Source: Minisyncoccota bacterium
GTDB taxonomy: Bacteria; Patescibacteriota; Minisyncoccia; Phycocordibacterales; UBA9973
Assembly: GCA_041658325.1 (NCBI GenBank)
Contig: JBBAAI010000001.1
Span: 154,869 to 218,868, forward strand
Direction of reading: 5' to 3'
Length of the DNA: 64,000 nucleotides
In this document: positions 1 through 64,000 of the stretch, piece by piece
How the letters are laid out: every line of letters starts with the position of its first letter
Numbering within the stretch: position 1 is the stretch's first letter
Notes under the pieces: generated by a model
Database searches by the model: none
What the model was told of the DNA's origin: nothing
The model's input: the letters and a program-made list of their open reading frames with translations, nothing else
Translations under genes and position numbers: made by a program

Positions 1-29
1 AAATTATATATAAAAAATATAAACAATAT

Positions 30-1127
30 ATGAAAATAGAATGTTCAATTGAAAAAATCAAAAATGCTATCTTCCAAACAGAAAGAATAACTGGTAAAAA
101 TCTTACCTTACCGATTTTAAATTCAATTTTATTAACTGCCTCTGGTAAATCATTAAAATTAAGATCCACAAATTTAAATCTTGGTGTTGAAATTGAAATT
201 TCCGCAAAAATAGAAAAAGAAGGAAGTTTAGCCATTTCAGGAACAGTATTGAACGCTGTTTTTTCTAATGTTTCTCAAAATGAAAATGTTTTTATAGAAA
301 AAAAAGATGAAAATTTATTAATTAAAACAAAAAAGAGTCAAATAAAGTTAAAAAGTCAGCCACACGATGATTTTCCAACGATTCCAATAGTTACCGGGGC
401 TAGTTTTGAGATAGAATCAAAAAAACTAATTGAAGGTATTAAATCAGTTTATTATAGTTCTTCAGTTTCAGATATTAAACCAGAAATTTCGAGCGTTTTT
501 ATCTACACGAAAGAAGATAGTTTAGTTTTTGTTTCTACGGACTCCTTTAGGTTGGCAGAAAAAAGAATAAAAGTAAAAGGAGTTGAGGAAATCTCGGGAA
601 TTTTAATACCCTTCAGAAATATTGGGGAAATAATGAAAATTTTTGGAGAAATTCAAGGAACAATAAATGTTTGTTTTAATAAAAATCAAATTTCTTTTTC
701 TTCCGATGGTGTTTATTTAACCTCACGGATAATTGATGGAATTTTTCCAGACTATCGTCAAATTATTCCAAAAGAATCATCCACCGACGTGGTGGTTTTA
801 AAACAAGACTTATTAAATGCCTTAAAACTTTCAAATGTTTTTTCCGATAAATTTAATCAGGTTAATCTTAAAATTTTACCAAAAGAAAAAGTTTTAGAAT
901 TTTCTTCTGTAAATAATGATATTGGAGAAAATAAAACATATTTAGATGCTGTTATAAACGGAGAAAATATTGAACTAGGTTTTAATTATAAGTATTTTTT
1001 AGATTGTTTCCAATCAATCACCACCGACAGTGTTTCTATAAAATTTTCCGGGAATTCTAAACCAATAGTTGTTTCTCCTGTTTCCGACCCGTCTTTTACT
1101 TACCTTATTATGCCAATGAATAAATAA
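30..1127 (+). CDS. dnaN: DNA polymerase III beta sliding clamp
   Basis: 365 aa; N-terminal MKIECSIEKIKNAI...LPILNSILL clamp signature; three-domain length; first gene of window as expected after dnaA. Confidence 0.85.
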   Translation: MKIECSIEKIKNAIFQTERITGKNLTLPILNSILLTASGKSLKLRSTNLNLGVEIEISAKIEKEGSLAISGTVLNAVFSNVSQNENVFIEKKDENLLIKTKKSQIKLKSQPHDDFPTIPIVTGASFEIESKKLIEGIKSVYYSSSVSDIKPEISSVFIYTKEDSLVFVSTDSFRLAEKRIKVKGVEEISGILIPFRNIGEIMKIFGEIQGTINVCFNKNQISFSSDGVYLTSRIIDGIFPDYRQIIPKESSTDVVVLKQDLLNALKLSNVFSDKFNQVNLKILPKEKVLEFSSVNNDIGENKTYLDAVINGENIELGFNYKYFLDCFQSITTDSVSIKFSGNSKPIVVSPVSDPSFTYLIMPMNK

Positions 1128-1128
1128 A

Positions 1129-1386
1129 ATGATTGAAATTAAAGATTTATTAATTGGGTTTAATAATCTTCTTTTTTCTGAAAAAATTAAAATAGAGGCT
1201 ATTAGAAATGTTATTTTTGAGGTTGTTGGTATTGAAATAAAAAATCAAGATATTAAAATAAAAAATAATATAATTTATTTAAACATTAAACCTATTTATA
1301 AAAATGAAGTTTTTATAAAACAAAACCAAATTCATTTAAAACTCAAAGAAGTTTTAAATAAAAAATCTCCCCCAGAAATAAGATAA
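1129..1386 (+). CDS. small hypothetical protein following dnaN
   Basis: 85-aa ORF tightly coupled to the dnaN stop; Lys/Ile-rich; no recognisable motif. Confidence 0.35.
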   Translation: MIEIKDLLIGFNNLLFSEKIKIEAIRNVIFEVVGIEIKNQDIKIKNNIIYLNIKPIYKNEVFIKQNQIHLKLKEVLNKKSPPEIR

Positions 1387-1389
1387 TTG

Positions 1390-3936
1390 TTATTGTACCC
1401 TAAAATTTAGGGTTGATTCACTGCGGTTGTATACTGTGTCGTAAGATATTATTTTTAGTGTATTTTCTGCTTGAATGTTTCCTATTTCCCTTGGGGTAAA
1501 GGAAAAAATAAAAGGTGATTTTATCGTTTCTATATAAATATCATTTATAAAAACATCTATTTTTAATAAAGGAAAAACACCAAAACTTGAAGTTTTTAAA
1601 TAAATTTTTTGGTCTTGTGGGTAGTTTATTGTGTTGTTTGGTTCAAGAATTAAAACTGTTGGTTTTGATAAATCTGTGTGTATGTCATCTGTCATGGTTG
1701 GTTTTTCTTCCCATGTTGTTGTTGAATATCCATTTTTATTTTGGGCCCACCAGTTTTGTACAGGTATTTCCCAATGATTAAACTGAGGGTCACTCTCTGG
1801 GTTTATTGGGGCTAAACCAAGAATATCGTTTTTGTTTATCCAAAACAAAATTGAATGTACATTTGTTATTACTTTTTCTTGCAGGGTTTCTTTGGGGGTG
1901 AGGGGGGTGGCCAGTTTTCCTGAAAGTTTGTCTATGAAGAAATTTTCATTTCCTTGCCAAAAACCACGTAGGGCTGGTTTTATTTTTTTGGGATCAATTT
2001 CTGTATCTGGTTTTTCAAAACTTTCATTTGGTAAGTTTTTTAATGCTTCAATTATAAATTTATTCCAAATTGGTCCTGCCATTGTTGAACCTCCTTTTTT
2101 CATCGGAGCGTTTTCATTATTACCAGCCCAAACTCCCACTACAATAGATGGTGTATATCCAACAGTCCAGGCATCTTTATTACTATTAGTTGTTCCTGTC
2201 TTTACCGCCACTTTTTTCCCAGCTATTTGAAGAACTGAATTTGTTCCAAAGGTTGGAATCCGAGCTTCATTGTCAGATAAAATATCAGAAATAGTTAAAG
2301 CAGTGTTTTTAGGTAAGACCTCTTGTGTTTTTGGACTAAATTCTTCTAAAATTTTTCCATTTAAATCTTCAACTTTTAAAATTCCAGTATATGGATTTTT
2401 AAGGCCGCTATTTGCAAAAACTCCATAAGCGGAAGTCATATCAAGAAGAGATACTTCACCACCTCCAATAACAAGAGTGAGTCCGTATTGTCCGACATCT
2501 TTTAAAGTACTAATTCCCATACTTTCTGCTGTTTTTAGTGAATCAGAAAGTCCTGCTAAATAAAAAAGTTTTACTGCTGGTATGTTGATTGATTGAGCTA
2601 AGGCATCTCGTAGTGCCATTGGCCCACGATATTTTCCATCATAATTGTCTGGCATATAACAGTCCTTTTGACTGTATCCAGGGAGGGCTTTACCATAAGC
2701 GTTACAGGTGGTTTGAAATTCTGTAGGTAGATCAAAGAGTACTGTTTCTGGAGTAAAACCCTTATTGAAGGCTGTGGCGTAAATAAAAGGCTTAAAAGAG
2801 GAGCCTGGTTGTCTGTTAGCTGTGGCTATATTAAAATTACCATCAATTGTTTTATCAAAATAGTCTCTTGACCCAACCATTGTTAAAATCTGTCCAGTTT
2901 TTGGGTCTATTGCTACTAATCCCGCATTTTTTCCACTCCAATCTTTTTCGTTTTTAAGGGCACCCTCTTTTACAATTTGTTCCGCTTTTGTTTGTAAATC
3001 AATATCAATAGTCGTAGTGATTTTAAGTCCTCCATTTTCCATCATACTAGATCCATATTTTTGTTCTAAATAATCTTTAATAAAAAAAACAAAATGTGGC
3101 GCCTTAATTCCTGTAGTTGCTTGTGGAACAAAAGCAACTACTTCATTTTTTGCTTTATTGTATTCTTCTTTTGTAATAAACCTAAGTTCCAACATCCTAG
3201 AAAGTACTAAATTTTTTCTCTCCTCTAATTTATTTTTATTTTTTCCATAAGGAGAAAAAAAAGTTGGAGACTGGGGGATAGATGCTAAATAAGATGCTTC
3301 CGCTAAGGTTAAATCCTGAGCATTTTTATTAAAATAGGTTTTACTGGCTGCTTCTATTCCATAAACATTTCCGCCATAAGGAATTTCATTTAAATAGGCT
3401 TCTAAAATTTTTTCTTTTGGCATAGATTTATCAATTTTTATTGCCAAAACCCATTCCTTTATTTTTCTAATATAACTCTTCTTTTGGGTAAGAAGAGTGT
3501 TTTTTACTAACTGTTGGGTGATGGTTGATCCACCTCCCCCGATTCCAAAACCAAATAAATTTGAAAGAAATGCTCGAACGATAGAGGTTATTCTTATTCC
3601 TCCATGAGTATAAAACTCAGAGTCTTCAATGGCGACGGTTGCATTTTTAATGTTCAAGCCCATTTGGTCAAAAGAGATATCTGTTCTTTTTGTATCTTGA
3701 TGTATGTCATAAAGGAGAATTTCGCCTGTACGATCATAAATTTGAGTCGAATTTACAACCTTTCTATTTTTAAAAGAATTAAAATCAGGAATACTCATAG
3801 AAAAGATCCAAATAATCACAACACTAGAGATTAAAACAAAAAGACCCGCCAAAAAGAATACTATATTTTTTAATAATCTTTTGTTTTTATATATATTTTT
3901 TAATATTTTAGATATTTCTTTCATCCCTTTAATCAT
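1390..3936 (-). CDS. class A penicillin-binding protein (transglycosylase + transpeptidase) with long C-terminal extension
   Basis: GT51 motif GGGGSTITQQLVKN; transpeptidase SSFKPF and KTGT motifs; N-terminal TM. ORF track extends to 4113 but likely start is MIKGMKEIS near 3936, which avoids overlap with tyrS. Confidence 0.8.
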   Translation of the reverse strand: MIKGMKEISKILKNIYKNKRLLKNIVFFLAGLFVLISSVVIIWIFSMSIPDFNSFKNRKVVNSTQIYDRTGEILLYDIHQDTKRTDISFDQMGLNIKNATVAIEDSEFYTHGGIRITSIVRAFLSNLFGFGIGGGGSTITQQLVKNTLLTQKKSYIRKIKEWVLAIKIDKSMPKEKILEAYLNEIPYGGNVYGIEAASKTYFNKNAQDLTLAEASYLASIPQSPTFFSPYGKNKNKLEERKNLVLSRMLELRFITKEEYNKAKNEVVAFVPQATTGIKAPHFVFFIKDYLEQKYGSSMMENGGLKITTTIDIDLQTKAEQIVKEGALKNEKDWSGKNAGLVAIDPKTGQILTMVGSRDYFDKTIDGNFNIATANRQPGSSFKPFIYATAFNKGFTPETVLFDLPTEFQTTCNAYGKALPGYSQKDCYMPDNYDGKYRGPMALRDALAQSINIPAVKLFYLAGLSDSLKTAESMGISTLKDVGQYGLTLVIGGGEVSLLDMTSAYGVFANSGLKNPYTGILKVEDLNGKILEEFSPKTQEVLPKNTALTISDILSDNEARIPTFGTNSVLQIAGKKVAVKTGTTNSNKDAWTVGYTPSIVVGVWAGNNENAPMKKGGSTMAGPIWNKFIIEALKNLPNESFEKPDTEIDPKKIKPALRGFWQGNENFFIDKLSGKLATPLTPKETLQEKVITNVHSILFWINKNDILGLAPINPESDPQFNHWEIPVQNWWAQNKNGYSTTTWEEKPTMTDDIHTDLSKPTVLILEPNNTINYPQDQKIYLKTSSFGVFPLLKIDVFINDIYIETIKSPFIFSFTPREIGNIQAENTLKIISYDTVYNRSESTLNFRVQ

Positions 3937-3964
3937 AGCAGAAAATATGTTATTATCCAGAAAT

Positions 3965-5146
3965 ATGAAGATTATTACAGATGAGAAAAAAATAGAGGAG
4001 GTTTTAACTCGGGGAGTGGAGGAAATTATCGTCCGTAAAGATTTAGAAGAAAAATTAAAATCAGGCAAAATATTACGAATAAAATTAGGAATTGACCCAA
4101 CGAGCCCAGACATTCATATAGGAAGAGCAATTCCTCTTTTGAAGTTGCGAGATTTTCAAGAACTAGGACACAAGATTATTTTTATTGTTGGTGATTTTAC
4201 TGGAGTTATTGGAGATACTTCAGACAAAGACAGTGAAAGGCCAATGCTTTCGGATGAAGTAATAAAGAAAAACATGAAAGATTATGTTGAACAAGCCGGC
4301 AAAATTATTGATTTATCAAAATGTGAGATTTTTTACAACAGTAAATGGTTGAGTAAGTTAACTTATGGTGAGATAGGAGTACAGGCCGACTGTTTTTCTT
4401 TGTCTGATTTTAGTTCCCGTGAAAACATAAAAAGAAGATTAGATGCGGGAAACAGGGTATCTTTGCGCGAAGTTTTATATCCATTAATGCAAGGATATGA
4501 TTCTGTTGCTGTAAAAGCTGATGTGGAGATTGGGGGAACTGACCAAAGGTTTAATTTATTAGCAGGAAGAAAACTGCAAGAAAAATATGGACAAACTTCT
4601 CAAAATATAATAATGAATCCATTACTTATTGGAATTGATGGCAGAAAAATGAGCTCAAGCTGGGGTAACACCATTAATCTTAAAGCAGAACCAAGTGATA
4701 TGTATGGCAAAGTTATGTCTTTGAGTGATAGTCTTATTGTGCAATATTTTGAGCTTACTACTCGCGTACCTATGTCTGAGGTGAAAAAAATAAAAGAAAT
4801 GAATCCACGAGACGCTAAGATGCGTCTTGCTTTTGAAATTGTAAAAATTTATCACGAAGAAAAGAAGGCAAAAAAGGCTGAAGAAAATTTTATTAAAACT
4901 TTTCAAAAAAAAGAAATTCCGGAAGAAATAGAAGAAACAAAATGCAAAAAAGGAGAATTATTAAGTGAAGTTTTAGTAAAAAATAAGATTTTATCTTCAA
5001 AAGGTGAGTGGCGCAGGCTTGTTTTAGAAAATGCTGTTCATAATTTGTTAAAAAATGAAAATATTAAAGATATAAATTTAAAAATTTTAGAAAATTTAAC
5101 TTTAAAAATAGGAAAGAAAAGATTTGTAAAAATTATACAAAAATAA
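3965..5146 (+). CDS. tyrS: tyrosyl-tRNA synthetase
   Basis: HIGH-region motif GIDPTSPDIHIGRAIPL; KMSSS motif; C-terminal S4-like domain. Start taken at MKIITDEKK (3965) rather than ORF-track 3881. Confidence 0.8.
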   Translation: MKIITDEKKIEEVLTRGVEEIIVRKDLEEKLKSGKILRIKLGIDPTSPDIHIGRAIPLLKLRDFQELGHKIIFIVGDFTGVIGDTSDKDSERPMLSDEVIKKNMKDYVEQAGKIIDLSKCEIFYNSKWLSKLTYGEIGVQADCFSLSDFSSRENIKRRLDAGNRVSLREVLYPLMQGYDSVAVKADVEIGGTDQRFNLLAGRKLQEKYGQTSQNIIMNPLLIGIDGRKMSSSWGNTINLKAEPSDMYGKVMSLSDSLIVQYFELTTRVPMSEVKKIKEMNPRDAKMRLAFEIVKIYHEEKKAKKAEENFIKTFQKKEIPEEIEETKCKKGELLSEVLVKNKILSSKGEWRRLVLENAVHNLLKNENIKDINLKILENLTLKIGKKRFVKIIQK

Positions 5147-5178
5147 AAACACCCTTCAGGGTGTTTTTATTTTTTTTG
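5146..5178 (+). terminator. intrinsic terminator after tyrS
   Basis: aaaaacaccc ttcagg gtgttttt hairpin followed by T-run. Confidence 0.7.
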
Positions 5179-5437
5179 TTATCTATCTTTATCTGGATCT
5201 TCTTCGTCTAAACCAAAATCAGTCATTCCCTCAGGAATATCTAAATCATCATCACCGTCCATTTTAAATTCTTCTTCCTCTACTTCGTCTTCGTCACGCA
5301 TATAAAATTTTATTTTAAATTTTATTTAAATCCGCTTTTGGCGGAAAACGACCTACTAATAATTTCCTACTTTGTAACAAAATCTAAAAGAGTTAGCAAC
5401 AGAATATGTGGATAACCTTTGACAAAAGAAAGACAAC

Positions 5438-5917
5438 CTAAAATCTCATATAAGCAAAGGCCGTTAACGCGATAGCAATAGCGTCTAACTCATCGTCAGA
5501 GGTTTTAGATTTATCTATTTTTACAAGAATTTTTACCATTTTCATAATCTGCGCTTTGTCAGAAGCACCATAACCAGTCGTTGCTATTTTTATTTGGGGA
5601 GGAGAAGCCTCAAAAATTTTAAGTCCTGCGCGAGAAGCTTCATAAATTACCACTCCGCGCGCTTCGGCGACGCACATAACTGTTTTATGATTAGTGGTTA
5701 AAAACAGAGTTTCAATTGAAAGAACCTCTGGTTTATATTTTTTTATTATTTTTTTAATTTCCCCTCCTATTAAATTTAATCGATCTCCAAATTCTAATTT
5801 AGTAGAGGTTTTAAAACATTCTGAAAAAAGAACGTGCTCATTTTTATCGTTTTTATTTTTTTCCAATACAGAGATACCTAATCTCTCATACCCTGGATCT
5901 ACTCCTAAAATTCTCAT
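5438..5917 (-). CDS. ruvC: Holliday junction resolvase RuvC
   Basis: MRILGVDPGYERLGISV N-terminus typical of RuvC; 159 aa. Confidence 0.85.
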   Translation of the reverse strand: MRILGVDPGYERLGISVLEKNKNDKNEHVLFSECFKTSTKLEFGDRLNLIGGEIKKIIKKYKPEVLSIETLFLTTNHKTVMCVAEARGVVIYEASRAGLKIFEASPPQIKIATTGYGASDKAQIMKMVKILVKIDKSKTSDDELDAIAIALTAFAYMRF

Positions 5918-5935
5918 AATATTAAAAGTTTAACA

Positions 5936-6472
5936 CTATTCTGCATTAGTATACACATCTTGGACATCATCATTTTCTTCTAAATCTTCCACTAATTTGT
6001 CTAATAATTCTAAATCAGTGTCAGAAAGGGAAACAGTGGTTGTTGGTACCCACAGAAGTCCTTCGGAACTTTTTTCTTTTTTAAATGCCCAAGCAACCGA
6101 ACCAATTCCACCTAAGGCAAAACCATTTTTAGAAAGGACGTGTTTTATGTCTTGGGCTGTTCTATTTTTACTATCTGTTAAAGTTTCAATAATTATTCCT
6201 ACTCCTCCTGGGCCATATGCCTCATAAACAATTGCATCCATATGAGCTCCCGGCTCACTTGCTTTTTTGATAGCTCTCTCAATGTTTTCTGCCGGCATGT
6301 TTACTTTTTTTGCTTTTTCAATTGCTGAGCGTAATCCAGGGGATTCTTTACCCCCCGACAATTTTGCTTCTACTGAAATAAAACGCACTAGTTTAGAAAA
6401 GATTTTACTTTTTTTTGAATCAGTAATTGCCTTCTTGTGTTTTATTTGTGCCCACTTATTGTGTCCTGACAT
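5936..6472 (-). CDS. YebC/PmpR family DNA-binding protein (short form)
   Basis: MSGHNKWAQIKHKK N-terminus characteristic of the YebC/TACO1 family; classic position between ruvC and ruvB. Confidence 0.7.
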   Translation of the reverse strand: MSGHNKWAQIKHKKAITDSKKSKIFSKLVRFISVEAKLSGGKESPGLRSAIEKAKKVNMPAENIERAIKKASEPGAHMDAIVYEAYGPGGVGIIIETLTDSKNRTAQDIKHVLSKNGFALGGIGSVAWAFKKEKSSEGLLWVPTTTVSLSDTDLELLDKLVEDLEENDDVQDVYTNAE

Positions 6473-6480
6473 AAAAATAT

Positions 6481-7524
6481 TTAAAGTAATTTTTTTTGTA
6501 AATCTTCTGGAAGATCAAAACCTAAATGTTCATATGCTTTTTTAGTAGCAATGCGTCCGCGAGGGGAGCGTTCTAAGAGGCCGAGTTGAAGTAAGTATGG
6601 TTCTATCACTTCTTCCACTGTGGCCTCTTCTTCTGACATTGCAGCACCAATTGTTTTTAGCCCCACTGGTCCGCCGTTAAATTTTTCAATCAATATTTCT
6701 AAAAATTTTCTATCAGAGGAGTTTAATCCAATATCATCAATTGCAAGCATATTAAGGGCTTCTTTAACTGTTTTTTTATTTAAATCTTTTTTATGTACTT
6801 GGGCAAAGTCTCGACAACGTTTCAAAAAATAATTTGCGGTACGTGGAGTAAATCGACTTCGCTCGGCAATTTCTTTTATGGCTTCATTTTCTAGTATCGT
6901 TTTTAAAAGCTTACTGGATCTTTCTATTATTTTTGCAATTTCTTCATTGGAATAAAATTCCAATCTGAAAACTCCACCCGAAAAACGAGAACGAAGGGGA
7001 GAGGAGACCATGGCGACTCTAGTGGTTGCCGCAATTAAAGTAAAAGGAGGAAGATCTAGTTGAATGGTGCGAGCGGACGGGCCTTTGCCGATAATAATAT
7101 CTAAAACACCAGACTCCATTGCTGGATAGAGTATTTCTTCTACCATTTTATTAAGTCGATGAATTTCATCTATAAATAAAATATCTCCAGAAGAAAGATT
7201 TGTAAGGATAGAGGCTAAATCACCTACTTTTTCAATTGCCGGACCAGAAGTGATCTTCATTTGTCTACCTGTTTCCTTGGCTATAAGGTGCGCAAGGGTG
7301 GTTTTTCCTAATCCAGGAGGTCCATAAAATAAAATGTGTTCAGGAATATGGCCACGCTCTTCTGCCGCTCGCAGTAAGATTTTTACGTTGTCTTTTATGT
7401 GTTTTTGGCCGATATATTCATCCCAACTAGTAGGGCGAAGAGTTTGGTCTAAAAAAGAGTCATCAATAGTTGTGTTTTTTTCTGGGGTTATTTTATTTGG
7501 TGTTTTCGTGTTTTTGCTTGACAT
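6481..7524 (-). CDS. ruvB: Holliday junction branch migration ATPase RuvB
   Basis: Walker A GPPGLGKTTLAHLIA; RuvB-type AAA+ domain plus winged-helix C-terminus; 347 aa. Confidence 0.9.
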   Translation of the reverse strand: MSSKNTKTPNKITPEKNTTIDDSFLDQTLRPTSWDEYIGQKHIKDNVKILLRAAEERGHIPEHILFYGPPGLGKTTLAHLIAKETGRQMKITSGPAIEKVGDLASILTNLSSGDILFIDEIHRLNKMVEEILYPAMESGVLDIIIGKGPSARTIQLDLPPFTLIAATTRVAMVSSPLRSRFSGGVFRLEFYSNEEIAKIIERSSKLLKTILENEAIKEIAERSRFTPRTANYFLKRCRDFAQVHKKDLNKKTVKEALNMLAIDDIGLNSSDRKFLEILIEKFNGGPVGLKTIGAAMSEEEATVEEVIEPYLLQLGLLERSPRGRIATKKAYEHLGFDLPEDLQKKLL

Positions 7525-7619
7525 TAGTTTAATATTATGCTATATTTGAAATGTTGTTGTTTTATTAACACAATATACACATAACTATGCACATTATAGC
7601 ATTTGTTGTTCTTTCTATA

Positions 7620-7825
7620 TAGTATAATTATTTTTGTGAGATTATTTAAATTACCGCCAGGGCGGAGCAAGAAGGCATTAATCTCTAAGCAATCAGCCAT
7701 CGGTTATACGATTTTGCATAGGACGTTCTGGTACTTTTATTAGTTCACTGGGCCTATCCTATAATAATTTGTTACTCTTGGGGCCCAGCCCCGAAAGGAT
7801 TGTTTAGAGATTAATGCTTTTTTTT
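7620..7825 (+). ncRNA. candidate structured RNA with a possible SRP-RNA domain IV-like motif; unassigned
   Basis: GC-rich islands in an AT-rich 300-bp intergenic region; CCGCCAGGGCGGAGCAAGAAGGCA resembles the 4.5S motif GGUCCGGAAGGAAGCAGCCAAGGCA; long-range inverted repeat gcattaatctctaa (7672) / ttagagattaatgc (7805) followed by T8. Confidence 0.3.
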
Positions 7826-7829
7826 ATTT

Positions 7830-9527
7830 CTATTCTTCGCGTAGGTCAACAACGCTTTGTACTTCTTCAAACGAAGTAATGCCATTTATTATTTTTACCA
7901 TTCCATCTTGGCGCATAGAAAGTATTCCTTGAGCTCTCGCAACTTTTTTTATTTCTCGTTCACTTGGATTTTCTGTCATAATTTTTTCTATGGCCTCGTC
8001 TGTTCTAATGGCTTCAAAAATACCCATTCTTCCTTTAAATCCTGTCATGTTGCATTTTTCACAGCCAACAGAAGAAAAAAGCTTAAAAGGAACATCTGGA
8101 TTTATTTTATAATTTGAAAGACTTTTCCCTTCTTCTTTTATGCTATTTAGAACAGATTTCATTATTTCTTCCTCTTCTTTGTTTGGGGTTTTTCCTTTTT
8201 TACAAAAAGCGCACAATTTGCGTACTAATCGTTGGGCGATAGAAAGAGACAAAGCTGAAACTAAAATTTTTGGGTTTACTCCAAGGTCGATAAGTCGGGG
8301 AATAACACCAGCGGCATTGTTTGTGTGAAGAGTAGAAAAAACTATATGACCAGTAAGGGCTGATTGAACTGCTATTTCGGCGGTTTCTTTGTCGCGAATT
8401 TCTCCGACCATTACCACATCTGGATCTTGACGGAGAGCTGAACGTAGTCCTTCTGCAAAAGTATAACCTCTTTGGTCATTTGTTTGAGTTTGAGTTATAC
8501 CGGTTAAGTGATATTCAATCGGATCTTCAATGGTTATTATTTTTATTTCTGGAGAATAAATTTTCCTTAAAAAGGCATAAAGAGTAGTGGTTTTTCCAGA
8601 GCCGGTCGGACCAGTAACTAAAATTAGGCCATTTGGTTTTACAATTTCTTGTTCTATCACAGAAAATAAAAATGGTTCTATTCCTATCTCTTCAAGTTCT
8701 ATTTGAATAGACTTTGGATCCAAAATACGCATGACGATTGATTCACCATATGCTCCGGGGATAAGAGAAGCACGAATGCTTATTTCTTCTTTTTCTTCCA
8801 TAATACTAAAACGTCCATCCTGAGCTATATTGGAAGTTAATTTCATTCCAGACAATAATTTAATACGCGAATTTAATAATTTATAAACATCCGTTCCAAA
8901 AAAACTTACATCTTGTAAAACACCATCAAGACGCAGGCGCAATCTACCCCTTTCTTGTTCTGGTTCTATGTGTATATCAGAAGCTTTAATGGCTATTGCT
9001 CCAGCTAAAATTACTTCTAAAAGACGAGAAATTTTATGAATTTTATTTCCCTCTAAGGCCTCCGTTATCATTTTTTGAATATCCTGTATTTTTTGTATTT
9101 TATTTGCTGTCTCTCTTAAAACTTCTCCAGAAATATCCAATCCTCCAATCTTTGAAGTTTCTGCCATTGAAATTTCTTTATATCTTTCCCAAACTTTATT
9201 TATACTGGCCGTGGATACCATGTAAAAAGTTGGAATCAGATTTTTTCTCTCCATATCCTCTTTTAACCTTTTTATAAGATCGTCTTTTGGAGAGTGCAAG
9301 GCTATAAAAATATTTTTTCCAAAAAGTTTAAAAGGCGCTACGTTCATTTCCCTAGAATCTTTTTCAGATATTGCTCGAAGTGCTTCATTGTCTATACCTA
9401 GTCGATAGAGGTCAATATAAGGAAGACCATATTTGGATTCCGCCAGGGTTGCCACCAACTGCTCCTCTTCTTGTTTGTGTAAATCTTCTAGTTGTTTATT
9501 TTGTTTTTCTTCATCAAATAAAGCCAT
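7830..9527 (-). CDS. pilB: type IV pilus assembly ATPase, PilB/GspE family
   Basis: N-terminal GSPII_E_N-like domain; Walker A LVTGPTGSGKTTTLYA; Asp/His boxes; tetracysteine CAFC...CEKC zinc motif. Confidence 0.8.
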   Translation of the reverse strand: MALFDEEKQNKQLEDLHKQEEEQLVATLAESKYGLPYIDLYRLGIDNEALRAISEKDSREMNVAPFKLFGKNIFIALHSPKDDLIKRLKEDMERKNLIPTFYMVSTASINKVWERYKEISMAETSKIGGLDISGEVLRETANKIQKIQDIQKMITEALEGNKIHKISRLLEVILAGAIAIKASDIHIEPEQERGRLRLRLDGVLQDVSFFGTDVYKLLNSRIKLLSGMKLTSNIAQDGRFSIMEEKEEISIRASLIPGAYGESIVMRILDPKSIQIELEEIGIEPFLFSVIEQEIVKPNGLILVTGPTGSGKTTTLYAFLRKIYSPEIKIITIEDPIEYHLTGITQTQTNDQRGYTFAEGLRSALRQDPDVVMVGEIRDKETAEIAVQSALTGHIVFSTLHTNNAAGVIPRLIDLGVNPKILVSALSLSIAQRLVRKLCAFCKKGKTPNKEEEEIMKSVLNSIKEEGKSLSNYKINPDVPFKLFSSVGCEKCNMTGFKGRMGIFEAIRTDEAIEKIMTENPSEREIKKVARAQGILSMRQDGMVKIINGITSFEEVQSVVDLREE

Positions 9528-9565
9528 TTACAATAAAGTATATCTTAAATGGTATAATTTACACA

Positions 9566-11986
9566 ATGCCTGAAAATAATAAAAAATTAGTACTACTAGA
9601 TGCTCACGCTATAATACATCGCGCATATCATGCGTTGCCAGAATTTTTGTCCTCAAAAGGGGAGCCCACTGGAGCTCTTTACGGTCTTTCTAGTATGTTA
9701 ATGAAAATAATTACTGAATTAAAACCAGACTACATTGTTGCTTGTTATGATTTACCACAGAAAACTTTTAGGCACGAAGCTTACGATGGGTATAAGGCGG
9801 GTAGAGCAAAAACAGACGAAGCTCTCATCTCTCAACTAAAGAACTCGCGTCAAATTTTTGAGGGATTTAATATACCAATTTATGATGCTCCTGGATTTGA
9901 AGCCGATGATATTTTAGGAACAATAGTAGAAAAATATAAAAAAGATAAAAAACTAGAAATAATTATTGCCTCGGGAGACATGGATACTATGCAATTAGTG
10001 GAGGATAAAAAGGTACAAGTTTATACTCTAAAAAAGGGAATCAATGACACCATTTTATATGACGAAGACGCAGTAATAAAAAGATTTAACTTTAAGCCGA
10101 AATTTTTACCAGACTATAAAGGTCTACGAGGTGACCCTTCAGATAATATTATTGGCATTAAAGGGATAGGTGAAAAAACTGCTGAAATTTTGATTACAAA
10201 TTTTGGAACGATAGAAGAAATATATAAGAAAATTAAAAAAGACGACGAAGTCTTCAAAAAAGCAGGGATTTCTCCGAGAATAATTGAATTACTAAAAAAC
10301 AATGAGGAGGAAGCTTTCTTTTCAAAAACATTAGCAACAATACGCACAGATGCACCAATAGATTTTGTTTTACCTACAAAAACTTTTTGGAAAAATGTGG
10401 ACCCTAAAAAAATAGAAGAAGTTTTTATTATTTTTGAATTTAGAAGTTTATTTGCACGATTAAAAAATTTTTTAAATTCTTCGGTAAATCCAGCAGAATT
10501 TTCTCAGGTCCTCGGTTCTCCGGGGCCCCGCACCCCGGCCAGACCGTTCGAAAATTCTCTGGATTCACCAATCAACATTAATACTCAAAAATTACAAGAA
10601 GCTAGTATCGCGCTCTGGCTTATTAATTCTGATATTTCAAACCCAGGATTGGAAGATATTTTGCTTTTTGCTAAGACAAAATCTTTTGAGGAGGCATATG
10701 AATTTATTTTTGATAAATTAAAAGAACAAAAATTAGATAAAGTATATGAAGAAATAGAAAAACCGATTATTCCCATAGTGAAAGAAATGGAAGATTTTGG
10801 AATTTTAATAGATAAAAAATATTTTGAAAAATTATCTAATGAATACCATAAAGAATTAGATATTCTAACTAAAAAAATATATAAAGAAGCTGGCGCAGAG
10901 TTTAATATTAATTCTCCAAAGCAAATGGGTGAAGTGCTTTTTGGAAAAATGGGGATGAAGTCTAGTAAAAAGAAAAATGCCAGCGGATCGTTTTCCACGA
11001 AGGTTTCAGTCTTAGAGGAGTTGGAAGAAAACAACCCTATCATAAAAGAAATTTTGGCTTATAGAGAGTTACAAAAATTACTTTCTACTTATATTGATGT
11101 AATTCCAAAAATGGTTTCTGAAGATGGTCGATTACACGCTAAGTTCTTGCAAAATGGAACTACAACTGGTCGATTTTCTTCTCAAGATCCAAATTTACAA
11201 AACTTACCAATAAAAACAGAACTGGGCAGAAAAATTAGAGGTGGTTTTATTGCTGAAAAAGGATGTAAACTCGCGGCCTTTGATTATAGCCAGATTGAAT
11301 TACGTGTAATAGCGATGCTCTCAGGGGATAAAAAGATGATCCAAATTTTTAAGGACAAAAAAGATATTCATGCTGGAGTGGCTTCTTTTGTTTTTGGGGT
11401 GCCTATTGAAAAAGTAGATGGAGAAATGCGTCGCAAGGCAAAGGTAATAAATTTTGGTATTATTTACGGAATGGGGGTTTCCGCCTTAAGAAAAAATCTT
11501 GGAGGTACCCGGGAAGAAGCTCAAAAATTTTATGATAATTATTTTAATCAATTTTCTGGTGTGCGAGATTATTTAGAAAAAGTAAAAATAGATGCTCTTA
11601 AAAAATTTTATACAGAAACTTTATTTGGTCGACGTAGATATTTTCCAAACATAAATTCTAGAATTCCATTTTTAAAAAATATGGCTGAGAGAACAGCAAT
11701 GAATGCTCCTGTTCAGGGCACGGCAACAGCAGACATTATTAAGCTTGCCATAAGATACGCAGAAGAAGATCTGGAAAAAGAGGGTTTATTAAAAAAGACT
11801 CATCTTGTGCTTCAAATACATGATGAATTAGTCTATGAAATAGACGAAAAAGCACTACCACAAGCCTTAAAAATAATAGAAAGTGCAATGAAGGATGTGC
11901 TCAACAGGTCATATTTACACTATAAAACTGATATTCCACTTGAAGTACATTCTGGTTCGGGAAATAATTTTATGGAAGTTAAATAA
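9566..11986 (+). CDS. polA: DNA polymerase I (5'-3' exonuclease + polymerase domains)
   Basis: 5'-3' exo N-terminus LVLLDAHAIIHRAYHA; polymerase motifs DYSQIELR, KVINFGIIYGM, QIHDELVYE. Start taken at MPENNKK (9566). Contains an in-frame GC-rich insert at 10510-10545. Confidence 0.85.
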   Translation: MPENNKKLVLLDAHAIIHRAYHALPEFLSSKGEPTGALYGLSSMLMKIITELKPDYIVACYDLPQKTFRHEAYDGYKAGRAKTDEALISQLKNSRQIFEGFNIPIYDAPGFEADDILGTIVEKYKKDKKLEIIIASGDMDTMQLVEDKKVQVYTLKKGINDTILYDEDAVIKRFNFKPKFLPDYKGLRGDPSDNIIGIKGIGEKTAEILITNFGTIEEIYKKIKKDDEVFKKAGISPRIIELLKNNEEEAFFSKTLATIRTDAPIDFVLPTKTFWKNVDPKKIEEVFIIFEFRSLFARLKNFLNSSVNPAEFSQVLGSPGPRTPARPFENSLDSPININTQKLQEASIALWLINSDISNPGLEDILLFAKTKSFEEAYEFIFDKLKEQKLDKVYEEIEKPIIPIVKEMEDFGILIDKKYFEKLSNEYHKELDILTKKIYKEAGAEFNINSPKQMGEVLFGKMGMKSSKKKNASGSFSTKVSVLEELEENNPIIKEILAYRELQKLLSTYIDVIPKMVSEDGRLHAKFLQNGTTTGRFSSQDPNLQNLPIKTELGRKIRGGFIAEKGCKLAAFDYSQIELRVIAMLSGDKKMIQIFKDKKDIHAGVASFVFGVPIEKVDGEMRRKAKVINFGIIYGMGVSALRKNLGGTREEAQKFYDNYFNQFSGVRDYLEKVKIDALKKFYTETLFGRRRYFPNINSRIPFLKNMAERTAMNAPVQGTATADIIKLAIRYAEEDLEKEGLLKKTHLVLQIHDELVYEIDEKALPQALKIIESAMKDVLNRSYLHYKTDIPLEVHSGSGNNFMEVK

Positions 11987-12010
11987 TATATTGTGTGATA
12001 CAATAAATAA

Positions 12011-12481
12011 ATGGAAAATCACAGCAAAACGGATATTCAAAAACAAAGTGTGCACAAGGTTTTAGCGCACTCATATTCCGTTTATTTAATTTTATTTTTA
12101 ACTGGCGTTTTTCTTGATTTAATTTTTAATTTTAAAATTTTTAATATTTTTTTTATTGTTCCCATGGGTATTTTTTTCTTAGCGTTTGGTACAGGTTTGA
12201 TTATTTGGGCACAGTATACCTCTCTTAATTTAAAAGTAGAAAGTGTGACCAAAGAAACTTTTTGCAAAGGGCCATATTGTTATACTAGAACTCCTACTAA
12301 TTTTGGACTGTTTTTTTTAATGTTGGGATTTGGAATGATAATAAATGCTTTTTTTATAATTTTATTTGCCTTTATTTCTCTTGTTATTACAAAATTCATT
12401 TTTTTAAATAAACAGGAAAAAATTCTTGAAGAAAAATACGGAACTCCCTATCAGGAATATAAAAAATCAGTTAAATTCTAA
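12011..12481 (+). CDS. membrane methyltransferase-like protein (ICMT/PEMT family)
   Basis: 4 predicted TM helices; KGPYCYTRTPTNFG resembles the GPYxxxRHPxYxG motif of the isoprenylcysteine carboxyl methyltransferase family. Confidence 0.45.
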   Translation: MENHSKTDIQKQSVHKVLAHSYSVYLILFLTGVFLDLIFNFKIFNIFFIVPMGIFFLAFGTGLIIWAQYTSLNLKVESVTKETFCKGPYCYTRTPTNFGLFFLMLGFGMIINAFFIILFAFISLVITKFIFLNKQEKILEEKYGTPYQEYKKSVKF

Positions 12482-12496
12482 TTTTCTTAAAATTTT

Positions 12497-13144
12497 ATGT
12501 TGTATCTTTTTTCTGGAGATGACGCTAAAAGTAAAATTTTAAATCATGAAAAATTTATAAAATCTATACCAAAGAGTACGGAAATTTTTTCTGTGAGCCG
12601 AAACAGTTTTGATCCAATTCAAATTGAAAGTTTTTATTCTGGGGCGAGCCTTTTTTCTCCTAAGTCTGCAGTAATTTTTCAAGGGATTTTAGAACACGAA
12701 GAGACCCGTGATTTTGTTTTAGAAAAATTAAATTTAATGGGAGAGTCAGTCAATTCCTTCGTTTTTTTAGAAGGTAAATTAAATAAACCAATATTGGATG
12801 CTTTTAAAAAAGCCCGAGCTGAATTAAATGTTTTTGAATTACCGAAAGAAAAAAAGGAAAAATATGATAATTTTTTAGTAGCAAACGCTTTTGCGAACAA
12901 GGATAAACTTAATACTTGGATTTATTTTAGACAAGCGGTGGATGTCGGGGTCTCCTTAGAGGAAATCGTCGGTGTCCTTTTTTGGAAAATTAAAGATATG
13001 ATTTCGAAAAGGAATTTTAGTAAATTTAAAGAAGAACAACTCAAAGATTTTGCTGTTCGTCTTTCTTATCTTTTACCCGAAGCACGCAAAGAAGGTAAGG
13101 ATGCCGAAGTGGTCCTTGAACAATTTTTACTTGAAGCGTTTTAA
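12497..13144 (+). CDS. holA: DNA polymerase III delta subunit-like
   Basis: N-terminal LYLFSGDD...SLFSPKSAVIF pattern typical of short HolA; position after polA. Weak. Confidence 0.4.
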   Translation: MLYLFSGDDAKSKILNHEKFIKSIPKSTEIFSVSRNSFDPIQIESFYSGASLFSPKSAVIFQGILEHEETRDFVLEKLNLMGESVNSFVFLEGKLNKPILDAFKKARAELNVFELPKEKKEKYDNFLVANAFANKDKLNTWIYFRQAVDVGVSLEEIVGVLFWKIKDMISKRNFSKFKEEQLKDFAVRLSYLLPEARKEGKDAEVVLEQFLLEAF

Positions 13145-13167
13145 AAGTGTGGTATTATCAAAACTAC

Positions 13168-13240
13168 GCGCCCGTAGCTCAGCTGGTAGAGCAGATCCCT
13201 TTTAAGGATAAGGTCCTCGGTTCGATCCCGAGCGGGCGCA
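13168..13240 (+). tRNA. tRNA-Lys (anticodon TTT)
   Basis: gcgcccg/cgggcgc acceptor; D-arm gctcagctggtagagc; anticodon loop cTTTTaa; T-arm ggttcgatcc; CCA not encoded. Confidence 0.8.
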
Positions 13241-13261
13241 CAAAAGGAATTTTAACTACTC

Positions 13262-15457
13262 ATGTCAAAAAGTATTTTTAAACTACATAGTCCTTTTAAT
13301 CCCGCGGGAGATCAGCCGGAGGCCATTTTGAAGCTTCTAGGGGGTCTTGAAAAGGGCATGAAAAAACAAACCTTGCTCGGTGCTACTGGCACAGGCAAGA
13401 CTTTTACGATGGCCAATGTGATAGCCAAGTATAATAAACCGACTCTTGTAATCGCGCATAACAAAACACTTGCAGCCCAACTCGCGCAAGAGTTTCGTGA
13501 ATTTTTCCCCGATGCCGCTGTTCATTATTTTGTTTCCTATTACGACTATTATCAGCCGGAAGCATATATGCCTGTTTCTGATACTTATATTGAAAAGGAT
13601 GCGCAAATAAATAAGGAGATTGATCGCTTGCGTCATGCGACGACTCAAGCATTGCTTACGAGGCGTGATGTGATAATCGTCGCTTCTGTTTCTTGTATTT
13701 ACGGACTCGGTTCTCCTGAAGAATATGAGAAAGTAAATTTAAAACTTGAGGTTGGGATGAAGATGGACAGAATGATTTTAATGAAGAAGTTGATTGAAAT
13801 TCATTTTGAGCGGACTAATGCAGACTTAAATCCCGGAACTTTCCGTTCTGTCAGCGCACGAATAGAATTTATGCCAGTTTCAGAAACTTTTATGTATCAA
13901 ATGGAATTTCAAGATGGAAAAATTTTAAAAATAACAAAAATTGATCCAGTTTCTTCCAGTATTTTAGCAGAAGAAAAAAATGTTTTTATTTTTCCAGCGA
14001 AACATTTCATTACCGAGGAAGGCAAATTAAAAAAAGCGCTAGCTAATATTAAAAAAGAGTTGACCGAACAGTTAAAGAAATTTGGAAAAGGAGGAAAGTT
14101 ACTAGAAGCTGAACGGATAAAAAGAAGAACGAATTATGACCTCGCGATGATAAAAGAAGTCGGTTACTGTAGCGGTATAGAAAATTATTCTAGACATTTG
14201 TCTGGGAAAAAAGAAGGTGAACCGCCGGAAACTCTGCTTTCGTACTTTCCGAAAGAAGGTTTTTTAACTATTATTGATGAATCGCATGTTACCTTGCCGC
14301 AACTGCAGGGTATGTATGCCGGAGATGCTTCTCGCAAGAATACATTGGTGGAATATGGTTTTCGCTTGCCTTCAGCGAAGGATAATCGACCGCTTAAGTA
14401 TGAAGAATTCCAAAAACGGATTGGTCCGGTAATTTATACTAGCGCGACACCCTCCGAACAAGAACGCAGTCAAAGCGAACAAATCGTGGAACAAATCATT
14501 CGCCCGACAGGGCTTGTAGATCCAGAGACAATTGTTAAACCAGTCTCAGCGAGGAGGAGTGCTCTCCAGAATTCGCGCTCTATCTTGGAAGGGCAAGTTC
14601 TTTCTGATAGTAGCGAAGATTCCTTCGAGCACAACTCCTCGCCTTACCCCGGCCAAATTCAAGATTTCATTATTGAAACAGAAAAGACAATTAAAAAAGG
14701 TTTCAGGGTTTTAGCTACCACGTTGACAAAAAAAATGGCAGAAGACCTTTCTGTTTATTTAAAAGATAAAAAAATCAAAGCAGACTATTTGCATAGCGAC
14801 ATAAAAACGATGGACAGAATAAAAATCCTCACCCAATTTAGAAAAGGAGTATTTGATGTTTTAGTGGGCGTGAATCTTTTGCGCGAAGGGCTTGATTTGC
14901 CGGAAGTGGCGCTGATCGGGATTTTAGATGCGGATAAAGAAGGGTTTTTGCGCTCAGAAACATCTTTAATTCAAACAATTGGCCGTGCTGCGCGCAATAG
15001 CGAAGGAAGAGTGATTCTTTATGCTGACTCAGTAACCGGCTCGATGGAATATGCCCTTAAAGAAACTGCTCGCCGTCGAAACATCCAGCTTGCTTATAAT
15101 AAAAAACATGGCATCACCCCGAAAACGATTTCTAAAAAAATAAAAGATATTACCGAAGAACTGGAAAGCGAGCACGGCAAAGCGGTGAATGCTGAACTTA
15201 ATCTTGATTTAGAAGTATTCAAAAAAGCGTATTCAAGAGAACTGAGCAAAGAAGAAAAAGCAGGAAGACAAAAAGTTAATTCAGAATTTTGGAATAAAAT
15301 TTTATCCAACGAAGAACGTGGTAATCTTATTTACGAGAAAATAATCAAAATAAAAGAGAAGGAAATGAATAAAGCAGTCAAAGAACTCGACTTCGAGTCC
15401 GCCGCAATTTTAAGAGATGAAATTATTGTACTTAAAGAAAAATTAACAAAAAGTTAA
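13262..15457 (+). CDS. uvrB: excinuclease ABC subunit B
   Basis: Walker A GATGTGKTF; helicase motifs; C-terminal UvrB/UvrC interaction helix. Carries a ~94-bp GC-rich in-frame insert at about 14549-14642. Confidence 0.9.
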   Translation: MSKSIFKLHSPFNPAGDQPEAILKLLGGLEKGMKKQTLLGATGTGKTFTMANVIAKYNKPTLVIAHNKTLAAQLAQEFREFFPDAAVHYFVSYYDYYQPEAYMPVSDTYIEKDAQINKEIDRLRHATTQALLTRRDVIIVASVSCIYGLGSPEEYEKVNLKLEVGMKMDRMILMKKLIEIHFERTNADLNPGTFRSVSARIEFMPVSETFMYQMEFQDGKILKITKIDPVSSSILAEEKNVFIFPAKHFITEEGKLKKALANIKKELTEQLKKFGKGGKLLEAERIKRRTNYDLAMIKEVGYCSGIENYSRHLSGKKEGEPPETLLSYFPKEGFLTIIDESHVTLPQLQGMYAGDASRKNTLVEYGFRLPSAKDNRPLKYEEFQKRIGPVIYTSATPSEQERSQSEQIVEQIIRPTGLVDPETIVKPVSARRSALQNSRSILEGQVLSDSSEDSFEHNSSPYPGQIQDFIIETEKTIKKGFRVLATTLTKKMAEDLSVYLKDKKIKADYLHSDIKTMDRIKILTQFRKGVFDVLVGVNLLREGLDLPEVALIGILDADKEGFLRSETSLIQTIGRAARNSEGRVILYADSVTGSMEYALKETARRRNIQLAYNKKHGITPKTISKKIKDITEELESEHGKAVNAELNLDLEVFKKAYSRELSKEEKAGRQKVNSEFWNKILSNEERGNLIYEKIIKIKEKEMNKAVKELDFESAAILRDEIIVLKEKLTKS

Positions 15458-15538
15458 TTCTGTGATATAAATTATTTAGTTTAATATTGCAAGAAAAATT
15501 GCTGTCACCCCCTAAGAACAAGGTCGGGTGTCATTGCG

Positions 15539-18139
15539 TTGTATATGAACAAATTAGATAAGAACATAGATAAAATAACAATAAAGGGGGCGAGGACTCA
15601 CAATTTGAAGAATATAAATGTGGAAATGCCTCGCAATAAAATGATAGCCATTACTGGTGTTTCTGGTAGTGGTAAATCATCCTTGGCTTTTGATACCATT
15701 TTTGCCGAAGGGCAGAGGAGATATGTGGAATCTCTCTCTTCTTATGCGCGTCAATTTTTGAATCAAATGCCGAAGCCAGATGTAGACGAGATCACGGGAC
15801 TTTCCCCGGCGATTTCTATTGACCAAAAGTCCCGTTCCAACAATCCACGTTCTACTGTAGCGACGATTACAGAAATTTATGATTACCTGCGCGTGATGTA
15901 TGCGCGTATCGGGCATCCGCATTGTCCGGTATGTGGGGAAGAAATAAAAAAACTTTCCAACGAAGAAATATTAAATTTTGTTTTGGAAAAAATAAATACT
16001 TTAAGCAAAGAAAAAAAGAACAGCAAAAAAGTAATGGGGGTTGAATGGGACGAAACAGAAATCAATATTTTTTCTCCAGTCGTTCGCGGACGTAAAGGGG
16101 AATATTATCAATTGCTTTACGATTTACTCGGAAAAGGTTTTGCTGAGATTCGCCTAGACGGCAAAATGAAAAAGCTTCGCGAGCAAATAGTTCTTTCTAA
16201 AAACAAAGCGCACAACATTGATATTTTAGTTGATCATTTTGCGGTACATGAATTTTCCGACAATAAAGACGCGAGTAGAATGCGTCTCGCGGAGGCGATA
16301 GAACGGGCGCTCATTGAATCCGATAGTTTAGTGACAATAAAAATAGGCGATGAAGAATTTATCATGTCCTCAAAGTTTGCTTGTAAAAATGATGGTTTTT
16401 CTTTTCCAGAAGTTGAGCCGAGATTATTTTCCTTTAATTCCCCGCACGGCGCTTGCTCAGAATGTCATGGTCTTGGCTCAAAATATTTTATGGGAGACGA
16501 ACCCTGTGATGTCTGTCATGGAGCACGCTTACGTCCGGAAGCGTTGAATGTGTTTTTAACTGCAGGGCATAAGAAAATAAATATTTTAGAATTGTCTTCT
16601 CTTCCTATAAAAGACGCGCATGATTTTTTCAAAAATCTAAAATTGTCGGAACAAGAAAAAGAAATTTCTGTTCCAGTGACGAAAGAAATAGAGGCACGAT
16701 TGCAGTTTATGCTCGATGTGGGTTTAGATTATTTGCAACTCTCCCGCAAAGCGAACACTCTCTCTGGCGGGGAAGCGCAACGTATTCGTCTGGCTTCACA
16801 ACTTGGCTCTAGACTCGTCGGAGCGCTTTATGTGCTTGATGAACCAACCATTGGACTACACCAAAGAGACAACGACAGATTGATAAAAACCTTGCAAAAT
16901 CTTCGCGATTTGGGAAATACGATTTTAATTGTTGAGCACGACGAAGATACTATTTATGCCTCAGATTATATTGTTGATATTGGACCAAAGGCAGGGATAC
17001 ATGGTGGAGAAGTGATCGTTTCTGATTATTTAGAAGATTTATTAACTGCTAAAAAAAATACAAATAATTCTAGAACCCTTGCCTATTTGCGAGAAGAAAT
17101 AAAAATAGAAATTCCTAAAAAACGTCGCCAGGCGAAAGGGATGCTACGGGTTGCCGGTGGAAAGATTTTTAATATTAACAATATGAATGTGGAAGTGCCT
17201 TTGGGAGTGATGACTTCTATTACCGGAGTGTCTGGTTCCGGTAAAAGTTCTTTTATGTATGAAATTCTTTATAAAAATCTGCAAGCTCGTTATGAGCGTA
17301 AATATCGCACAGCTAAAATTTTTAACTGTTCTTCTTTTTCCGGCACAGAGTATCTTTCCCGCGCTATTTTGATTGATCAGTCGCCGATTGGTCGCACTCC
17401 ACGTTCAAATATTGCGACATATACAGGCACCTTCACTCATGTTCGTGATCTTTTCGCCTTGACGGAGGATGCTCGACTTCGTGGATGGAAAGCGAACCGT
17501 TTTTCTTTCAATGTGAAAGGTGGACGCTGTGAGGCCTGCGAGGGGAATGGAGAAATTGCGGTAGAAATGCATTTCTTGCCGACCGTTTATGTGACGTGCG
17601 ATGTTTGTAATGGCAAACGTTTTGACAAAGAAACACTCACAGTGAAATACAAGAAAAAAAATATTTATGAGGTACTTAAAATGACCGTGGAAGAAGGACT
17701 AAAATTTTTTAAAGATATTCCGGCTGTTTCGGATAGATTGCAAACCCTTATGGATGTGGGCCTGGGTTATGTTGAACTCGGCCAATCCGCCACGACACTC
17801 TCTGGTGGGGAGGCACAACGTGTAAAAATATCTAGCGAGTTATATCGTCCGCATTTAGAAAAGACGATTTATCTTTTAGATGAGCCGACGGTGGGGCTAC
17901 ATTATGATGATGTGCAGAAGCTTCTAGAAGTGCTTAATAAATTAGTTTCAAAAGGGAATACCGTTGTACTTATCGAACACAATTTAGATATTATCAAAAG
18001 CTCTGATTATATTATTGATATCGGCCCGGAAGGGGGAATAAATGGTGGTAATATTGTGGCTAAGGGCACCCCCGAAGAAGTGGCAGGTAATAGCAAATCA
18101 TATACTGGTAAATATTTAAGGAAAGTATTGCGTAAATAA
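15539..18139 (+). CDS. uvrA: excinuclease ABC subunit A
   Basis: Two ABC ATPase modules (GVSGSGKSS twice, LSGGEAQR twice) with zinc-finger CxxC pairs. Confidence 0.9.
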   Translation: MYMNKLDKNIDKITIKGARTHNLKNINVEMPRNKMIAITGVSGSGKSSLAFDTIFAEGQRRYVESLSSYARQFLNQMPKPDVDEITGLSPAISIDQKSRSNNPRSTVATITEIYDYLRVMYARIGHPHCPVCGEEIKKLSNEEILNFVLEKINTLSKEKKNSKKVMGVEWDETEINIFSPVVRGRKGEYYQLLYDLLGKGFAEIRLDGKMKKLREQIVLSKNKAHNIDILVDHFAVHEFSDNKDASRMRLAEAIERALIESDSLVTIKIGDEEFIMSSKFACKNDGFSFPEVEPRLFSFNSPHGACSECHGLGSKYFMGDEPCDVCHGARLRPEALNVFLTAGHKKINILELSSLPIKDAHDFFKNLKLSEQEKEISVPVTKEIEARLQFMLDVGLDYLQLSRKANTLSGGEAQRIRLASQLGSRLVGALYVLDEPTIGLHQRDNDRLIKTLQNLRDLGNTILIVEHDEDTIYASDYIVDIGPKAGIHGGEVIVSDYLEDLLTAKKNTNNSRTLAYLREEIKIEIPKKRRQAKGMLRVAGGKIFNINNMNVEVPLGVMTSITGVSGSGKSSFMYEILYKNLQARYERKYRTAKIFNCSSFSGTEYLSRAILIDQSPIGRTPRSNIATYTGTFTHVRDLFALTEDARLRGWKANRFSFNVKGGRCEACEGNGEIAVEMHFLPTVYVTCDVCNGKRFDKETLTVKYKKKNIYEVLKMTVEEGLKFFKDIPAVSDRLQTLMDVGLGYVELGQSATTLSGGEAQRVKISSELYRPHLEKTIYLLDEPTVGLHYDDVQKLLEVLNKLVSKGNTVVLIEHNLDIIKSSDYIIDIGPEGGINGGNIVAKGTPEEVAGNSKSYTGKYLRKVLRK

Positions 18140-18143
18140 AACC

Positions 18144-19481
18144 ATGCAAAAAGAGTATCTAAAAAAAGTAAAATTGCCTGATAGGACCGGAGTTTATTTT
18201 TTTCGAAAAGGAAAGGAAATAATTTATATCGGCAAAGCAACTTCTCTTCGAGATAGGGTAAAAAGTTATTTCAGCAAAGATCTCATAGAAACACGCGGGC
18301 AATTCCTTGTGGATATGGTTTTCAAGGCAGATAAAATTGATTGGCAAACTACTGATAGTGTGCTCGAAGCACTAATCCTCGAAGCAAATTTAATTAAAAA
18401 ATATCAGCCGAAATATAATTCCAGAGAAAAAGATGATAAAAGTTTCAATTATGTTTGCATCACGCGTGAAGAAATTCCGAAAGTTGTGCTCGTGAGGGGA
18501 AAAGAATTGGAGGGCTCTGTCGAGCAAAGCTTTTCTCGGGCCCTCGGTTCTCCGGGGCCCCGTGCCCCGGCCAGACCAGCTCGAAAAGCCCCGCTCGGCT
18601 TCGCGAAGGTTTTTGGACCCTATCCGAATGGCGGGCAATTGAAAGAAGCTATAAAAATAATTCGCCGGATATTCCCATTTCTAGACGAGAAGAGTAAAAA
18701 TTATCTTGAATTTTATAAGCAAATAAATTTAGTGCCGGATTTGAAAGACAGGAAACTATATTTGCAGAATATTAGAAATATTATTTTATTTTTTGAAGGG
18801 AAAAAGAAAAAGATTTTGAAAAATTTGGAGAAGGAAATGAAAGAATATGCAAAAAGGAGAGAGTTTGAAAAAGCGGGAGAAATAAAAAGACAAATTTTTG
18901 CGTTGAAACATATAAATGACGTAGCCCTAATCAAAAATGGTAGCTCTGCTTCTTCCAATTTTCTGCCCCTGCGCCCTTCTTCGGGCGCTACGGACTCAAA
19001 GCGGGACCCTCGGGGACAGAAAACTGAAAGAAGCTACGCTAGAATAGAGGCGTATGATATTGCGCATATGGGAGGCAAAAATATGGTTGGGGTTATGGTC
19101 GTTGTAGAGAATGGTGAAGTAAACAAAAACGAATACAGAAAATTCAAAATTAAAACTCAAAAAAATACAAACGACACAGGAGCGTTAAAAGAAGTCATAG
19201 AGAGGCGTTTAGCGCACGCAGAATGGACATTTCCTTCGTTGGTAGTTGTGGATGGAGGAAAAGCGCAAATTAATACAGCAAAAAAAGTTATACTTAAGGC
19301 GGGGTTAAATATTCCGGTGGTCTCAGTTTTAAAAGACGAAAAACATAAACCGAAAGATATTTTAGGCGACAAAATTTTCGCTCGGAAATACGAAAGGGAA
19401 ATTTTGCTTGCCAACAGTGAAGCGCACAGATTTGCGATTAATTATCATAAAAAAATGCGCAATAAGAACTTTTTAAAATAA
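18144..19481 (+). CDS. uvrC: excinuclease ABC subunit C (short form lacking a C-terminal HhH region)
   Basis: GIY-YIG N-terminus GVYFFRKGKEIIYIGKA; UvrC RNase H-like endonuclease region EAYDIAHMGGKNMVG. Two GC-rich in-frame inserts (18542-18577 and about 18955-19025). Confidence 0.8.
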   Translation: MQKEYLKKVKLPDRTGVYFFRKGKEIIYIGKATSLRDRVKSYFSKDLIETRGQFLVDMVFKADKIDWQTTDSVLEALILEANLIKKYQPKYNSREKDDKSFNYVCITREEIPKVVLVRGKELEGSVEQSFSRALGSPGPRAPARPARKAPLGFAKVFGPYPNGGQLKEAIKIIRRIFPFLDEKSKNYLEFYKQINLVPDLKDRKLYLQNIRNIILFFEGKKKKILKNLEKEMKEYAKRREFEKAGEIKRQIFALKHINDVALIKNGSSASSNFLPLRPSSGATDSKRDPRGQKTERSYARIEAYDIAHMGGKNMVGVMVVVENGEVNKNEYRKFKIKTQKNTNDTGALKEVIERRLAHAEWTFPSLVVVDGGKAQINTAKKVILKAGLNIPVVSVLKDEKHKPKDILGDKIFARKYEREILLANSEAHRFAINYHKKMRNKNFLK

Positions 19482-19957
19482 TGAAAAAACAAACGAATAT
19501 TTTAATATTGCATGATATCCGAAGTGTGGAGAACGTCGGGGCGATATTTCGTACAGCCGACGCGGCGGGGATAGATAAGATTTATTTGACTGGTTACACT
19601 CCAGCGCCGCTTGATAGATTTGGTAGAAAAAGAAAAGATTTAGCAAAGTCTGCGCTCGGGGCAGAGGAGTTTGTCCCATGGGAACAAAAGAAAAATATAT
19701 TAACCCTGCTCTCAAAATTAAAACGAGAAAAATATAAAATTATTGCGATAGAGCAAGATAAAAATTCAGTTGATTACAAGAAAGTAAAAACAGGGGAGAG
19801 AAATGCTTTCATTGTTGGTACTGAAGTTTCTGGCATTCCTAAAAATATTCTCAAAAAGTGCGATATAATCGCCGAAATCCCAATGCGAGGTAAAAAAGAA
19901 TCCTTAAATGTCTCTGTCGCCACTGGAATAGTTTTATTTAGAGTGCTTGGTGTGTAG
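19481..19957 (+). CDS. SpoU/TrmH family RNA 2'-O-methyltransferase
   Basis: SPOUT fold motifs VENVGAIFRTADAAG and IVGTEVSGIP; start overlaps uvrC stop (taATG). Confidence 0.7.
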   Translation: MKKQTNILILHDIRSVENVGAIFRTADAAGIDKIYLTGYTPAPLDRFGRKRKDLAKSALGAEEFVPWEQKKNILTLLSKLKREKYKIIAIEQDKNSVDYKKVKTGERNAFIVGTEVSGIPKNILKKCDIIAEIPMRGKKESLNVSVATGIVLFRVLGV

Positions 19958-20792
19958 AACAAAAATGCGCGCTGCGAGAATTGAGAATGATTCTTTTTAT
20001 TATTCCTTTGCAGCCTTTCTTTCTACATTTTTCTCCTGTGCGGCGGTAAGCTTCGTGGTGTAGTTGGAATTTTCCGGGTAAACCATAAATATTTTTGTAA
20101 TCCGACATTGAGTCCCCACCGAAATCTATGCCTTTCTTTAGTGTTTCTTTTATTGCTTTATATATTAATTTTAATTCCTCATTTTTAATTCGAGAGACTT
20201 TCCTCTCCGGATGCACACCAGCGCGCCAAAGAACTTCATCGGAATAAATATTGCCTATGCCGGCAATAATACCTTGATCCATTAAAACGGTTTTAATTTT
20301 GCCGTTTGGTTTTTTATTTAAGCATTCTTTTAGTTTTTCTAAAGTGAATTTCTTATCTAGCGGTTCGGGGCCAACAGTATTTAAATGTTTGCTGTCATGA
20401 GCAATTTTGGTGTCTAGTAAGATAACTTTTCCAAATTTTCTTATATCTGAAAGCACTAAGTAATTTTTATTTGATAGAGAAAAGACAACATGAGCATATT
20501 TAATTTTTGGGTCTTTGCCGTAAAAGAGGTAGCCAGTCATTTTTAGGTGTACTAGGATTGTCTTATCCTCAGAAAGGTTTATTAAAATATTTTTTGCTCG
20601 CCTTTCTGCTGAAATTATTTTTCTATTTAAAACTTGTTTTTTAAATATAGGAAAATATTTTGGGTCAGCGATGGTGCCCTTTTTTCGCTTATCCTTGGTG
20701 GATAAATCGGTCCAAACGTCTTTTATAGTAAGGTTCACCACGGTTTTCCGCAGGCCACGTACAGTTGTCTCTACCTCAGGTAACTCTGGCAT
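19938..20792 (-). CDS. fpg: formamidopyrimidine-DNA glycosylase
   Basis: MPELPEVETT catalytic N-terminus; C-terminal zinc finger CRKKGCKG...C. Confidence 0.85.
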   Translation of the reverse strand: MPELPEVETTVRGLRKTVVNLTIKDVWTDLSTKDKRKKGTIADPKYFPIFKKQVLNRKIISAERRAKNILINLSEDKTILVHLKMTGYLFYGKDPKIKYAHVVFSLSNKNYLVLSDIRKFGKVILLDTKIAHDSKHLNTVGPEPLDKKFTLEKLKECLNKKPNGKIKTVLMDQGIIAGIGNIYSDEVLWRAGVHPERKVSRIKNEELKLIYKAIKETLKKGIDFGGDSMSDYKNIYGLPGKFQLHHEAYRRTGEKCRKKGCKGIIKRIILNSRSAHFCSTHQAL

Positions 20793-20806
20793 GCTATTAT
20801 CATACT

Positions 20807-21640
20807 ATGAGAAGAATATTATTAACATTTTTAATTTTTGGTCTTTTTTTAACGCCAGTGTTTTTTGTACGCGCGGCAGAGCCGATCAAAATTCTCTTAG
20901 TTCCAGGGCACGATAATGAGATTTGGGGCGCGCAATATGGAAATATTAAAGAGGCGAACATGAACCTTGCTTTAGCTACTAGAATTTATAATCTTTTGAA
21001 GAAAGATAAACGGTTTGTAATATATATTACTCGAGATGAAAATGGATACACGAAAGAGTTTGCAGATTATTTTGCTAATCATCGGGAAGCTATTTTAGCT
21101 TTTAAAGAAAATGCTAAAAAGGAAATGCAAAGTAAAATTACTAATAGTATTTTTGTTCAAAAAGAAAATGTTTTTCACAATACTGTTTCAGAAAATACTG
21201 CGATAATTTTATACGGAATCAATAAATGGGCAAATGAGAATAAAATGGATGCAGTTATTCATATTCATTTTAATGATTATCCTAGGGCGCAAAAATGGAC
21301 GGTGGGGAAATATAAAGGTTTTGCTATTTATATGCCAGACGGACAGCTGGCAAATTGGAAAGAGAGTGGACAGCTTGCCGCAGATATTTTTACTCAGTTA
21401 AGAAAAAAATATATTGCTAGTACTTATGAAAAAGAATTAGGTGGATTAGTTTCAGACCAAAAACTAATAGCCTTAGGTTCTAATGGGACACTTCTTTCTA
21501 GTGTTCGTTCTGTTTTAATAGAGTATAAATATGTTTATGAAAAAATATTACGAACCAAAGCTACTCGCTTAAAGGCGTATGACAATATGGCCAGTCTTAC
21601 TGTACAGGGAATAAAGAATTATTTTTCCCCTCGGCCGTAG
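20807..21640 (+). CDS. secreted N-acetylmuramoyl-L-alanine amidase-like protein (Amidase_3-like)
   Basis: Signal peptide MRRILLTFLIFGLFLTPVFFVRAAEP; LLVPGHDNE and IHIHFNDYP resemble Amidase_3 metal-binding motifs. Start taken at 20807 to avoid overlap with fpg. Confidence 0.45.
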   Translation: MRRILLTFLIFGLFLTPVFFVRAAEPIKILLVPGHDNEIWGAQYGNIKEANMNLALATRIYNLLKKDKRFVIYITRDENGYTKEFADYFANHREAILAFKENAKKEMQSKITNSIFVQKENVFHNTVSENTAIILYGINKWANENKMDAVIHIHFNDYPRAQKWTVGKYKGFAIYMPDGQLANWKESGQLAADIFTQLRKKYIASTYEKELGGLVSDQKLIALGSNGTLLSSVRSVLIEYKYVYEKILRTKATRLKAYDNMASLTVQGIKNYFSPRP

Positions 21641-21669
21641 AACGACCACGGGTGAGGCAAGAAATAATA

Positions 21670-22236
21670 TTATTTTCCTCCTAATTTTTTTAATGCTTCA
21701 CGGATTTTAGTATTGGTATTCGTTTCAGGAGAGATGTTTTTTAACGCTTCACGGGCTTCGCTTTGAGAATAACCAAGCGATTTTAAAGCTTCTAGAGCAT
21801 CTAACTCTCCCTGCAAAGAATCGTCTTCTTTTTCTTTACCTATTTTGTCGCGTAATTCAATTATAATTTTTTCTGCAGTTTTCTTTCCAATACCAGATAT
21901 TTTTGTAAGATAACTTATGTCACCTGTTCCGACAGCTTTCTTTAATGTTTTGATCGAAGCAACTCCTAAAATTGACAGAGCTCCTTTTGGTCCAATGCCA
22001 GATACATTAATAAGCATCTCAAAAAATTCTAGTTCCGAGTGGTCTAAAAATCCATATAAATCAAAAGCGTCTTCGCGAACGTGTGTATAAATCCAAAGCG
22101 ATATTTTATCATCTGCTTTTTGGGTTTTGGACAACACATCAGGGGAGACATTTATTTTATATCCCACTCCACCAGTTTCAACAATCAGAAACTTTTCTGT
22201 TTTTAACGTTATTATTCCTTTTATACTACCAATCAT
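21670..22236 (-). CDS. ruvA: Holliday junction DNA helicase RuvA
   Basis: MIGSIKGIITLK...VETGGVGYKINVS OB-fold N-terminus; HhH motifs GIGPKGALSIL / GIGKKTAEKI. Confidence 0.85.
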   Translation of the reverse strand: MIGSIKGIITLKTEKFLIVETGGVGYKINVSPDVLSKTQKADDKISLWIYTHVREDAFDLYGFLDHSELEFFEMLINVSGIGPKGALSILGVASIKTLKKAVGTGDISYLTKISGIGKKTAEKIIIELRDKIGKEKEDDSLQGELDALEALKSLGYSQSEAREALKNISPETNTNTKIREALKKLGGK

Positions 22237-22311
22237 AAATTAATCATAGCATATTTGTCTTATCACGACAGGGATTGCGTTTTTCTGTTTTTTCTGTTAA
22301 ATTGAACATAT

Positions 22312-22563
22312 ATGCCAATAACACAATCAGCTAAAAAAGCAATCCGAGGATCACTTCGCAAGAAGGCTTTTAATGATCAACGCAAGAAGATTATGAAAGA
22401 GATAATAAAAAAGATTGAAAAAATTGCCAAGACGGACAAGGCAGAAGCAATCAAAATGCTCTCAACTGCTTTTCAGGCGATAGATAAAAGCGCTCAAAAA
22501 GGGGTAATCAAGAAAAACAACGCTGCTCGTAAGAAAGCTAGACTTTCAAGGTTGGTTAAATAA
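22312..22563 (+). CDS. rpsT: 30S ribosomal protein S20
   Basis: 83 aa basic; MPITQSAKKAIRGSLRKKAFN typical S20 start. Confidence 0.8.
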   Translation: MPITQSAKKAIRGSLRKKAFNDQRKKIMKEIIKKIEKIAKTDKAEAIKMLSTAFQAIDKSAQKGVIKKNNAARKKARLSRLVK

Positions 22564-22579
22564 TTTTAATTAAATTTTC

Positions 22580-22843
22580 ATGAATAATCTTTTAGAATTT
22601 TATGGAACAGAATGTCCTCATTGTGTGAGTATGCACGAGCTGGTGGAGCGTTTAGAAAAAGAAGAAGGAATAAAAATTGAAAGTTTGGAAGTTTGGCACA
22701 ATAAAGAGAATGAAAAGCGTTTACTTGAATTAGACAAAGATTTTTGTGGAGGAGTGCCTTTTTTCTATAATTTGAAAACTAACAAATGGATTTGCGGAGA
22801 AGAAAGCTATGAGAATTTAAAAAACTGGGCGCAAAATAAATAA
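22580..22843 (+). CDS. small glutaredoxin/thioredoxin-like protein
   Basis: 87 aa with CPHC redox motif near the N-terminus. Confidence 0.55.
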   Translation: MNNLLEFYGTECPHCVSMHELVERLEKEEGIKIESLEVWHNKENEKRLLELDKDFCGGVPFFYNLKTNKWICGEESYENLKNWAQNK

Positions 22844-22847
22844 AACA

Positions 22848-22877
22848 AAAAAAGCCCCTCTCGGGGCTTTTTTTGTT
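22848..22877. terminator. bidirectional intrinsic terminator between convergent genes
   Basis: aaaaaaagcccc tctc ggggcttttttt. Confidence 0.75.
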
Positions 22878-22886
22878 TAGAGAATA

Positions 22887-23084
22887 TTACGCACGTTGTA
22901 CGTTTGTAGCATTCAATCCTTTTGGTGATTCCTCTGTTTCAAAAGAAACAGTATCACCTTCTTTGAGCTCATCAAAGGTTACTCCAACAAGAGAATTACT
23001 ATGAAAGAATAAATCTTTCTGTAGTCCTTCTGCTGTGATGAAGCCGAAACCTTTATCAGTGAGTCTTTTTATTGTACCAGTCAT
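22887..23084 (-). CDS. cold-shock protein (CspA family)
   Basis: 65 aa; GTIKRLTDKGFGFI RNP1-like motif. Confidence 0.85.
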   Translation of the reverse strand: MTGTIKRLTDKGFGFITAEGLQKDLFFHSNSLVGVTFDELKEGDTVSFETEESPKGLNATNVQRA

Positions 23085-23239
23085 TGATTTTTTTGTTTAA
23101 GTTATTAAATTACAAATAAGATTACTTTAGAAATCGACTCTTTTCGCACCTACTTTGTATATCAAGTATAGTATATTGTGGTCGATTTGTCAAGCAAGCA
23201 CACAACGACCTTTCTATTTTAACGCAAATAGGCTAATCT

Positions 23240-24751
23240 GTGTTGATGTCTAAGGAAGCAAAAGGAATAAGAAAAAACCCAAAAACAAAAGAAACAATAG
23301 TTAGATTTGATAAAGTCTCATTTGAATGGGGCGTAAATAAACCTATTTTAGACGAGGTAAGTTTTACTATTAGACGAGGAATGAAATTCACTTTAATGGG
23401 ACAAAACGGTGCTGGAAAAAGTACTATTTTTGGCTTGATTTCTAATACATGTTTTCCTGAATCTGGAATTATTAATATTGTTAATGGGGTTAGCATCGCT
23501 TCGGCATTACAAGTAATTCCACGTGACCAGCTAAACTTAACTGTGCGAGAATTTTTTGCAAAATGTTTTAAACATAAGGTTTATGATATTGATCCTAAAA
23601 TTGATGATGTTTTAGAAGTAGTGAATTTAAAGGGGCATACAAAAGTCCACGATAAAGTAATTAAAACTTTTTCTGGAGGACAACAAGCTCGACTGCTCCT
23701 CGCTTCAGCTTTAATTCAAGATCCAGATTTATTATTATTAGACGAGCCAACAAACAATCTGGATAGGGCAGGGATAGAGCACTTAACAAAATTTTTAATT
23801 AATTATAAAAAAACAGTTTTGGTTATTTCTCATGATGCAGAATTTTTGAACGCTTTTACTGAAGGAGTGCTTTATTTAGATGTTTATACAAAAAAGATTG
23901 AACAATATGTTGGAAATTATTTTGATGTAGTAAAAGATATTACTGCTCGGGTGGAAAAGGAAAATATGAAAAATGCTCAGTTACAAAAAGAAATTCAAGC
24001 CAAAAAAGATCAAGCCAATGTATTCGCCTATAAGGGTGGAAGGTTGCGACTAGTCGCAAAACGAATGCGAGAAAAAGCAGAAGAACTAGAAGAAGAAATT
24101 GTGGATGTGCGGAAAGAAGATAAATCTATTGGGCCTTTTATTATTCCCAGTCAGCCTGATTTAATTGGAGAAATTTTAAATATTTCTTCTTTTACAACGA
24201 TGAAGAATGGAAAAATTATAAAACATAAAGCTAAAATATCTTTAAATAAAAATAAACATTTACTTTTACGAGGGCCAAATGGCGTCGGTAAAACCACTTT
24301 ATTGGAGAGATTAGCTAGTGGCCATGCAGATGGAGAAAAAGTGTCCGAGGGAATACGTATTGGATATTATCGGCAAGATTTTTCTACTCTTAATTTTGAA
24401 GATACGGTTTACCAATCTTTAGCACAATCGATGAAAGATGGCGGAGAAAGATTAGATGAAGAAAAAATGCGTTCTATTGCTGCTGGATTTTTAATTACAG
24501 GAGAATTTATTCGTACAAAAATAGGAGATCTTTCAGAAGGGCAAAAAGGCCTAGTTGCCTTTGCGAGATTGGTTTTACAAAAACCAGGACTTTTAATATT
24601 AGACGAACCGACTAATCATATAAATTTTCGTCATTTGCCAATTGTCGCGCAAGCGCTAGATAAATATGTTGGGGCGATGATTCTTGTTTCTCACGTGCCA
24701 GAATTTGTAAAACAAATTAGGATTGATGAAGTATTGGATCTAGAAAAGTAA
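23240..24751 (+). CDS. ABC-F family ATPase (tandem ABC domains, no TMD)
   Basis: Two Walker A motifs (GQNGAGKST, GPNGVGKTT), two LSGGQ-like signatures, linker between. Confidence 0.8.
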   Translation: MLMSKEAKGIRKNPKTKETIVRFDKVSFEWGVNKPILDEVSFTIRRGMKFTLMGQNGAGKSTIFGLISNTCFPESGIINIVNGVSIASALQVIPRDQLNLTVREFFAKCFKHKVYDIDPKIDDVLEVVNLKGHTKVHDKVIKTFSGGQQARLLLASALIQDPDLLLLDEPTNNLDRAGIEHLTKFLINYKKTVLVISHDAEFLNAFTEGVLYLDVYTKKIEQYVGNYFDVVKDITARVEKENMKNAQLQKEIQAKKDQANVFAYKGGRLRLVAKRMREKAEELEEEIVDVRKEDKSIGPFIIPSQPDLIGEILNISSFTTMKNGKIIKHKAKISLNKNKHLLLRGPNGVGKTTLLERLASGHADGEKVSEGIRIGYYRQDFSTLNFEDTVYQSLAQSMKDGGERLDEEKMRSIAAGFLITGEFIRTKIGDLSEGQKGLVAFARLVLQKPGLLILDEPTNHINFRHLPIVAQALDKYVGAMILVSHVPEFVKQIRIDEVLDLEK

Positions 24752-25397
24752 CCAACTCTTCACCTTTTATTTCTCTTAAGCCACCTGGTTTCAAAGTACC
24801 GAGTTTTATATTCATTATTCTTTCTCGTTTTAGGTCGGCGATTTTTTGGAAGAGGGCAGAGCACATTCTACGGATTTGGTGTTTTTTCCCTTCAATTAAA
24901 GTTACCTTAAAAGAATTCTCGTTTAAAATTTTTACTTTGCATGGTTTAGTTTGATATCCTTCAATGTTTACTCCGGCTTCCATTTTCTTTTTAAAACTAG
25001 AACGTAGCTTGTTAGAGGTTCTGACAATATATTCCTTTTCGTGAAAATATTTTGGGTTTAATATCTGGTCTGTAATTCGTCCATCATTAGTTAATATTAA
25101 AAGCCCATGAGAATTTTTATCTAATCGTCCCAGTGGGAAAAGGTCTTCTCGTGGAGAATTTGTTTCAATTCCGATTGGTTTATTGTAAGCAAAATATTTA
25201 TAATCTTTTTCTTTTGCTCCTTTTATTTCTACAATATCTTTTTCACTTACCTTGCTACCAAGAATTGCTAATTTCCCATTAATAAATACCTTTTTGTTTG
25301 TAATTAATTCGTCAGCTCCTCTTCTGGTAGATATTTTCTTAAAGGCAAGATATTTATTAATTCGCATTGGGAATAATGTTGTTGGGTTTTCTTTCAT
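24717..25397 (-). CDS. pseudouridine synthase, RsuA/RluB family
   Basis: S4 domain N-terminus (MRINKYLA) and catalytic GRLDKNSHGLLILTNDG motif. Confidence 0.75.
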   Translation of the reverse strand: MKENPTTLFPMRINKYLAFKKISTRRGADELITNKKVFINGKLAILGSKVSEKDIVEIKGAKEKDYKYFAYNKPIGIETNSPREDLFPLGRLDKNSHGLLILTNDGRITDQILNPKYFHEKEYIVRTSNKLRSSFKKKMEAGVNIEGYQTKPCKVKILNENSFKVTLIEGKKHQIRRMCSALFQKIADLKRERIMNIKLGTLKPGGLREIKGEELVTFLDPILHQS

Positions 25398-25469
25398 AAC
25401 ATTAATATAACATAAAAAGGACTCCAGCCTGCGCCAAAGTCCTTTTTATTATTAATTTATAATTTTATT

Positions 25470-27320
25470 TTATTTTATTGTAGTGGTAGTGGTTTTTTTG
25501 CTAAAAGGTTGGCCAGGTTGACCGAAAAGATATTTAGCAATAAGCACTAATACTAGAATGAGAATAAGCAATAGAAGCCATCCGAAAAGATTTGTCGGAA
25601 GAAAACCAGCCCAGAAGACATTCGCCCCAAGGGAGATTTTGTCATTTGCTGGATCGCTCCAAACTTGTGCGGAGACGTTGGCGTTTACTGATTGAACTTG
25701 ACCAGAAGGATCGATGTAAGAGAGAGTAGCAGGGAAGTTTAAGTTTGTTCCAGCTGGAATATTTTCTCTTACTCGTACTCTCACAGTAACTGTACCTTGG
25801 CCATTTGCTCTAAGTGTTCCTAGATTAAAGACTAAAGTATTGCCAGAAATAATTGGATTGCTTGGAGTTGAGAACATATAATCTACTTCATAAGGAAGAT
25901 TCATTCTCAAAGTAAGTCCAGTTATAGAAGCAGTTCCTATGTTTTGGTAATTTACTGTGTAATTGATTTCATCTCCTGGGCGTGGTCTGGTGTTGTCGAT
26001 TGTAGGAACAATTGGTTGATTGCGATCAATAGAAGAATTGATAAGGACAAGCGAGGTTGGAATAACGGGGTTTGTGTTACTTGCTCCTCGTACATTTATG
26101 GTTACCGAATCAGTATCAGATCCAAAAGCATTGCTACAGGTAATATTATAAGTTCTACTTCCTGTTAATGATCCAGTGTAAAAAGATCCAGGGCCAATAC
26201 TTCTAGTTCCTACCCATCCATTTGATCCACCACTAGCATAACAAGATGTTGCGTTCGTAGTAATCCATCTTATCGTAGCTGCTCCGTTATAAGGAACGCT
26301 CGCTTGATCTGCGTAGAGTACAACTGTAGGTAAATTATTTACAGTATTATATCTACAAGGTAACGTACCTCCATAGTTAATAGCATTTACATCTTGGCAA
26401 ATATTATTTATTTGATTTACATACACTGTCGCTGAAGCATTAGCGGACTGCCCAGTACTGTTCGTACAAGTGACACTATAGTTGGTTGTATATGTTGGAT
26501 AAACTGTTTGAGATCCAGAAGTTGAGTTACTTCCACCCCATGAAGTCGAACAAGATGTTGCATTAGCTGAAGACCAGTTTAAAACTGAACTTTGACCAGA
26601 GGTAATACTTGTTGGATTAGAGTAAAGGAAGACGGTGGGTTGTGCGCTTTGATATCTACAAGGTAACGTACCTCCATAGTTAATAGCATTTACATCTTGG
26701 CAAATATTATTTATTTGATTTACATACACTGTCGCTGAAGCATTAGCGGACTGCCCAGTACTGTTCGTACAAGTGACACTATAGTTGGTTGTATATGTTG
26801 GATAAACTGTTTGAGATCCAGAAGTTGAGTTACTTCCACCCCATGAAGTCGAACAAGATGTTGCATTAGCTGAAGACCAGTTTAAAACTGAACTTTGACC
26901 AGAGGTAATACTTGTTGGATTGGCAGTAAGAGAAACAGTAGGAGTAGCTTGCTGACAAGCAGGCATAGTAAGACTTCTGATATTTAAAGCTTCTGTTCCA
27001 TAGTCGTTTGTAACTATAAGTCTGTAGTAGTATGTGGTGCTTTCAGAAAGACCAGAGATGTATTGTTCAATAGGAAAAGTTCCTTCTGTAGTAAAATACT
27101 GCATCGGAGTTGGAGTTCCTCCACCGTTTGCTACAGTATTATATGACGTATCATATTTAAATTGGGCTCTCGCTGGAGGAGTACCAGTAAAAACCGTACC
27201 AGTAATGGTAACACTATTACAGGTCAACGCAGATGCCGGAGTGGCAACAGCGAAAGAACCTAAGAGGGTAAAAATACCCAACATTAACCCGACCAAAAAT
27301 TTTATATTATTATTTTTCAT
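25470..27320 (-). CDS. large surface protein with signal peptide, Thr/Ser/Asn-rich tandem Ig-like repeats and C-terminal TM anchor
   Basis: Signal peptide MKNNNIKFLVGLMLGIFTLLGSFAVATPASA; C-terminal hydrophobic LLLLILILVLVLIA; internal perfect duplication of about 96 aa. Confidence 0.6.
   Translation of the reverse strand: MKNNNIKFLVGLMLGIFTLLGSFAVATPASALTCNSVTITGTVFTGTPPARAQFKYDTSYNTVANGGGTPTPMQYFTTEGTFPIEQYISGLSESTTYYYRLIVTNDYGTEALNIRSLTMPACQQATPTVSLTANPTSITSGQSSVLNWSSANATSCSTSWGGSNSTSGSQTVYPTYTTNYSVTCTNSTGQSANASATVYVNQINNICQDVNAINYGGTLPCRYQSAQPTVFLYSNPTSITSGQSSVLNWSSANATSCSTSWGGSNSTSGSQTVYPTYTTNYSVTCTNSTGQSANASATVYVNQINNICQDVNAINYGGTLPCRYNTVNNLPTVVLYADQASVPYNGAATIRWITTNATSCYASGGSNGWVGTRSIGPGSFYTGSLTGSRTYNITCSNAFGSDTDSVTINVRGASNTNPVIPTSLVLINSSIDRNQPIVPTIDNTRPRPGDEINYTVNYQNIGTASITGLTLRMNLPYEVDYMFSTPSNPIISGNTLVFNLGTLRANGQGTVTVRVRVRENIPAGTNLNFPATLSYIDPSGQVQSVNANVSAQVWSDPANDKISLGANVFWAGFLPTNLFGWLLLLILILVLVLIAKYLFGQPGQPFSKKTTTTTIK
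26351..26931. repeat. 303-bp direct tandem duplication (2 copies, 278 bp identical per unit) inside surface protein gene
   Basis: Read directly: atctacaaggtaacgtacctcc...gttggatt occurs at 26351-26628 and 26654-26931 without mismatch. Confidence 0.9.
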
Positions 27321-27384
27321 ATTATTTTATTAATTAACCCACGCTTTTGGCGGGGCAAGTTATTAAAAGTGAAACTAATTTTTC

Positions 27385-27470
27385 ACTCTCTAAAGATATG
27401 ACGTAGAAACAATGTTTTTATTTCATAGCTTTAGAGAGTGGAGGAGGGGAGCAATGCTCTCCCTCCTCAC
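27385..27470. promoter_or_regulatory. two adjacent inverted repeats in the intergenic region between surface-protein genes (terminator/regulatory)
   Basis: cactctctaaag...ctttagagagtg (12-bp arms) and gaggaggggag caatg ctccctcctc (11-bp arms). Confidence 0.4.
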
Positions 27471-27480
27471 AACAGATGTC

Positions 27481-28296
27481 TCAGTAGTAATAACCGGTAT
27501 TTCCGCCGTATCCTCCGTTAGGAGGAACGTAGCCATTGGTGTACCCACCAGGGTTGTATCCAGTGGTGTATCCACCGGGGTTGTAACTGCCAGTGTATCC
27601 GCCTACAGTGTAACCGCCAGTGTATCCGCCCGGAGGTACCCCAGGACGAACATAAGGAGGCTGGACGTAATTGTTGTAGCTGTACCCTCCGCCTCCGCAT
27701 CCTCCGCCCAAAGAAATGGAGAGCGAAAAGGATTTTGTGGCTACTGGCGGAGGTGCATAAGCAACCTCGTTTCCATTGTGTCCGTTGTACCCATTGTACC
27801 CATTGTACCCATTGTACCCCGGGGGTCCTGGGTCGCCCTTTTCTCCTTTGTCGCCCTTTGGTCCTTGAGTAAGCTGTGTTTGGTTTACTGTTGGAACAGG
27901 GGCTTGAACCGATGCATGAGGATAGTGAACCTCATATACCGGGTTGCCGCATGCGTCGAGTGCATAGGGCTTCAAGGTTTTATCTCCGAGCACATCCCAC
28001 CGCAGAACTGCTCCGGTGAGCAGGATGACCCACTGCTTTCCGGCGGTGGTCAACATGTGGACCACCGCGTTGCTCTCCAGCGGGGCCGTGATCTTGTTGG
28101 TCCCGTTCACTGGATTGTTCTCCTTAAACCCAAAGTACTTGGGCTCATAGGGGGTAAAGTTTCCCGAGAGTAGGGCAGCGTCTGCCGCCTCGCTGGTCGG
28201 AAACAGGTTGGGTTTGCTTTGAGCGCTGGCTGGCGCGCTCATCAGGGTGGCGACAACCGCCACGAAAACCAACGACGCTACCAGTGCTTTTCTCAT
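27481..28296 (-). CDS. secreted collagen-like, Gly/Tyr-rich protein; GC-rich (compositionally foreign)
   Basis: Signal peptide MRKALVASLVFVAVVATLMSAPASA; GPKGDKGEKGDPGPPG collagen triplets; (YNG)4; GGYTGGYT-type C-terminus; much higher GC than flanks. Confidence 0.6.
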   Translation of the reverse strand: MRKALVASLVFVAVVATLMSAPASAQSKPNLFPTSEAADAALLSGNFTPYEPKYFGFKENNPVNGTNKITAPLESNAVVHMLTTAGKQWVILLTGAVLRWDVLGDKTLKPYALDACGNPVYEVHYPHASVQAPVPTVNQTQLTQGPKGDKGEKGDPGPPGYNGYNGYNGYNGHNGNEVAYAPPPVATKSFSLSISLGGGCGGGGYSYNNYVQPPYVRPGVPPGGYTGGYTVGGYTGSYNPGGYTTGYNPGGYTNGYVPPNGGYGGNTGYYY

Positions 28297-28446
28297 CTTA
28301 AGCCCTCCTCAGGCTATTATTACTACTTTTTTGGTGTGCGATGCGGAGAGAGTCTCCACATCTCTTTCGTCTAAGATTGTATCATACACCCATAATAATG
28401 TCAAGTGCTATGTAGACAAATAGTTTATGTGTGTTTTTATGAATTG

Positions 28447-28518
28447 TGCCTCCGGCAGGAATCGAACCTGCATCATAACTTCCGCAAAGTTACGTCCTAT
28501 CCATTGAACGACGAAGGC
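28447..28518 (-). tRNA. tRNA-Arg (anticodon read as GCG)
   Basis: Reverse complement folds as gccttcg acceptor, D-stem gttc/ggac, anticodon stem taact/agtta with loop ttGCGga, T-arm gcaggttcgattcctgc; no CCA. Anticodon assignment by hand. Confidence 0.6.
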
Positions 28519-28585
28519 AAAACAACTTATAATTGAAGATTATCAGTTTTTTAAAAAAAGTCTAATAAATTTTAAGTTAAACAAT

Positions 28586-29080
28586 CTAGAATCCTAAAAC
28601 TTCCATGATTTTTTCTGAAGGATGTTCTTTCATTTCAATCTCTGCAATATTTTTTGAAATCATTATTGAATGAATTTCCGTTGCGATAGTTTCGTCTATT
28701 GGGATTGAAAGTATTGGCATAAAGACTCTCTCTAAATTTATAAAAAGAGTTGGTTTTAGCTTAGTTTCTCCTGATGTGTCTAATTGAACCCAAAAAGATT
28801 TTATATTTTCATAAGGACAAAGACGATTTCTGATTTTTAGTCCCTTGGTGTTTAACTCATAGTTAACAATGTCTGGTTTTTTAATTGCAAAAAAGCCTAG
28901 CAAGACTCCCGAGAGTAAAAGAAGCGCTGCAAAAAAATAATTGGCAAAAATAATGGAAGCGATTGAGCTCGTAGCAACAATAATTCCAAGAGCCCAAAAC
29001 CAATCTTGGCTTCTTTCCTTTTCTTCGTATTCTAAAGCGGACCAAGACAATCGATTATTTGAGTTTTCGTTTACATTCAT
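28586..29080 (-). CDS. hypothetical membrane protein (2 TM)
   Basis: 164 aa; two hydrophobic helices near the N-terminus; no motif recognised. Confidence 0.4.
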   Translation of the reverse strand: MNVNENSNNRLSWSALEYEEKERSQDWFWALGIIVATSSIASIIFANYFFAALLLLSGVLLGFFAIKKPDIVNYELNTKGLKIRNRLCPYENIKSFWVQLDTSGETKLKPTLFINLERVFMPILSIPIDETIATEIHSIMISKNIAEIEMKEHPSEKIMEVLGF

Positions 29081-29156
29081 AAATTAATTATACCAAACTA
29101 TGCACAAAGATGTCTATGTAAAACAATATAATAAAACTTATAGTTTCGAAAATTTG

Positions 29157-29243
29157 CGGAGGCGGTGAGATTCGAACTCACGGACCCCGTAAAGAGTCTC
29201 TTGTTTTCAAGACAAGTGCCTTCAACCACTCAGCCACGCCTCC
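29157..29243 (-). tRNA. tRNA-Ser (anticodon TGA)
   Basis: Reverse complement: ggaggcg acceptor, gctgagtggttgaaggc D-arm, anticodon loop ctTGAaa, long variable arm, T-arm gtgagttcgaatctcac. Confidence 0.8.
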
Positions 29244-29249
29244 GTAAGA

Positions 29250-29498
29250 TTATTTAATTGACGAGAATGCGTTACGGAAATCTCCCTTTACTTCAACCCA
29301 ACTTTTTTTGGCAATCTTGAAAATATAAAATATTTCTAAAATTCCCACTGTGTTTAATAAAAGCAATGCCACAAACCATTTCTTTTGGTCGTGTTTTACC
29401 GCTGTCCAAATAGCATAAACCTTCCAAGGGATAGTCCAAAAGAATAATATTAAAACGCCTATAATAAAAAAATTATTTGAATATAATGGGTCGTACAT
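29250..29498 (-). CDS. small hypothetical membrane protein
   Basis: 82 aa with two hydrophobic segments. Confidence 0.35.
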   Translation of the reverse strand: MYDPLYSNNFFIIGVLILFFWTIPWKVYAIWTAVKHDQKKWFVALLLLNTVGILEIFYIFKIAKKSWVEVKGDFRNAFSSIK

Positions 29499-29543
29499 AT
29501 AAACATAATATCAGAAAAACGTTTTTTATGCTAGTATTTTACT

Positions 29544-29996
29544 ATGGCATTTTCTGGAAGATTTTTGGGTATTGATTATGGGACGAAGAGAATTGGGGTG
29601 GCAGTTTCAGATGAAAACTGCATCCTAGCGTTTCCAAAAGAGATTGTCCAAAATGATAAAAATACTTTTGATAAACTAGGTGAGATAATAAAAAGAGAAA
29701 AAATAGTAGAAATTGTGATCGGAGAGTCAGTAGATTTTTCTGGCAAGCTCAATGCGTTGTCAGGAAGGATTGAAGTTTTTATTTTGGAATTAAAGGAAAA
29801 ATTTAATTTACCCGTACAAAAACAAAAAGAATTTTTAACTTCAGTAGAAGCGAGAAAATCTAAAGAAGGCAAAAAAGATTTGAACAAAACACAAGCACAT
29901 AGCAAAGTAAAACAAATAAAATCTGGCCGAGTAGATGCTGGGGCCGCGGCATTAATTTTACAAAGATATTTAGACAAAAAGAATAAAGGGAATTAA
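29544..29996 (+). CDS. ruvX: putative pre-16S rRNA nuclease / Holliday junction resolvase-like YqgF
   Basis: FLGIDYGTKRIGVAVSD N-terminus typical of YqgF/RuvX. Confidence 0.75.
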   Translation: MAFSGRFLGIDYGTKRIGVAVSDENCILAFPKEIVQNDKNTFDKLGEIIKREKIVEIVIGESVDFSGKLNALSGRIEVFILELKEKFNLPVQKQKEFLTSVEARKSKEGKKDLNKTQAHSKVKQIKSGRVDAGAAALILQRYLDKKNKGN

Positions 29997-30000
29997 AAAT

Positions 30001-30330
30001 ATGATAAACATAGAAGATTTTAAAAAAGTTGAGATTGTTGTTGGAAAAATTTTATCTGCAGAAAAAGTTCCTGAAACAGATAAATTATTAAAGCTATCTG
30101 TTGATTTGGGTGAAATTTCTCCACGGCAAATAGTTTCAGGGATTTCCTTATATTTCCCAGATTGTTCTGTTTTGGTTGGTAAAAAATGTATGTTTGTGGC
30201 TAATCTAGAAACTAGAGTAATTCGTGGCTTGGAAAGTCATGGAATGATCTTGGCAGTTTCTACTGAAGATGGTAAATTTTCTCTCTTAGAGCCAAATGGC
30301 GAAATCCCTATCGGTGCGCATGCAAAATAA
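30001..30330 (+). CDS. tRNA-binding protein (Trbp111/CsaA-like OB-fold)
   Basis: FKKVEIVVGKILSAEKVPETDKLLKLSVDLGE matches EMAP/Trbp tRNA-binding domain. Confidence 0.7.
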   Translation: MINIEDFKKVEIVVGKILSAEKVPETDKLLKLSVDLGEISPRQIVSGISLYFPDCSVLVGKKCMFVANLETRVIRGLESHGMILAVSTEDGKFSLLEPNGEIPIGAHAK

Positions 30331-30365
30331 TGGCGATAAAAAGATAGATATCGTATAATATTAGT

Positions 30366-31460
30366 ATGTTTAGGAATTCATTTAATAAATTTTTTCTCAG
30401 ATTTTTTCCTGCACCCAATTTTCTAATGGCTCCTTCTTTTGGTTTAGATATTTCAGATGAGTCATTAAAGTTTGTGGAGCTCGTGACGACAAAAAACGGC
30501 ATTAGAACGGGAAGATATGGAGAACGTAAAATTCCGGTTGGTATTATTGAATCAGGTAAAATAAAAAACCCAGCAAAACTAAAAGAAGTTTTACTTTCAT
30601 TGCGAAAAGAAGAAGGGATGAAGTTTGTGCGAGTTTCTTTGCCAGAAGAACAGGTGTATCTATTTGCTCTTCGGTTGGAAAAAGCAGGCTTAAAAAATCT
30701 TAGAGAGGGAATTGAGCTTGCCCTTGAAGAACATATTCCGATATCAGCTCAAGATGCCATTTTTGATTATGATTTGATTAATGAGGATGCACAAAGTTTA
30801 GAAGTTCAGGTTGCTGCTATCCCTAAAAATGTAATTGAAAACTACCTTTCTGTTTTTAGAGATTCTTTGATGTCAGTTCAATCTCTCGAACTTGAAGCTC
30901 AAGCCATTTCTCGGGCTGTTATCAAAAAAAATGACTTAGAAACTTATATGATTGTAGATTTTGGTCAAACTCGCACGGGTATTTTTATTATTTCTCGAGG
31001 TGTTGTAGTTTTTACGTCTACTCTTGATGTTGGTGGAGCTTTGCTGAATAATATGATTCAAAAAAATTTCAATATAAGTTTTGAAGAGGCGGAAAAAATG
31101 AAGCGACAATATGGTCTTCAGCGCAATGTGGAGAATAAAGAAATATTCGCAGTGCTTTTAAATAGTGTCTCTATTTTACGTGACGAAATAGATAAACATT
31201 ATTTATATTGGCATACACATAAGAACGAAGAAGGGAAAAATTATCCACCCATTAAAAAAATAATTCTTTGTGGGGGAGACTCCAATCTTATAGGTCTTTC
31301 TGAGTACTTGTCTGTTAGTATGAAAAGTAAAGTAGAAATGGCGAATGTTTGGATCAACATAACAGAAACAGAAAAATCTGTTCCAGAAATAAGTTTTGAC
31401 CAGTCACTTGCTTTTGCGTCTGCTTTAGGGCTTGCGTTAGGGGATTTTGATTATGATTAA
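30366..31460 (+). CDS. pilM: type IV pilus assembly protein PilM (actin-like ATPase fold)
   Basis: FGLDISDESLKFVEL N-terminus and length; followed by PilN/PilO-like genes. Confidence 0.7.
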   Translation: MFRNSFNKFFLRFFPAPNFLMAPSFGLDISDESLKFVELVTTKNGIRTGRYGERKIPVGIIESGKIKNPAKLKEVLLSLRKEEGMKFVRVSLPEEQVYLFALRLEKAGLKNLREGIELALEEHIPISAQDAIFDYDLINEDAQSLEVQVAAIPKNVIENYLSVFRDSLMSVQSLELEAQAISRAVIKKNDLETYMIVDFGQTRTGIFIISRGVVVFTSTLDVGGALLNNMIQKNFNISFEEAEKMKRQYGLQRNVENKEIFAVLLNSVSILRDEIDKHYLYWHTHKNEEGKNYPPIKKIILCGGDSNLIGLSEYLSVSMKSKVEMANVWINITETEKSVPEISFDQSLAFASALGLALGDFDYD

Positions 31461-31995
31461 TTTAATTCCAAATCAAGAAAAGAAAAAGAGAGTAAAAGAT
31501 TTTTATCTTAGGCTTGTTGTCGTGTGTTTTGTTTTGTTAAGTTTTTGTGTTCTCATTGGTTCTGTTTCTATTTTACCATCTTATTTTCTTTCTTCTGTTA
31601 ATAAAAACCTAGCTAATAAAAGACTAGAGGCACAAAAAAAAGAGCCCGTTCCTTTGATTGACCAGAGTTCTCTTCTTATGATAGAAGATTTAAATAAAAA
31701 ATTAAGTCTGATTGAAAATGCTGAAAAAAATAAATATCCTATATCCCAGAAAGTGATAAATGAAATAATTCTAAAAAAAATGGCTGATATTAAAATCAAT
31801 CAAATTACTTATAAAAACAGTACTTTAGATGGTAAAAAAATAACTATCCGTGGAATGGCTCCAAGTCGTGAACGATTATTGTTGTTTCGTCGTGCTCTCG
31901 AAGATAATTCCGTTTTTAAAAAAGTTGATTTACCAATTTCAAGTTTTGTAAAGGGTTTTAATATAGAATTTAGTTTGACCCTAATTCCTTCTTAA
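31447..31995 (+). CDS. pilN: type IV pilus assembly protein PilN-like
   Basis: INLIP motif at N-terminus followed by a single TM and periplasmic domain. Confidence 0.6.
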   Translation: MIMINLIPNQEKKKRVKDFYLRLVVVCFVLLSFCVLIGSVSILPSYFLSSVNKNLANKRLEAQKKEPVPLIDQSSLLMIEDLNKKLSLIENAEKNKYPISQKVINEIILKKMADIKINQITYKNSTLDGKKITIRGMAPSRERLLLFRRALEDNSVFKKVDLPISSFVKGFNIEFSLTLIPS

Positions 31996-32000
31996 ATAAT

Positions 32001-32558
32001 ATGAAAAGTAATCCTTACAATTCTCCAAATTTTAAAAAAAAGCCGTTGATTATTTCAATAGTTTTTCTTTTGTTTTCTTGTCTTGCTTTCTTTTTTTTAT
32101 ATAAAGAAATTAATAATAATAAAAAGATTGAAGAATTAGCCCAAACAGAGTGGCAGAACGAAGCAAACAGGCGCGAGGGAATAAAATTACTGGATCGTTC
32201 AATTAAAACCATAAGCGAAGAGAGAGCTTCACTGGAATCCCACTTTGCGCAAAGTTCCGATGTTGTCCCTTTTTTGGATACTCTGGAAAAATTAGCATTT
32301 TCTGTTGGAGCTAAGCATGAAGTTGTTTCAGTTGATATTTCGGAAGACAAAACTGGACTTTCTGTTGGGCTGAAAGCCTCAGGTAGTTTTGAAGTAATTT
32401 ATAAATTTTTAACACTTTTAGAAAATTCCCCATATGAATTAGAATTTACTTCAGTTGATATTCAAAAACTAGAAACACAAACTATTTCTGCAAAAAAAGT
32501 TGTTGTTCCACAATGGGGGGCTGTTTTTAAAATAAAACTTTTAAGCTTTGTTCTGTAA
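32001..32558 (+). CDS. pilO: type IV pilus assembly protein PilO-like
   Basis: N-terminal TM then coiled coil; position after pilMN. Confidence 0.5.
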   Translation: MKSNPYNSPNFKKKPLIISIVFLLFSCLAFFFLYKEINNNKKIEELAQTEWQNEANRREGIKLLDRSIKTISEERASLESHFAQSSDVVPFLDTLEKLAFSVGAKHEVVSVDISEDKTGLSVGLKASGSFEVIYKFLTLLENSPYELEFTSVDIQKLETQTISAKKVVVPQWGAVFKIKLLSFVL

Positions 32559-32589
32559 GTTGGTTGCGTAAATTTTTTAGTAAAAATAC

Positions 32590-32898
32590 ATGAAAATAAA
32601 AATATTTAAAAATAAAAAAAGTTTTAAAAAAGGAGGAGTTCATACTAGTCCGAACACTATTTGGGGATTTGTTCTTTGCGCGGCCTTTGGTTTAACGCTT
32701 ATGTTTTTTATTTTTGGAGCTTATCTTTTTATCCAAACAAAACAAGAATTCGTTTTGCCAGCCACGAATGAAAATGGGCAAGCTCCAAAAGTGAACAAGG
32801 AACGTATTTTAAAAGTATTAAATTATTTTTTTGAAAGAGAAAAAAAATCGGTTGAAATTTTAAACTCTCCATCACCCATCGTTGACCCGTCACTATAA
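32590..32898 (+). CDS. small membrane protein, possibly a pilus-assembly accessory
   Basis: 102 aa, one TM; last gene of the pilMNO cluster. Confidence 0.3.
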   Translation: MKIKIFKNKKSFKKGGVHTSPNTIWGFVLCAAFGLTLMFFIFGAYLFIQTKQEFVLPATNENGQAPKVNKERILKVLNYFFEREKKSVEILNSPSPIVDPSL

Positions 32899-32903
32899 AA
32901 TTT

Positions 32904-32978
32904 TGGTGCCCTTGGTAGGAATCGAACCTACATCAAGGCCTTAGAAGAGCCTCGTTCTATCCATTGAACTACAAGGGC
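32904..32978 (-). tRNA. tRNA-Arg (anticodon TCT) with encoded CCA
   Basis: Reverse complement: gcccttg acceptor, gttcaatggatagaac D-arm, anticodon loop ctTCTaa, T-arm gtaggttcgattcctac, caagggc-a-cca. Confidence 0.8.
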
Positions 32979-32982
32979 AGGG

Positions 32983-33055
32983 TGCGCGGTAAGGGACTCG
33001 AACCCCTGACCTTCCCGGTGTAAACGGGTTGCTCTACCAACTGAGCTAACCGCGC
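32983..33055 (-). tRNA. tRNA-Val (anticodon TAC)
   Basis: Reverse complement: gcgcggt acceptor, gctcagttggtagagc D-arm, anticodon loop ttTACac, T-arm aggggttcgagtccctt; 4 nt upstream of tRNA-Arg. Confidence 0.8.
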
Positions 33056-33103
33056 AGAAAACGAACGCTTGTAATTGTAGAACATTTTTACTAAGATTTC
33101 AAT

Positions 33104-33805
33104 ATGAAAATAAAAATCTTATACGAAGACCCTAATATTTTAGCGATAGACAAACCATCTGGTATTTCGGTGCATGGAGATGGACGAAGCAAGAAAAAAA
33201 CGATTGCTGATTGGATTTTAAAAAATTACCCAAAAATGAAAAACGTGGGGGAACCCATGGAAGGAATTCCACGTCCTGGTATTGTTCATAGATTAGACAA
33301 TGAAACTTCTGGAGTTTTACTTTTAGCAAAAAATGAAAAAGCATATCAGTTTTTGAAAAGTCAATTCAAAAACAGAGAAATTAAGAAAACTTATTTGGCT
33401 ATTATTTCTGGCCATGTAAAAAATGATAGAGGGATAATTAATAAGCTGATTGGCCGAAGTCCTAAAGATTTTCGTCGACATTTGGCTGGTCGTGGAGCGA
33501 GAGGTGAGATGCGTGAAGCCATTACAGAATATAAAGTTTTAAAAAGACTTGAGATTTTGCATAGTAAATTTACTTATTTAGAAATAAAACCTAAAACTGG
33601 TCGAACACATCAGATTCGTGTGCATATGAAGTATTTAAATCATCCTGTGGTTTGCGATTCTCTTTATAATCCTAGTGCGCCTTGTCCAAAAGAAATAAAA
33701 CGATTAGCACTTCACGCGAAATCCATAGAATTTAAAAATTTGAAAGGGGAGACAGTAAAAGTAGAATCACCAGTGCCAAAAGAATTCATAAAATTGCAAA
33801 AATAA
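33104..33805 (+). CDS. RluA family pseudouridine synthase
   Basis: HRLDNETSGVLLLAKNEKAY catalytic motif. Confidence 0.8.
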   Translation: MKIKILYEDPNILAIDKPSGISVHGDGRSKKKTIADWILKNYPKMKNVGEPMEGIPRPGIVHRLDNETSGVLLLAKNEKAYQFLKSQFKNREIKKTYLAIISGHVKNDRGIINKLIGRSPKDFRRHLAGRGARGEMREAITEYKVLKRLEILHSKFTYLEIKPKTGRTHQIRVHMKYLNHPVVCDSLYNPSAPCPKEIKRLALHAKSIEFKNLKGETVKVESPVPKEFIKLQK

Positions 33806-33831
33806 AGCGTTTGTGTTAAATTAAACCCACT

Positions 33832-34239
33832 ATGGCAGGAAATAAAATCACAAAAATAAAATTTAGCCCGGTAGATATTGAAGAGCGAAAGAAGCTTGAT
33901 TTCAAAGCGGGGGACACTGTTAATGTTTCTTCTAAAATTCTTGATGAAAAAGGTAAATATCGTTTGCAGTCTTTCGAAGGAATTGTGTTAGCAAGAAAAC
34001 ACGGCAAAGAGGCAGGAGCTACTTTTACTGTTCGCAAGGTTGCTTCTGGAGTAGGAATAGAAAGAATTTTTCCGCTTTATTCTCCGATGATAGAAAAGGT
34101 TGAAATAACCAAAAGATCTCGTGCTCGTAGGTCAAAATTGTATTATATTCGTACTAAAGCTGTAAAAGACGTTCGCCGAAAAATGCGTTCTGTTGTAAAT
34201 AAAGTAGAAACAATAGAACCAGAAGTGGTGGAAAAATAA
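33832..34239 (+). CDS. rplS: 50S ribosomal protein L19
   Basis: FKAGDTVNVSSKILDEKGKYRLQSFEGIVLA typical L19. Confidence 0.85.
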   Translation: MAGNKITKIKFSPVDIEERKKLDFKAGDTVNVSSKILDEKGKYRLQSFEGIVLARKHGKEAGATFTVRKVASGVGIERIFPLYSPMIEKVEITKRSRARRSKLYYIRTKAVKDVRRKMRSVVNKVETIEPEVVEK

Positions 34240-34251
34240 AGCAATTTTTTT

Positions 34252-34335
34252 GCCCAGGTGGCGAAACTGGTAGACGTACTACCTTGAGGTGGTAGCGCCC
34301 GCAAGGGCATGGGAGTTCAAATCTCCCCCTGGGCA
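34252..34335 (+). tRNA. tRNA-Leu (anticodon GAG)
   Basis: gcccagg acceptor, anticodon stem ctacc/ggtag with loop ttGAGgt, long variable arm, T-arm gggagttcaaatctccc. Confidence 0.8.
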
Positions 34336-34339
34336 CAAA

Positions 34340-34410
34340 AGCGAAGCTTTTGTGGGTCCGCAGCGCGACGGCGCGAGGAGCGGGCTGCGAAATTTTTCAG
34401 CAGAAAAATA
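34340..34410. other. GC-rich hairpin-rich spacer between tRNA-Leu and tRNA-His
   Basis: cacaaaagc gaa gcttttgtg hairpin then gcagcgcgacggcgcgaggagcgggctgc in otherwise AT-rich DNA. Confidence 0.3.
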
Positions 34411-34463
34411 TTTGTGGTCAAAAATAATTTGAGTAGCATTTCTCTATATTTTTTGTTATAAAT

Positions 34464-34538
34464 AACCACACATGGTGCCTATAGTGTAATGGTTAGCACT
34501 AGAGCTTGTGGAGCTCTCGGTCAGGGTTCGAATCCCTG
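34464..34538 (+). tRNA. tRNA-His (anticodon GTG) with encoded G-1
   Basis: Extra 5' G pairing with C73; anticodon stem agagc/gctct with loop ttGTGga; T-arm cagggttcgaatccctg. Confidence 0.75.
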
Positions 34539-34579
34539 TAGGCACCCATTTTTCTTTTTATTTTGTATAATATAAATAT

Positions 34580-35968
34580 ATGAAAGAAATAAAATTATTT
34601 CCGGAACCAATTTCTTTTAGAAAACTTATCGGTCCGAGTTTCATTATTCTTGCTCTCGGACTCGGATCTGGGGAAGTTATTTTGTGGCCATATCTTGCGG
34701 CCAATTATGGTTTAGGTATTGCTTGGGGAGCGATTTTGGGAATTACTTTTCAGTATTTTATGAATATGGAAATAGAACGCTATGCTCTCGTAAAAGGCGA
34801 GAGTGTTTTTGTCGGCATTTATAAATTATGGAAGCCCGCGGTCTATTGGTTTATTGTTTCTACTTTTATTGGCTTTGGTTTGCCGGGGATCGTCGCTGCT
34901 TCAGCGAAAGTTATGTCTAGTGTTCTCGGAATTGCTGATTTTAAATGGGTAGCAATTTTATTTTTGATAATTGCTGGACTTATTTTAAGTATGGGCAAGA
35001 CGGTTTATGGAATGATGGAGCGATTGACCAAAATTATTATTATGATCGGCGTCCCTTTTATATTTTTACTAGCTGTTTTTTTGGCCACAAAAACTGATTG
35101 GTCTGCGCTATTTGGCGGGTTAATCGGCAAAGGAGAAGGGTTTTGGTTTTTACCTGAAGGGATAAGTATTGCGACATTTCTTGCCGCCTTTGCGTACTCG
35201 GGTGCCGGTGGAAATTTAAATTTAACTCAATCGATTTACATAAAAGAAAAAGGTTACGGTATGGGAATTTACTCACAAAAAATTGCTAGCTTGTTTTCTA
35301 AAGAAAAAGATCAAGAAATTGTTTTAGACGGTACGGACTGCGCGGGGACAGAAGAAGACGTCAGTCGTTTCAAAAAATGGTGGAAACTGATTAGCATCGA
35401 ACATGCTTTTGTTTTTTGGTTTTTAGGTGCTATTTCTATGATTTTTTTAATGCTTTTGTCTTATGCCACTACTCACGGTTTGGCTGGAAATGTCGAGGGA
35501 ATAAATTTTGTTATAAACGAAGGAAGAGTTATCGGCGAAATTATTTTACCATCTGTCGGAGTGTTGTTTTTGGTGGTAGTTTCTATAATGTTATTTCAAA
35601 CACATTTGGGTGTCACAGATTCCACTTCTCGTATCATGGCGGAGAATTTAGCAATTAGAAAAGTGCACGGGAAAGAAGGAGTAAAAATTAATCTTTCTAG
35701 GATATATTATATTTTTGTTTGGGCACAGATTATTTTTGGAATAATTTTGTTTCTATTTAATTTTTATGAACCGAAAACACTAATAGTTTTAGGCGCAGTG
35801 ATTAACGCTTTTGCTATGTTTGTGCACTTGGCTTTAGTCTTTTGGCTCAATCACAAGAGCTTGCCGAAAGTTTTCCGCCCAACTGTGTTACGAAAGATAA
35901 TAATCGGAATTATCTTTATTTTCTTTGGAGTTTTTAGTTTTATTGTGCTGAAAGATAAGTTGTTTTAA
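34580..35968 (+). CDS. NRAMP-family divalent metal transporter-like membrane protein
   Basis: 462 aa, about 11-12 TM; N-terminal GPSFIILALGLGSGEVILWP resembles the Nramp consensus region. Confidence 0.45.
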   Translation: MKEIKLFPEPISFRKLIGPSFIILALGLGSGEVILWPYLAANYGLGIAWGAILGITFQYFMNMEIERYALVKGESVFVGIYKLWKPAVYWFIVSTFIGFGLPGIVAASAKVMSSVLGIADFKWVAILFLIIAGLILSMGKTVYGMMERLTKIIIMIGVPFIFLLAVFLATKTDWSALFGGLIGKGEGFWFLPEGISIATFLAAFAYSGAGGNLNLTQSIYIKEKGYGMGIYSQKIASLFSKEKDQEIVLDGTDCAGTEEDVSRFKKWWKLISIEHAFVFWFLGAISMIFLMLLSYATTHGLAGNVEGINFVINEGRVIGEIILPSVGVLFLVVVSIMLFQTHLGVTDSTSRIMAENLAIRKVHGKEGVKINLSRIYYIFVWAQIIFGIILFLFNFYEPKTLIVLGAVINAFAMFVHLALVFWLNHKSLPKVFRPTVLRKIIIGIIFIFFGVFSFIVLKDKLF

Positions 35969-35979
35969 AAACTTTTAAG

Positions 35980-36393
35980 TTATTTTTTCTCTTCCACCTC
36001 TTTATCTATATGTTCTAGTTTTTCTTCCACTCTTTTTAGAGTTTTTTGTAGATTTTTGAGTTGCATTTCTTCTGTTTCAAGTTCAGCTTCTTCTTTTTCT
36101 TCTATTTTTCTTTCCCCAACTAAGCCAGAAATAATGAGTTTACTTCCCACAAAAGCAGAAACGAATATTCCTGTCATAAGAAGCATGATACTCCCTATTA
36201 CCAATGAGGTAATTGAGCTGATGCTTATGTCGTCTGCAATATGCCAAACACCGCGCCAGAACAACACTACTCCGATGCCTCCAATAAACGCATAAAGAAT
36301 AGGATAATGGCTTAATTTTCCCCTTATTTTATTTTCCAACTTATCAAAAAATTTAATAATATTTTTTATTAGCATATAGTCTATATAATACAC
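35980..36393 (-). CDS. hypothetical membrane protein with C-terminal Glu/Lys-rich coiled coil
   Basis: 137 aa; two TM helices then EEKEEAELETEEMQLKNLQ. Confidence 0.35.
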   Translation of the reverse strand: MYYIDYMLIKNIIKFFDKLENKIRGKLSHYPILYAFIGGIGVVLFWRGVWHIADDISISSITSLVIGSIMLLMTGIFVSAFVGSKLIISGLVGERKIEEKEEAELETEEMQLKNLQKTLKRVEEKLEHIDKEVEEKK

Positions 36394-36488
36394 TAAATTA
36401 TGCTAGTATAAAAGGACGTGTCCCGTACTAAATTTTTGATTACGGGGCGTAAAAGTAAAAGATTATTAATTAAAATTTTAGTACCGGG

Positions 36489-36935
36489 ATGAAAAAAGTT
36501 TCAAAAAATGTGAAAGAAACAATGGAAATAGCTAAGATTTTTCTTGAAAAAATTCTGAAAGAAAAAAAAATCACAAAAGACGCAACGGTAGTTTGCCTTT
36601 CTGGTAATTTAGGCGCGGGTAAAACAGCCTTTACTCAAGGGATAGCAAAATGTTTAGGAGTAAAAAATAAAGTTGTTAGCCCTACTTTTGTTATATTCAA
36701 AAAATACCCAATAAAAACGAAAAAACATAAATTTTTGTACCACATGGATGCCTATCGTTTAAAAAACAAAAAAGAGCTGCTACCCCTAGGGTGGAAAGAA
36801 ATTATTGGCAACGATGAGCACTTAGTTTTTATTGAATGGCCAGAAAATATCAACAAGGCAATTCCCAAAAATGCTAAATATATTTATATTTCCAATAATA
36901 AAAATGAAGAAAGAATTTTAGAATTAAAAGCATGA
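36489..36935 (+). CDS. tsaE: tRNA t6A37 biosynthesis ATPase TsaE
   Basis: P-loop LSGNLGAGKTAFTQG; about 150 aa. Confidence 0.7.
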   Translation: MKKVSKNVKETMEIAKIFLEKILKEKKITKDATVVCLSGNLGAGKTAFTQGIAKCLGVKNKVVSPTFVIFKKYPIKTKKHKFLYHMDAYRLKNKKELLPLGWKEIIGNDEHLVFIEWPENINKAIPKNAKYIYISNNKNEERILELKA

Positions 36936-37435
36936 ATCTTTTTGAGGATGAAAAATTAATTGAAACGCTTTCTCGTGGTGGGGTAGTGGTTATGCCGACT
37001 GACACTATTTATGGAATTGTGGGACAAGCGCTCGATCAAGAAACCGTTAAGCGGATTTATGAGATTAAAAAAAGAGCGCCGGAAAAAAAATGCATCATTT
37101 TGATCGGTGATTGGAGCGAGACAAATAAATTCGGGATTGATGTCTCTCAGTTTAAAATTCCTGAATATGAGGAACCGACCAGTTTTATTATCGAAAACAT
37201 TGCCTTTCGTGTGCCTGTGCAGGCAGGTTTGCGGGATTTATTAAAAAAAACAGGCCCACTTATCGTTCCATCGGCCAACCCTGAAGGACTACCTCCGGCA
37301 GAGAATATTGCAGAAGCCAAAAATTATTTTGGCGACGAGGTGGACTTATATATAGATGGAGGCACGATAACAGGAAAAGCGTCTAAGCTTATTAAATTGC
37401 ATAAAGATGGGTCTGTTAGTATACTTAGGGAGTAA
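36932..37435 (+). CDS. tsaC: L-threonylcarbamoyladenylate synthase TsaC/YrdC
   Basis: VVVMPTDTIYGI motif; YrdC-length; translationally coupled to tsaE. Confidence 0.75.
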   Translation: MNLFEDEKLIETLSRGGVVVMPTDTIYGIVGQALDQETVKRIYEIKKRAPEKKCIILIGDWSETNKFGIDVSQFKIPEYEEPTSFIIENIAFRVPVQAGLRDLLKKTGPLIVPSANPEGLPPAENIAEAKNYFGDEVDLYIDGGTITGKASKLIKLHKDGSVSILRE

Positions 37436-37460
37436 CAGCATAATATCTAATATAAAAAAT

Positions 37461-37991
37461 ATGTCACAAAATAATGATTTTTTTTCTTCTTTAGTCCCAA
37501 ACGAAAAAAGAGAACAGAGGAAAGAAATTTTTAAGAGTATAAAAGCAAAGACCGATGCAGAAAGAACAATGCCAGAAAAAATTGCCGACTGGATGACTTC
37601 AAATTTTGGCAGTATGACCTTTTTACTTATAAATGTCTGCATATTTATTGCCTGGATAGTGATTAACATAATTGAAATAGAAACAGTTCCTTCTTTTGAT
37701 CCCTTTCCCTTTAATCTTCTAACTACTTTTGTCTCGCTGGAGGCCATCATCCTAGCTATTTTCGTGCTCATTTCGCAGAATCGCAGCGCTAAAATAGCAG
37801 ATCTAAGAGAAGAAACTCAATTACAATTAGATCTTGTTTCGGAAAGAGAAATTACCGAGCTTATTAAAATGCTAATTGTTCTATTAGAAAAACAAGGGAT
37901 AGATTTATCAAAGAACCTCGAAATTAAAAAAATGATTCTCCCGCTCAACGAGGAAGAAATAGAAAAAAAATTGGAAAAAGAAATTTTGTAA
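37461..37991 (+). CDS. DUF1003-like membrane protein
   Basis: Two TM helices; FDPFPFNLLTTFVSLEAIILAIFVLISQNR resembles the DUF1003 core. Start taken at MSQNND (37461). Confidence 0.45.
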   Translation: MSQNNDFFSSLVPNEKREQRKEIFKSIKAKTDAERTMPEKIADWMTSNFGSMTFLLINVCIFIAWIVINIIEIETVPSFDPFPFNLLTTFVSLEAIILAIFVLISQNRSAKIADLREETQLQLDLVSEREITELIKMLIVLLEKQGIDLSKNLEIKKMILPLNEEEIEKKLEKEIL

Positions 37992-39025
37992 TGGAAATTT
38001 TACGAGATTATAACTTATCTGAATTAAACACTTTCGGCATAAAAGTTAATGCAAAATTTTTTATAGAAATAGCTTCTGAAAAAGATTTAACAGAACTTTT
38101 TAACTCGCCAGAATTTAGGCAAAACGAAAAACTATTTTTAGGAGGAGGAAGCAATGTTCTATTTACCAAAGATTTTGAGGGAATAGTTGTTTTAAATAAA
38201 ATAAAAGGAATAGAAATTCTTAAAGAAGATTCTGAAAATGTTCTTGTCCGGGCGATGGGTGGAGAAATTTGGCACGACCTTGTAATGTTTGCGGTAAATC
38301 GTGGATATTGGGGTATTGAAAATTTATCGCTTATTCCTGGCACTGTCGGGGCTGCACCGGTACAAAATATCGGGGCCTATGGTGTTGAAATTAAAGATGT
38401 TTTAGAAAACGTTGAAGCTTTTGAAGTTGAGACAGGCATAAAAAAATTTTTTAGTAAAGAAGAATGTGGATTAGATTATCGAGACAGTATTTTTAAAAAT
38501 AAAGCTAAAGGAAAATATTTTATTTCAGCAATAACTGTAAAATTAGGAAAAATAAATAAAAAAAATGTCGAATATAAATCACTCAAAGAATATTTAGAAA
38601 AAAATAGAATTGAAATTCACAACCCAAAGGATGTAAGCGATGTGGTAGTGGCTATCCGTCAAGATAAATTGCCAGATCCAAAGATCTTAGGCAATGCCGG
38701 CAGTTTTTTCAAAAATGTTTATGTGGACGAAATTAAATTAAAAACGCTGCAAGAAAAATTCTCAGATATTCCATTTTTTAGAGAAGGAGCGGGAATAAAA
38801 ATTCCGGCTGGTTGGCTCGTAGAACAATGCGGCCCACACCACGGCGGGGCAAGCTGGAAGGAAAAGAGAATAGGTAATGTTGGCGTTTACGAAAAACAGG
38901 CTTTAGTGTTGGTAAATTACGGCGGAGCAAGTGGGGAAGAACTTGTAGAATTAGCTAAGAATATTATTGTGTCCGTTGAAGAAAAATTTAGCCTTGAATT
39001 GGTGCCAGAAGTCAATATTGTGTAA
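37991..39025 (+). CDS. murB: UDP-N-acetylenolpyruvoylglucosamine reductase
   Basis: FAD-binding LGGGSNVLF motif; 344 aa long-type MurB. Confidence 0.75.
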   Translation: MEILRDYNLSELNTFGIKVNAKFFIEIASEKDLTELFNSPEFRQNEKLFLGGGSNVLFTKDFEGIVVLNKIKGIEILKEDSENVLVRAMGGEIWHDLVMFAVNRGYWGIENLSLIPGTVGAAPVQNIGAYGVEIKDVLENVEAFEVETGIKKFFSKEECGLDYRDSIFKNKAKGKYFISAITVKLGKINKKNVEYKSLKEYLEKNRIEIHNPKDVSDVVVAIRQDKLPDPKILGNAGSFFKNVYVDEIKLKTLQEKFSDIPFFREGAGIKIPAGWLVEQCGPHHGGASWKEKRIGNVGVYEKQALVLVNYGGASGEELVELAKNIIVSVEEKFSLELVPEVNIV

Positions 39026-39079
39026 ATAAGAAATGAGGTATAATAGGGTTATTAATAATCTAATTAAATTTTTTAAGTT

Positions 39080-39532
39080 ATGGAAAAGAAAAATATGAAT
39101 ATAGTTTTAGCTGTTGCAATTTGTTTAGTTTTGGTCGGAGTTTTAATTTTTATCAGTATAAACAATAAAGAAAAGATGCCTTCAAATAATAATGACACAA
39201 CTAGTGCGATTGATAATACAAATTCAGCCGGAGAAGTAGCAAAAGCGGGGGATGTGGTTACTATGAATTATACTGGCCGATTAGAAAATGGTACAGTTTT
39301 TGACTCAAACATAGATCCAAAATTTAATCACGTACAACCTTTCACTTTTACTCTGGGAGCGGGGCAGGTGATTGCTGGTTGGGATAAAGGAATAGTTGGA
39401 ATGAAGGTTGGAGAAAAGAAAATTCTTACTATTGTGCCAGTGGATGCTTATGGAGCGAATGGCGTGGGTGGAGTTATCCCTCCAAATGCTACGTTAATTT
39501 TTGACGTTGAGCTTGTTAGTATTAAAAGATAA
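39080..39532 (+). CDS. FKBP-type peptidyl-prolyl isomerase with N-terminal signal/anchor
   Basis: [14 protein letters not shown]...[30 protein letters not shown]...[11 protein letters not shown]. Confidence 0.85.
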   Translation: [150 protein letters not shown]

Positions 39533-39560
39533 TTTGCCTCGCTAAAAGCGTGGAATTTTT

Positions 39561-40358
39561 ATGGAAATATCAAATAATGAAAAATCATATTTAGTAAAAG
39601 CAATTCTTGTTTTGGTAATTGTCGTATCTTTGTATTTTGCAGTGAAGACCATTGCAGAAATTAAAAGTTACAATTTTATTGGTGGAGGAGCTACTGCTTC
39701 AAATACCATTAGTTTTAGTGGGAAAGGAGAGATTTCAGCTAGCCCTGACTTAGCAACGATTAGTTTTACTATCCGAGAAAATGCTGTGACAATGAAAGAC
39801 GCTCAGTCTAAAGTAACTACCAAAGAAAAGGCCGCGCTTAATTTTTTAGATAAAAGTGGTATTGCAAAGAAAGACATAAAAACAGAGAGTTACAATTCTT
39901 ATCCAAAATATGATTATGGAACTCCATGTTATGGGTACGGAATGCCTTGCAGACAAGAATCACCAAAGATAATTGGTTATGAAGTTTCTGAATATGTTTC
40001 AGTAAAAGTTCGTGATATTGCTAAAGCAGGAGAGATTGTGCAAGAGATTGGAGCTGTTGGAATTTCTGAAATGAATGGTCCAGATTTTTCAATTGATAAA
40101 GAGGATCAATTAAAAGAACAAGCTCGCAAAATGGCTATAGATGAAGCTAAGGCTAAAGCAGAAATTCTCTCTCGTGATCTTGGTGTGCGTCTTGTCCGTA
40201 TTGTAAATTTTTCCGAAAATGGGAATTATCCTATGATGTATGCTGAAGCTGCAATGATGAAAGATAGTGTTGTAAGCGCTTCGAGTCCTGCGCCAGCGCT
40301 TCCAATTGGAGAAAATAAGATTATTTCAAACGTAACAATTACTTACGAAATTAGATAA
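39561..40358 (+). CDS. SIMPL/DUF541 periplasmic protein
   Basis: N-terminal TM; SIMPL-like repeat architecture (ISFSGKGEISASPDLATISFTI...). Confidence 0.6.
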   Translation: MEISNNEKSYLVKAILVLVIVVSLYFAVKTIAEIKSYNFIGGGATASNTISFSGKGEISASPDLATISFTIRENAVTMKDAQSKVTTKEKAALNFLDKSGIAKKDIKTESYNSYPKYDYGTPCYGYGMPCRQESPKIIGYEVSEYVSVKVRDIAKAGEIVQEIGAVGISEMNGPDFSIDKEDQLKEQARKMAIDEAKAKAEILSRDLGVRLVRIVNFSENGNYPMMYAEAAMMKDSVVSASSPAPALPIGENKIISNVTITYEIR

Positions 40359-40411
40359 AGTTCGTTTGCTCTTTTAGGTTGACTATTTTAGAAAAAAGAG
40401 TATTGTTAAAA

Positions 40412-40436
40412 AAGCCCTTGAAAGGGGGCTTTTTTA
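40412..40436 (+). terminator. intrinsic terminator
   Basis: aagcccttgaaagggggcttttttaaaag. Confidence 0.65.
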
Positions 40437-40458
40437 AAAGTTTAGGAGAATAACATAT

Positions 40459-40644
40459 ATGTCAAAAATTATTGAATATTTAAAAGAAACGAAGACAGAA
40501 TTAAAACATGTGGTTTGGCCACCAAGAAGTCAGACTTTATACTATACTTTGATAGTTGTTGTTTTGTCTGTTGTAATTTCATACTATTTAGGCATTTTTG
40601 ATTTTATTTTTTCACAAATCTTACAGAAAATAATCGTTATTTAA
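40459..40644 (+). CDS. secE: preprotein translocase subunit SecE
   Basis: 61 aa single TM; position immediately upstream of nusG. Confidence 0.8.
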   Translation: MSKIIEYLKETKTELKHVVWPPRSQTLYYTLIVVVLSVVISYYLGIFDFIFSQILQKIIVI

Positions 40645-40651
40645 ATTTACA

Positions 40652-41194
40652 ATGAAACAAGAAACATTAGGAGTTAGAAATTGGTATGCTATCCATACTT
40701 ATGCCGGATACGAGAACGTCGTTCTTCGTAATTTGCGTCAGCGCATTGATTCTCTCGGTATGAACGATAAAATTTTCAATGTTATTGTGCCAGTAGAAAA
40801 GAAAATAAAAATTAAAGCTGGTAAAAGAGTGGAAGTAGAAGAAAAAATTTATCCAGGATATGTGTTGGTGGATATGATTGTAACAGACGATTCTTGGTAT
40901 GTTGTTCGCAATACCCCACGCGTGACTGGTTTCGTCGGGGCGGGAGTGAACCCTGTTCCTCTTAAAAAAGAAGAAGTGGATTATTTGTTTAAAAAGATGG
41001 ATGCTGGTACGACTAAACACAATATTGATTTAGCGATTGGTGAAACTGTACGCATTGCGGATGGACCGTTTAAGGATCTCGAGGGTAAAGTTAACTCAAT
41101 AGATCAGGATCGAGGTAAGGTAAAAGTTCTTGTTTCAATGTTCGGTCGGGAAACTCCAGTAGAACTTGATTTCTTGCAAGTTAAGAAAATTTAA
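40652..41194 (+). CDS. nusG: transcription termination/antitermination factor NusG
   Basis: NGN domain WYAIHTYAGYENVV; C-terminal KOW. Confidence 0.9.
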   Translation: MKQETLGVRNWYAIHTYAGYENVVLRNLRQRIDSLGMNDKIFNVIVPVEKKIKIKAGKRVEVEEKIYPGYVLVDMIVTDDSWYVVRNTPRVTGFVGAGVNPVPLKKEEVDYLFKKMDAGTTKHNIDLAIGETVRIADGPFKDLEGKVNSIDQDRGKVKVLVSMFGRETPVELDFLQVKKI

Positions 41195-41211
41195 GCTAAT
41201 CTAAAAAATAT

Positions 41212-41637
41212 ATGGCAAAAAAGATAACTAAAAAAATAAAACTACAAATTCAGGCTGCGAAAGCAACTCCAGCGCCACCTTTAGGGCCCGCTCTCGGTCA
41301 GGCTGGTATTAATATTGGAGATTTCGTTACCAAGTTTAATGCTGTCACGGCTAAAATGGCCGGAGACAAAGTCGGTGTTTCTATCACTGTTTACGAAGAT
41401 CGCAGTTATGACTTCGTTGTTAAAACCCCTCCCGTAACTGGTTTAATTCTAAAAGCAGCTGGAGTAGAAAAAGGTTCAGGCAAAAACGCCTCAACTAAAG
41501 TTGGAAAAATAACTAAAGCTCAAGCGCTTGAAATCGCCAATAAGAAACGCGTAGATTTGAATGCTAAAGATGACGAAGGAGCTATCAACATTATTGCTGG
41601 TTCCGCTCGAAGTATGGGCATTGAAATTAAAGACTAA
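41212..41637 (+). CDS. rplK: 50S ribosomal protein L11
   Basis: [27 protein letters not shown] typical L11. Confidence 0.9.
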
Positions 41638-41645
41638 AAGAAAAG

Positions 41646-41675
41646 CCAACGGGAACGTTGGCTTTTTGCTTGATG
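41646..41675 (+). terminator. intrinsic terminator after rplK
   Basis: aaagccaacg ggaa cgttggcttttt. Confidence 0.7.
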
Positions 41676-41691
41676 GGGGTATAATTGTGTT

Positions 41692-42195
41692 ATGAAAAAA
41701 GAAACTAAAAAAGTAGCCAAGCACAAAAGGCCATCTTGGGATGAATATTTCTTACAATTAGCAGAAATAGTCGGGTCTCGTGGAACTTGTGATAGGGGTA
41801 GGGCTGGAGCAGTTATCGTTAAAGATAAAAGAATTTTAGCTACTGGTTATGTTGGGGCGCCCGTGGGGCTTCCAAGTTGTGACGACATAGGACATGAAAT
41901 GCATACAGTTAAAAATGAAGACGGTTCTGAGTCTAGACACTGCATCAGAACTTCACATGCAGAACAAAATGCGATAAACAACGCAGCTAGAGTAGGAGTC
42001 GCAGTAGAAGAAAGCACGATGTATTGCAAAATGGCTCCATGCTATAAATGCGCGCAAAGTATTATTAATTCAGGGATTGTTCGTATTGTGGCCATGAAAG
42101 ATTATCATGGGGCGAACAGAACAAAGGAAATTTTTAAACAAGCCAAAATCAAACTAAGTATTTTGGGAGAAATGCAAATTTATAAAGATATGTAA
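41692..42195 (+). CDS. dCMP deaminase (cytidine/deoxycytidylate deaminase family)
   Basis: Zinc-binding HAEQNAI and PCYKC motifs. Confidence 0.8.
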   Translation: MKKETKKVAKHKRPSWDEYFLQLAEIVGSRGTCDRGRAGAVIVKDKRILATGYVGAPVGLPSCDDIGHEMHTVKNEDGSESRHCIRTSHAEQNAINNAARVGVAVEESTMYCKMAPCYKCAQSIINSGIVRIVAMKDYHGANRTKEIFKQAKIKLSILGEMQIYKDM

Positions 42196-42199
42196 TTTT

Positions 42200-42748
42200 A
42201 TGAAAATTATTCTAGGTTTAGTCGGATCACTAGCCAGCGGGAAAGATACCACAAAAAAATATTTGGCAGAAAAATATGGAGCCAAAGATTGCAAATTTTC
42301 TAGTATTTTACGTGATGTTTTAAATAGAATTACTGTTCCAGTCAGTCGAGAAAATATGCAGAACCTCTCAACTGTTTTAAGGGCGAATTTTGGAGAAAAT
42401 TTATTGGCAAGAGTAATTGCGAATGATGCTTCCAAGCTTTATGCTGAGATTGTGGTTATTGATGGCGTCCGAAGACCTACTGATATTGAACATTTAATTA
42501 AACTACCAAACTTTTTTTTAATAAAAATTGATGCTGACCCGCATTTGAGATATGAGAGAATGATAAAAAGAAATGAAAACGAGGGAGATGATAAAAAATC
42601 TTACGAGCAATTTCTAAAAGATCATGAAGCTGAAGCAGACAGCCTGATTCCAGTCGTGATGGAATCCGCAAAATATTCTATTGAAAATAGTGGTAGTTTG
42701 GAAGATTTATATAAACAAATAGATGAAATAATTAAGAAACTTTCCTAA
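42200..42748 (+). CDS. deoxynucleoside monophosphate kinase-like P-loop kinase (phage T4 gp1-like)
   Basis: MKIILGLVGSLASGKDTT closely parallels the T4 dNMP kinase N-terminus MKLIFLSGVKRSGKDTT. Confidence 0.5.
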   Translation: MKIILGLVGSLASGKDTTKKYLAEKYGAKDCKFSSILRDVLNRITVPVSRENMQNLSTVLRANFGENLLARVIANDASKLYAEIVVIDGVRRPTDIEHLIKLPNFFLIKIDADPHLRYERMIKRNENEGDDKKSYEQFLKDHEAEADSLIPVVMESAKYSIENSGSLEDLYKQIDEIIKKLS

Positions 42749-42755
42749 TTATTTT

Positions 42756-44111
42756 CTATTTTAGAACAATATCGTGTTCTCCTCTTTTGATATCAAATCG
42801 GTCTATTTCTTTATCTAAATGTATTACTAACCCAAATTTTCCAAAAAGGTTGAGCAAAGAATCAGCCATCATTTTGGCTTTTTTCCTTAAGGTAGGATGT
42901 ACGAATCTTGTAGCTCGTAATTCCGTTAAATACACCAAAGCGGGGATTCCGCCAGTTAATCTATTTGAAATATTATATCCCATAGCCAGATAGTATTGTC
43001 TTTCCTCTTTAGAAACATTTATTTTTTTGATTTTATCTTCTTGTTTTTCTAAAAATAATTTTGCTTTAGTTCTTAATTCTTCGGGTAGTTCCTCCAGATA
43101 CCATTTTTCGAAACCGATTTCTGGGGTTAAAAGAGGCATTCTTTGAATAACGGCGCGATGTCTTTGGATGTCGCGAAACGATCCGAAATCAAGAAGAAAT
43201 TCAAATTGCAAAGTTCCAGCTTCGCTCAAGTATTTCGGTAATTCTGTTTTTGCAGGTCTATTTTCTAGAATTTTTTTCAGCAATAAACTGGTGTTTATAG
43301 AATTATTCACCATTTTAAAATCTGGACAATTTTTATCGTGATAATAGTAATCTTTTTCCATCCATTCTTTGTTATAATTTTCCGTATTCTCGTAGTGTTC
43401 ATGTCCAAACGAGTTTGGAAAAGCTAAACGCAAAGCCTCTTCTATCGCTTCAGCAACATTTTTAACTTCCTCAAGTGGATGATGACGGAGTAGCATTACT
43501 TTATCCGCTGCTTGTCTTAAATTTGTATGCCAAGCCAAATTTGTTGTTGACCCAGCCGGTAAAAATCCTCTTAATATATCAAAAGCTCTGGCGCTGATAG
43601 CTTTGTCATAAATGATTTCTTTTTCTCCTTCGCCTAGGGGAAATTGTGCCTTTAAATATTTCTTAGTTGGTTCTAATGCTTCAATATAAAACTTTCTGTA
43701 AGCTTCCAATATTTCTTCTCCTTCTTTTGTGCCTAGTGGATTTTTAAATGGTTGAGTTTGAAAATCAATATATCTTGTTGAGGATTCTTGTCCGGAATAT
43801 AAAGGCCAGTCTTGTATGGCTTTCGCTACTAACATTGAAACCCCTTCAATAAATATTGAAGTAGTACCGCAGTCGCCGATAGATTTGTGCCCATAGCCGA
43901 CATAAAAGTTTTTCATAAAATTCTCCGGTCCTTTTTCTGAAAGAATTTTCAAATGATTTTTGAGTCCTCCAGTAGAACGAGAGTGAAGAGCCTGGAGCAT
44001 CGCAGCTGATTCTGGTCCGATGACCGAGCCGGTATCTAAAACGATAACTACGCCGCCTCCTTTTATTTGTGTTTCTGAATGTTTAAGTTCTTCGAGATTT
44101 TTATTTGCCAT
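42756..44111 (-). CDS. ThyX-like flavin-dependent thymidylate synthase, unusually long (451 aa, possibly duplicated domain)
   Basis: RHR motif (FRDIQRHRAVIQR) and S-x-RY (ESSTRYIDF) reminiscent of ThyX; context with dCMP deaminase and dNMP kinase. Motif order is atypical, so the call is tentative. Confidence 0.4.
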   Translation of the reverse strand: MANKNLEELKHSETQIKGGGVVIVLDTGSVIGPESAAMLQALHSRSTGGLKNHLKILSEKGPENFMKNFYVGYGHKSIGDCGTTSIFIEGVSMLVAKAIQDWPLYSGQESSTRYIDFQTQPFKNPLGTKEGEEILEAYRKFYIEALEPTKKYLKAQFPLGEGEKEIIYDKAISARAFDILRGFLPAGSTTNLAWHTNLRQAADKVMLLRHHPLEEVKNVAEAIEEALRLAFPNSFGHEHYENTENYNKEWMEKDYYYHDKNCPDFKMVNNSINTSLLLKKILENRPAKTELPKYLSEAGTLQFEFLLDFGSFRDIQRHRAVIQRMPLLTPEIGFEKWYLEELPEELRTKAKLFLEKQEDKIKKINVSKEERQYYLAMGYNISNRLTGGIPALVYLTELRATRFVHPTLRKKAKMMADSLLNLFGKFGLVIHLDKEIDRFDIKRGEHDIVLK

Positions 44112-44223
44112 GTTTTCAGTATAACTTTTTTGCTTGATTTAATAAAACATTGACAAATAAAGGCAGAAATGCTACTCTTTTAATATCATTCTCATCTCTA
44201 ATACATTTTGGGAGTGACCCATT

Positions 44224-45495
44224 ATGTATACACACAAAACGGCTCATCCGAAGAAATTTGGAGGCCACACTACTTTTAAAGTGAAACCGCGTTTTGGCGC
44301 GAGTAAATCCGTCCGTCGCCCACACGGTGTTTTTAACGGTTCCCGTTTTAAAAAGGGTGGAAGTAAAAAATCTCGCGGTGAACATATAGATTTTTCACGT
44401 TTCATAAAAAAAGGAACGCACGTAGAAGAAAAGCCATATGTGGCGAAACATACTTTTGCTGATTTTCCTTTTGCTCCGCAACTGCATAAAAATATTGAAA
44501 GGGCAGGATTTAAAGATCCTCGTCCGATACAAGATCAAGCCATTCCGTCAGTCATGAAAGGGCATGATGTTTTCGGCATGGCGAATACTGGTACAGGCAA
44601 GACCGCAGCATTCTTACTTCCGCTTATAGAGAAAATTTATAAAACAAAAGGGCAGAGTAAAAGAGAAACCGTGCTTATCATGGCACCGACGCGCGAGCTC
44701 GCGCTACAAATAGAAAGTGATTTTAAAAATCTCGCTTTTGGTTTCGGTATGTTTTCTGTCGCCTGTGTGGGAGGACTTCCGATCATGAAACAAATTCGCG
44801 AAATAAAAATGGGAGTTTCGTTTATTATCGGTACGCCGGGGCGTTTGCGGGATTTAATAGATAAAAAAGTTTTAGATCTAACTACTTGTCATTCTGTGGT
44901 GCTCGATGAGGCAGATCGAATGCTCGATATGGGTTTTCGTGATGATATGGTTTATATAATTGGTAAGACAGCGAAAGAAAGACAAACCCTTTTCTTCTCT
45001 GCGACCCTTTCTCCAGAAATTAAAAAATTAACCGAACATTATTTAAAAGAACCAATTTTTATTTCGGTTATTTCTGGCGAGACGGCAAAAAATATTGATC
45101 AAGATGTTATTCGGGTGAAAAGTACTGCCGAAAAAATAGAAAAGCTACACGAAGTTTTGAAAAAAGACGGTTCGGACAAAGTTCTCATTTTTCGAGAGAT
45201 GAAACACAGTGTGGATACACTAGCGAAAGAGCTTGCGCATATGGGTTTCAAAGTCGGGGCGATTCATGGCGACAAAAGAAGTCGTGAGCGTATCCGTATT
45301 CTTGATTCATTCAAAAAAGATAAAATTAATATTTTGATTGCGACTGACGTCGCTGCACGCGGACTGGATATCCCAGACGTGACGCATGTTATCAATTACG
45401 ACGTGCCACAAACTTACGATACTTATGTGCACCGCATCGGCCGAACTGGCCGCTCTGGTAAAAAGGGAAATGCCTTAACCTTTGTTCCTGCGTAA
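44224..45495 (+). CDS. DEAD-box ATP-dependent RNA helicase with basic N-terminal extension
   Basis: Q-motif, GTGKTAAF, DEAD (VLDEADRM), SAT, HRIGRTGR motifs. Confidence 0.85.
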   Translation: MYTHKTAHPKKFGGHTTFKVKPRFGASKSVRRPHGVFNGSRFKKGGSKKSRGEHIDFSRFIKKGTHVEEKPYVAKHTFADFPFAPQLHKNIERAGFKDPRPIQDQAIPSVMKGHDVFGMANTGTGKTAAFLLPLIEKIYKTKGQSKRETVLIMAPTRELALQIESDFKNLAFGFGMFSVACVGGLPIMKQIREIKMGVSFIIGTPGRLRDLIDKKVLDLTTCHSVVLDEADRMLDMGFRDDMVYIIGKTAKERQTLFFSATLSPEIKKLTEHYLKEPIFISVISGETAKNIDQDVIRVKSTAEKIEKLHEVLKKDGSDKVLIFREMKHSVDTLAKELAHMGFKVGAIHGDKRSRERIRILDSFKKDKINILIATDVAARGLDIPDVTHVINYDVPQTYDTYVHRIGRTGRSGKKGNALTFVPA

Positions 45496-45544
45496 AAACA
45501 AATTTTTTAGTGGTATTGCAAAAAAAATAATATATGCTAAATTA

Positions 45545-45850
45545 ATTTCCAGATGCACAACAGGTTAGCCATCGTCTTATTCGTCGTCCTTCGACCTCTA
45601 GGGGCCAGGACAAAACCAGTCATCAGGCTGCAACCCAAGAGGTAGTAGCCAACACAAAGAAAGAGAGGTGTAACCTCGGCGGGCGCAAGTGGATTGGGAC
45701 TCCACAATCACGTGATCGGGTTCGACTCCCGCATCCATGGCAACATGGAAGGGCTGTGGTTAAGTCCGCTACGAACAAGAAAATCCGAAATCCCCGGAAC
45801 CAAGAACCAAGGGGGTGCTGGCAAGCCGGCACCCCCTAATTTTTTTTAAT
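45545..45850 (+). ncRNA. unassigned ~300-nt structured RNA with own promoter and terminator; contains tRNA-like T-arm (candidate tmRNA-like or other)
   Basis: Sigma70-like ttgcaa-N17-tatgct at about 45513-45536; GC-rich body; GGGUUCGACUCCCG T-arm-like hairpin (45717-45731); ccatg GCAA catgg GNRA hairpin; terminal gggggtgctggcaagccggcaccccc + T8 terminator; no long ORF. Confidence 0.4.
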
Positions 45851-45856
45851 TAACTA

Positions 45857-45884
45857 AAAAATCCACCACTGGTGGATTTTTGTT
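45857..45884 (-). terminator. intrinsic terminator after rpmB
   Basis: aaaaatccacca(g/c)tggtggattttt palindromic hairpin flanked by A/T runs. Confidence 0.7.
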
Positions 45885-45885
45885 T

Positions 45886-46137
45886 TTATTTTGCTTGTAT
45901 TAGTTCGGCCTTGAGGAGGGTGGCGTAGACGCCGTTTTTGTTCATGGTGCGTATGCCACGAGCGGAGATTTCAATATTTACAGTTTTATTTAATTCAGGC
46001 ACAAAAAAGCGCTTCTTTTGAAGATTTGGATATTTTCTCTTTTTGCCGGTCGGGTTAAATTTCGTGGCACGAGTCCTGTTTGAGTATCCGCCTCCGACGA
46101 TTGAACCCTTTTTTGTTATTGCACATACTTTCTTCAT
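45886..46137 (-). CDS. rpmB: 50S ribosomal protein L28
   Basis: 83 aa; MKKVCAITKKGSIVGGGYSNRTRATKF typical L28. Confidence 0.8.
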   Translation of the reverse strand: MKKVCAITKKGSIVGGGYSNRTRATKFNPTGKKRKYPNLQKKRFFVPELNKTVNIEISARGIRTMNKNGVYATLLKAELIQAK

Positions 46138-46169
46138 AGTTTTTTTATGTTATCATTAGAAACATCATT

Positions 46170-46790
46170 ATGCAAGGAACTGATGCAATTTTTTATATAG
46201 TCATACTTATCATGTCTGTGGTGATTCACGAAGTTTCGCACGGTTTTATGGCGGAATATTTTGGTGACGATACTGCCAGAAACGCAGGACGCCTTACCCT
46301 AAACCCCATCAAGCACCTAGATTTATTTGGTTCGATTCTTTTGCCAGCAGTTTTAATATTATCGAAAGCCGGTTTTGTTTTTGGTTGGGCAAAACCTGTA
46401 CCTTACAATCCAAATAATTTAAGTAACAGAAAATGGGGGACCTTGGCTGTCGCTTCGGCTGGTGTTCTGGCTAACTTTTTTATTGCTATTATTTTCGGAA
46501 TAATTATTCGTATTTCTTCTAACTTTGTTTTACCTTCTGGTTTTTATTTTATAACTTCTGCCATTGTAATCGTTAATTTAGCTTTAGGTATTTTTAATTT
46601 AGTACCGATTCCACCTCTTGATGGTTCTAAGATACTTTTTTCTTTTTTGCCAGAGAGAGCTTTTTCTTTTATTCTCGTTTATGAACAATATTCATTAATA
46701 TTATTGCTTGTTTTTATCGTTTTCTTTTCGGATTCCTTGTATCCTATATTAGCTTTTCTTTTTAATCTCATTACCGGTCTTGCTTTTTAG
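46170..46790 (+). CDS. site-2 protease family (M50) zinc metalloprotease, membrane
   Basis: HExxH (VIHEVSHGF) in TM1 and [10 protein letters not shown] motif; about 6 TM. Confidence 0.75.
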
Positions 46791-46843
46791 TTTATTTAAT
46801 AGTATATTCTTTTTATAGTCCTATGGGGCTATTTTGTTTACTT

Positions 46844-47269
46844 ATGCCAACAATCAACCAATTAATTAAGAAAAATAGAACAAAGATGCATGCCAAACAC
46901 AAGACGGTGGCTCTGGCTCGTGGCTTTAACGTTCTTAAAAACAGGCCAGTATTTTTTCCTTCACCTTTCAAGCGTGGTGTTTGCACGAAAGTTTCAACGA
47001 CTACTCCTAAAAAACCAAACTCCGCTCTACGAAAGATAGCGAGAGTGCGATTGACTAACGGTATGGAAGTAACTGCTTATATTCCGGGCGAAGGACACAA
47101 TTTACAAGAACACTCTGTGGTCATGCTTCGTGGAGGACGTGTGAAAGACTTGATCGGAGTACGATATCACATCGTGCGTGGAGTCCTTGATACTCAAGGG
47201 GTTGAAAAGCGTCGACAAGGTAGATCACTTTATGGAAATAAGAAGCCTAGAAAAGAAGCTAAAAAATAA
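46844..47269 (+). CDS. rpsL: 30S ribosomal protein S12
   Basis: [10 protein letters not shown] start; conserved [10 protein letters not shown]. Confidence 0.95.
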
Positions 47270-47279
47270 ATAATATTTT

Positions 47280-47750
47280 ATGCGAAGAAAAGTAAAAAAT
47301 AGAAATACAGTAGGACCAGATTTTGTATACAATTCTCAAAAACTAGAGAAGTTCATTAACTATGTCATGTGGTCTGGCAAAAAAGAAACTGCTCGCAAAG
47401 TAATGTATCAGGCCTTTGATGTCATCAAAGAAAAGACAGGTAATCCAAATCCATTAGAAATTTTTGATTTAGCCCTAAGAAATGCTGGCCCTTTGACAGA
47501 AGTACGATCAAAAAGAATCGGAGGAGCAAACTATCAGGTTCCTGTTGAAGTAAGAGCAGAGAGACGCGTGGCTTTAGCTATGCGCTGGATCCGGGATGCT
47601 GCGCGCGGAGGCAAAGGGCGCCCAATGCACTTGAAACTTGCTGATGAACTTATCGCTGTATCAAAGAACGAAGGCGCAGCCATTAAAAAGAAAGAAGATA
47701 CGCACAAAATGGCAGAAGCCAACAAAGCTTTTGCCCATTTCGCTTGGTAA
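47280..47750 (+). CDS. rpsG: 30S ribosomal protein S7
   Basis: 156 aa; S7 consensus RIGGANYQVPVEV. Confidence 0.95.
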   Translation: MRRKVKNRNTVGPDFVYNSQKLEKFINYVMWSGKKETARKVMYQAFDVIKEKTGNPNPLEIFDLALRNAGPLTEVRSKRIGGANYQVPVEVRAERRVALAMRWIRDAARGGKGRPMHLKLADELIAVSKNEGAAIKKKEDTHKMAEANKAFAHFAW

Positions 47751-47756
47751 AAATAT

Positions 47757-49907
47757 ATGGAACGAGATTATCCCCTAGAAAAAGTTAGGAATATTGGAAT
47801 TATTGCGCATATTGATGCAGGAAAGACGACCACGACGGAGCGTGTGCTTTTTTATACTGGAGTTTCACACAAAATAGGTGAAGTGCATGAGGGAGAAACA
47901 GTTACCGACTGGATGGAACAAGAACGAGAACGCGGGATTACCATTACTTCTGCGGCGGTTACTTGTTTTTGGACTCCGACTTATGCTGATCCGAAAGATA
48001 AAGCTAAAAAACACCGTTTTAATATTATCGATACACCTGGACACATTGATTTCACCGTAGAGGTGAAAAGATCTCTTCGTGTGCTAGACGGTGCCGTGGT
48101 TGTTTTCGACGGAGTCGCCGGAGTGGAACCACAATCCGAAACAAATTGGCGCTATGCTGACGAAGCGAAAGTGCCTCGTGTTTGTTTTATAAATAAATTA
48201 GATCGTACTGGTGCTTCTTTTGAGCATTCTTTTGCAACTATTTTAGACAGACTGACGAAAAAAGCGGTGCGTATGCAAATCCCTATTGGCCTTGAAGAAA
48301 AACATGAAGGAGTCGTGGATCTTCTTCGCATGAAAGCTTATTACTTTGAAGGAGAAATGGGCAATAAGGTTATTGAAAAAGAAATTCCAGAAAACATGAA
48401 AGCGGACGCAGAAAAATTTCATAGTGAACTTATTGAAAAAATTGTGGAGACGGATGATGCGATGATGGAGGAATATTTAGAAGGAGTTATTCCAAATATG
48501 GATGTATTAAAAAAGACTCTCCGCAAAGCTGTTATCAACAATGAAATCTTTCCAGTGTTTGCCGGTTCTGCTTTAAAAAATAAAGGTGTACAGCTCGTGC
48601 TTGACGCCGTCGTTGATTATTTACCAGCTCCGACAGACATTCCGCCTATCCCAGGCGTTAACCCAGATACTGAAGAACCGATGGTGAGACATGCGGATGA
48701 TAAAGAACCATTTGCCGCGTTGGCTTTCAAGGTGGCGACGGATCCGTTTGTCGGACAAATTATTTTCTTCCGCGTTTATTCCGGTAGTTTGCAGGCTGGT
48801 AGTTATGTTTATAATCCTCGTACTAGGAACAAAGAACGCATCGGCCGAATTCTCCGAATGCATGCGAATGATAGAGAAGAAGTGAAACAAGTTTTCGCTG
48901 GAGAAATAGCCGCCGCTGTCGGACTCAAAGATACTATTACTTCTGATACTATTTGTGATGAAAATAATCCTATTGAATTAAATCGCATTGTTTTCCCTGA
49001 ACCAGTTATTCAGCTTCGTATTGAACCGAAAACCAAAGCAGACCAAGAGAAAATGGGTATGGCCTTGAACCGTCTCGCGCAAGAAGATCCTACTTTTAAA
49101 GTTACTACTGATCAGGAAACAGGGGAGACGATCATCGCCGGCATGGGAGAACTTCATTTGGAAATTATTGTGGATCGTATGAAACGCGAATTTACTGTGG
49201 AGGCGAATGTCGGCAAGCCACAAGTAGCTTATCGAGAGACCATTACTGGTACTTCTGATGCAGAAGGAAAATACATCAAGCAGTCTGGCGGACGCGGTAA
49301 CTACGGACACGTGAAGATAAAAGTGAAACCAATGGAAATGCTTACTAAAGAAGAGTTGGAAGATTTGCCGAAAAACACTAAGCGTTCTGAAGGTTTTGAA
49401 TTTGTGAATAGTATTAAGGGGGGTGTCATTCCACAAGAATACATCGCGCCTTGTGAAAAAGGATTTAAAGAAGGACTCGATCGCGGAATCTTAGCCGGAT
49501 TTAAAATTGTAAATGTTTCTGTGGATCTTTGGGATGGAAGTTATCACGAAGTGGACTCCAACGAAATGGCTTTCAAAATTGCTGCTTCTATGGCTATTCA
49601 AGATGCTTGTCGTCGCGCAAACCCTGTCATTCTAGAACCGATGATGAAGGTGGAAGTTATTACCCCAGATAAATTTATGGGAGATGTTACCGGAAATCTT
49701 TCTTCTAAGCGAGGTCTTATCGAAGGAATGGAAGATCGCGGGATGAATAAAGTGATAAAAGCAATCGTGCCTCTTTCCGAAATGTTTGGTTACATGACCG
49801 GGCTCCGCTCCATGACCGAAGGCCGCGCTGGTTTCACAATGGAATTCTTCCGTTATGACATTGTGCCTCAAAACGTGGCTGAAACTATCATCGCTGCGAG
49901 AAAGTAA
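47757..49907 (+). CDS. fusA: elongation factor G
   Basis: G-domain [17 protein letters not shown]; 716 aa. Confidence 0.95.
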
Positions 49908-49927
49908 AAATATGTTATTATGTTTTT

Positions 49928-50341
49928 ATGGGTGAATTTTCTCCAAAAACAAGCAATCCTGAAAGAAATGAAAAACTTTCAAAAAGAATATTATTTGCTG
50001 ATGATGAAAAAAGTATTTTATTTGGGTTGGGTATGCTTTTAGAGGGCGAGGGCTATACTGTTGATACGGCAGAAAATGGACAATTACTTTTAGATAAATT
50101 GGAAAAAGAAAATTATGATCTTGTTGTTACTGATAATAACATGCCTATACTTGATGGCATTGAAGCACTTAAACGGATTCGTGGTGACGCACGTTTTAAA
50201 AACTTACCGGTAATTGTTAATTCAGGAGATGATGTTGGAGAAACTGTCAAAAGCCTAGGAGGAGTCTTTTCTTCGAAAGGTAATTCTTTTAACATTCTAC
50301 TTAAAAAGATTAAAGATCTTCTTTCAGATTCTGGGGAATAA
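49928..50341 (+). CDS. stand-alone response-regulator receiver (CheY-like) domain protein
   Basis: ILFADDEKSI...LVVTDNNMPILDGIEALKRIR with conserved Asp pocket and Lys; no output domain. Confidence 0.7.
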   Translation: MGEFSPKTSNPERNEKLSKRILFADDEKSILFGLGMLLEGEGYTVDTAENGQLLLDKLEKENYDLVVTDNNMPILDGIEALKRIRGDARFKNLPVIVNSGDDVGETVKSLGGVFSSKGNSFNILLKKIKDLLSDSGE

Positions 50342-50498
50342 GATTGTTTGACAACGTTTTATAATCTGCTATTATCTAAACAACTGCACTTTCTGCAGTT
50401 TTTATATTGTTTTTTTATTATTAATAGCTAATTTATTAGTAATTAAGCCTTAGCAACTGGTTCTCGTATGCTGAGTTTTGATTATTAAAAACAAAAAT

Positions 50499-51692
50499 AT
50501 GGCAGAAGAATTTAAGAGAGACAAGCCGCACATCAATGTCGGCACTATCGGTCACGTTGACCATGGAAAGACCACTTTAACCGCTGCAATCTTGCACGTG
50601 TTAAACATGGCAGGAAAGACTGTTCGTCTACGCGGAGTTGATCAAATCGATAACGCTCCAGAAGAAAAAGCTCGTGGAATCACCATTAACATTTCTCACA
50701 ACGAGTATGCTACCGATGCACGTCACTATGCGCACATCGATGCTCCAGGACACGCTGACTACATCAAAAACATGATTACCGGTGCCGCTCAAATGGACGG
50801 TGCTATTTTGGTGGTTGCGGCTACTGACGGTGCTATGCCTCAAACTCGTGAGCACGTTTTGCTTGCAAAACAAGTTGGTGTGCCAAAAATGATTGTTTTC
50901 TTAAACAAGTGCGACATGGTTGATGACAAAGACATGATCGATATGGTGGAAGAAGAAATCCGTGAACTTCTAACCAAGCAAGGTTTTGATGGCGCAAATG
51001 CTCCAGTTATTCGTGGTTCTGCTCTCAAGGCTCTTGAAGCAAAATCTCTTGATGATGAATGGGCAAAGAAAATCCTTGAATTGACCAATGCTCTTGATAC
51101 TTATATCCCTGTTCCTGAACGTGATGTTACCAAGCCTTTCCTTATGCCAGTAGAAGACATTTTCTCTATTGAAGGACGAGGTACAGTAGTTACCGGTAAA
51201 ATCGAAAGAGGAGTAGTAAAAGTTGGAGAAGAAGTGGAAATTATTGGAATCAAGCCTACTCAAAAAACAACTGTTACCGGTATTGAAATGTTCAACAAAA
51301 ATCTTCAAGAAGGTATGGCTGGCGACAACGCTGGTATTCTTCTCCGAGGTTTAAAGAAAGAAGACATTACTCGCGGACAAGTTCTTGCTAAACCAGGAAC
51401 AGTTACTCCGCACGATAACTTTACTTGTGAAATTTACGTTTTGAAAAAAGAAGAAGGTGGACGTCACACTCCATTCTTCAAGGGTTACAAACCTCAGTTC
51501 TACATTCGTACCACGGACGTAACTGGAGATGTGACACTTGCAGAAGGCACAGAAATGGTTATGCCTGGTGATACAGTTAAAATTACAGTTAAATTAGTTA
51601 CTCCAGTTGCACTGGAAGAATCACAAAGATTTGCAGTTCGAGAAGGAGGAAAGACAGTCGGCGCAGGGGTGGTTACTAAAATTCTTGGTTAA
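50499..51692 (+). CDS. tuf: elongation factor Tu
   Basis: [22 protein letters not shown] motifs. Start taken at [11 protein letters not shown]. Confidence 0.95.
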
Positions 51693-51723
51693 AAGTTTGT
51701 GGAAAAAAGTTCCTTAAAAAATC

Positions 51724-52134
51724 ATGACAACAACAGAAACAAAAATAAAAAAACCTAAAGCTCCAGTAAAACCTAAAGCTGGGGTATCAAAAGCCAAAAC
51801 TTCTTCTAAAACAGAAAAAGTTGACGGTAAGGTGATACTTCGTATTCGAGTTCGCGCTTACGAGAGCAAAATCTTAGATGCGTCTATTAAACAAATTATG
51901 GATACTGCTGTGCGTTATGATGCTGTGATTGTAGGACCTGTTCCACTGCCAATCGAAATAAAGAAATATACAGTTAATCGTTCTCCTTTTATTTACAAAA
52001 ACACACGAGAACAATTTGAAATAAGAGTGCATAAACGATTGATTGATATTATAAATCCAAACGCAAAGACCGTTGAGGCTCTGACGAATCTTTCGCTTCC
52101 CTCGGGAGTCGACATTGATGTCAAAATGATGTAA
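51724..52134 (+). CDS. rpsJ: 30S ribosomal protein S10 with Lys/Pro-rich N-terminal extension
   Basis: Core ILRIRVRAYESKILD...; about 35-aa basic extension. Confidence 0.9.
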   Translation: MTTTETKIKKPKAPVKPKAGVSKAKTSSKTEKVDGKVILRIRVRAYESKILDASIKQIMDTAVRYDAVIVGPVPLPIEIKKYTVNRSPFIYKNTREQFEIRVHKRLIDIINPNAKTVEALTNLSLPSGVDIDVKMM

Positions 52135-52158
52135 TTACGAGCTTAACGTCACAAAATT

Positions 52159-52773
52159 ATGAAATTTATTCTGGGAACAAAAGAAAATATGGCGGAGTAC
52201 TTTTCCGAAGACGGAACTGTTTTTCCAGTTACGATAGTTTCTGCGCCATCATCAATTGTGACAAGAATTTTTGAAAAATCCAAAGATGGCTATGATTCTG
52301 TTCAAGTTGGTTTCGGCACACAAAAAAAAGAAAGAGTCACAAAGGGAAGAGCCGGAGCGATGAAGGGTGCTTTTTACAAAACCCTCAAAGAATTCAGGCT
52401 AAAACCCACCGATAAAACTGAAGTGAAAGAAGGAGACGTTATTGATGTTGGCACTTTTTCTGCTGGCGATAAGATAATAGTATCTAGTATTTCTAAAGGT
52501 AAAGGCTTTCAAGGAGTTGTAAAACGTCATGGTTTTCATGGTGGTCCACGTACACACGGTCAAAAACACTCAGAACGAGAACCTGGGAGTATCGGAGGTG
52601 GACTTCGAACACATGTTCCAAAAGGGATGAGAATGGCAGGTCGCATGGGCTCTGAACGTATTACTCAGAAAAATTTACAAATTGTTTTCGTAGATAAAGA
52701 AAATAGTTTGTTGCTTGTGAAGGGTGCCATCGCTGGACGAAAAGGAAGTTTAGTCGAAATAGTACAGAGATAA
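52159..52773 (+). CDS. rplC: 50S ribosomal protein L3
   Basis: S10-operon order; FQGVVKRHGFHGGPRTHG motif. Confidence 0.9.
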   Translation: MKFILGTKENMAEYFSEDGTVFPVTIVSAPSSIVTRIFEKSKDGYDSVQVGFGTQKKERVTKGRAGAMKGAFYKTLKEFRLKPTDKTEVKEGDVIDVGTFSAGDKIIVSSISKGKGFQGVVKRHGFHGGPRTHGQKHSEREPGSIGGGLRTHVPKGMRMAGRMGSERITQKNLQIVFVDKENSLLLVKGAIAGRKGSLVEIVQR

Positions 52774-52778
52774 TTTAT

Positions 52779-53438
52779 ATGGAAGCAAAAATATACAACC
52801 AAAAAGGAGTCGAAGCAGGGAAAATAAATCTTCCAGCAAAAGTTTTCGCCGCTAAGTGGCGAGCAGATTTGGTGCACCAAGTAGTAGAAGGAATGCGTAG
52901 CAATAAACGCGCTGGCACGGCTGATACTAAAGACCGTGGAGAGGTGAGTGGTGGAGGCAGGAAGCCGTGGAAACAAAAAGGAACGGGGCGTGCGCGACAC
53001 GGTTCTACACGATCACCTATTTGGGTTGGCGGAGGAGTTACTCATGGTCCTTTAGCAGAGAAAAATTACAAAAGAAAGGTATCAAAGAAGATGCGTGCTC
53101 AAGCTCTCTTTTCTGTACTTTCTAGAAAAATGAAAGACGGCGAAATTATTTTTATTGATACTCTCGCTTTGTCTGAGATGAAAACAAAGAAAGCTCTCGA
53201 TGTTATGAAGAATATTGCTAAAGCTTCCGGATTGAAACCATTTGCTGGATCAAAGAAAGCTAGAGTTTTGACAGCTTTATTTGGACGCAATGAAAAAGCA
53301 GAAAAGAGTTTTAGAAATTTACCTCAATTAGAAATTATTTTTCTTAAAAATCTTAATCCGATGGACGCCCTTAATCATCAATATATTTTAATAGAAAATC
53401 CCGAGGAGGCAGTTAAATTTTTAGAGGCTAGGGGTTAA
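52779..53438 (+). CDS. rplD: 50S ribosomal protein L4
   Basis: Order and KPWKQKGTGRARHGS motif. Confidence 0.9.
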   Translation: MEAKIYNQKGVEAGKINLPAKVFAAKWRADLVHQVVEGMRSNKRAGTADTKDRGEVSGGGRKPWKQKGTGRARHGSTRSPIWVGGGVTHGPLAEKNYKRKVSKKMRAQALFSVLSRKMKDGEIIFIDTLALSEMKTKKALDVMKNIAKASGLKPFAGSKKARVLTALFGRNEKAEKSFRNLPQLEIIFLKNLNPMDALNHQYILIENPEEAVKFLEARG

Positions 53439-53452
53439 TTTGAGTTAAATTT

Positions 53453-53722
53453 ATGACAACAATTATTAAAAATCCAAGAATTACTGAAAAAGCATCTTTT
53501 GGCGCAGAACAGAATGTTTATACTTTTGACATTACTTCTTCTGCCAACAAAACAGAAATAAAGAAGGCCATTTTTTCCCTTTATAAAGTAAAACCCCTCA
53601 AGGTAAATGTTCTGAATATTCCAAGAAAAAAGATTATGTCTAAAGGCAAGGCTGGAGTAAGAGGAGGTGGAAGAAAAGCGTTTGTTTATTTGAAAAAGGG
53701 AGATAAGATAGAGTTTGTGTAA
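53453..53722 (+). CDS. rplW: 50S ribosomal protein L23
   Basis: 89 aa; order. Confidence 0.85.
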   Translation: MTTIIKNPRITEKASFGAEQNVYTFDITSSANKTEIKKAIFSLYKVKPLKVNVLNIPRKKIMSKGKAGVRGGGRKAFVYLKKGDKIEFV

Positions 53723-53730
53723 TTTTTAAT

Positions 53731-54570
53731 ATGAAAACATATAAACCAACAAGTAAATCAAGAAGACAAATGACTAACGTAAGTTATCGGGGAGTTCTAA
53801 CGACCTCTACTCCTTTGAAGTCTCTTACTTACGGATTTAGGCGTGCAGTCGGAAGAAATAGTGCTGGACGCATTACGATGAGACACAAGGGTAGCGGGCA
53901 CAAACGTCTCTATCGTCTAGTTGATTTTTTATATGACAAAAAAGAGATTCCAGCCAAAATAAAATCTGTTGAATACGACCCAAATCGTTCAGCATTTATT
54001 GGGCTTGCTGTTTATAAAGATGGAGAAAAAAGATATGTAGTGTTGCCAAAGTCTGTAAAACCCGGAGATTCTTTTATCGTATCTGCGAAAGCCCCACTTG
54101 CTCCCCTCAATAGATTGCCTCTCAAAAATATCCCAGTTGGAACTTTTGTTTATAATATTGAAATCAAGCCGGCTGGTGGAGCAAAGATTGGCCGTTCGGC
54201 TGGAATTTTCGCCCAAGTAGTCGCTAATGCTGATGGATATACTAATTTGAAAATGCCTTCAACGGAAGTCAGAAAAATAAATGAGAATTGTTGGGCTTGT
54301 GTTGGAACTGTTTCCAATGAAGAACATCACTTAGAAAATTATGGTAAAGCTGGACGCAGTCGCTGGAAAGGAATACGTCCAACTGTTCGTGGTACGGCGA
54401 TGAATCCTGTTGACCATCCGTACGGAGGAGGAGAAGGCAGACAAGGGCGCGGAACCAAACGTCCAAAAACTATGTGGGGTAAAGTTACTGGTGGACGCAA
54501 GACTCGTGGTCCAAAGAAATACTCCAACGTCTTTATTGTTTCTCGACGAAAGACAGGAAAGAATAAATAA
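53731..54570 (+). CDS. rplB: 50S ribosomal protein L2
   Basis: GTAMNPVDHPYGGGEG signature. Confidence 0.95.
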   Translation: MKTYKPTSKSRRQMTNVSYRGVLTTSTPLKSLTYGFRRAVGRNSAGRITMRHKGSGHKRLYRLVDFLYDKKEIPAKIKSVEYDPNRSAFIGLAVYKDGEKRYVVLPKSVKPGDSFIVSAKAPLAPLNRLPLKNIPVGTFVYNIEIKPAGGAKIGRSAGIFAQVVANADGYTNLKMPSTEVRKINENCWACVGTVSNEEHHLENYGKAGRSRWKGIRPTVRGTAMNPVDHPYGGGEGRQGRGTKRPKTMWGKVTGGRKTRGPKKYSNVFIVSRRKTGKNK

Positions 54571-54582
54571 AAATTAACTAAA

Positions 54583-54620
54583 AGAATCCCCGATAAGGGG
54601 ATTTTTAGTTGCTTTTTATT
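54583..54620 (+). terminator. intrinsic terminator after rplB (unusual mid-operon)
   Basis: aatcccc gata aggggatt hairpin + tttagttgctttttatt. Confidence 0.6.
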
Positions 54621-54663
54621 TTGAAAGTGTTATAATACTCTCTATCTATCTGAGGAGGTGTCA

Positions 54664-54837
54664 ATGTCGAAGAAGGTTCCGGCAAAGAGGAGAAGGTACA
54701 AGAGAAACCTGGAAAAGAAACAGCGCGAGGAGAAACTTGCGCGACAACAGGCTAAGGGGAGAGGGGTGCCGGCCGGTACTTTCCAAGATATTCAACCCGC
54801 TCTGAACAAGAGATTTAATGGGCGGGCACAAAGTTAG
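54664..54837 (+). CDS. small highly basic protein (57 aa), GC-rich, strong Shine-Dalgarno; inserted between rplB and rpsS
   Basis: gaggaggtg 5 nt upstream of ATG; MSKKVPAKRRRYKRNLEKKQREEKLARQQAKGRG...; below the 60-aa ORF-track cutoff so read directly from sequence. Confidence 0.5.
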   Translation: MSKKVPAKRRRYKRNLEKKQREEKLARQQAKGRGVPAGTFQDIQPALNKRFNGRAQS

Positions 54838-54852
54838 CTCTGTTTGGATCAC

Positions 54853-54899
54853 GGGCGTGTTGCGGGTTTGATTCCCCGGCACGCCCTTTGTTTTTATTT
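54853..54899 (+). terminator. intrinsic terminator after small basic ORF
   Basis: gggcgtg...cacgccc stem enclosing a nested cggg/cccg hairpin, then tttgtttttattt. Confidence 0.6.
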
Positions 54900-54971
54900 A
54901 AAAATTGACATTTTATTTGAATTTGCTATTATGAAACCAAGCTCGTTAGGAGCTTTTTGTTTGCTTAAATT

Positions 54972-55319
54972 ATGACTAGATCAATCAAAAAAGGATTAAA
55001 TGTTGACGAGAGGCTCTTAAAAAAGATTGCTGGCAAAAACCCGCTTCAGACTCCGATGATTAAGACCTGGAAAAGAGCCTGTGTTATTTCTCCAGAAATG
55101 CTGGGTTTTACTTTTGGTGTTTATAACGGCAAAACGCATTTAGAAGTTCTAGTTACGGAAGACATGGTGGGGCACAGATTAGGAGAATTTTCTCCAACCA
55201 AAAAATTCATGAAACACGGAGGAAAAATGCAGAAAGAACTTGAACAAAAGAAAAAAGAGGCCGAGATAACTCAAGCTAAATCAGCTACTGCTGCTGCAGT
55301 GGATGCTAAAAAGAAATAA
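54972..55319 (+). CDS. rpsS: 30S ribosomal protein S19 with C-terminal Lys/Ala-rich extension
   Basis: MTRSIKKG...GHRLGEFSPTKKF core. Confidence 0.9.
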   Translation: MTRSIKKGLNVDERLLKKIAGKNPLQTPMIKTWKRACVISPEMLGFTFGVYNGKTHLEVLVTEDMVGHRLGEFSPTKKFMKHGGKMQKELEQKKKEAEITQAKSATAAAVDAKKK

Positions 55320-55347
55320 TTATTCAGCAAACTTATAATAAATTAAC

Positions 55348-55728
55348 ATGAAAGCTTTTTTAAAAAATTACAGACAATCCCCGAGGAAAGTTCGTTTAGT
55401 TGCTGGATTGATTAAGGGTAAAAACGTATCAGAGGCAATCGCTGAGTTAAATTTTTTAGCAAAACGTGCTGGGCTTCCGATCAAAAAACTTTTACTTTCT
55501 GCTGTTGCAAATGCAAAACAAATGGGTATTGAAGTAGATAATTTATTTATAAAAGAATTGCGAGTTGATAAAGGTATCGTAATGAAAAGAATGATGCCCG
55601 CAGCGATGGGTACAGGACACAGGATAAACAAGCGTACAAGTCACTTAAATCTTCTTTTAGCAGAAAAAGTTATAAAAAAACCAGCAAAAACGAAAGAAAT
55701 AAAAGCTAAGAAAGCAGTAAAAAAATAA
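55348..55728 (+). CDS. rplV: 50S ribosomal protein L22
   Basis: order; 126 aa. Confidence 0.9.
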   Translation: MKAFLKNYRQSPRKVRLVAGLIKGKNVSEAIAELNFLAKRAGLPIKKLLLSAVANAKQMGIEVDNLFIKELRVDKGIVMKRMMPAAMGTGHRINKRTSHLNLLLAEKVIKKPAKTKEIKAKKAVKK

Positions 55729-55729
55729 T

Positions 55730-56452
55730 ATGTCAAAAATAGTTCACCCATATGCACATAGATTGATTATATTAAGAGACTGGAAGTCTCGTTGGTTTGC
55801 TGATCCAAAAAAATATTTAATTTATCTAAAAGGAGATGTCTTACTTCGCCAGTTCTTGGAAAAGAAATTGCGTGGAATGTATATTTCTAGTATTGAAATT
55901 GAAAGAAGCAGGAAAGCTACTCGTTTTATAATTAAAACTTCTCGTCCTGGTCTTATTATTGGTAGAAGTGGAGAAGGAGCGACAAAACTCAAAGAAGAAA
56001 TTTTAAAGAAAATGGATAAATTAAAACTTCCAAGACCGGAAGATTTCAAACTTGAAATTATGGAAGTTTCAAATCCAGAAGCGGATGCGGCTATCGTGGC
56101 TTATATGATTGCTGAAGGATTAGAAAAGAGAATGCCTTATCGTAGAGTAATCAAACAAATTATTGAAAAAGTTATGCAAGCTCACGGAGTAGAGGGAGCG
56201 AGAGTGGTATTGTCAGGTCGTTTAGGAGGAGCTGAAATTGCTCGTACGGAAGAGCTTAAGCGTGGAAGTATTCCGCTTCAGACTTTCCGCGCGGACATAG
56301 ATTTCAAGCGAGAGCGAGCGACATTGTCTTATGGTGTTGTTGGTATTAAAGTTTGGATTTATCGGGGTAAAATTTTCTCTGAAAAGAAAGCTCGCACCGC
56401 TTTTTCTACAGCGCCAGTTAATGAAAAAGATAATAAATTAAAAACTGATTAA
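55730..56452 (+). CDS. rpsC: 30S ribosomal protein S3
   Basis: KH domain and GRLGGAEIAR motif. Confidence 0.95.
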   Translation: MSKIVHPYAHRLIILRDWKSRWFADPKKYLIYLKGDVLLRQFLEKKLRGMYISSIEIERSRKATRFIIKTSRPGLIIGRSGEGATKLKEEILKKMDKLKLPRPEDFKLEIMEVSNPEADAAIVAYMIAEGLEKRMPYRRVIKQIIEKVMQAHGVEGARVVLSGRLGGAEIARTEELKRGSIPLQTFRADIDFKRERATLSYGVVGIKVWIYRGKIFSEKKARTAFSTAPVNEKDNKLKTD

Positions 56453-56457
56453 ATATT

Positions 56458-56883
56458 ATGTTAGTACCCAAAAAAGTAAAATTTAGAAAATGGCAGACAG
56501 GACGTTCTAATCCAAAATCACGATCAGCTGATACTCGTGGTGTTAAACTTGCTTTTGGTTCTTATGGTTTAAAGTCTGAAACTCAAGCGAGAGTGAAATC
56601 AAACCAAATCGAATCTGCTCGAAAAGTTATTTCTCGTACCCTAACTAAAACTGGTAAATATTGGGTTCGTATTTTCCCAGATCGTCCGTATACAGCTAAA
56701 GCTGCGGAAGTGGGCATGGGAAAAGGAAAAGGAGACCCACAGGGATATTGTTTTGATGTTCTTCCTGGACGTATTATTTTTGAAGTAGATGGCGCAGATA
56801 AAAAAACTTCTCATGAAGCGCTTCGAAAAGCTGGGTCTAAGTTACCGATTAAAACCAGAATTGTCGGCAGAGTAAATGAATAA
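56458..56883 (+). CDS. rplP: 50S ribosomal protein L16
   Basis: MLVPKKVKFRK start. Confidence 0.95.
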   Translation: MLVPKKVKFRKWQTGRSNPKSRSADTRGVKLAFGSYGLKSETQARVKSNQIESARKVISRTLTKTGKYWVRIFPDRPYTAKAAEVGMGKGKGDPQGYCFDVLPGRIIFEVDGADKKTSHEALRKAGSKLPIKTRIVGRVNE

Positions 56884-56892
56884 TATTATTTT

Positions 56893-57105
56893 ATGGCAAA
56901 GACAAAGAAAAACTCAAGAGGAAATTTTAAAGAAATGACAGAAGCAGAGCTAAAAAAAGAGCTTGTTACTTTGCGAGATGGTTTACGAGTTATTCATTTT
57001 AAGTCTGAGGGCTCAAGATCAAAAAACGTCAAAGAATCTGCGACTTTAAAGAGACAAATAGCTAGAATGTTGACAGAAATGAATAAAAATAATAAAAAGC
57101 AATAA
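56893..57105 (+). CDS. rpmC: 50S ribosomal protein L29
   Basis: 70 aa helical; order. Confidence 0.85.
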   Translation: MAKTKKNSRGNFKEMTEAELKKELVTLRDGLRVIHFKSEGSRSKNVKESATLKRQIARMLTEMNKNNKKQ

Positions 57106-57108
57106 TAT

Positions 57109-57369
57109 ATGACAAAAAAGATACAAGAAAAGAATACTGAAAACAAAGGAAAATTCTTAAAAGGAGTGGTTGTTTCCGACAAAATGGACAAGACCGTTGT
57201 TGTGTCAGTTTCTCGATTTGTGAAGCATCCTTTGTATGGAAAGTTTTACAAAATTAGCAAGAAATACAAAGCTCACGATGAAGCTAATAAATATAAGATA
57301 GGAGATAAGGTAGAAATAGTGGAAACCAGACCGATTTCCAAAGATAAAAAGTTTAAAGTCGTGCAGTAA
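57109..57369 (+). CDS. rpsQ: 30S ribosomal protein S17
   Basis: [14 protein letters not shown] motif. Confidence 0.9.
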
Positions 57370-57384
57370 TTTTAATTAAATTTT

Positions 57385-57756
57385 ATGATTCAAAACGAAA
57401 CCTTAGTAAATATAACAGACAATGCCGGAGGCACCGTAGGAAAGGTGTTCAAGATTTTAGGCTCTTCCAAAAAGAGATATGCTACTTTGGGAGAATTGGT
57501 TATTATTTCAGTTAAAATAGCTTCTCCCCGCAAGGCCGTAAAGAAGAAAGATGTGCATCAGGCTGTCGTTGTACGCACTCGTGGTGCTTATAGAAGAAAA
57601 GACGGTTCATATATTCGTTTTGATGATAACGCGGTAGTTATTTTAGAAAAAGGGAAAAAAGATCCAAAAGCAGGCCGTATTTTTGGACCTATTCCAAGAG
57701 AATTGGCAGAGAAAGGATTTCAGAAAATAATTTCCTTGGCGCAAGAAGTTATATAG
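57385..57756 (+). CDS. rplN: 50S ribosomal protein L14
   Basis: MIQNETLVNITDNAGG typical. Confidence 0.95.
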   Translation: MIQNETLVNITDNAGGTVGKVFKILGSSKKRYATLGELVIISVKIASPRKAVKKKDVHQAVVVRTRGAYRRKDGSYIRFDDNAVVILEKGKKDPKAGRIFGPIPRELAEKGFQKIISLAQEVI

Positions 57757-57773
57757 TATTTTAAATAAAACAT

Positions 57774-57992
57774 ATGAAATTAAAAAAAGGAGACAATGTA
57801 AAAATAATCACCGGTAAAGACAAAGGAAAGTCTGGTAAAATTGTGCGAGCTTTGCCTAAAGAAAACAAAGTGATTGTTGAAGGTTTGAATATGATGAAAA
57901 AACATCAACGTCCTAGAAAGTCTGGGGAAAAAGGCACAATGGTAAATATTGCTATGCCTATCCACATTTCTAATGTTAAAAAAGCAGATTAA
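57774..57992 (+). CDS. rplX: 50S ribosomal protein L24 (short KOW form)
   Basis: MKLKKGDNVKIITGKDKGKSGKI KOW motif. Confidence 0.85.
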   Translation: MKLKKGDNVKIITGKDKGKSGKIVRALPKENKVIVEGLNMMKKHQRPRKSGEKGTMVNIAMPIHISNVKKAD

Positions 57993-58002
57993 ATAAAAAA
58001 TT

Positions 58003-58551
58003 ATGAAACACTTAAACGTAAAAGAAAAAGAAATAGAGGCATTTGGAAAAATGAAAGACGCTTTTCATTTTAAAAATGTGATGGCTTCTCCAAAAATGAA
58101 GAAAGTCGTAATCAATGTCGGCACAGGAACGATGGTCAAGAAAGACAAAAATAAAAATGAAGCCGTAGCAGACAGGTTAGCAAAAATTACCGGGCAAAAA
58201 ACTGCCTTGCGAGGAGCGAAGCAATCCATTTCTTCTTTTAAAATTCGCCAAGGAGATCCTGTCGGAGTTGTCGTCACTCTTCGTGGTAAAAGAATGTTCG
58301 CCTTTTTGGAAAAATTAATTAATGTGGCGCTTCCTCGTACGAAGGACTTCCGTGGTATTAATCGTAAAGCAGTAGATAATATCGGGAACTTAACTATCGG
58401 CATCAAAGAACATACCATTTTCCCAGAAACAGCTGATGAAGATATCCGCGACGTTTTCGGTTTGTCTATCACCCTTGTTTCAACTGCAAAAAACAAAAAA
58501 GAAGGCACCGCCTTCTTCGAACTCCTAGGTGTTCCTTTTAAAAAGGAATAA
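58003..58551 (+). CDS. rplE: 50S ribosomal protein L5
   Basis: 182 aa; order; conserved L5 core. Confidence 0.95.
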   Translation: MKHLNVKEKEIEAFGKMKDAFHFKNVMASPKMKKVVINVGTGTMVKKDKNKNEAVADRLAKITGQKTALRGAKQSISSFKIRQGDPVGVVVTLRGKRMFAFLEKLINVALPRTKDFRGINRKAVDNIGNLTIGIKEHTIFPETADEDIRDVFGLSITLVSTAKNKKEGTAFFELLGVPFKKE

Positions 58552-58561
58552 AACTTTCTAT

Positions 58562-58590
58562 TGACTTTTTCTTAAAATATGCTATCCTAT
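58562..58590 (+). promoter_or_regulatory. sigma70-like promoter for DGR target gene
   Basis: ttgact-N17-tatcct; followed by a 46-nt leader hairpin gtcatagcca...tggctatgac (58626-58671). Confidence 0.45.
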
Positions 58591-58750
58591 AAAGATAGTT
58601 CTTTAAAATTACTTGCGAAGGTGGTCATAGCCAAAAGGTGCTTAATATTAGGCATTTCCTGGCTATGACTACCGTTGTGGTTGTCCTCTAGCAAAAACCT
58701 AACCGATGCGTCCTATGGGATGTGTCAAAGAAAAAGGAAGGATGTGCCAA

Positions 58751-59377
58751 ATGGCAAATGCGTCCGAAATCTCTGTCGGTTTAGTTCACGAGCTCGCCAT
58801 CACGGGCACCAAGGTCGGATTCGAGCCCAAAGACTTCGCTACTCTCGCCCACAGCGAGGAAAGGATGTCTTCCATCCTCGGCGTGCTTCATGGTACGCAC
58901 GAGATCCGTCCGATCGATTATGTGATCGATTTCAACTCTCCGGCTCGGTTGCCGTTCAACGGTGCCGTGCTCGAGGTGCACCGCGGAACGGGCATCGTCA
59001 AGCTCGAGAAGAAGGCCGACGGCCTGTATCTCGACGGAAAGAAGCTCACGCTCTTTCTCTCCAAGAAGCAGAAAAAGGGAGGCGTCATCGAGGGCAACAA
59101 GCTTCGCATCGAGCTCGAAAAGAGGGGTAAAAATGTAGGAGCGAAACTCCTTGACCACTTCGTCGAGCATCCAGAGATGTGGCCCGAGGAGTGGAAGAAG
59201 GACGACCAGGGTAATACGCTCTACGTGTTTTTCTGGGATGACATCTTCCGCAACCCGGCGTGTGGCGATCTGTATGTCCGGTGTGGGTGCTGGCGCGGAG
59301 GCGAGGTCATCTCGGGCTACGACTGGCTCGGCGATGACTGGCGCGGCCGCAGCCCGGCTGTCTCTTCCGTAAGTTAG
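58751..59377 (+). CDS. DGR target (variable) protein; C-terminal VR; GC-rich
   Basis: About 208 aa. The 3' 124 bp is homologous to the TR with mismatches only at TR adenines. Start chosen at MANASEISVG (aggaagg SD 9 nt upstream); ORF track alternative start is 58706. Confidence 0.75.
   Translation: MANASEISVGLVHELAITGTKVGFEPKDFATLAHSEERMSSILGVLHGTHEIRPIDYVIDFNSPARLPFNGAVLEVHRGTGIVKLEKKADGLYLDGKKLTLFLSKKQKKGGVIEGNKLRIELEKRGKNVGAKLLDHFVEHPEMWPEEWKKDDQGNTLYVFFWDDIFRNPACGDLYVRCGCWRGGEVISGYDWLGDDWRGRSPAVSSVS
59246..59369 (+). repeat. DGR variable repeat (VR)
   Basis: ttccgcaacccggcg...gctgtctcttccg; 104/124 identical to TR; all 20 mismatches lie opposite TR adenines. Confidence 0.85.
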
Positions 59378-59426
59378 TAATCAGAACTTTGCCTCTTGGA
59401 TCTTCTTGATCCTTGAGACTTAGTCC

Positions 59427-59473
59427 TTGGGCCCTGTGTGTTTGCTTCGGCATTCGCGCAGGGCCTTTTGTTT
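59427..59473 (+). terminator. hairpin + T-run after target gene
   Basis: gggccctg tgtgtttgcttcggcattcgcg cagggcc ttttgtttt. Confidence 0.55.
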
Positions 59474-59706
59474 TGGTAAAATAAATATGGTAGTAGGTGA
59501 ATACGCGAGCGACCACGGTTTCTCGCTACCGAATCCAGTATCCGTATGTCGAGAATATTTGCGACTAAGGTTTCAAATAGGGTGATATACGAAGACACTT
59601 CAAAAATGAAGTTACTTGGTGTAAGGTGCTATGGCATTACGATGCCGAATACGATACAACCTTGAGAGTATTCAAAAGGTGGTGGCACAGAAGGCAGCTT
59701 ACACAT

Positions 59707-59830
59707 TTCCGCAACCCGGCGAATGGCAATCTGTATGTCCGGTATGGGTACTGGAACGAAGGCAAGGTCATCTCGAACTACAACTGGCTCGACAATGACT
59801 GGAACGGCAACAACCCGGCTATCTCTTCCG
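59707..59830 (+). repeat. DGR template repeat (TR)
   Basis: Intergenic copy of VR, rich in AAC/AAT codons (nine Asn codons in VR frame). The open frame in the ORF track (59626..59859) is a consequence of VR homology. Confidence 0.85.
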
Positions 59831-59839
59831 CAACTTACT

Positions 59840-60205
59840 TCATTTCTCTCTCGTCTTAACGGCGGGAGAGTTTTGTTTTAGGAGTTGTCCGTTCCAACCC
59901 CCGAGCATTTTTCCAATTTCTTCTATTTTTTGAGAAAGAACAATATATTTTTTATCGTCAATTGATTTTGCTTCCCATAAAACCATCAAAAGTATTTTTA
60001 GAGTATCTGATTTTCGTATCGCTAACCGAACCCAAGGATGTTTTTCTTCTCGAGATAAAAAAGTAGCGATAGAAACAGCTTCAATAATTTCAATAAACAT
60101 CGTATCAATCTTTAATCCCAAAGAGTGCTTGTGTATTTTGGGCAGAATTTGATAAAAGGTAATCCAGAGAAGATAACAGCTCTTAACTTTTGCCAATAAT
60201 GGCAA
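59840..60205 (-). CDS. avd: Avd-like four-helix-bundle accessory protein (TIGR02436 / 23S rRNA-IVS protein family-like)
   Basis: About 120 aa; EAVSIATFLSRE and EEIGKMLGGW match the AVSIPSNIAEG and eeIgkML signatures of the family; lies between TR and RT on the opposite strand; apparent TTG start. Confidence 0.5.
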   Translation of the reverse strand: MPLLAKVKSCYLLWITFYQILPKIHKHSLGLKIDTMFIEIIEAVSIATFLSREEKHPWVRLAIRKSDTLKILLMVLWEAKSIDDKKYIVLSQKIEEIGKMLGGWNGQLLKQNSPAVKTREK

Positions 60206-60210
60206 AAGTT

Positions 60211-60220
60211 GGGGGGGGGG
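60211..60220. repeat. G10 homopolymeric tract in the divergent avd/RT intergenic region
   Basis: gtt gggggggggg tac, 17 nt upstream of the RT ATG. Confidence 0.9.
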
Positions 60221-60236
60221 TACTATTATAAATACT

Positions 60237-61253
60237 ATGTCCCGAATCCAATTTAGTCATACTTACGACTATATCATTTCTCTAGAAAATCTGCTTTTGG
60301 CGTGGAAAGAATTTGTTGTCGGCAAGAAAAATCGCAAAGACGTAGAAGAATTTCAAAGAAATTTGATGACTAATATAATTTCGTTACATACGGATTTAGT
60401 AAATAAAGCATACAAGCATTCCCAATATGAAGCATTTAATATTTCTGACCCAAAACCGCGCAATATTCACAAAGCGAAAGTACGGGACAGATTATTACAT
60501 CATGCGATTTATCGAGTTTTGTATCCTTTTTTTGACAGGACATTTATTACTGACTCCTATTCTTGCAGAAAAAACAAAGGAACACATAAAGCCATAAACA
60601 GATTCAGAAAATTTGCCTATCAAGCGTCAAAAAATCATACCAGAACAGTTTGGGTTTTGAAAGGGGATATTAAAAAATTCTTTGCTAATATTGATCACGA
60701 AATATTAAAAGGAATTTTGAGAAAACATATTCAAGATAAAAATGTTCTTTGGCTCTTGGGGCAGGTGATAGATAGCTTTTCTTCCCAAAAACATATTTAC
60801 GCTATCGCTGATATATGCAGTAAGGGTTTACCACTCGGCAATCTAACTTCCCAACTTTTAGTAAATATTTATATGAATGAATTTGATCAATTTGTGAAAC
60901 ATAAAATCAAAGCGAAACACTATGTTCGTTATGCGGATGATTTTGTAATTTTGTCGCAAAATAGAAAATGGTTAGAAAATACAATTGTTAGAATAAAAGA
61001 TTTTCTTGAAAATGAACTTATGCTTTCTTTACATCCTGCAAAATTATCCATAAGTACCGTTGCCTCTGGCGTGGATTTTTTGGGTTGGGTTTTATTTCCA
61101 GACCATAGGGTAGTCAGGACTATCACGAAACGGAGGATGTTTCATGGTGTAAAAAAGAAGCACGGGAGTTTTGAAACAGTGCAATCATATCTAGGCTTGT
61201 TAAGCCATGGAAATGCAAGAAAGTTAGAAAGTGAGATAAAAAATTATATTTGA
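60237..61253 (+). CDS. DGR-type reverse transcriptase
   Basis: RT motifs 1-2 (ISDPKPRNIHKAKVRDRLLHHAIY), motif 4 LGNLTSQLLVNIYM with DGR-specific SQ, motif 5 YVRYADDFVIL (YADD); 338 aa. Confidence 0.85.
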   Translation: MSRIQFSHTYDYIISLENLLLAWKEFVVGKKNRKDVEEFQRNLMTNIISLHTDLVNKAYKHSQYEAFNISDPKPRNIHKAKVRDRLLHHAIYRVLYPFFDRTFITDSYSCRKNKGTHKAINRFRKFAYQASKNHTRTVWVLKGDIKKFFANIDHEILKGILRKHIQDKNVLWLLGQVIDSFSSQKHIYAIADICSKGLPLGNLTSQLLVNIYMNEFDQFVKHKIKAKHYVRYADDFVILSQNRKWLENTIVRIKDFLENELMLSLHPAKLSISTVASGVDFLGWVLFPDHRVVRTITKRRMFHGVKKKHGSFETVQSYLGLLSHGNARKLESEIKNYI

Positions 61254-61391
61254 CTCTTTTGGGATTATTTGCTAATATCAAAACAAGGGAATAGGGCTTT
61301 GATTAATCCACTTTTCTCCTTTAATTCTTTAGTTTTAAAGGGTTAAAGAAAAAAAGTGAGATATTAACGGAGCAATCCTGATAAATTATTT

Positions 61392-61577
61392 ATGGCAAAA
61401 ACATCAGTAAAAGCTAGAGCAGCAAAAAAACCAAAATTTTCTACTCGACAGAAAAATCGATGTTTTCGCTGTGGCCGAGGAAATGGTTTTATGCGTGATT
61501 TCGGTATTTGCCGAATTTGTTTTAGAGAATTAGCAAACGAAGGAATGCTTCCGGGTGTTCGTAAATCAAGTTGGTAA
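61392..61577 (+). CDS. rpsZ: 30S ribosomal protein S14 type Z (zinc-binding)
   Basis: 61 aa; [23 protein letters not shown]. Confidence 0.95.
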
Positions 61578-61583
61578 AATTTT

Positions 61584-61970
61584 ATGGATCCAATTTCAAA
61601 CATGATAATAATAATGAAGAACGGAAGCCTTGCAAACAAGGAGTCTGTTTCAATTCCTTTTTCTAAGATGAAAAATGCGATCGGCGAATGTTTGAAAAAA
61701 GCTGGATATGTTTCTGAAGTTTCAAAAAAAGTTAAAAAAGGTCAGCCAGTTTTAGAAGTGGGGCTGATCTATGTAGATAAAAAACCAAAAATCGCAGAAG
61801 TAGAAAGAATTTCTAAACAATCTCGCCGAGTTTATTTTGGTATGAAAGATATTCATTCTGTCCGAAATGGCTCAGGCTTGCTTGTGCTTTCAACACCGAA
61901 AGGAATTTTGTCAGGCAAAGATGCTCGCAAAGAACAAGTTGGAGGCGAAGCATTATTTAGAATTTGGTAG
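61584..61970 (+). CDS. rpsH: 30S ribosomal protein S8
   Basis: order; 128 aa. Confidence 0.9.
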   Translation: MDPISNMIIIMKNGSLANKESVSIPFSKMKNAIGECLKKAGYVSEVSKKVKKGQPVLEVGLIYVDKKPKIAEVERISKQSRRVYFGMKDIHSVRNGSGLLVLSTPKGILSGKDARKEQVGGEALFRIW

Positions 61971-62512
61971 AAAATTTTATGAGTAGAATAGGCAAACAAG
62001 AAATATTAATACCAGCCGGAATAAAGATCACCCAAAGTGGTGGAGTTGTTGCTGTAGTAGGCCCAAAAGGAACACTTACTAAAAATTTCAGAGATGATAT
62101 TACTATTACCATTACTGATAAAATGGTAACTTTAAATATAAAAAGAAACGATAAATTTTCCAAATCTCTCTGGGGTACCTATGCTTCACATATAAAAAAT
62201 ATGATTACTGGTGTCCAAGTTCCATATCAAAAGAAATTAATTTTAGAAGGAGTTGGATTTAAGTCTGAGGTTAAGGGCAAAGAACTCCATTTCGCTCTTG
62301 GTTTTTCTCATCCTGTTATTGTAAAAATTCCAGAAGGCATTACTGCTACTGCAGAGAAAAACAATATTACCATTACTGGTATTGATAAAGAATTAGTTGG
62401 TAGTTTCACCGCGGCTGTTCGTGCCCTGAAGAAACCAGAACCATATAAAGGTAAAGGAATGCGTTATGAAGGTGAAGTTATCAGACGAAAACAAGGCAAG
62501 AAGACAGTGTAA
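61964..62512 (+). CDS. rplF: 50S ribosomal protein L6
   Basis: order; two-domain L6. Confidence 0.9.
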   Translation: MVENFMSRIGKQEILIPAGIKITQSGGVVAVVGPKGTLTKNFRDDITITITDKMVTLNIKRNDKFSKSLWGTYASHIKNMITGVQVPYQKKLILEGVGFKSEVKGKELHFALGFSHPVIVKIPEGITATAEKNNITITGIDKELVGSFTAAVRALKKPEPYKGKGMRYEGEVIRRKQGKKTV

Positions 62513-62530
62513 AAATAATTTTAAAATAAA

Positions 62531-62872
62531 ATGATTAAAAAAGACGACAAAAGAATACGCTTAAAGAAAAAGATCAGAGTAAAAATCCAGGGTACTGATA
62601 TGCGTCCTCGCTTGACCGTTTTTCGATCCAACAAGTTTATTTATGCTCAAGTTATAAATGATGTGACAGGCAAGACTTTGGCGCAAGCGAGCGACGTGAA
62701 GACGACCAAAGGCACAAAGACAGAGCGAGCGAAAGAAGTCGGGAAGTCTATCGGCGCAGCTTGTCTCGCAAAAAAAATTAAGAAAGTTGTTTTTGATCGT
62801 AATGGATTTAAATATACTGGAAGAATAAAATTAGTAGCTGACGAAGCCCGCGTCAGTGGTCTTGAGTTTTAG
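62531..62872 (+). CDS. rplR: 50S ribosomal protein L18
   Basis: order; RLTVFRSNKFIYAQVI motif. Confidence 0.9.
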   Translation: MIKKDDKRIRLKKKIRVKIQGTDMRPRLTVFRSNKFIYAQVINDVTGKTLAQASDVKTTKGTKTERAKEVGKSIGAACLAKKIKKVVFDRNGFKYTGRIKLVADEARVSGLEF

Positions 62873-62891
62873 GGATTAGAATTTTAACTTT

Positions 62892-63482
62892 ATGGAAAAC
62901 ACAAAAGCAAAAGAAAATACAGGAACAAGAGAAAAAAGAAACAGTGGCCGTCGAGGTTCCTCTTTCAACAGAGTCAAGCCAGAATTTGATCAAAAGATTT
63001 TAAATATTCGCCGAGTTACTCGTGTGGTCGCTGGTGGACGCAGATTTTCTTTTTCTGTAGCGCTTGTCGCGGGGGACAAAAAGGGAGCTGTTGGTTTAGG
63101 ATTGGGAAAAGCTGGAGATACCGCTTTGGCGATCAATAAAGCTTTAAGAAATGCCAAGAAAAATATGATTAGATTGAATCTTACCAAAACAATGTCTATT
63201 CCGCATGAGCTATCTGCTAAGTTTTCAAGTTCATCTGTGATGTTAAGGCCTAACAAAGGTCGTGGGCTTGTGGCTGGTTCGGTTATTCGAGACATTATAA
63301 AACTTTCCGGAGTTAAAGATATTACTGGAAAAATTTTATCCAACAGTAAAAATAAATTAAATAATGCAAAGGCAGTAATGTCGGCGTTATCCGTGATTTC
63401 TTCAAAATACGCAAAAATCGCCCCAGAAAGTGTAGTTGTCGCGGGGAAGGAAGTAACTGTACCAGTAGAAGAATCCCAGTAG
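62892..63482 (+). CDS. rpsE: 30S ribosomal protein S5
   Basis: dsRBD + S5 C-domain; RVTRVVAGGRRFSF. Confidence 0.95.
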   Translation: MENTKAKENTGTREKRNSGRRGSSFNRVKPEFDQKILNIRRVTRVVAGGRRFSFSVALVAGDKKGAVGLGLGKAGDTALAINKALRNAKKNMIRLNLTKTMSIPHELSAKFSSSSVMLRPNKGRGLVAGSVIRDIIKLSGVKDITGKILSNSKNKLNNAKAVMSALSVISSKYAKIAPESVVVAGKEVTVPVEESQ

Positions 63483-63515
63483 TAGAGTAAAGCTCACTAC
63501 GGGATAAATAATTTT

Positions 63516-63818
63516 ATGCAAATACATAATTTAAAAAGAGAACATAAGAATAAAAAAGACAGACTTGTTGGTCGTGGAGGAAAACATGCGAAGACTTCTG
63601 GCCGTGGAGGAAAAGGACAAACAGCCCGCGCGGGTAACAAGCGTCGCCCAGAGCTTCGTGATATCATTAAGAAATTGCCTAAGAATCGCGGATATCAATT
63701 TAAGTCCATTCAAAAGGTTTTTATCTTAGAGAAAGACAAACTTGCTAATAAGACAGAGAAATTTTCTGAAATACGAAAACGTTTAGGAATCAAAGGAAAA
63801 AAGATCAGAATTAAATAA
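63516..63818 (+). CDS. rplO: 50S ribosomal protein L15 (short)
   Basis: GRGGKHAKTSGRGGKGQTARAG Gly/Arg-rich N-terminus; follows rpsE directly (no L30). Confidence 0.8.
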   Translation: MQIHNLKREHKNKKDRLVGRGGKHAKTSGRGGKGQTARAGNKRRPELRDIIKKLPKNRGYQFKSIQKVFILEKDKLANKTEKFSEIRKRLGIKGKKIRIK

Positions 63819-63845
63819 CTGCTAGTTTAACGTCACACAATATTA

Positions 63846-64000
63846 TGCAAAATTTTTGGAATAAAATAAAATTAATTTGGACAGACCCAATCTTGCGTAA
63901 AAAAGTTTTGTTCGTATTTTTTGCGTTAATAGTATTCAGATTACTTTCTGCTATTCCGATACCAGGTATTGATACCGTAGAGCTCAATAGATTTCTATCC
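63846..64000 (+). CDS. secY: preprotein translocase SecY (5' partial, continues past window end)
   Basis: MQNFWNKIKLIWTDPILRKKVLFVFFALIVFRLLSAIPIPGI typical SecY start; spc-operon position. Confidence 0.85.

Follow-up and report, generated by a model that had tools for sequence, protein, structure and literature searches.

A probable thymidylate-supply cluster with a predicted split-site tandem ThyX in a Candidatus Paceibacterota chromosome

Genes and signals downstream of rplK

In the window, by which we mean the whole 64-kb stretch of DNA that was analysed, the genes secE, nusG, and rplK are followed by a terminator-like hairpin and then directly by three open reading frames, two on the plus strand and the third on the minus strand, as an earlier note made from the sequence had placed them. 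The features are the following:

40459–40644, plus strand: secE (Pfam SecE, 65 bits)
40652–41194, plus strand: nusG (Pfam NusG and KOW)
41212–41637, plus strand: rplK, encoding uL11 (Pfam Ribosomal_L11_N and Ribosomal_L11); rplA is not next to it
41641–41671, plus strand: terminator-like hairpin AAAAGCCAACG-GGAA-CGTTGGCTTTTT, then the T-run TTTTTGCTT (palindrome scan)
41658–41685, plus strand: promoter-like TTGGCT-16-TATAAT (consensus match, 10/12)
41692–42195, plus strand: dCMP deaminase of the ComEB/dCMP_cyt_deam_1 type, 167 aa (Pfam PF00383, 81.3 bits)
42200–42748, plus strand: nucleotide kinase with a P-loop, resembling UPF0200/PRK08356, 182 aa (profile and PDB matches)
42756–44111, minus strand: long ThyX, 451 aa (Pfam Thy1, 59.6 bits)
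43407–44111, minus strand: N-terminal domain of the long ThyX, residues 1–235 (Pfam Thy1 at residues 48–233)
42759–43406, minus strand: C-terminal ThyX-fold domain, residues 236–451 (fold matches of the predicted structure)
43770–43781, minus strand: S-T-R-Y, residues 111–114, the half of the ThyX motif that binds dUMP (translation)
43155–43163, minus strand: R-H-R, residues 317–319, the half of the ThyX motif that binds FAD/dUMP (translation)
44224–45495, plus strand: DEAD-box helicase, the divergent neighbour of the long thyX (Pfam DEAD and Helicase_C)

The scan listed the palindrome at 41641–41671 on the minus strand, and the plus-strand T-run was read directly from the sequence. The promoter-like element, which was the best such site in the region and ends 6 nt upstream of the ATG at 41692, was called by consensus match only, the total of promoter-like sites not being above that of shuffles; its position, as far as can be judged from the letters, would leave the mRNA of the deaminase–kinase pair with no leader or hardly any. 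Shine-Dalgarno motifs were almost absent, occurring in 3 of the 54 genes of the 64-kb window. The gene arrangement is also found in two independent public assemblies, and is therefore not an assembly artefact.

The first product passed the cut-off of the PF00383 domain (81.3 against 25 bits), carries in its translation both zinc motifs, H-A-E (HAEQNA) and P-C-x-x-C (PCYKC), and matched the dCMP deaminases of PHROG 174 (E=8.5e-39); its score of 115 bits with the ComEB equivalog TIGR02571 lay under the cut-off of 219. An anti-phage dCTP deaminase was considered and rejected: with NF041025, whose cut-off is 400 bits, the scores were 61 and 19, and the PADLOC dCTPase matches were partial only, the deaminase matching the deaminase part of that dCTP-deaminase model and the kinase the kinase part. 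The anti-phage enzyme is, furthermore, one polypeptide with an N-terminal kinase-like and a C-terminal deaminase portion, whereas here we have separate reading frames in the reverse order.

The identities of the three genes back the proposal of the earlier note that they constitute a pyrimidine-deoxynucleotide module leading to dTMP. In such a module the Zn-dependent deaminase would convert dCMP to dUMP, which intermediate would be methylated to dTMP by the 451-aa protein acting as a flavin-dependent thymidylate synthase; the P-loop kinase would be co-transcribed with the deaminase; and in relatives the genes of a canonical thymidylate kinase and of a MazG pyrophosphatase come next in the operon.

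The long ThyX and its chlamydial relatives

With Pfam Thy1 (PF02511), for which the cut-off is 24.8 bits, the long ThyX scored 59.6, the match covering residues 48–233 only, and with the NCBIfam thyX equivalog TIGR02170 the score was 20.9 bits, far under the cut-off of 87.9. As a single sequence the protein gave no ThyX match in the PDB by phmmer; the family profile was needed, which profile matched the N-half only, and a profile of the C-half had no relevant match among the PDB sequences. The full-length AF2 model (pLDDT 94, pTM 0.91) retrieved ThyX structures in all of the 50 best PDB fold matches listed, and the C-half modelled alone (pLDDT 91) likewise retrieved ThyX in all 50 best PDB matches by Foldseek, with E-values down to 1.7e-6 and TM-scores of 0.44–0.60. 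Profile alignment and fold search thus assign the ThyX fold to both halves, so that the two-domain fit proposed in the earlier note is borne out; and the adoption of the fold by the modelled C-half alone argues for the duplicated or fused ThyX that it had also suggested. Since the comparison of the N-half with the C-half in hhalign was not significant (probability 1% local, 0.07% global), we argue that duplication from the fold only.

Upon alignment of the N-half, by means of the family profile, with residues 63–230 of the M. tuberculosis ThyX structure 3gwc, the SxRY was seen to be kept and the RHR replaced, the position of the latter being occupied by Q-D-W-P. In the numbering of the 451-aa protein, the N-domain retains H75, S77, S111-x-R113-Y114, R181, and R199, and the C-domain retains R313, D314, R317-H318-R319, R399, and H405, the S-x-RY being absent from it. 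The contiguous RHRx7SxRY is found in neither domain, the N-domain reading QDWPLYSGQESSTRY and the C-domain RHRAVIQRMPLLT; and the S-x-RY (STRY, residues 111–114) does precede the RHR (residues 317–319), in the non-canonical order that had been remarked on at the outset. In an alignment of 52 family members of 34–85% identity, S111 and R113 were conserved in 52/52 and Y114 in 51/52, while R317 and R319 were conserved in 52/52 and H318 in 49/52. From these models and alignments we conclude that the 451-aa protein is a tandem of two predicted ThyX-fold domains with complementary halves of the catalytic motif.

In the M. tuberculosis ThyX, subunit A contributes the RHR and R199 to an active site, subunit B contributes S71 and R190, and subunit C contributes S105, R107, and Y108 (PMC6514825). 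Because the residues of a canonical site thus come from different subunits, we infer that the long ThyX would form a dimer mimicking the tetramer, with two sites and not four. The C-domain would there give the RHR plus the equivalents of R199 and H203 (M. tuberculosis numbering), in the role of subunit A, and the N-domain both the S-x-R-Y, in the role of subunit C, and the equivalents of S71 and R190, in the role of subunit B; two chains would then assemble into a pseudo-tetramer in which two of the active sites are complete and the other two dead. The gene itself would have originated in an ancient in-frame tandem duplication, with the catalytic residues shared out between the halves.

When compared with the canonical homotetrameric ThyX, or FDTS, enzymes of 190–260 aa (T. 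maritima TM0449, M. tuberculosis Rv2754c, PBCV-1 A674R), each half of the long ThyX has the same fold; the H, S, RHR, SxRY, and Arg classes are all present; and the FAD, NADPH, and CH2-H4folate chemistry is presumably the same. In contrast, one long chain corresponds to two diverged subunits, the RHRx7SxRY is split between domains, the C-half is undetectable by sequence, and the predicted assembly is a dimer with two sites, where the canonical enzyme is a tetramer with four.

The ThyX of Chlamydia (CT632 and orthologues, formerly 'UPF0159'; database proteins P0275–P0280, 529–531 aa) also has two ThyX-fold halves in one chain, with the S-x-RY in the first half and the RHR in the second, as in the window protein. 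The two matched by BLASTP with 25% identity (E=1e-23, residues 43–426, same motif order) and by profile–profile comparison in hhalign with a probability of 100% (E=1.4e-47, 423 columns). In both family alignments the SxRY of the first half and the RHR and ELRS..H of the second were invariant columns. Common to both proteins are the motifs YSRS, VSMLAAK, LRG(F/L)LPA..TN, DFG.(F/Y)RDLQRHR, and ELRS...H. The chlamydial proteins differ in possessing some 80 additional residues, for the most part between the domains, in having a D at the H75 equivalent (GDDSIGE versus GHKSIGD in the window protein), and in a genomic context unlike that of the window locus. We regard the long ThyX as a further member of this two-domain type, which has already been characterised in Chlamydia: the biochemistry of the C. 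trachomatis enzyme is credited, in a passage of PMC2386288, to Griffin et al. (2005).

Might the 451-aa protein possess the ThyX fold and still not be a dTMP synthase, either having another activity, as for example some other pyrimidine C5 modification, or using its C-domain as a scaffold? We hold this to be very unlikely. The lack of a contiguous canonical motif in either domain, the low score with the thyX equivalog, and the want of an R199 equivalent (M. tuberculosis numbering) in the N-domain could be so explained, as could jumbo-phage homologues if they served modified-base pathways; but all the classes of residue that a single ThyX site requires are represented by invariant positions in the chain, the homologous protein of Chlamydia is a demonstrated flavin-dependent thymidylate synthase, and the operon context places a dCMP deaminase upstream and, in relatives, a tmk downstream.

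The family to which the protein belongs is large. Its close homologues number more than 4297; at 50% identity there were 493 clusters with E<1e-30; and it is present in no fewer than 595 species genomes, of which the 80 best are almost all labelled as Patescibacteria lineages. We found nothing on point in the literature on ThyX in Patescibacteria or CPR or on tandem or fused ThyX, nor any description, for this enzyme class, of a homodimer with two composite sites. More tentatively, and with the odds in our estimation somewhat against it, the long ThyX that is found in Patescibacteria, in Chlamydiae, and in jumbo phages may be a subfunctionalised fusion, in which duplication was followed by reciprocal half-site loss to give a homodimer with two composite sites, and the adjacent kinase may furnish the first functional context, namely pyrimidine dNMP metabolism, for UPF0200. 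The branch is a barely studied one, which takes in thousands of CPR genomes and many jumbo phages and to which the Chlamydia enzyme, a target for drugs, also belongs; and if the two-site dimer were true, inhibitor design and mechanism based on the symmetric tetramer would not be directly transferable to it.

The kinase next to the deaminase

Full-length similarity of the kinase was found to the archaeal 'AdkA-like' kinases of the UPF0200/PRK08356 type (SSO1041; PDB 3lw7, 3h0k), the match to SSO1041 in the PDB having an E of 4e-13 with the single sequence and of 1e-25 with the profile, which latter extended over the full length (176 residues). Those kinases are archaeal and functionally uncharacterised, a literature search on UPF0200 or SSO1041 yielding nothing on point, and the window kinase remains under the NCBIfam cut-off for PRK08356 (79.6 against 189 bits). 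The kinase also falls in the broad PHROG 139 ('deoxynucleoside monophosphate kinase'; E=3e-19, residues 1–180). Its exact public match is labelled 'AAA family ATPase [Ca. Paceibacterota]' by NCBI and 'dephospho-CoA kinase' by JGI.

The kinase had been described as T4-like, which characterisation stands in that T4 gp1 (DNMK, PDB 1dek) belongs to the same PHROG 139, that its P-loop likewise reads SGKDTT, and that its C-terminal helix is similar. The kinase did not, however, reach the cut-off of Pfam DNMK (PF21448; 16 against 27.1 bits, P-loop region only, residues 5–49), such sub-threshold matches being present in 18 of 27 members of its family, and the family profile matched 1dek at residues 5–41 only (E=1.6e-4). 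That the N-terminus nearly matches that of T4 gp1 was an overstatement, 15 of 41 residues being identical; and the likeness is limited to about 40 N-terminal and about 20 C-terminal residues, T4 gp1 being the longer protein by 60 residues. For this comparison we used a query that we take to be the T4 gp1 sequence, its sole validation being a score of 222 bits to PHROG 139. As judged from sequence, then, the best match of the kinase is to UPF0200, represented by the archaeal SSO1041, and the kinship with T4 gp1 is a distant one.

With respect to the substrate, we infer that the kinase most likely phosphorylates a deoxynucleoside monophosphate. An identification as thymidylate kinase was rejected: the operon of relatives contains a tmk of its own, confirmed by Pfam, so that the window kinase is not simply a thymidylate kinase. 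In the four closest relatives (L001–L004) no kinase homologue was detected between the deaminase and thyX, where the gap is too short for one; the kinase may thus be dispensable for the pathway.

A contrary view would have the protein not be a dNMP kinase at all, but either a housekeeping kinase of the dephospho-CoA or adenylate type, situated here by chance, or a regulatory partner of the deaminase, this second version being modelled on the kinase-like domain of the anti-phage dCTP deaminases. The two public labels point to the former, as do the matches of the kinase profile, stronger than that to T4 gp1, which had E-values from 4e-8 to 1.6e-6 for CoaE structures and of about 1e-5 to 1e-4 for adenylate kinases; the joint matches of deaminase and kinase to parts of the PADLOC model, and also to NF041025, point to the latter. 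Yet the scores with Pfam CoaE (18.4 bits, cut-off 27) and TIGR00152 (32.5, cut-off 65.55) were insufficient and covered the N-terminal 70 residues only, about a third of the chain, whereas the best full-length matches were to UPF0200 and to the dNMP kinases of PHROG 139. The kinase, moreover, lies between a dCMP deaminase and thyX in more than 20 distant loci, and the anti-phage models are far from their cut-offs, with the genes here separate and opposite in order. We consequently think this view unlikely and retain the putative dNMP kinase, whose location beside the deaminase offers a testable functional lead for the UPF0200 proteins.

Linkage to rplK, the absence of rplA, and the phage question

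A tblastn search of the 64-kb window with a Patescibacterial uL1, taken from the related locus L064, found no rplA (best E=0.8). Parcubacteria that lack uL1 have reportedly been set apart as 'OD1-L1' (Brown et al. 2015, Tsurumaki et al. 2022). The window resembles that group in having an rplK without rplA behind it and few Shine-Dalgarno motifs, as reported with the loss of the anti-Shine-Dalgarno sequence, in a comparison that covers the 64 kb only, a stretch without 16S or 23S rRNA. The loss of uL1 is a known trait of a subgroup of the Parcubacteria, with which the loss of the anti-Shine-Dalgarno sequence overlaps (PMC9297842).

In L064 itself the Pfam-confirmed order is secE-nusG-rplK-rplA-deaminase-kinase-thyX-tmk-mazG-gatB. 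Among the loci compared, rplK was at most 6 kb from the long thyX in 45 of 80, and a co-directional deaminase-kinase-thyX recurs in many distant loci of Patescibacteria. The synteny comparison that the earlier note had called for thus reveals a linkage of the three genes to secE-nusG-rplK that is kept across distant Patescibacteria; and, in those relatives that possess rplA, the three genes are located directly downstream of it. The module has thus long adjoined rplKA in the chromosome, and is neither a replacement nor a phage insert. To say that rplA 'is replaced' is therefore misleading, the loss of uL1 being a known trait and L064 having the same module after rplA.

The suspicion of a phage origin has some grounds: long-ThyX proteins exist in jumbo Vibrio phages (33% identity, 98% coverage), in Microcystis phage LMM01 (a 491-aa form, BFVD TM 0.71), and on at least 99 IMG/VR contigs (31–49% identity), and both the kinase and the deaminase match PHROG families. 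A recent acquisition from a phage, of the module or of kinase plus long ThyX, by insertion at a former rplA site is nonetheless extremely unlikely. In many Paceibacteria, orthologues of 73–90% identity have an equivalent setting in the chromosome; distant Patescibacteria in which rplA persists carry the cluster behind rplKA; and an identity gradient suggests that the ThyX and kinase of the Paceibacteria are nested deep in a clade that spans the Patescibacteria and agrees with the species tree. The GC content of the module is 33–40%, like that of its flanks, and no integrase, repeats, or tRNA border it. On the viral side, among 80 contigs with a long ThyX the kinase was adjacent in none and a deaminase was present in only 3, and of the 51 phage records that the kinase matched none was of a T4-like phage. 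The phage origin put forward initially thus conflicts with the conserved cluster and its linkage to secE-nusG-rplK, with the composition, and with the viral loci, where the kinase is not adjacent.

We favour, with a probability of roughly 80%, the interpretation that the locus is a housekeeping, vertically inherited thymidylate-supply cluster of a Candidatus Paceibacterota (Patescibacteria/CPR) chromosome with a split-site tandem ThyX. The common ancestor of these lineages would already have had the cluster downstream of rplK-rplA, and in the lineage of the window rplA would have been lost and the thyX gene inverted; the cluster would follow rplK because it was the ancestral neighbour of rplK-rplA and rplA disappeared from the lineage. 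For purposes of annotation the gene order after rplK is no longer odd, given the known, lineage-wide loss of uL1 and the fact that in Patescibacteria an operon for dTTP supply has long been linked to rplKA. The marks of a phage-derived or mobile island, namely a composition shift, an integrase or att site, and patchiness, were not found for the cluster, the kinase alone being patchy among close relatives.

The three-gene module and its genomic setting

The region 41692-44111 contains three real genes, with secE, nusG, and rplK (Pfam assignments) directly on its 5' side. The features of the module and its 5' border are:

41641-41671: hairpin, then a T-run
TTGGCT-16-TATAAT element, ending 6 nt 5' of the deaminase ATG
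41692-42195, + strand: dCMP deaminase, 167 aa; Pfam dCMP_cyt_deam_1, 81 bits; zinc motifs HAE and PCxxC
42200-42748, + strand: P-loop kinase, 182 aa
42756-44111, − strand: long ThyX, 451 aa; sole Pfam match Thy1, 59.6 bits, residues 48-233

The earlier note was right in describing a dTMP module. Two independent public assemblies have the identical gene arrangement, and the kinase sequence has an exact match in a Candidatus Paceibacterota MAG, which places the window in the chromosome of a member of the Patescibacteria (CPR). The GC content of the module is the same as that of its flanks.

The same note had held that these genes replaced rplA. Indeed, a tblastn search of the 64-kb window with a Patescibacterial uL1 (ORF 2186-2863 of L064, the locus of a long-thyX relative; Pfam Ribosomal_L1, 192 bits) did not find rplA, the best E being 0.8; and the absence of uL1 from a subgroup of the Parcubacteria was reported by Brown et al. 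(2015), a finding that Tsurumaki et al. (2022; PMC9297842) confirmed. Nothing, however, was inserted in the place of rplA, since relatives possessing that gene carry the module directly 3' of it. We sampled the best 80 loci from among at least 595 species genomes matching the 451-aa protein, which loci were almost all labelled as Patescibacteria lineages, and found rplK at 6 kb or less from the long thyX in 45. About 10 loci, from the Moranbacteria and allied lineages, have rplA next after rplK and, 3' of rplA, a co-directional kinase and long thyX, usually with a dCMP deaminase before them; in L064 the operon goes on with genes for a thymidylate kinase (50 bits by Pfam) and for the pyrophosphatase MazG (45 bits), then gatB. 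This conserved order indicates that the module is an ancestral downstream neighbor of rplKA; in the lineage of the window rplA has probably disappeared, and thyX has been inverted. The module amounts to a conserved operon of housekeeping genes in a Paceibacterium that lacks uL1.

With respect to start signals, an SD-like motif was present at only 3 of 54 gene starts across the whole window, and at many genes the ATG lies 5-8 nt 3' of a TATAAT-like box, as in the deaminase (TATAAT at 41680-41685, ATG at 41692) and thyX (TATACT 6 nt before the ATG at 44111); which combination suggests widespread leaderless mRNAs. The rarity of SD motifs is also consistent with the reported anti-Shine-Dalgarno loss in uL1-lacking Parcubacteria, a subgroup largely without that sequence (Tsurumaki et al., 2022; PMC9297842).

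Fold and active-site residues of the long ThyX

A profile of 52 diverse long-ThyX members (34-85% identity to the query) aligned residues ~69-238 with residues 63-230 of the Mycobacterium tuberculosis (Mtb) ThyX, pairing the Mtb stretch RHRHFSYSQLSQRY with QDWPLYSGQESSTRY in the window protein; of the two parts of the ThyX motif, this N-terminal half retains S-x-R-Y and has lost RHR. The C-terminal half had no detectable sequence similarity to either ThyX or the N-half. Nevertheless, when residues 236-451 were modelled alone (pLDDT 91), the 50 best Foldseek matches in the PDB were all ThyX (E down to 1.7e-6, probability 1.00; TM 0.44-0.60 over ~150-215 columns), and the same was true of the 50 best matches listed for the full-chain model (pLDDT 94, pTM 0.91). 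Since both the full chain and the C-half match ThyX folds, the protein is a tandem of two ThyX-fold domains, so that the suspicion of a duplicated or fused ThyX was borne out by the two-domain fit.

Residues of the two domains among the 52 long-ThyX sequences
N-domain, kept: H75 50/52, S77 52/52, S111 52/52, R113 52/52, Y114 51/52, R181 50/52, R199 41/52
N-domain, lost: RHR-equivalent positions never RHR; column of Mtb R199 unconserved
C-domain, kept: R313, D314, R317, R319, R399, H405 all 52/52; H318 49/52
C-domain, lost: S-x-RY absent

Each site of the Mtb tetramer draws on three subunits: A with RHR (95-97) and R199, B with S71 and R190, and C with R87, S105, R107, and Y108 (review PMC6514825). 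In our alignment S77, R199, S111, R113, and Y114 of the N-domain match Mtb S71, R190, S105, R107, and Y108, residues that in the Mtb enzyme fill the B and C roles; the C-domain, whose RHR and ELR399xxxxxH405 match Mtb R95-R97, R199, and H203 by motif, has the residues of the subunit A role. In a 222-symmetric tetramer having two N-type and two C-type positions, exactly two of the four sites would possess the complete residue set, from which we infer that the long ThyX would be a homodimer that mimics the tetramer and has two active sites. Explicitly reading the long-ThyX family in this way, as two ThyX domains in tandem that have reciprocally lost half-sites, is possibly new.

The ThyX of Chlamydia is likewise unusually long. 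The chlamydial proteins retrieved (529-531 aa) were named "Thymidylate synthase ThyX," "FAD-dependent thymidylate synthase," or "UPF0159"; one of them, P0275, aligned with the window protein over residues 43-426 (25% identity, E=1e-23) with equal motif order, and the profile-profile comparison of the two families gave a probability of 100% (E=1.4e-47, 423 columns). The chlamydial alignment has the same split: its first half carries EKS(T)RY, its second DFGxYRDLxRHR plus ELRSQPQGH. For the C. trachomatis enzyme, a catalytic characterization as a flavin-dependent thymidylate synthase has been published (Griffin et al., 2005, as cited in PMC2386288), and public databases already call the window protein an FAD-dependent thymidylate synthase. 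By its homology to the chlamydial enzymes, the 451-aa protein adds a new member to this known long-form (Chlamydia-type) ThyX lineage.

The kinase

The likeness to the T4 kinase that had been proposed was overstated. Pfam returned only the generic AAA_17/AAA_18, with both CoaE (18 bits) and DNMK—the family of T4 gp1 (16 bits, P-loop only)—below cut-off. The best full-length relatives were the archaeal UPF0200 protein SSO1041, the closest (single-sequence E=4e-13; 1e-25 when a 27-member profile was used), and NCBIfam PRK08356 (79.6 bits), whereas T4 gp1 (1dek) matched that profile at only E=1.6e-4 and over residues 5-41. What stands is that PHROG 139 ("deoxynucleoside monophosphate kinase"), to which T4 gp1 also belongs, matches the whole kinase length (E=3e-19), and that the two proteins share the SGKDTT P-loop and resemble each other in a C-terminal helix (direct BLASTP). 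The phage matches came from Bacillus, Paenibacillus, and Moorella phages (28-29% identity), with no T4-like phages among them.

A thymidylate kinase is ruled out by the separate tmk in the same operon of relatives. Because more than 20 distant loci have the kinase in the same place, between deaminase and thyX, a (d)NMP-kinase role in pyrimidine-deoxynucleotide supply is our best guess, to which we give roughly even odds; such a functional context for UPF0200-like kinases is possibly new. Partial matches of deaminase and kinase to anti-phage dCTP-deaminase models, far below cut-offs, tell no more than that dCMP-type deaminases and kinases of this type recur as partners. In the four closest relatives (L001-L004) deaminase and thyX are immediate neighbors in convergent orientation, with no kinase homolog found in a gap too short for one. 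Another relative, L008, carries a kinase that is 81% identical and differently spaced. The kinase gene is thus gained or lost over short spans of evolution.

Viral relatives and other loci in the window

Jumbo Vibrio phages encode a long ThyX at 33% identity and 98% coverage—in vB_VmeM-Yong MS32 (L081, 5989-7374) annotated as a "hypothetical protein," with a thymidylate kinase 5 kb away—and Microcystis phage LMM01 has one of 491 aa (BFVD TM 0.71). At least 99 IMG/VR contigs, most of 100-360 kb and some of them giant-virus MAGs, also carry it (31-49% identity to the window protein), the two-domain form being common in very large viral genomes. It is plausible that viruses and cells exchanged the long thyX in ancient times. 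Among 80 viral loci from those contigs (L084-L163), a kinase near the long ThyX was found in none and a deaminase in only 3; these results, together with the Patescibacteria synteny and the flank-like GC, do not support the phage origin at which the earlier note had hinted, and the three-gene module in the window is chromosomal and vertically inherited.

Elsewhere, a diversity-generating retroelement (58706-61253) lies within the ribosomal-protein cluster, just 3' of rplE:

58706-59377: target gene, GC-rich, no Pfam match
~59249-59372: its C-terminal variable region, matching the template repeat at ~59710-59833
59840-60205, − strand: bAvd-like accessory gene
60237-61253: reverse transcriptase (Pfam RVT_1, 90 bits)

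All mismatches between variable region and template (~120-nt repeat) fall at template adenines.

Between a DEAD helicase and rpmB, a GC-rich non-coding stretch of ~300 nt (45545-45848) contains the T-arm-like GGGTTCGACTCCCG and is closed by a strong terminator (45810-45837; 12-bp stem with 9 GC pairs, then T8). Neither an Rfam family at threshold, nor an ARAGORN prediction, nor a homolog in related loci was found for this stretch, and its folding z-score reaches only -2.0. The stretch may represent a small RNA of no established class. Finally, a local GC peak at 27400-28300 (0.46 vs. ~0.34), adjoined by a tRNA-Arg (28446-28518), contains long overlapping ORFs at 27412-28173 (+) and 27481-28296 (−).

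Follow-up and report, generated by a model that had tools for sequence, protein, structure and literature searches.

What kind of gene occupies the gap between a DEAD-box helicase gene and the convergent ribosomal protein L28 gene (rpmB) in a Candidatus Nomurabacteria genome (Parcubacteria/Paceibacterota, candidate phyla radiation (CPR))? Very few non-coding RNAs have been characterised in this reduced CPR genome. The original prediction for this gap, made within the 64,000-nucleotide stretch of DNA analysed here (the window), described a GC-rich segment without a long open reading frame (ORF), encoding a structured RNA of about 300 nt. Three identities were proposed: a permuted tmRNA, a different tRNA-like RNA or something new. 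Our evidence favours the latter two, pointing to an unassigned structured RNA with tRNA-like elements.

Gene signals in the helicase–rpmB gap

Pfam searches confirmed both predicted neighbours, the helicase gene upstream (44224-45495, + strand) and the convergent L28 gene downstream (45886-46137, - strand). The wider neighbourhood encodes ThyX, the DEAD-box helicase, L28, an M50 peptidase, S12 and S7. As a side observation, the host genome has no L1 gene beside L11. Comparison with related loci identified two homologous RNA genes, L003 and L026, each from another species. The gap probably holds an independently transcribed non-coding small RNA gene of ~300 nt with its own promoter and terminator. 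Its predicted transcript appears, with comparable confidence, to be built from four parts, namely a 5' domain, an element rich in purines, the tRNA-like module (91 nt) and, last, an A-rich tail ending in an intrinsic terminator. The features are as follows.

45516..45543, + strand: promoter, with a -35 element TTGCAA (45516-21), a 16-nt spacer and an extended -10 element TGcTAAATT (45535-43)
45550..45847, + strand: whole predicted transcript, ~298 nt, its ends placed from the promoter and terminator
45556..45677, + strand: 5' domain, given the same architecture by minimum free energy (MFE) folds of the window and L003
45659..45670, + strand: purine-rich element, GAAAGAGAGGTG, conserved in all three homologues
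45679..45769, + strand: tRNA-like module, 91 nt, closed by helix X and defined by comparison with L026
45784..45798, + strand: small hairpin TCCG-AAATCCC-CGGA in the A-rich 3' tail, an MFE prediction only
45810..45847, + strand: intrinsic terminator, with a 12-bp stem, a 4-nt loop and then T8
45857..45881, no strand assigned: second, bidirectional terminator, AAAAATCCACCACTGGTGGATTTTT, outside the RNA

The predicted base composition held up, with a G+C content of 54% in the RNA versus 36% in the whole window, and three-frame translations revealed no conserved ORF common to the three RNAs. The terminator was likewise recovered by a terminator scan. Its stem, AGGGGGTGCTGG-CAAG-CCGGCACCCCCT at 45810-45837, has 12 pairs, 9 of them G-C, and is followed by T8 at 45840-45847; it is confined to the + strand, since no T-run follows the stem on the reverse strand. 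L003 carries a homologous G+C-rich terminator with a GCAA loop. The second terminator lies outside the RNA and is most likely that of rpmB. Folding agreed with this orientation: relative to shuffled sequence, the + strand is more stable (z = -2.27), unlike the - strand (z = -1.03).

The predicted sigma70-like promoter fared less evenly. A comparable arrangement (TTGCAA/G, 16-17 nt, TGnTATATT/TATATA) lies upstream of the homologous RNAs in L003 and L026, so that position and sequence are kept in three species (consensus TTGCAA, 16-17 nt, TGnTAWAWW). However, a generic sigma-70 scan reported no promoter site at the locus, because the match covers only 8 of 12 positions, and the promoter is the weakest of the originally listed features. 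Transcription would start at about 45550. A-rich inverted repeats flank the gene; we considered them as transposon ends and rejected this, as they are A/T-rich terminator-type sequence and poorly kept in L003.

The 5' domain folds into a long closing helix (~45562-45580 with 45655-45676) around two inner hairpins (45586-45611 and 45626-45650). Its conserved start, GCACAACAGG, is common to the window and L003; L026 is without the domain. RNAalifold pairs the 5' GCAC with GUGU of the purine-rich element, a pairing in which the window and L003 differ by one U-A to A-U change. The purine-rich element itself reads GAAAGGGAGGTG in L003 and GAAAGGAGGTG in L026, and it is complementary to CACCUCCUUUC, which we take to be the canonical 3' tail of bacterial 16S rRNA and which may differ from the host's own. 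We rejected it as a ribosome-binding site: no copy has a start codon at a usable distance after it, and Shine-Dalgarno (SD) sequences are hardly used in the host genome (5 of 52 genes). At the other end of the RNA, the tail AAGAAAATCCGAAATC aligns by reading with the L003 tail GAGAAAAATACTAAATC.

Fold and covariation of the tRNA-like module

The module comprises five helices arranged in two stacked three-way junctions, X/H/Y and Y/T-arm/acceptor.

45679-84 with 45764-69, + strand: helix X, GCGGGC with GTCCGC, the closing helix
45689..45705, + strand: hairpin H, anticodon-arm-like, with a 5-bp stem GTGGA/TCCAC and a 7-nt loop TTGGGAC
45706-11 with 45756-61 (45706..45761), + strand: helix Y, AATCAC with GTGGTT, enclosing the T-arm and capped acceptor
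45717..45731, + strand: T-arm, CGGG-TTCGACT-CCCG, with a canonical T-loop
45734..45749, + strand: 'acceptor' helix, 6 bp TCCATG/CATGGA, with the GNRA tetraloop GCAA

Among these, the T-arm and the GCAA-capped hairpin, (T)CCATG-GCAA-CATGG(A), match the original description exactly. From the capped helix, a linker containing GG (AGGGCT, 45750-55) leads into helix Y. A free end, CCA and G:U pairs are all missing from the 'acceptor'. Both species seal it with a GNRA tetraloop of differing sequence, GCAA in the window and GAGA in L026.

Covariation with a homologue from a related CPR genome, which had been proposed as a check, supports this fold. In a structural alignment of 29 pairs (96.6% paired), 10 of the 29 had both partners replaced without loss of pairing, and no pair had a single partner replaced; this is one pairwise comparison (the window and its identical copy L091 against L026 and its identical copy L116) on a hand-fitted alignment, since only two independent sequences carry the module. 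The compensatory changes fall in every helix: three in helix X, one in hairpin H (A-U to G-C, giving GTGGG-CTGGGAA-CCCAC in L026), one in helix Y, whose other five pairs are invariant, two in the T-arm (AGAGG-TTCGACT-CCTCT) and three in the 'acceptor' (TTCCTA-GAGA-TAGGAA). Within the loop of hairpin H, UGGGA is conserved (consensus YUGGGAM). Control alignments slid out of register gave 0-1 such pairs, and none of 500 shuffles reached the observed value.

Other predictions converge on the same helices. RNAalifold recovered X, H, Y and T from a plain MAFFT alignment, and the MFE structure of L026 shows exactly these five helices (32% of the ensemble), so that helix Y was predicted independently by both. 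The module alone folds no better than shuffled sequence (z = -0.8 in the window, -1.7 in L026), and helices X and Y have a competitor in the window, an alternative D-arm-like hairpin (GGGC-TGTGGTTAA-GTCC). We dropped a D hairpin like that of YrlA, a bacterial Y RNA (GCTG/CCGC or GGGC/GTCC), as it fails at the homologous columns in L026, and a standard cloverleaf using the purine-rich element as the acceptor 5' strand, which is unsupported in the window.

We also scanned ~0.7 Mb on both strands with a descriptor requiring a T-loop hairpin and, no more than 4 nt after it, a hairpin of >=5 bp capped by a tetraloop. Hits with a tRNA-type T-arm occurred only at the locus, at its identical copy L091 and in L026; the combination of T-arm and capped hairpin is more than chance. 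At the level of sequence, the module also behaves as a discrete unit, because L003 has the promoter, 5' start, purine-rich element, tail and terminator and is missing exactly the segment bounded by helix X.

Family membership and distribution

The RNA belongs to no tmRNA form, tRNA or Rfam family. Rfam 15 (4227 models) gave no family match at the gathering score in the window and 12 related loci. At E<=10, cmscan of the locus and L026 returned nothing relevant: terminator look-alikes, Tymo_tRNA-like (13.5 bits and E = 3 at the locus, a chance-level score) and tRNA-Sec, the best clan match, which aligns weakly to L026 using the purine-rich element as acceptor strand (19 bits versus a gathering score of 47). 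The tmRNA and permuted-tmRNA covariance models had no match at that threshold in either sequence, nor did the Rfam tRNA model have one. ARAGORN, which also models permuted forms and had been named as a check, called neither tRNA nor tmRNA at the locus, and no tmRNA in the window or 60 related loci. Thus neither of the two findings singled out beforehand as refuting the original prediction, a significant Rfam hit and a conserved ORF, emerged.

The module does not form a tRNA cloverleaf with a free 7-bp acceptor and a D-arm; only its anticodon-like arm and T-arm are canonical. The G3:U70 alanine identity pair and CCA are absent from the acceptor in the window and L026, and three-frame translations yielded no tag reading frame common to the three RNAs and no tag-like Ala-Ala ending. 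tRNA genes split by group I introns have been described for Patescibacteria (bioRxiv 10.1101/2025.07.03.662931); we rejected such a gene here, as the hairpin loop is intact and no intron model matches. Our literature search on tRNA-like RNAs or tmRNA in Patescibacteria/Parcubacteria found nothing describing this RNA.

The gene is rare and patchy. It is present in 3 of ~90 related loci, at the same position in all three species, and absent from ~87 of the 90 syntenic loci, including a sister lineage with a 99% identical helicase. Carriers are the window, L026 (the only independent module-bearing homologue of the window) and L003, which has no module. nhmmer and blastn (word size 7) with the RNA gave no significant match in 80 syntenic loci; the L026 and L003 homologues were found only by reading intergenic gaps. 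A covariance model (R1) trained on the two module sequences scores 92 bits at the window module and, over 667 kb, matched only its two training sequences. The pattern TGGGA..ATCACGT..GTTCRANTC, scanned against metagenome contigs, matched 10 times, each time by chance or in an ordinary tRNA. Viral contigs searched by pattern yielded only phage tRNAs, including the tRNA-Pro that prompted the ancestry comparison below. A blastn search against a phage collection produced no match, and contigs reached through L28 and helicase relatives held only the identical copies L091 and L116 and loci without the RNA. Because the gene is absent from the sister lineage and most relatives, it is dispensable and could be drifting.

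Candidate functions and known tRNA mimics

We consider it probable, as a structural model, that the RNA is a novel variant among small RNAs that mimic tRNA and cannot be charged. The canonical T-arm stacks on the 6-bp GNRA-sealed 'acceptor', the GG linker runs into helix Y, and the anticodon-arm-like hairpin with its YUGGGAM loop abuts that helix. This layout corresponds to the three-way junction of the tmRNA tRNA-like domain, circularly permuted as in two-piece tmRNA genes and YrlA. Such an RNA could not be aminoacylated, because its acceptor end is closed and carries neither CCA nor alanine identity. If expressed and folded into the L-shape that this model supposes, the RNA would present a tRNA 'elbow' (T-loop plus GG linker) and the anticodon-arm-like hairpin to a tRNA-binding partner, acting as a decoy or tether on a small-RNA scaffold. 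A counterpoint to this reading is that L003 does without the module.

Of the alternatives, decay is the first to weigh, and we judge it unlikely. The locus would then be the remnant of a tRNA-Pro pseudogene or a recombination scar in a variable intergenic hot spot, possibly transcribed and functionless. A helicase–rpmB gap ranging from 3 to 2725 nt across relatives, the flanking inverted repeats, the small number of carriers, the absence from a very close relative and the module-free L003 would all suit such an origin. Against it, 10 of 10 varying pairs kept pairing while the surroundings diverged beyond BLAST or nhmmer detection, both species retained a GNRA cap despite its changed sequence, the promoter and terminator persisted, and G+C stands 18 points over the genome background.

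A YrlA-type Y RNA would use its tRNA-like domain as effector while another part binds Ro60 (Rsr) and tethers it to a nuclease. YrlA combines a T-arm and a closed-loop acceptor stem in a permuted tRNA-like domain (PMC4201824; bioRxiv 10.1101/312249), and we found that combination here, together with the 6-bp acceptor length, upstream hairpin and tRNA-derived permuted layout; L003, itself without the module, has two matches to the Ro-binding motif in the form GNCGAAG. Yet membership in this class is rather improbable. The motif (GNCGAAN0-1G) is absent from the window RNA and L026 by regular-expression search. Neither a Ro60 (TROVE, rsr) gene nor another obviously linked protein was found near the RNA gene; specifically, no TROVE gene lies within 3 kb or among the 20 large window ORFs scanned. 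The conserved D stem-loop joined to the acceptor by UA is likewise lacking, a D-arm-like hairpin being drawable in the window only and the aligned positions forming helices X and Y. Finally, Rfam gave no match at E<=10, and the RNA is two to three times longer than a typical YrlA.

Two further readings look to neighbouring genes or to the ribosome, and both are very unlikely. As a cis element, the RNA would be a structure in the helicase mRNA 3' untranslated region or a terminator-controlled antisense RNA interfering with convergent rpmB. No terminator separates the helicase stop codon from the RNA, the RNA ends 40 nt from the rpmB 3' end, and its position is the same in all three species. But a conserved promoter belongs to the RNA itself, a tandem pair of terminators stands between it and rpmB, and most relatives, the sister lineage included, regulate the same two genes without it. 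With no better prospects, the RNA might instead found a ribosome-associated class in CPR bacteria that hardly use SD sequences, serving as an RNA-only translation modulator or hibernation factor. Here the purine element GAAAG(N)GAGGUG (11-12 nt) would anchor the RNA to the otherwise unused 30S anti-SD, and the closed tRNA-like module, with its anticodon-arm-like hairpin and elbow, would occupy or probe a tRNA site. Complementarity to the canonical 16S 3' tail is perfect for the L026 element; a 5' strand that looks like the anti-SD is predicted, in both the window and L003, to pair with and mask the element, so 16S binding could be switchable.

More doubtful still is a small protein encoded on a nearly leaderless mRNA, with RNA structure secondary. 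The window has a 30-aa ORF (45553-45645, MHNRLAIVLFVVLRPLGARTKPVIRLQPKR) whose ATG lies 9 nt past the -10 element, and many host genes have TATAAT ~6 nt before their ATG, which suggests leaderless translation in this genome. L026 also has a 30-aa ORF that starts near its inferred transcription start and was called by a gene caller. However, the two ORFs are unrelated, the window's covering the 5' domain and that of L026 the tRNA-like module; the homologous ATG is AAG in L003; and no gene was called at the RNA in the identical copy L091. A 29-aa gene already called over one of these loci is spurious. The conserved blocks ATCACGT and GGTTCGACTCC, the latter an 11-mer present in both copies, are separated by 12 nt in the window and by 10 nt in L026, which puts them in different frames.

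The permuted-tmRNA option named in the original prediction, in which the acceptor loop would be excised by RNase P and 3' processing and CCA added for stalled-ribosome rescue, is already largely refuted and has the slimmest chance of any reading: the order of elements (helix 3' strand, T-arm, acceptor 3' strand, loop, acceptor 5' strand, GG linker as D-loop surrogate, helix 5' strand in the place of P2, 3' sequence) does fit, although as a resemblance of order only, ARAGORN found no tmRNA elsewhere in the 64-kb window and tmRNA forms without a CDS are on record (PMC11915505), but both species close the acceptor with a GNRA tetraloop of 4 nt and have neither encoded CCA nor an intervening segment, acceptor pairs C-G/A-U/U-A (window) and U-A/A-U/G-C (L026) exclude G3:U70, there is no common tag ORF, the L026 3' tail has only ~40 nt before its terminator, ARAGORN and the tmRNA-family covariance models are silent, and the universal distribution expected of this housekeeping RNA fails, the gene missing from the sister lineage and the tRNA-like domain from L003.

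The preferred reading, a closed tRNA mimic, would matter in several ways. Bacteria have, to our knowledge, few non-chargeable tRNA mimics, the only established class being the YrlA Y RNAs. The partners of such mimics point to reuse of the tRNA shape in RNA quality control; if this RNA is a second, independently derived closed mimic, built here on the three-way-junction plan of the tmRNA tRNA-like domain, the same solution evolved more than once. It would then offer a handle for finding a tRNA-elbow-binding factor, and the covariance model lets annotators label loci missed by tRNA, tmRNA and Rfam tools.

Known systems resemble the RNA to different degrees. Viral 3' tRNA-like structures and mascRNA share the general idea of an RNA domain imitating the tRNA L-shape; in those, unlike here, the ends are free, processable or chargeable, or RNase P releases the RNA. 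Hairpin H, the linker and the T-arm taken together (stem-YUGGGAM-stem, AAUC.., GGUUCGACUCC) are reminiscent of tRNA-Pro over its 3' two-thirds, specifically of tRNA-Pro(UGG) sequences, and the T-loop is canonical. This resemblance makes a tRNA-Pro origin of the module possible. The 11-mer GGTTCGACTCC in both copies and the weak tRNA-Sec alignment of L026 also speak for descent from a tRNA. The module differs from tRNA-Pro in having no cloverleaf, in D-arm strands rewired into helices X and Y, in its closed acceptor and in a UGGGA loop with A where tRNA-Pro has G37.

Closer in architecture, the tmRNA tRNA-like domain shares a three-way junction of acceptor, T-arm and third helix (P2a in tmRNA, Y here) and a D-loop surrogate that contains GG and joins the acceptor 5' strand to that helix; permuted, two-piece tmRNA genes (RF01849-51 and the merged permuted model) add the same element order. 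Unlike tmRNA, which is universal, the RNA is dispensable and patchy, with a GNRA-sealed acceptor and no CCA, G3:U70, tag frame or pseudoknots. Like YrlA (PMC4201824; bioRxiv 10.1101/312249), it has a tRNA-derived design with a canonical T-arm stacked on a closed 6-bp 'acceptor' without CCA, a hairpin preceding the T-arm (in YrlA, the 'V' arm) and a permuted order in which the RNA ends leave via another helix; like YrlA, it would be a non-chargeable tRNA mimic. It departs from YrlA in replacing the conserved D stem-loop with a GG-containing single strand and helix Y, in keeping an intact anticodon-arm-like hairpin with a 7-nt loop, and in extending to ~300 nt with a 5' domain and a purine-rich element.

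A candidate RNA gene between the helicase and rpmB genes

The gap between a DEAD-box helicase gene and the convergent L28 gene (rpmB) carries a candidate small RNA gene of ~300 nt (window 45550-45847, +). Pfam confirmed both neighbours named in the original prediction, and the T-arm, GCAA hairpin and T8-tailed terminator that it listed are all present.

Features of the locus (window coordinates)
44224-45495, +: DEAD-box helicase gene, upstream neighbour (Pfam)
45516-45543: putative promoter, TTGCAA, 16-nt spacer, TGcTAAATT (recurs before two homologous genes)
45717-45731: T-arm CGGG-TTCGACT-CCCG (sequence)
45734-45749: hairpin TCCATG-GCAA-CATGGA (sequence)
45810-45837: terminator, 12 bp, G+C-rich, then T8 (terminator scan)
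45886-46137, -: L28 gene, convergent with the RNA gene (Pfam)

The segment is G+C-rich as described (54% versus 36% for the window), and its + strand folds better than shuffled sequence (z = -2.3), whereas the - strand does not (z = -1.0). A generic scan called no promoter at the locus, but the same TTGCAA/spacer/-10 arrangement precedes both homologous genes, at the related loci L026 and L003. Because it recurs there, we accept the originally proposed promoter as a predicted promoter of the extended -10 type, from which transcription would begin near 45550.

Scanning the window with Rfam 15 cmscan returned only six ordinary tRNAs, all away from the locus; in E-value mode, the locus gave nothing beyond chance matches caused by terminators and Tymo_tRNA-like at E = 3. 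ARAGORN called seven tRNAs in the window, none of them at the locus, and no tmRNA. No significant Rfam match explains the RNA, and its description as unassigned holds. One ARAGORN call, tRNA-Leu(GAG) at 34252-34336, is unreported by the Rfam tRNA model at gathering score.

Elsewhere in the window, a dCMP deaminase gene stands after the L11 gene (41212-41637), where rplA, the L1 gene, is usual (region 41212-42195); some Parcubacteria reportedly lack L1. At 42756-44111 (-), a 451-aa protein, about twice the usual ThyX length, matches the Thy1 (ThyX) domain only over residues 48-233. Several relatives have a classical thymidylate synthase (PF00303) in its place.

Homologues in a variable gap

All 80 helicase relatives from the genome collection are Candidatus Nomurabacteria or Paceibacterota (CPR). 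L28 follows the helicase convergently in 77, across gaps of 3-2725 nt. This gap is a variable hot spot whose small ORFs and short elements differ by species. Neither nhmmer nor blastn found homologues of the RNA; two were then found by reading the gaps.

Homologous RNA genes
L026, 4357-4520: same promoter type, purine element GAAAGGAGGTG
L003, 4297-4492: same promoter, 5' start GCACAACAGG, element GAAAGGGAGGTG

The L026 core is visibly homologous (GTGGG-CTGGGAA-CCCAC, TATCACGT, AGAGG-TTCGACT-CCTCT, TTCCTA-GAGA-TAGGAA). The L003 RNA has an A-rich tail similar to that of the window and a GCAA-looped terminator, and lacks the entire tRNA-like part. Two further copies are identical to known ones (L091 to the window, L116 to L026), and the family presently has two to three members. 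No further independent members emerged from pattern scans of metagenome and viral contigs, BLAST against phages, 11 contig look-ups through L28 and helicase relatives, or a covariance-model search of 667 kb of sequence. The helicase at L115 shares 99% protein and 92% DNA identity with that of the window, yet its gap is 70 nt long and has no RNA gene. We conclude that the gene is rare, patchily distributed and dispensable.

Comparing window 45496-45885 with L001-L080 and L110-L120 revealed unrelated small ORFs by species: a Cys-rich ORF of ~80 aa (L005), small ORFs (L018, L049, L071), a PaaX_M gene (L113) and a 156-aa ORF (L119). A second conserved element of ~80-100 nt, TTTTTGTCGGTACGGATTTTTYGAAG.TT.AAAAATCC..GAAAT..CTCGCCG.CG..C...CCTTAAAA, is found in this gap in four species; a further small RNA is one possible identity, a small mobile or palindromic element another.

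Second gap element
L011, 4249-4364, +
L024, 4264-4418, +
L066, 4234-4372, +
L118, 2836-2955, reverse-complemented

Inverted repeats also lie either side of the RNA gene (window 45493-45511 and 45853-45888). The left copy, TAAAAACAAA/ATTTTTTAGT, starts at the helicase stop codon and resembles a terminator without its stem; the right complement, ACTAAAAAAT...TTTGTTTTTA, is interrupted by the hairpin of a bidirectional terminator and ends at the rpmB stop codon. They may be an insertion trace, or merely A/T-rich terminator sequence.

Fold of the tRNA-like module

From a plain MAFFT alignment of two 93-nt segments, RNAalifold predicted four helices with covariation. For L026, the minimum-free-energy structure shows five helices cleanly and makes up 32% of the ensemble.

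Helices of the 91-nt module (window 45679-45769)
45679-84 with 45764-69: helix X, closes the module
45689-93 with 45701-05: helix H, loop TTGGGAC
45706-11 with 45756-61: helix Y, encloses T-arm and acceptor
45717-20 with 45728-31: T-arm, canonical T-loop
45734-39 with 45744-49: acceptor, GCAA loop

A structure-guided alignment of the window with L026 contains 29 pairs, 96.6% paired, with two cells unpaired. In this hand-fitted alignment of only two sequences, 10 pairs changed on both sides with pairing kept and none on one side only; helix Y holds a single covarying pair. Sliding partners by 1-3 columns left 0-1 such pairs, and none of 500 shuffles reached the observed values. The covariation with this CPR relative upholds the original view of a structured RNA, and we consider a real RNA with this five-helix fold quite probable. 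Its layout is two stacked three-way junctions; at the distal one, 0-2 nt separate the T-arm from the capped helix and a GG-containing linker of 6-7 nt leads into Y. Because L003 lacks exactly the X-bounded segment, it independently supports helix X as the predicted boundary of a discrete module.

Origin, role and alternative readings

Viral contigs carry phage tRNA-Pro(UGG) genes built as stem-UUUGGGA-stem-AAAUC-ACUGG-UUCGAAU, closely paralleling the H-linker-T stretch of the module, and L026 gives a weak alignment to the tRNA-Sec model. These likenesses point to a tRNA ancestor for the module, probably tRNA-Pro. Strands of the D-region and variable loop would have changed partners to form helices X and Y, and the acceptor would have gained its cap. 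That the RNA is merely a decaying tRNA remnant seems unlikely.

A Y RNA of the YrlA type is rather improbable: we found no TROVE gene nearby and no GNCGAAN0-1G in either module-bearing RNA, and the D stem-loop is unconserved. The module-less L003 RNA has two copies of GNCGAAG (at 4361 and 4438), a motif that the Ro60-binding strand of YrlA is reported to carry; ~0.1 matches per 196 nt are expected by chance, and the window and L026 RNAs have none. A cis element, as opposed to a stand-alone RNA, is very unlikely.

Coding was weighed next to the original remark that there is no long ORF, and no conserved ORF appeared. The spacing of the conserved blocks ATCACGT and GGTTCGACTCC is 12 nt in the window and 10 nt in L026, which puts them in different frames. 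Near their 5' ends the window and L026 RNAs have 30-aa ORFs, unrelated to each other, and in L003 the ATG reads AAG. By these comparisons the RNA is non-coding; a small protein, such as a near-leaderless window peptide, keeps a slim chance because TATAAT often lies ~6 nt ahead of ATG in this genome. A 29-aa protein that a public gene caller placed on the 5' part of the L026 RNA, extending through the tRNA-like module (L116 2857-2946, equal to L026 4357-4446), is probably spurious.

In the window and L003, a long helix closes the 5' domain. Within this helix the purine element GAAAG(N)GAGGTG (window 45659-45670) is base-paired to a pyrimidine-rich strand lying upstream. Its sequence is complementary to the 16S 3' tail in its canonical bacterial form. 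We rejected it as an ordinary ribosome-binding site because no start codon follows and only 5 of 52 window genes have a Shine-Dalgarno-like tetramer (GGAG/GAGG/AGGA/GGTG) within 22 nt upstream. Many window genes have TATAAT ~6-8 nt ahead of ATG (for example 28586-29080, 30366, 34580 and 41692); together with the few tetramers, this suggests widely leaderless or Shine-Dalgarno-independent initiation.

The tRNA-like domain of tmRNA comprises acceptor P1, T-arm P12, helix P2a and a D-loop surrogate. The module follows the same plan, its elements in a circularly permuted order like that of two-piece tmRNA genes (a comparison drawing on PMC11915505 and established tmRNA knowledge). This order is what stands of the permuted tmRNA originally suggested; membership is hardly credible, as a 4-nt GNRA loop seals the acceptor in the window and L026, leaving no CCA or spacer in either species, the acceptor helix has no G:U pair, the RNAs share no reading frame, the L026 3' tail leaves no room for a coding piece, ARAGORN and covariance models were negative, and a sister lineage lacks the gene, unexpectedly for a housekeeping gene.

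The RNA thus falls outside every family considered; its kind, tRNA-mimicking non-coding RNA, is already known. On balance we favour a stand-alone structured small RNA with a non-chargeable tRNA-mimic module. Its function we propose only tentatively: the module would offer a tRNA-binding factor both a tRNA elbow and an anticodon-arm-like hairpin, serving as a decoy or tether, an idea modelled on YrlA and the tRNA-like domain of tmRNA. If so, this CPR lineage would have a closed tRNA mimic of a second type.

Follow-up and report, generated by a model that had tools for sequence, protein, structure and literature searches.

A hypervariable slot for small basic protein genes between rplB and rpsS in a Nomurabacteria S10 operon

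Introduction

Few gene arrangements of bacteria are as conserved as the S10 operon, which in its canonical form runs in the order rpsJ-rplCDWB-rpsS-rplV-rpsC-rplP-rpmC-rpsQ under a single leader. Some bacterial ribosomal proteins, such as bTHX, bS22 and bL37, are very short and very basic, tend to elude annotation and are restricted to particular lineages, being conserved within their phyla. Hypervariable hotspots between core genes form another well-known class and include phage 'moron' or anti-CRISPR loci and flexible genomic islets, and the cassettes of integrons typically lack a promoter of their own. In Flavobacteria and other Bacteroidia, rpsU, the gene of ribosomal protein bS21, is the lone gene with a strong Shine-Dalgarno (SD) site in an SD-poor genome, and it is autoregulated through the availability of the anti-SD (PMC9976891, PMC7797042).

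The DNA analyzed here, a stretch of 64 kb that is called the window throughout, belongs to Candidatus Nomurabacteria (Patescibacteria/CPR), an uncultured lineage; its ribosomal protein L2 is 84-92% identical to that of metagenome-assembled genomes of Nomurabacteria and Paceibacterota. The gene order of the canonical S10 operon is fully retained, but, in contrast to the canonical arrangement, a terminator breaks the operon after rplB throughout the clade, and a conserved promoter and leader hairpin restart it ahead of rpsS. Within the break the window carries a small, GC-rich open reading frame (ORF) for a highly basic peptide, to which a sequence-only reading had drawn attention.

By analogy, the nearest functional counterpart of this gene may be rpsU of Flavobacteria. 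Like rpsU, the window gene is small and basic (57 aa), predicted to be helical and situated among translation genes, and its SD is by far the strongest of its surroundings, with 8 nt against at most 6 nt in the 66 long ORFs of the window, even when start codons are chosen generously; unlike bS21, its product shows no bS21 similarity, is hypervariable and is sometimes absent. The lack of bS21 similarity, together with the lack of conservation, sets the peptide outside the bS21 family. With bTHX, bS22 and bL37 it has in common that it is very short, very basic, easily missed and lineage-restricted, but it is confined to one genome, and its locus is replaced between flanks that are about 97% identical.

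The resemblance to moron and anti-CRISPR hotspots concerns the locus rather than the peptide: a slot fixed between conserved genes holds unrelated small proteins with their own promoters and terminators, recurring families are distributed as a mosaic, and blocks are replaced in near-identical backgrounds. The slot differs from such hotspots in lying inside the chromosomal S10 operon, in the almost uniformly polycationic nature of its products and in lacking similarity to PHROG or PADLOC families; the stretches that were read showed no regulator, integrase or phage context. Each slot cassette carries its own promoter. The slot recalls type I toxin-antitoxin loci in that its orphan ORFs are small and poorly conserved, lie on short, structured mRNAs driven by strong extended -10 promoters, and sometimes stand in tandem at an intergenic hotspot; unlike type I toxins, the window peptide is hydrophilic and lacks a transmembrane segment, its SD is not obviously sequestered in the predicted fold, and a crude consensus scan found no antisense promoter at its cassette.

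Anatomy of the spacer

The spacer measures 401 bp and separates two genes of the plus strand, rplB (ribosomal protein L2, 53731-54570, a 279-aa ORF) and rpsS (ribosomal protein S19, 54972-55319, a 115-aa ORF with tblastn matches in relatives), which form the conserved upstream and downstream anchors of the slot. From 5' to 3' it contains, all on the plus strand, the rplB terminator, a cassette promoter (P1), an SD, the 57-codon ORF, a second terminator, the rpsS promoter (P2) and a leader hairpin. The sequence-only reading had described the rplB terminator, the basic ORF, the strong SD, the raised GC content and the separate terminator of the cassette, and each of them is present where it had been placed; P1 and P2 went without mention there.

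The intrinsic terminator of rplB, located by a terminator scan at 54582-54615, consists of a hairpin (54582-54606; -14.2 kcal/mol, z = -3.2, this and all other fold z-scores being computed against shuffles) and a T run, and similar sequence lies downstream of rplB in the related loci L005, L012, L015 and L100. P1 (54609-54636), recognized by direct reading of the sequence, comprises a -35 element TTGCTT (54609-54614), a 16-nt spacer and the extended -10 element TGTTATAAT (54628-54636); it was overlooked by the consensus promoter scan because its -35 element matches just 3 of 6 positions. It can be aligned with GTTGCTTT...TG(T/C)TATAA(T/C) in L151, L153, L100, L143, L083, L104 and L160. The SD, GAGGAGGTG (54652-54660), has an 8-nt match to TAAGGAGGTG and is followed 3 nt further on by the ATG of the ORF (54664-54837 including the stop codon), which encodes the peptide MSKKVPAKRRRYKRNLEKKQREEKLARQQAKGRGVPAGTFQDIQPALNKRFNGRAQS with a net charge of +14.

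Sixteen nucleotides past the stop codon begins the hairpin of the cassette terminator (54853-54899), in which 13 bp with one bulge close a UUUGAUU loop (54853-54886) ahead of a U run. This fold is strong (-24.2 kcal/mol, z = -4.8), and the hairpin is 82-84% identical to its counterparts in L153/L091 and L177. A nested hairpin within it had been likened to the T-arm of a tRNA, a likeness that proves superficial: ARAGORN finds neither a tRNA nor a tmRNA in 54571-54971, the best tRNA-type score in Rfam is that of tRNA-Sec with 13.7 bits against a threshold of 47 (E = 8.1), and the loop has a U at the position of the conserved C56.

P2 (54905-54932) matches 11 of 12 consensus positions, with TTGACA, a 16-nt spacer and TATTAT preceded by an upstream TG, and it is conserved throughout the close clade regardless of what the gap contains, empty junctions included. 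It is followed by the rpsS 5' leader hairpin AAGCUC-GUUAG-GAGCUU with a U run (54939-54960, found by scan and fold), which varies hardly at all across more than 90 loci; loop variants occur, and L017 carries one compensatory change in the stem (GGCUC/GAGCC). A role of the ORF as the leader peptide of an attenuator for the downstream operon was rejected, as the near-consensus P2 sits between the cassette terminator and rpsS, and the persistence of P2 at empty junctions bears on the same point.

The open reading frame and its initiation signal

The ORF extends from the ATG at 54664 to a TAG at 54835-54837 and starts MSKKVPAKRRRYKRNLEKK. It is listed with 59 aa when begun at an in-frame GTG upstream (54658), and its 57 codons place it below the 60-aa cut-off of the ORF track that was supplied with the sequence. 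Scored against a generic anti-SD complement, eight bases of the window SD pair (AGGAGGTG), while the match is no longer than 3-5 nt in the 14 neighboring translation genes, so that the exceptional strength that had been ascribed to this site holds. The SD is retained as GGAGGTG in L151 and L153. The cassette RNA is moderately structured (z = -2.6). The rise in GC content is equally clear: the value is 0.50-0.54 over 54650-54850, whereas the flanks have 0.26-0.37 and the overall figure is 0.36. When GC-rich islands were scanned for outside the slot, Gly/Arg-rich stretches of ribosomal protein genes also passed the threshold, and the window contains a second GC-rich promoter-terminator unit, at 45545-45845, that holds no SD-led ORF.

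Several properties of the ORF speak against its being a gene. In dinucleotide shuffles, the probability that an ORF stays open this long is 0.08, so that length by itself says little; the same bases hold a longer ORF of 73 aa on the minus strand; and codon usage is unlike that of the host, with a GC3 of 0.55 and an AAG:AAA ratio of 7:2 against 0.26 and 48:160 in the ribosomal protein genes of the window. Together with the orphan status of the peptide, these are among the points that count against the reading preferred below, and they are what a neutral proto-gene would offer. On that account the slot would be a safe harbor between a terminator and a promoter, in which GC-rich hairpin filler accumulates and is transcribed and translated solely by its position behind a strong promoter and SD, the window peptide itself being without function; stop codons are scarce in sequence rich in GC and purines, which by default yields peptides rich in Arg and Lys, and some such ORFs would later mature into constrained genes. 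The open ORFs on both strands of the GC-rich island fit this account, as do the perfect hairpins that occur within the ORFs of sister cassettes. Against it stands the behavior of the cassettes of the window, L151 and L153, which have P1 and the SD in common: in all three, the ORF remains open until 3-16 nt or less before the terminator begins, with chance values of 0.08, 0.05 and 0.08 in the same order and a Fisher's combined p of 0.013.

The rplB-rpsS junction in relatives

The junction was compared in 80 species-representative loci, retrieved with rplB as the query, and in 98 metagenome loci, retrieved with a DNA pattern of the conserved rpsS promoter and leader. The spacing between rplB and rpsS has a median of 809 bp and exceeds 100 bp in 46 of 51 relatives, whereas the remaining nine junctions between rpsJ and rpsQ have median spacings of -30 to 59 bp; in 29 further loci no rpsS occurs within the DNA examined, which extends 3 kb in most of them. 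In the window every other junction of the operon is likewise tight, with 1-28 bp. Only the rplB-rpsS junction is thus expanded among the operon junctions of the Nomurabacteria/Paceibacteria clade. The expectation that rplB runs directly into rpsS therefore serves to mark the anomaly against the usual bacterial arrangement but is false for this clade. Our literature search found nothing on the rplB-rpsS junction or on such cassettes in Patescibacteria.

Among close relatives, defined by an rplB at least 84% identical, 67 distinct complete gaps range from 96 to 2652 bp; some gaps of more distant relatives exceed 3 kb, and other, longer genes occur in the gaps of such relatives. At 8 of the 67 close junctions the slot is empty and P2 directly follows the rplB terminator. 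The segments of the window gap that find a match in relatives are the rplB terminator with P1 and the cassette terminator with P2 and the leader, and no others; the body of the ORF has no match among them. The sequence-only reading had held that missing conservation in relatives would speak against the gene, and the outcome differs between peptide and unit. The peptide sequence is absent from about 170 related loci of genomes and metagenomes, but parts of the cassette persist in the nearest relatives, L151 and L153 retaining P1 and the SD, and L153 and L177 the terminator.

The rplW-rplB DNA of the nearest relatives is only 82-84% identical to that of the window, and four-fold degenerate sites are saturated against most relatives, so that fast divergence and replacement are not separable for the window itself. 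The pair L151 and L153 is close enough to part them. These loci are 97.5% identical over the rplB 3' end (400 nt), 97% over P2 and the leader and 95.2% over the first 250 nt of rpsS, but only 61% from the rplB stop codon to the start codon, the segment that contains P1 and the SD (shuffle mean 45%, maximum 54%), and 50% from the start codon to P2, the segment of ORF and terminator (shuffle mean 46%, maximum 52%). In other pairs with flanks of 90-92% identity, no more than 19% of the gap core can be aligned. Cassettes that cannot be aligned within flanks of about 97% identity have been replaced as alleles and not mutated in place. For the class, as seen in L151 and L153, the block between the rplB stop codon and the -35 element of P2 is exchanged as a unit, and the likely route of exchange is homologous recombination in the conserved flanks.

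A class of mini-cassettes

The slots of close relatives hold from none to about four mini-cassettes per junction, encoding unrelated small, GC-rich and strongly basic peptides. Their design is that of the window cassette: an extended -10 promoter, an SD of 5-9 nt, a start codon 3-11 nt further on, a small ORF and, at the end, a GC hairpin followed by a T run; a canonical SD stands 3-11 nt ahead of a 5'-proximal start codon in every cassette examined. When the 67 gaps are taken together, the operon strand holds 72 SD-led ORFs with a length of 20 aa or more and the opposite strand holds 17, and the median net charge of the SD-led slot ORFs is +8. Several slot ORFs have been called by public gene callers. 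Most of the peptides are singletons, and some families recur in different genomes in varying combinations, among them those with the motifs LPGWCRR, MCCPRRK, ...WLKxNPxVxxFFxxEAW, RRVPSLC...W and SARKMR and an 85-aa protein with CxxxCxxCxxxxC. One member of a slot family follows a P1-like promoter at a place where the downstream surroundings differ.

Purifying selection acts on several of the recurring families, as seen in pairs of suitable divergence. The family of L087 and L167 has a dN/dS of 0.14 over 84 codons at a dS of 1.18, and that of L081 and L124 a dN/dS of 0.15; values of this order indicate that the slot class codes for protein. With the 72:17 strand bias, they identify the slot contents, as a class, as genuine protein-coding genes. 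The constrained families have a GC3 of 0.65 and an AAG:AAA ratio of 90:33, the same odd codon signature as the window ORF, and the atypical usage is therefore typical of the class and no argument against coding. Because the window peptide has no homologue, this evidence of selection applies to the class and not to the sequence of the window ORF.

These observations also weigh on the neutral account. The high turnover of the slot and the existence of empty alleles agree with it, but the excess of SD-led ORFs on the plus strand disagrees, as do the families of the same slot and the same composition that evolve under purifying selection and the retention of promoter and SD in relatives whose neutral sites are saturated. 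We therefore regard a functionless proto-gene as unlikely for the window ORF, while granting it some weight.

Identity of the peptide and its transcript

Searches for relatives of the window peptide returned no genuine one. Neither the peptide nor the 73-aa ORF of the minus strand matched a Pfam or NCBIfam family at E values up to 10, which settles in the negative the search of small-protein families that had been proposed for the peptide. No PHROG or PADLOC family matched the peptide, and a sequence search of the PDB gave a designed-repeat artefact and nothing else. A word-indexed search of 5.8 billion proteins gave no match, an exhaustive phmmer search of 1.84 billion cluster representatives gave a single one, a tandem-repeat artefact, and metagenome contigs, viral contigs and GenBank phages gave none. 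AlphaFold2, run on the single sequence, predicts helices at residues 7-32 and 40-52 with a mean pLDDT of 81, although a high single-sequence pLDDT of a helix rich in K, R and E is weak evidence, and Foldseek returned nothing from the PDB for this model. Homology with other slot peptides is not established, BLASTP and shuffle tests being negative or marginal; the marginal results concern L003a (p = 0.02) and L112 (E = 0.027 in a set of 129 sequences). At the DNA level, the local similarity between the window and L002 cassettes is limited to the SD and the start codon, features selected for.

The notion of a new ribosome-associated protein, put forward by the sequence-only reading, has evident attractions. 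The peptide has the size, charge and predicted helical hairpin of small ribosomal proteins, its ORF is situated among ribosomal protein genes, and, in a way reminiscent of rpsU in Flavobacteria (PMC9976891), it is the sole strong-SD gene of an SD-poor stretch. A genuine but unrecognized ribosomal or ribosome-associated protein of the lineage, comparable to bS21, bTHX, bS22 or bL37, would however be expected to leave traces that are missing. The searches named above matched no ribosomal family, bS21 (PF01165) included; bS21 of Escherichia coli and Bacillus subtilis has no significant similarity to the window peptide or to any other slot peptide; and the empty Foldseek result points the same way. 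Conserved small ribosomal proteins of the L34, L35, L36, S21 or THX-like kinds are rejected by the occurrence of the peptide in no relative, not even the nearest, and by the eight empty junctions. Dozens of unrelated genes for small basic proteins at the same spot indicate that the site is a slot with swappable content and does not house a conserved ribosomal protein. As a conserved component of the ribosome the peptide is largely refuted, and we hold this explanation to be very improbable indeed.

It had also been proposed that the ORF encodes a horizontally acquired toxin-like peptide or is the remnant of a mobile insertion, and the cassette could in the same vein be a defense peptide carried in as foreign cargo. 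It does look foreign, since its GC content, GC3 and SD strength differ from those of host genes; among close relatives cassettes are present or absent as whole units, and in more distant ones other genes occupy the gap, including a pair in L008 that resembles, by eye only, a HicA/HicB toxin-antitoxin module. The slot-family member found behind a P1-like promoter in another downstream context would also suit mobility. But the cassette has no terminal inverted repeats, long-range inverted matches being the A/T-rich tails of terminators, and no second copy occurs within the 64 kb or in the related loci, so that a MITE or IS remnant is rejected; the target of a diversity-generating retroelement is rejected as well, since no repeat of cassette sequence longer than 13 nt exists within the window. 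A type I toxin fares no better: no apolar run of the peptide reaches five residues, a hydrophobic or transmembrane segment is lacking at a net charge of +14, and between 54600 and 54950 the crude consensus scan yields no promoter on the minus strand. The absence of PADLOC and PHROG matches and of matches in phage and viral collections further argues against cargo of this kind, and the same collections gave no match for two conserved slot families, for which a phage origin was rejected. P1 and the SD, moreover, belong to the resident locus and are common to relatives. Foreign or mobile cargo is thus a quite improbable explanation of the window cassette.

A further possibility is that the product is RNA, that is, a small non-coding RNA of about 250 nt forming a stable structured transcript, whose SD-like purine tracts would pair with the 16S anti-SD or another RNA and whose ORF would be incidental. 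A GC-rich island in an AT-rich genome is what structural RNAs often present, the peptide has no homologue, and the second GC-rich promoter-terminator unit of the window holds no SD-led ORF at all. The RNA structure would suit a role at this level too; sister cassettes are strings of perfect GC hairpins, and the fold z of the L002 cassette reaches -10.1. Across the 67 gaps, GGAGG/AGGAG motifs number 200 on the plus strand against 87 on the minus strand. Set against this are a search of Rfam 15 that gave no match at gathering thresholds and chance-level matches alone at E values up to 10, and a cassette interior that is conserved neither in sequence nor in length among cassettes sharing promoter and terminator, which leaves nothing to covary. 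The start codon placed 3-11 nt behind the SD of every cassette examined, and the protein-like evolution of the recurring families, are likewise at odds with an incidental ORF, and we consider a non-coding RNA improbable.

A proposed mechanism

On balance we favor the reading that the window element is a translated gene for an accessory small basic protein with fast turnover, one allele of a recombining hypervariable slot. The part of the sequence-only reading that saw a self-contained small transcription unit stands, and its ORF is probably translated; the identities that had been proposed for the product do not. In the mechanism that we propose, the extended -10 promoter P1 would start an mRNA of roughly 250 nt, the 8-nt SD would load ribosomes at the ATG at 54664, and the product would be a peptide of 57 residues with a net charge of +14 and a predicted helix-loop-helix fold. 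The strong hairpin and U run would then stop transcription shortly after the stop codon. The flanks of the slot, namely the 3' end of rplB on one side and the promoter, leader and gene of rpsS on the other, are conserved, and the content between them swaps as a block. Judging from its composition and location, the peptide may be a polycationic helical hairpin that binds nucleic acid, in the form of RNA or of the ribosome, and its role would be accessory and possibly linked to conflict. We infer translation and function of the window ORF from these features of the sequence; the anatomy of the spacer, the expansion of this one junction, block replacement and purifying selection in several recurring families are observed.

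More speculatively, and with a low probability in our view, the slot could serve as a platform dedicated to expressing small polycationic proteins that are rapidly exchanged. Long SDs would be confined to these mRNAs in an organism whose genes otherwise manage without an SD, and the proteins would be translated through a separate channel. By analogy with rpsU in Flavobacteria, their synthesis would signal or make use of 16S anti-SD availability; the targets of the peptides would be the ribosome or RNA, and allele swapping would be driven by diversifying selection, for example in conflict with phages or with the host of the episymbiont. The slot might also be a nursery of new small proteins, which would arise there from GC-rich hairpin filler.

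Significance

The locus is of more interest than the single ORF that led to it. It is a hypervariable accessory hotspot with orphan small proteins, and two things make it unusual: it lies inside the S10 operon, and its genes have a signature of coding and initiation that looks foreign. A whole clade of the CPR breaks this operon at one junction, and the break serves as a hotspot of exchangeable mini-genes, which differ from host genes in their high GC3, in carrying the strongest SDs of an SD-poor genome and in their uniformly polycationic products. Many of the slot ORFs are shorter than the length cut-offs that are common in annotation. If the peptides are functional, they would represent a large and so far unannotated reservoir of small proteins in organisms whose genomes are minimal, and the slot would offer a natural system for the turnover or birth of small proteins and possibly for specialized, SD-dependent translation.

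Small cassettes at, and possibly beyond, the rplB-rpsS junction

The short ORFs that occupy the variable slot between rplB and rpsS (window 54571-54971) differ among relatives even where the surrounding sequence is almost the same. In the related locus L005, the slot ORF (2762-2908) ends at a TAG stop codon, where the otherwise near-identical loci L156 and L168 carry TTG. Their ORF runs on to a length of 85 aa and thereby includes a C-terminal Cys motif that is also present in L152. Either this is a nonsense polymorphism that occurs naturally, or one of the assemblies contains a sequencing error. The cassette of another relative, L002 (3856-4180), is identical in L119 and near-identical in L159, from which it differs by a 6-nt in-frame indel within the ORF. 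Perfect GC hairpins of 7-10 bp follow one another along this cassette, several of them within its 54-codon ORF, and its fold z is -10.1. Three cassettes lie in tandem in L001 (3925-4800), an arrangement that is identical in L094. Cassettes 1 and 3 have the same terminator tail CCCCCATCACTATTTTTA and, at 87% identity, a promoter segment of 62 nt in common, yet their ORFs differ, which suggests that a cassette was duplicated and the interior of one copy later replaced.

The slot of some other relatives is filled with ordinary-looking genes, namely a putative HicA/HicB-like pair in L008 (3956-5300) and a putative large membrane protein with a superoxide-dismutase-like gene in L012 and L014 (3909-6205), all recognized by eye only.

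A member of the 85-aa Cys-motif family, 88% identical and preceded by an SD and a promoter resembling that of the window cassette, is found in L179 (1-560). In place of rpsS, the genes downstream are one of 437 aa (with Pfam matches to DegT_DnrJ_EryC1 and ABC_tran) and a transglutaminase-core gene, and the 45 nt of sequence available upstream do not appear to resemble the end of rplB. From this gene neighborhood, cassettes of the slot type may also exist outside the rplB-rpsS junction.

T-arm-like hairpins and a second GC-rich unit

In three homologous cassette terminators (window 54864-54876, L153 and L177), a 7-nt loop is retained (UUUGAUU, UCCGAUU and UCCAAAC) whose first position is U and whose fifth is A in each case. 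Such a loop is compatible with a T-loop motif; because the sequences are related, its recurrence is not independent evidence, and no tRNA model scores. The window contains a second GC-rich unit (45545-45845), flanked by a DEAD-box helicase gene on one side and rpmB on the other, in which GC reaches 0.60 and which includes its own promoter-like site, a strong terminator and a perfect T-arm-like sequence, CGGGTTCGACTCCCG (45711-45725). It is without any SD-led ORF, its fold z is about -0.3, and neither Rfam nor ARAGORN gave a match. At the same junction in the relative L115 the unit is missing, and a single terminator is common to both genes.

Translation signals and the rpsS leader

The window is SD-poor overall (e.g., gene starts 51724, 52159, 53731, 54972 and 55348): 42 of its 66 long ORFs are without a 4-nt SD match, none of the 66 exceeds 6 nt, and none of the 14 tuf/S10/spc-region genes, whose leaders are A/T-rich, has an SD. 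S10 (51724-52134, 136 aa), S19 (54972-55319, 115 aa) and L22 (55348-55728, 126 aa) appear longer than typical bacterial counterparts and seem to carry Lys/Ala-rich extensions at the N or C terminus.

The rpsS gene has its own near-consensus promoter (TTGACA, a 16-nt spacer and TGCTATTAT; 54905-54960, leader included), and the extreme 5' end of its mRNA forms a 5-6 bp hairpin (AAGCUCGUUAGGAGCUU) followed by a U run. Promoter and hairpin are almost unchanged in more than 90 relatives, regardless of the upstream content, the leader varying by loop variants and by one compensatory stem change, in L017. The hairpin and U run could act as a 5' stabilizer or, for the S19-L22-S3 genes, as a regulatory leader of the attenuator type.
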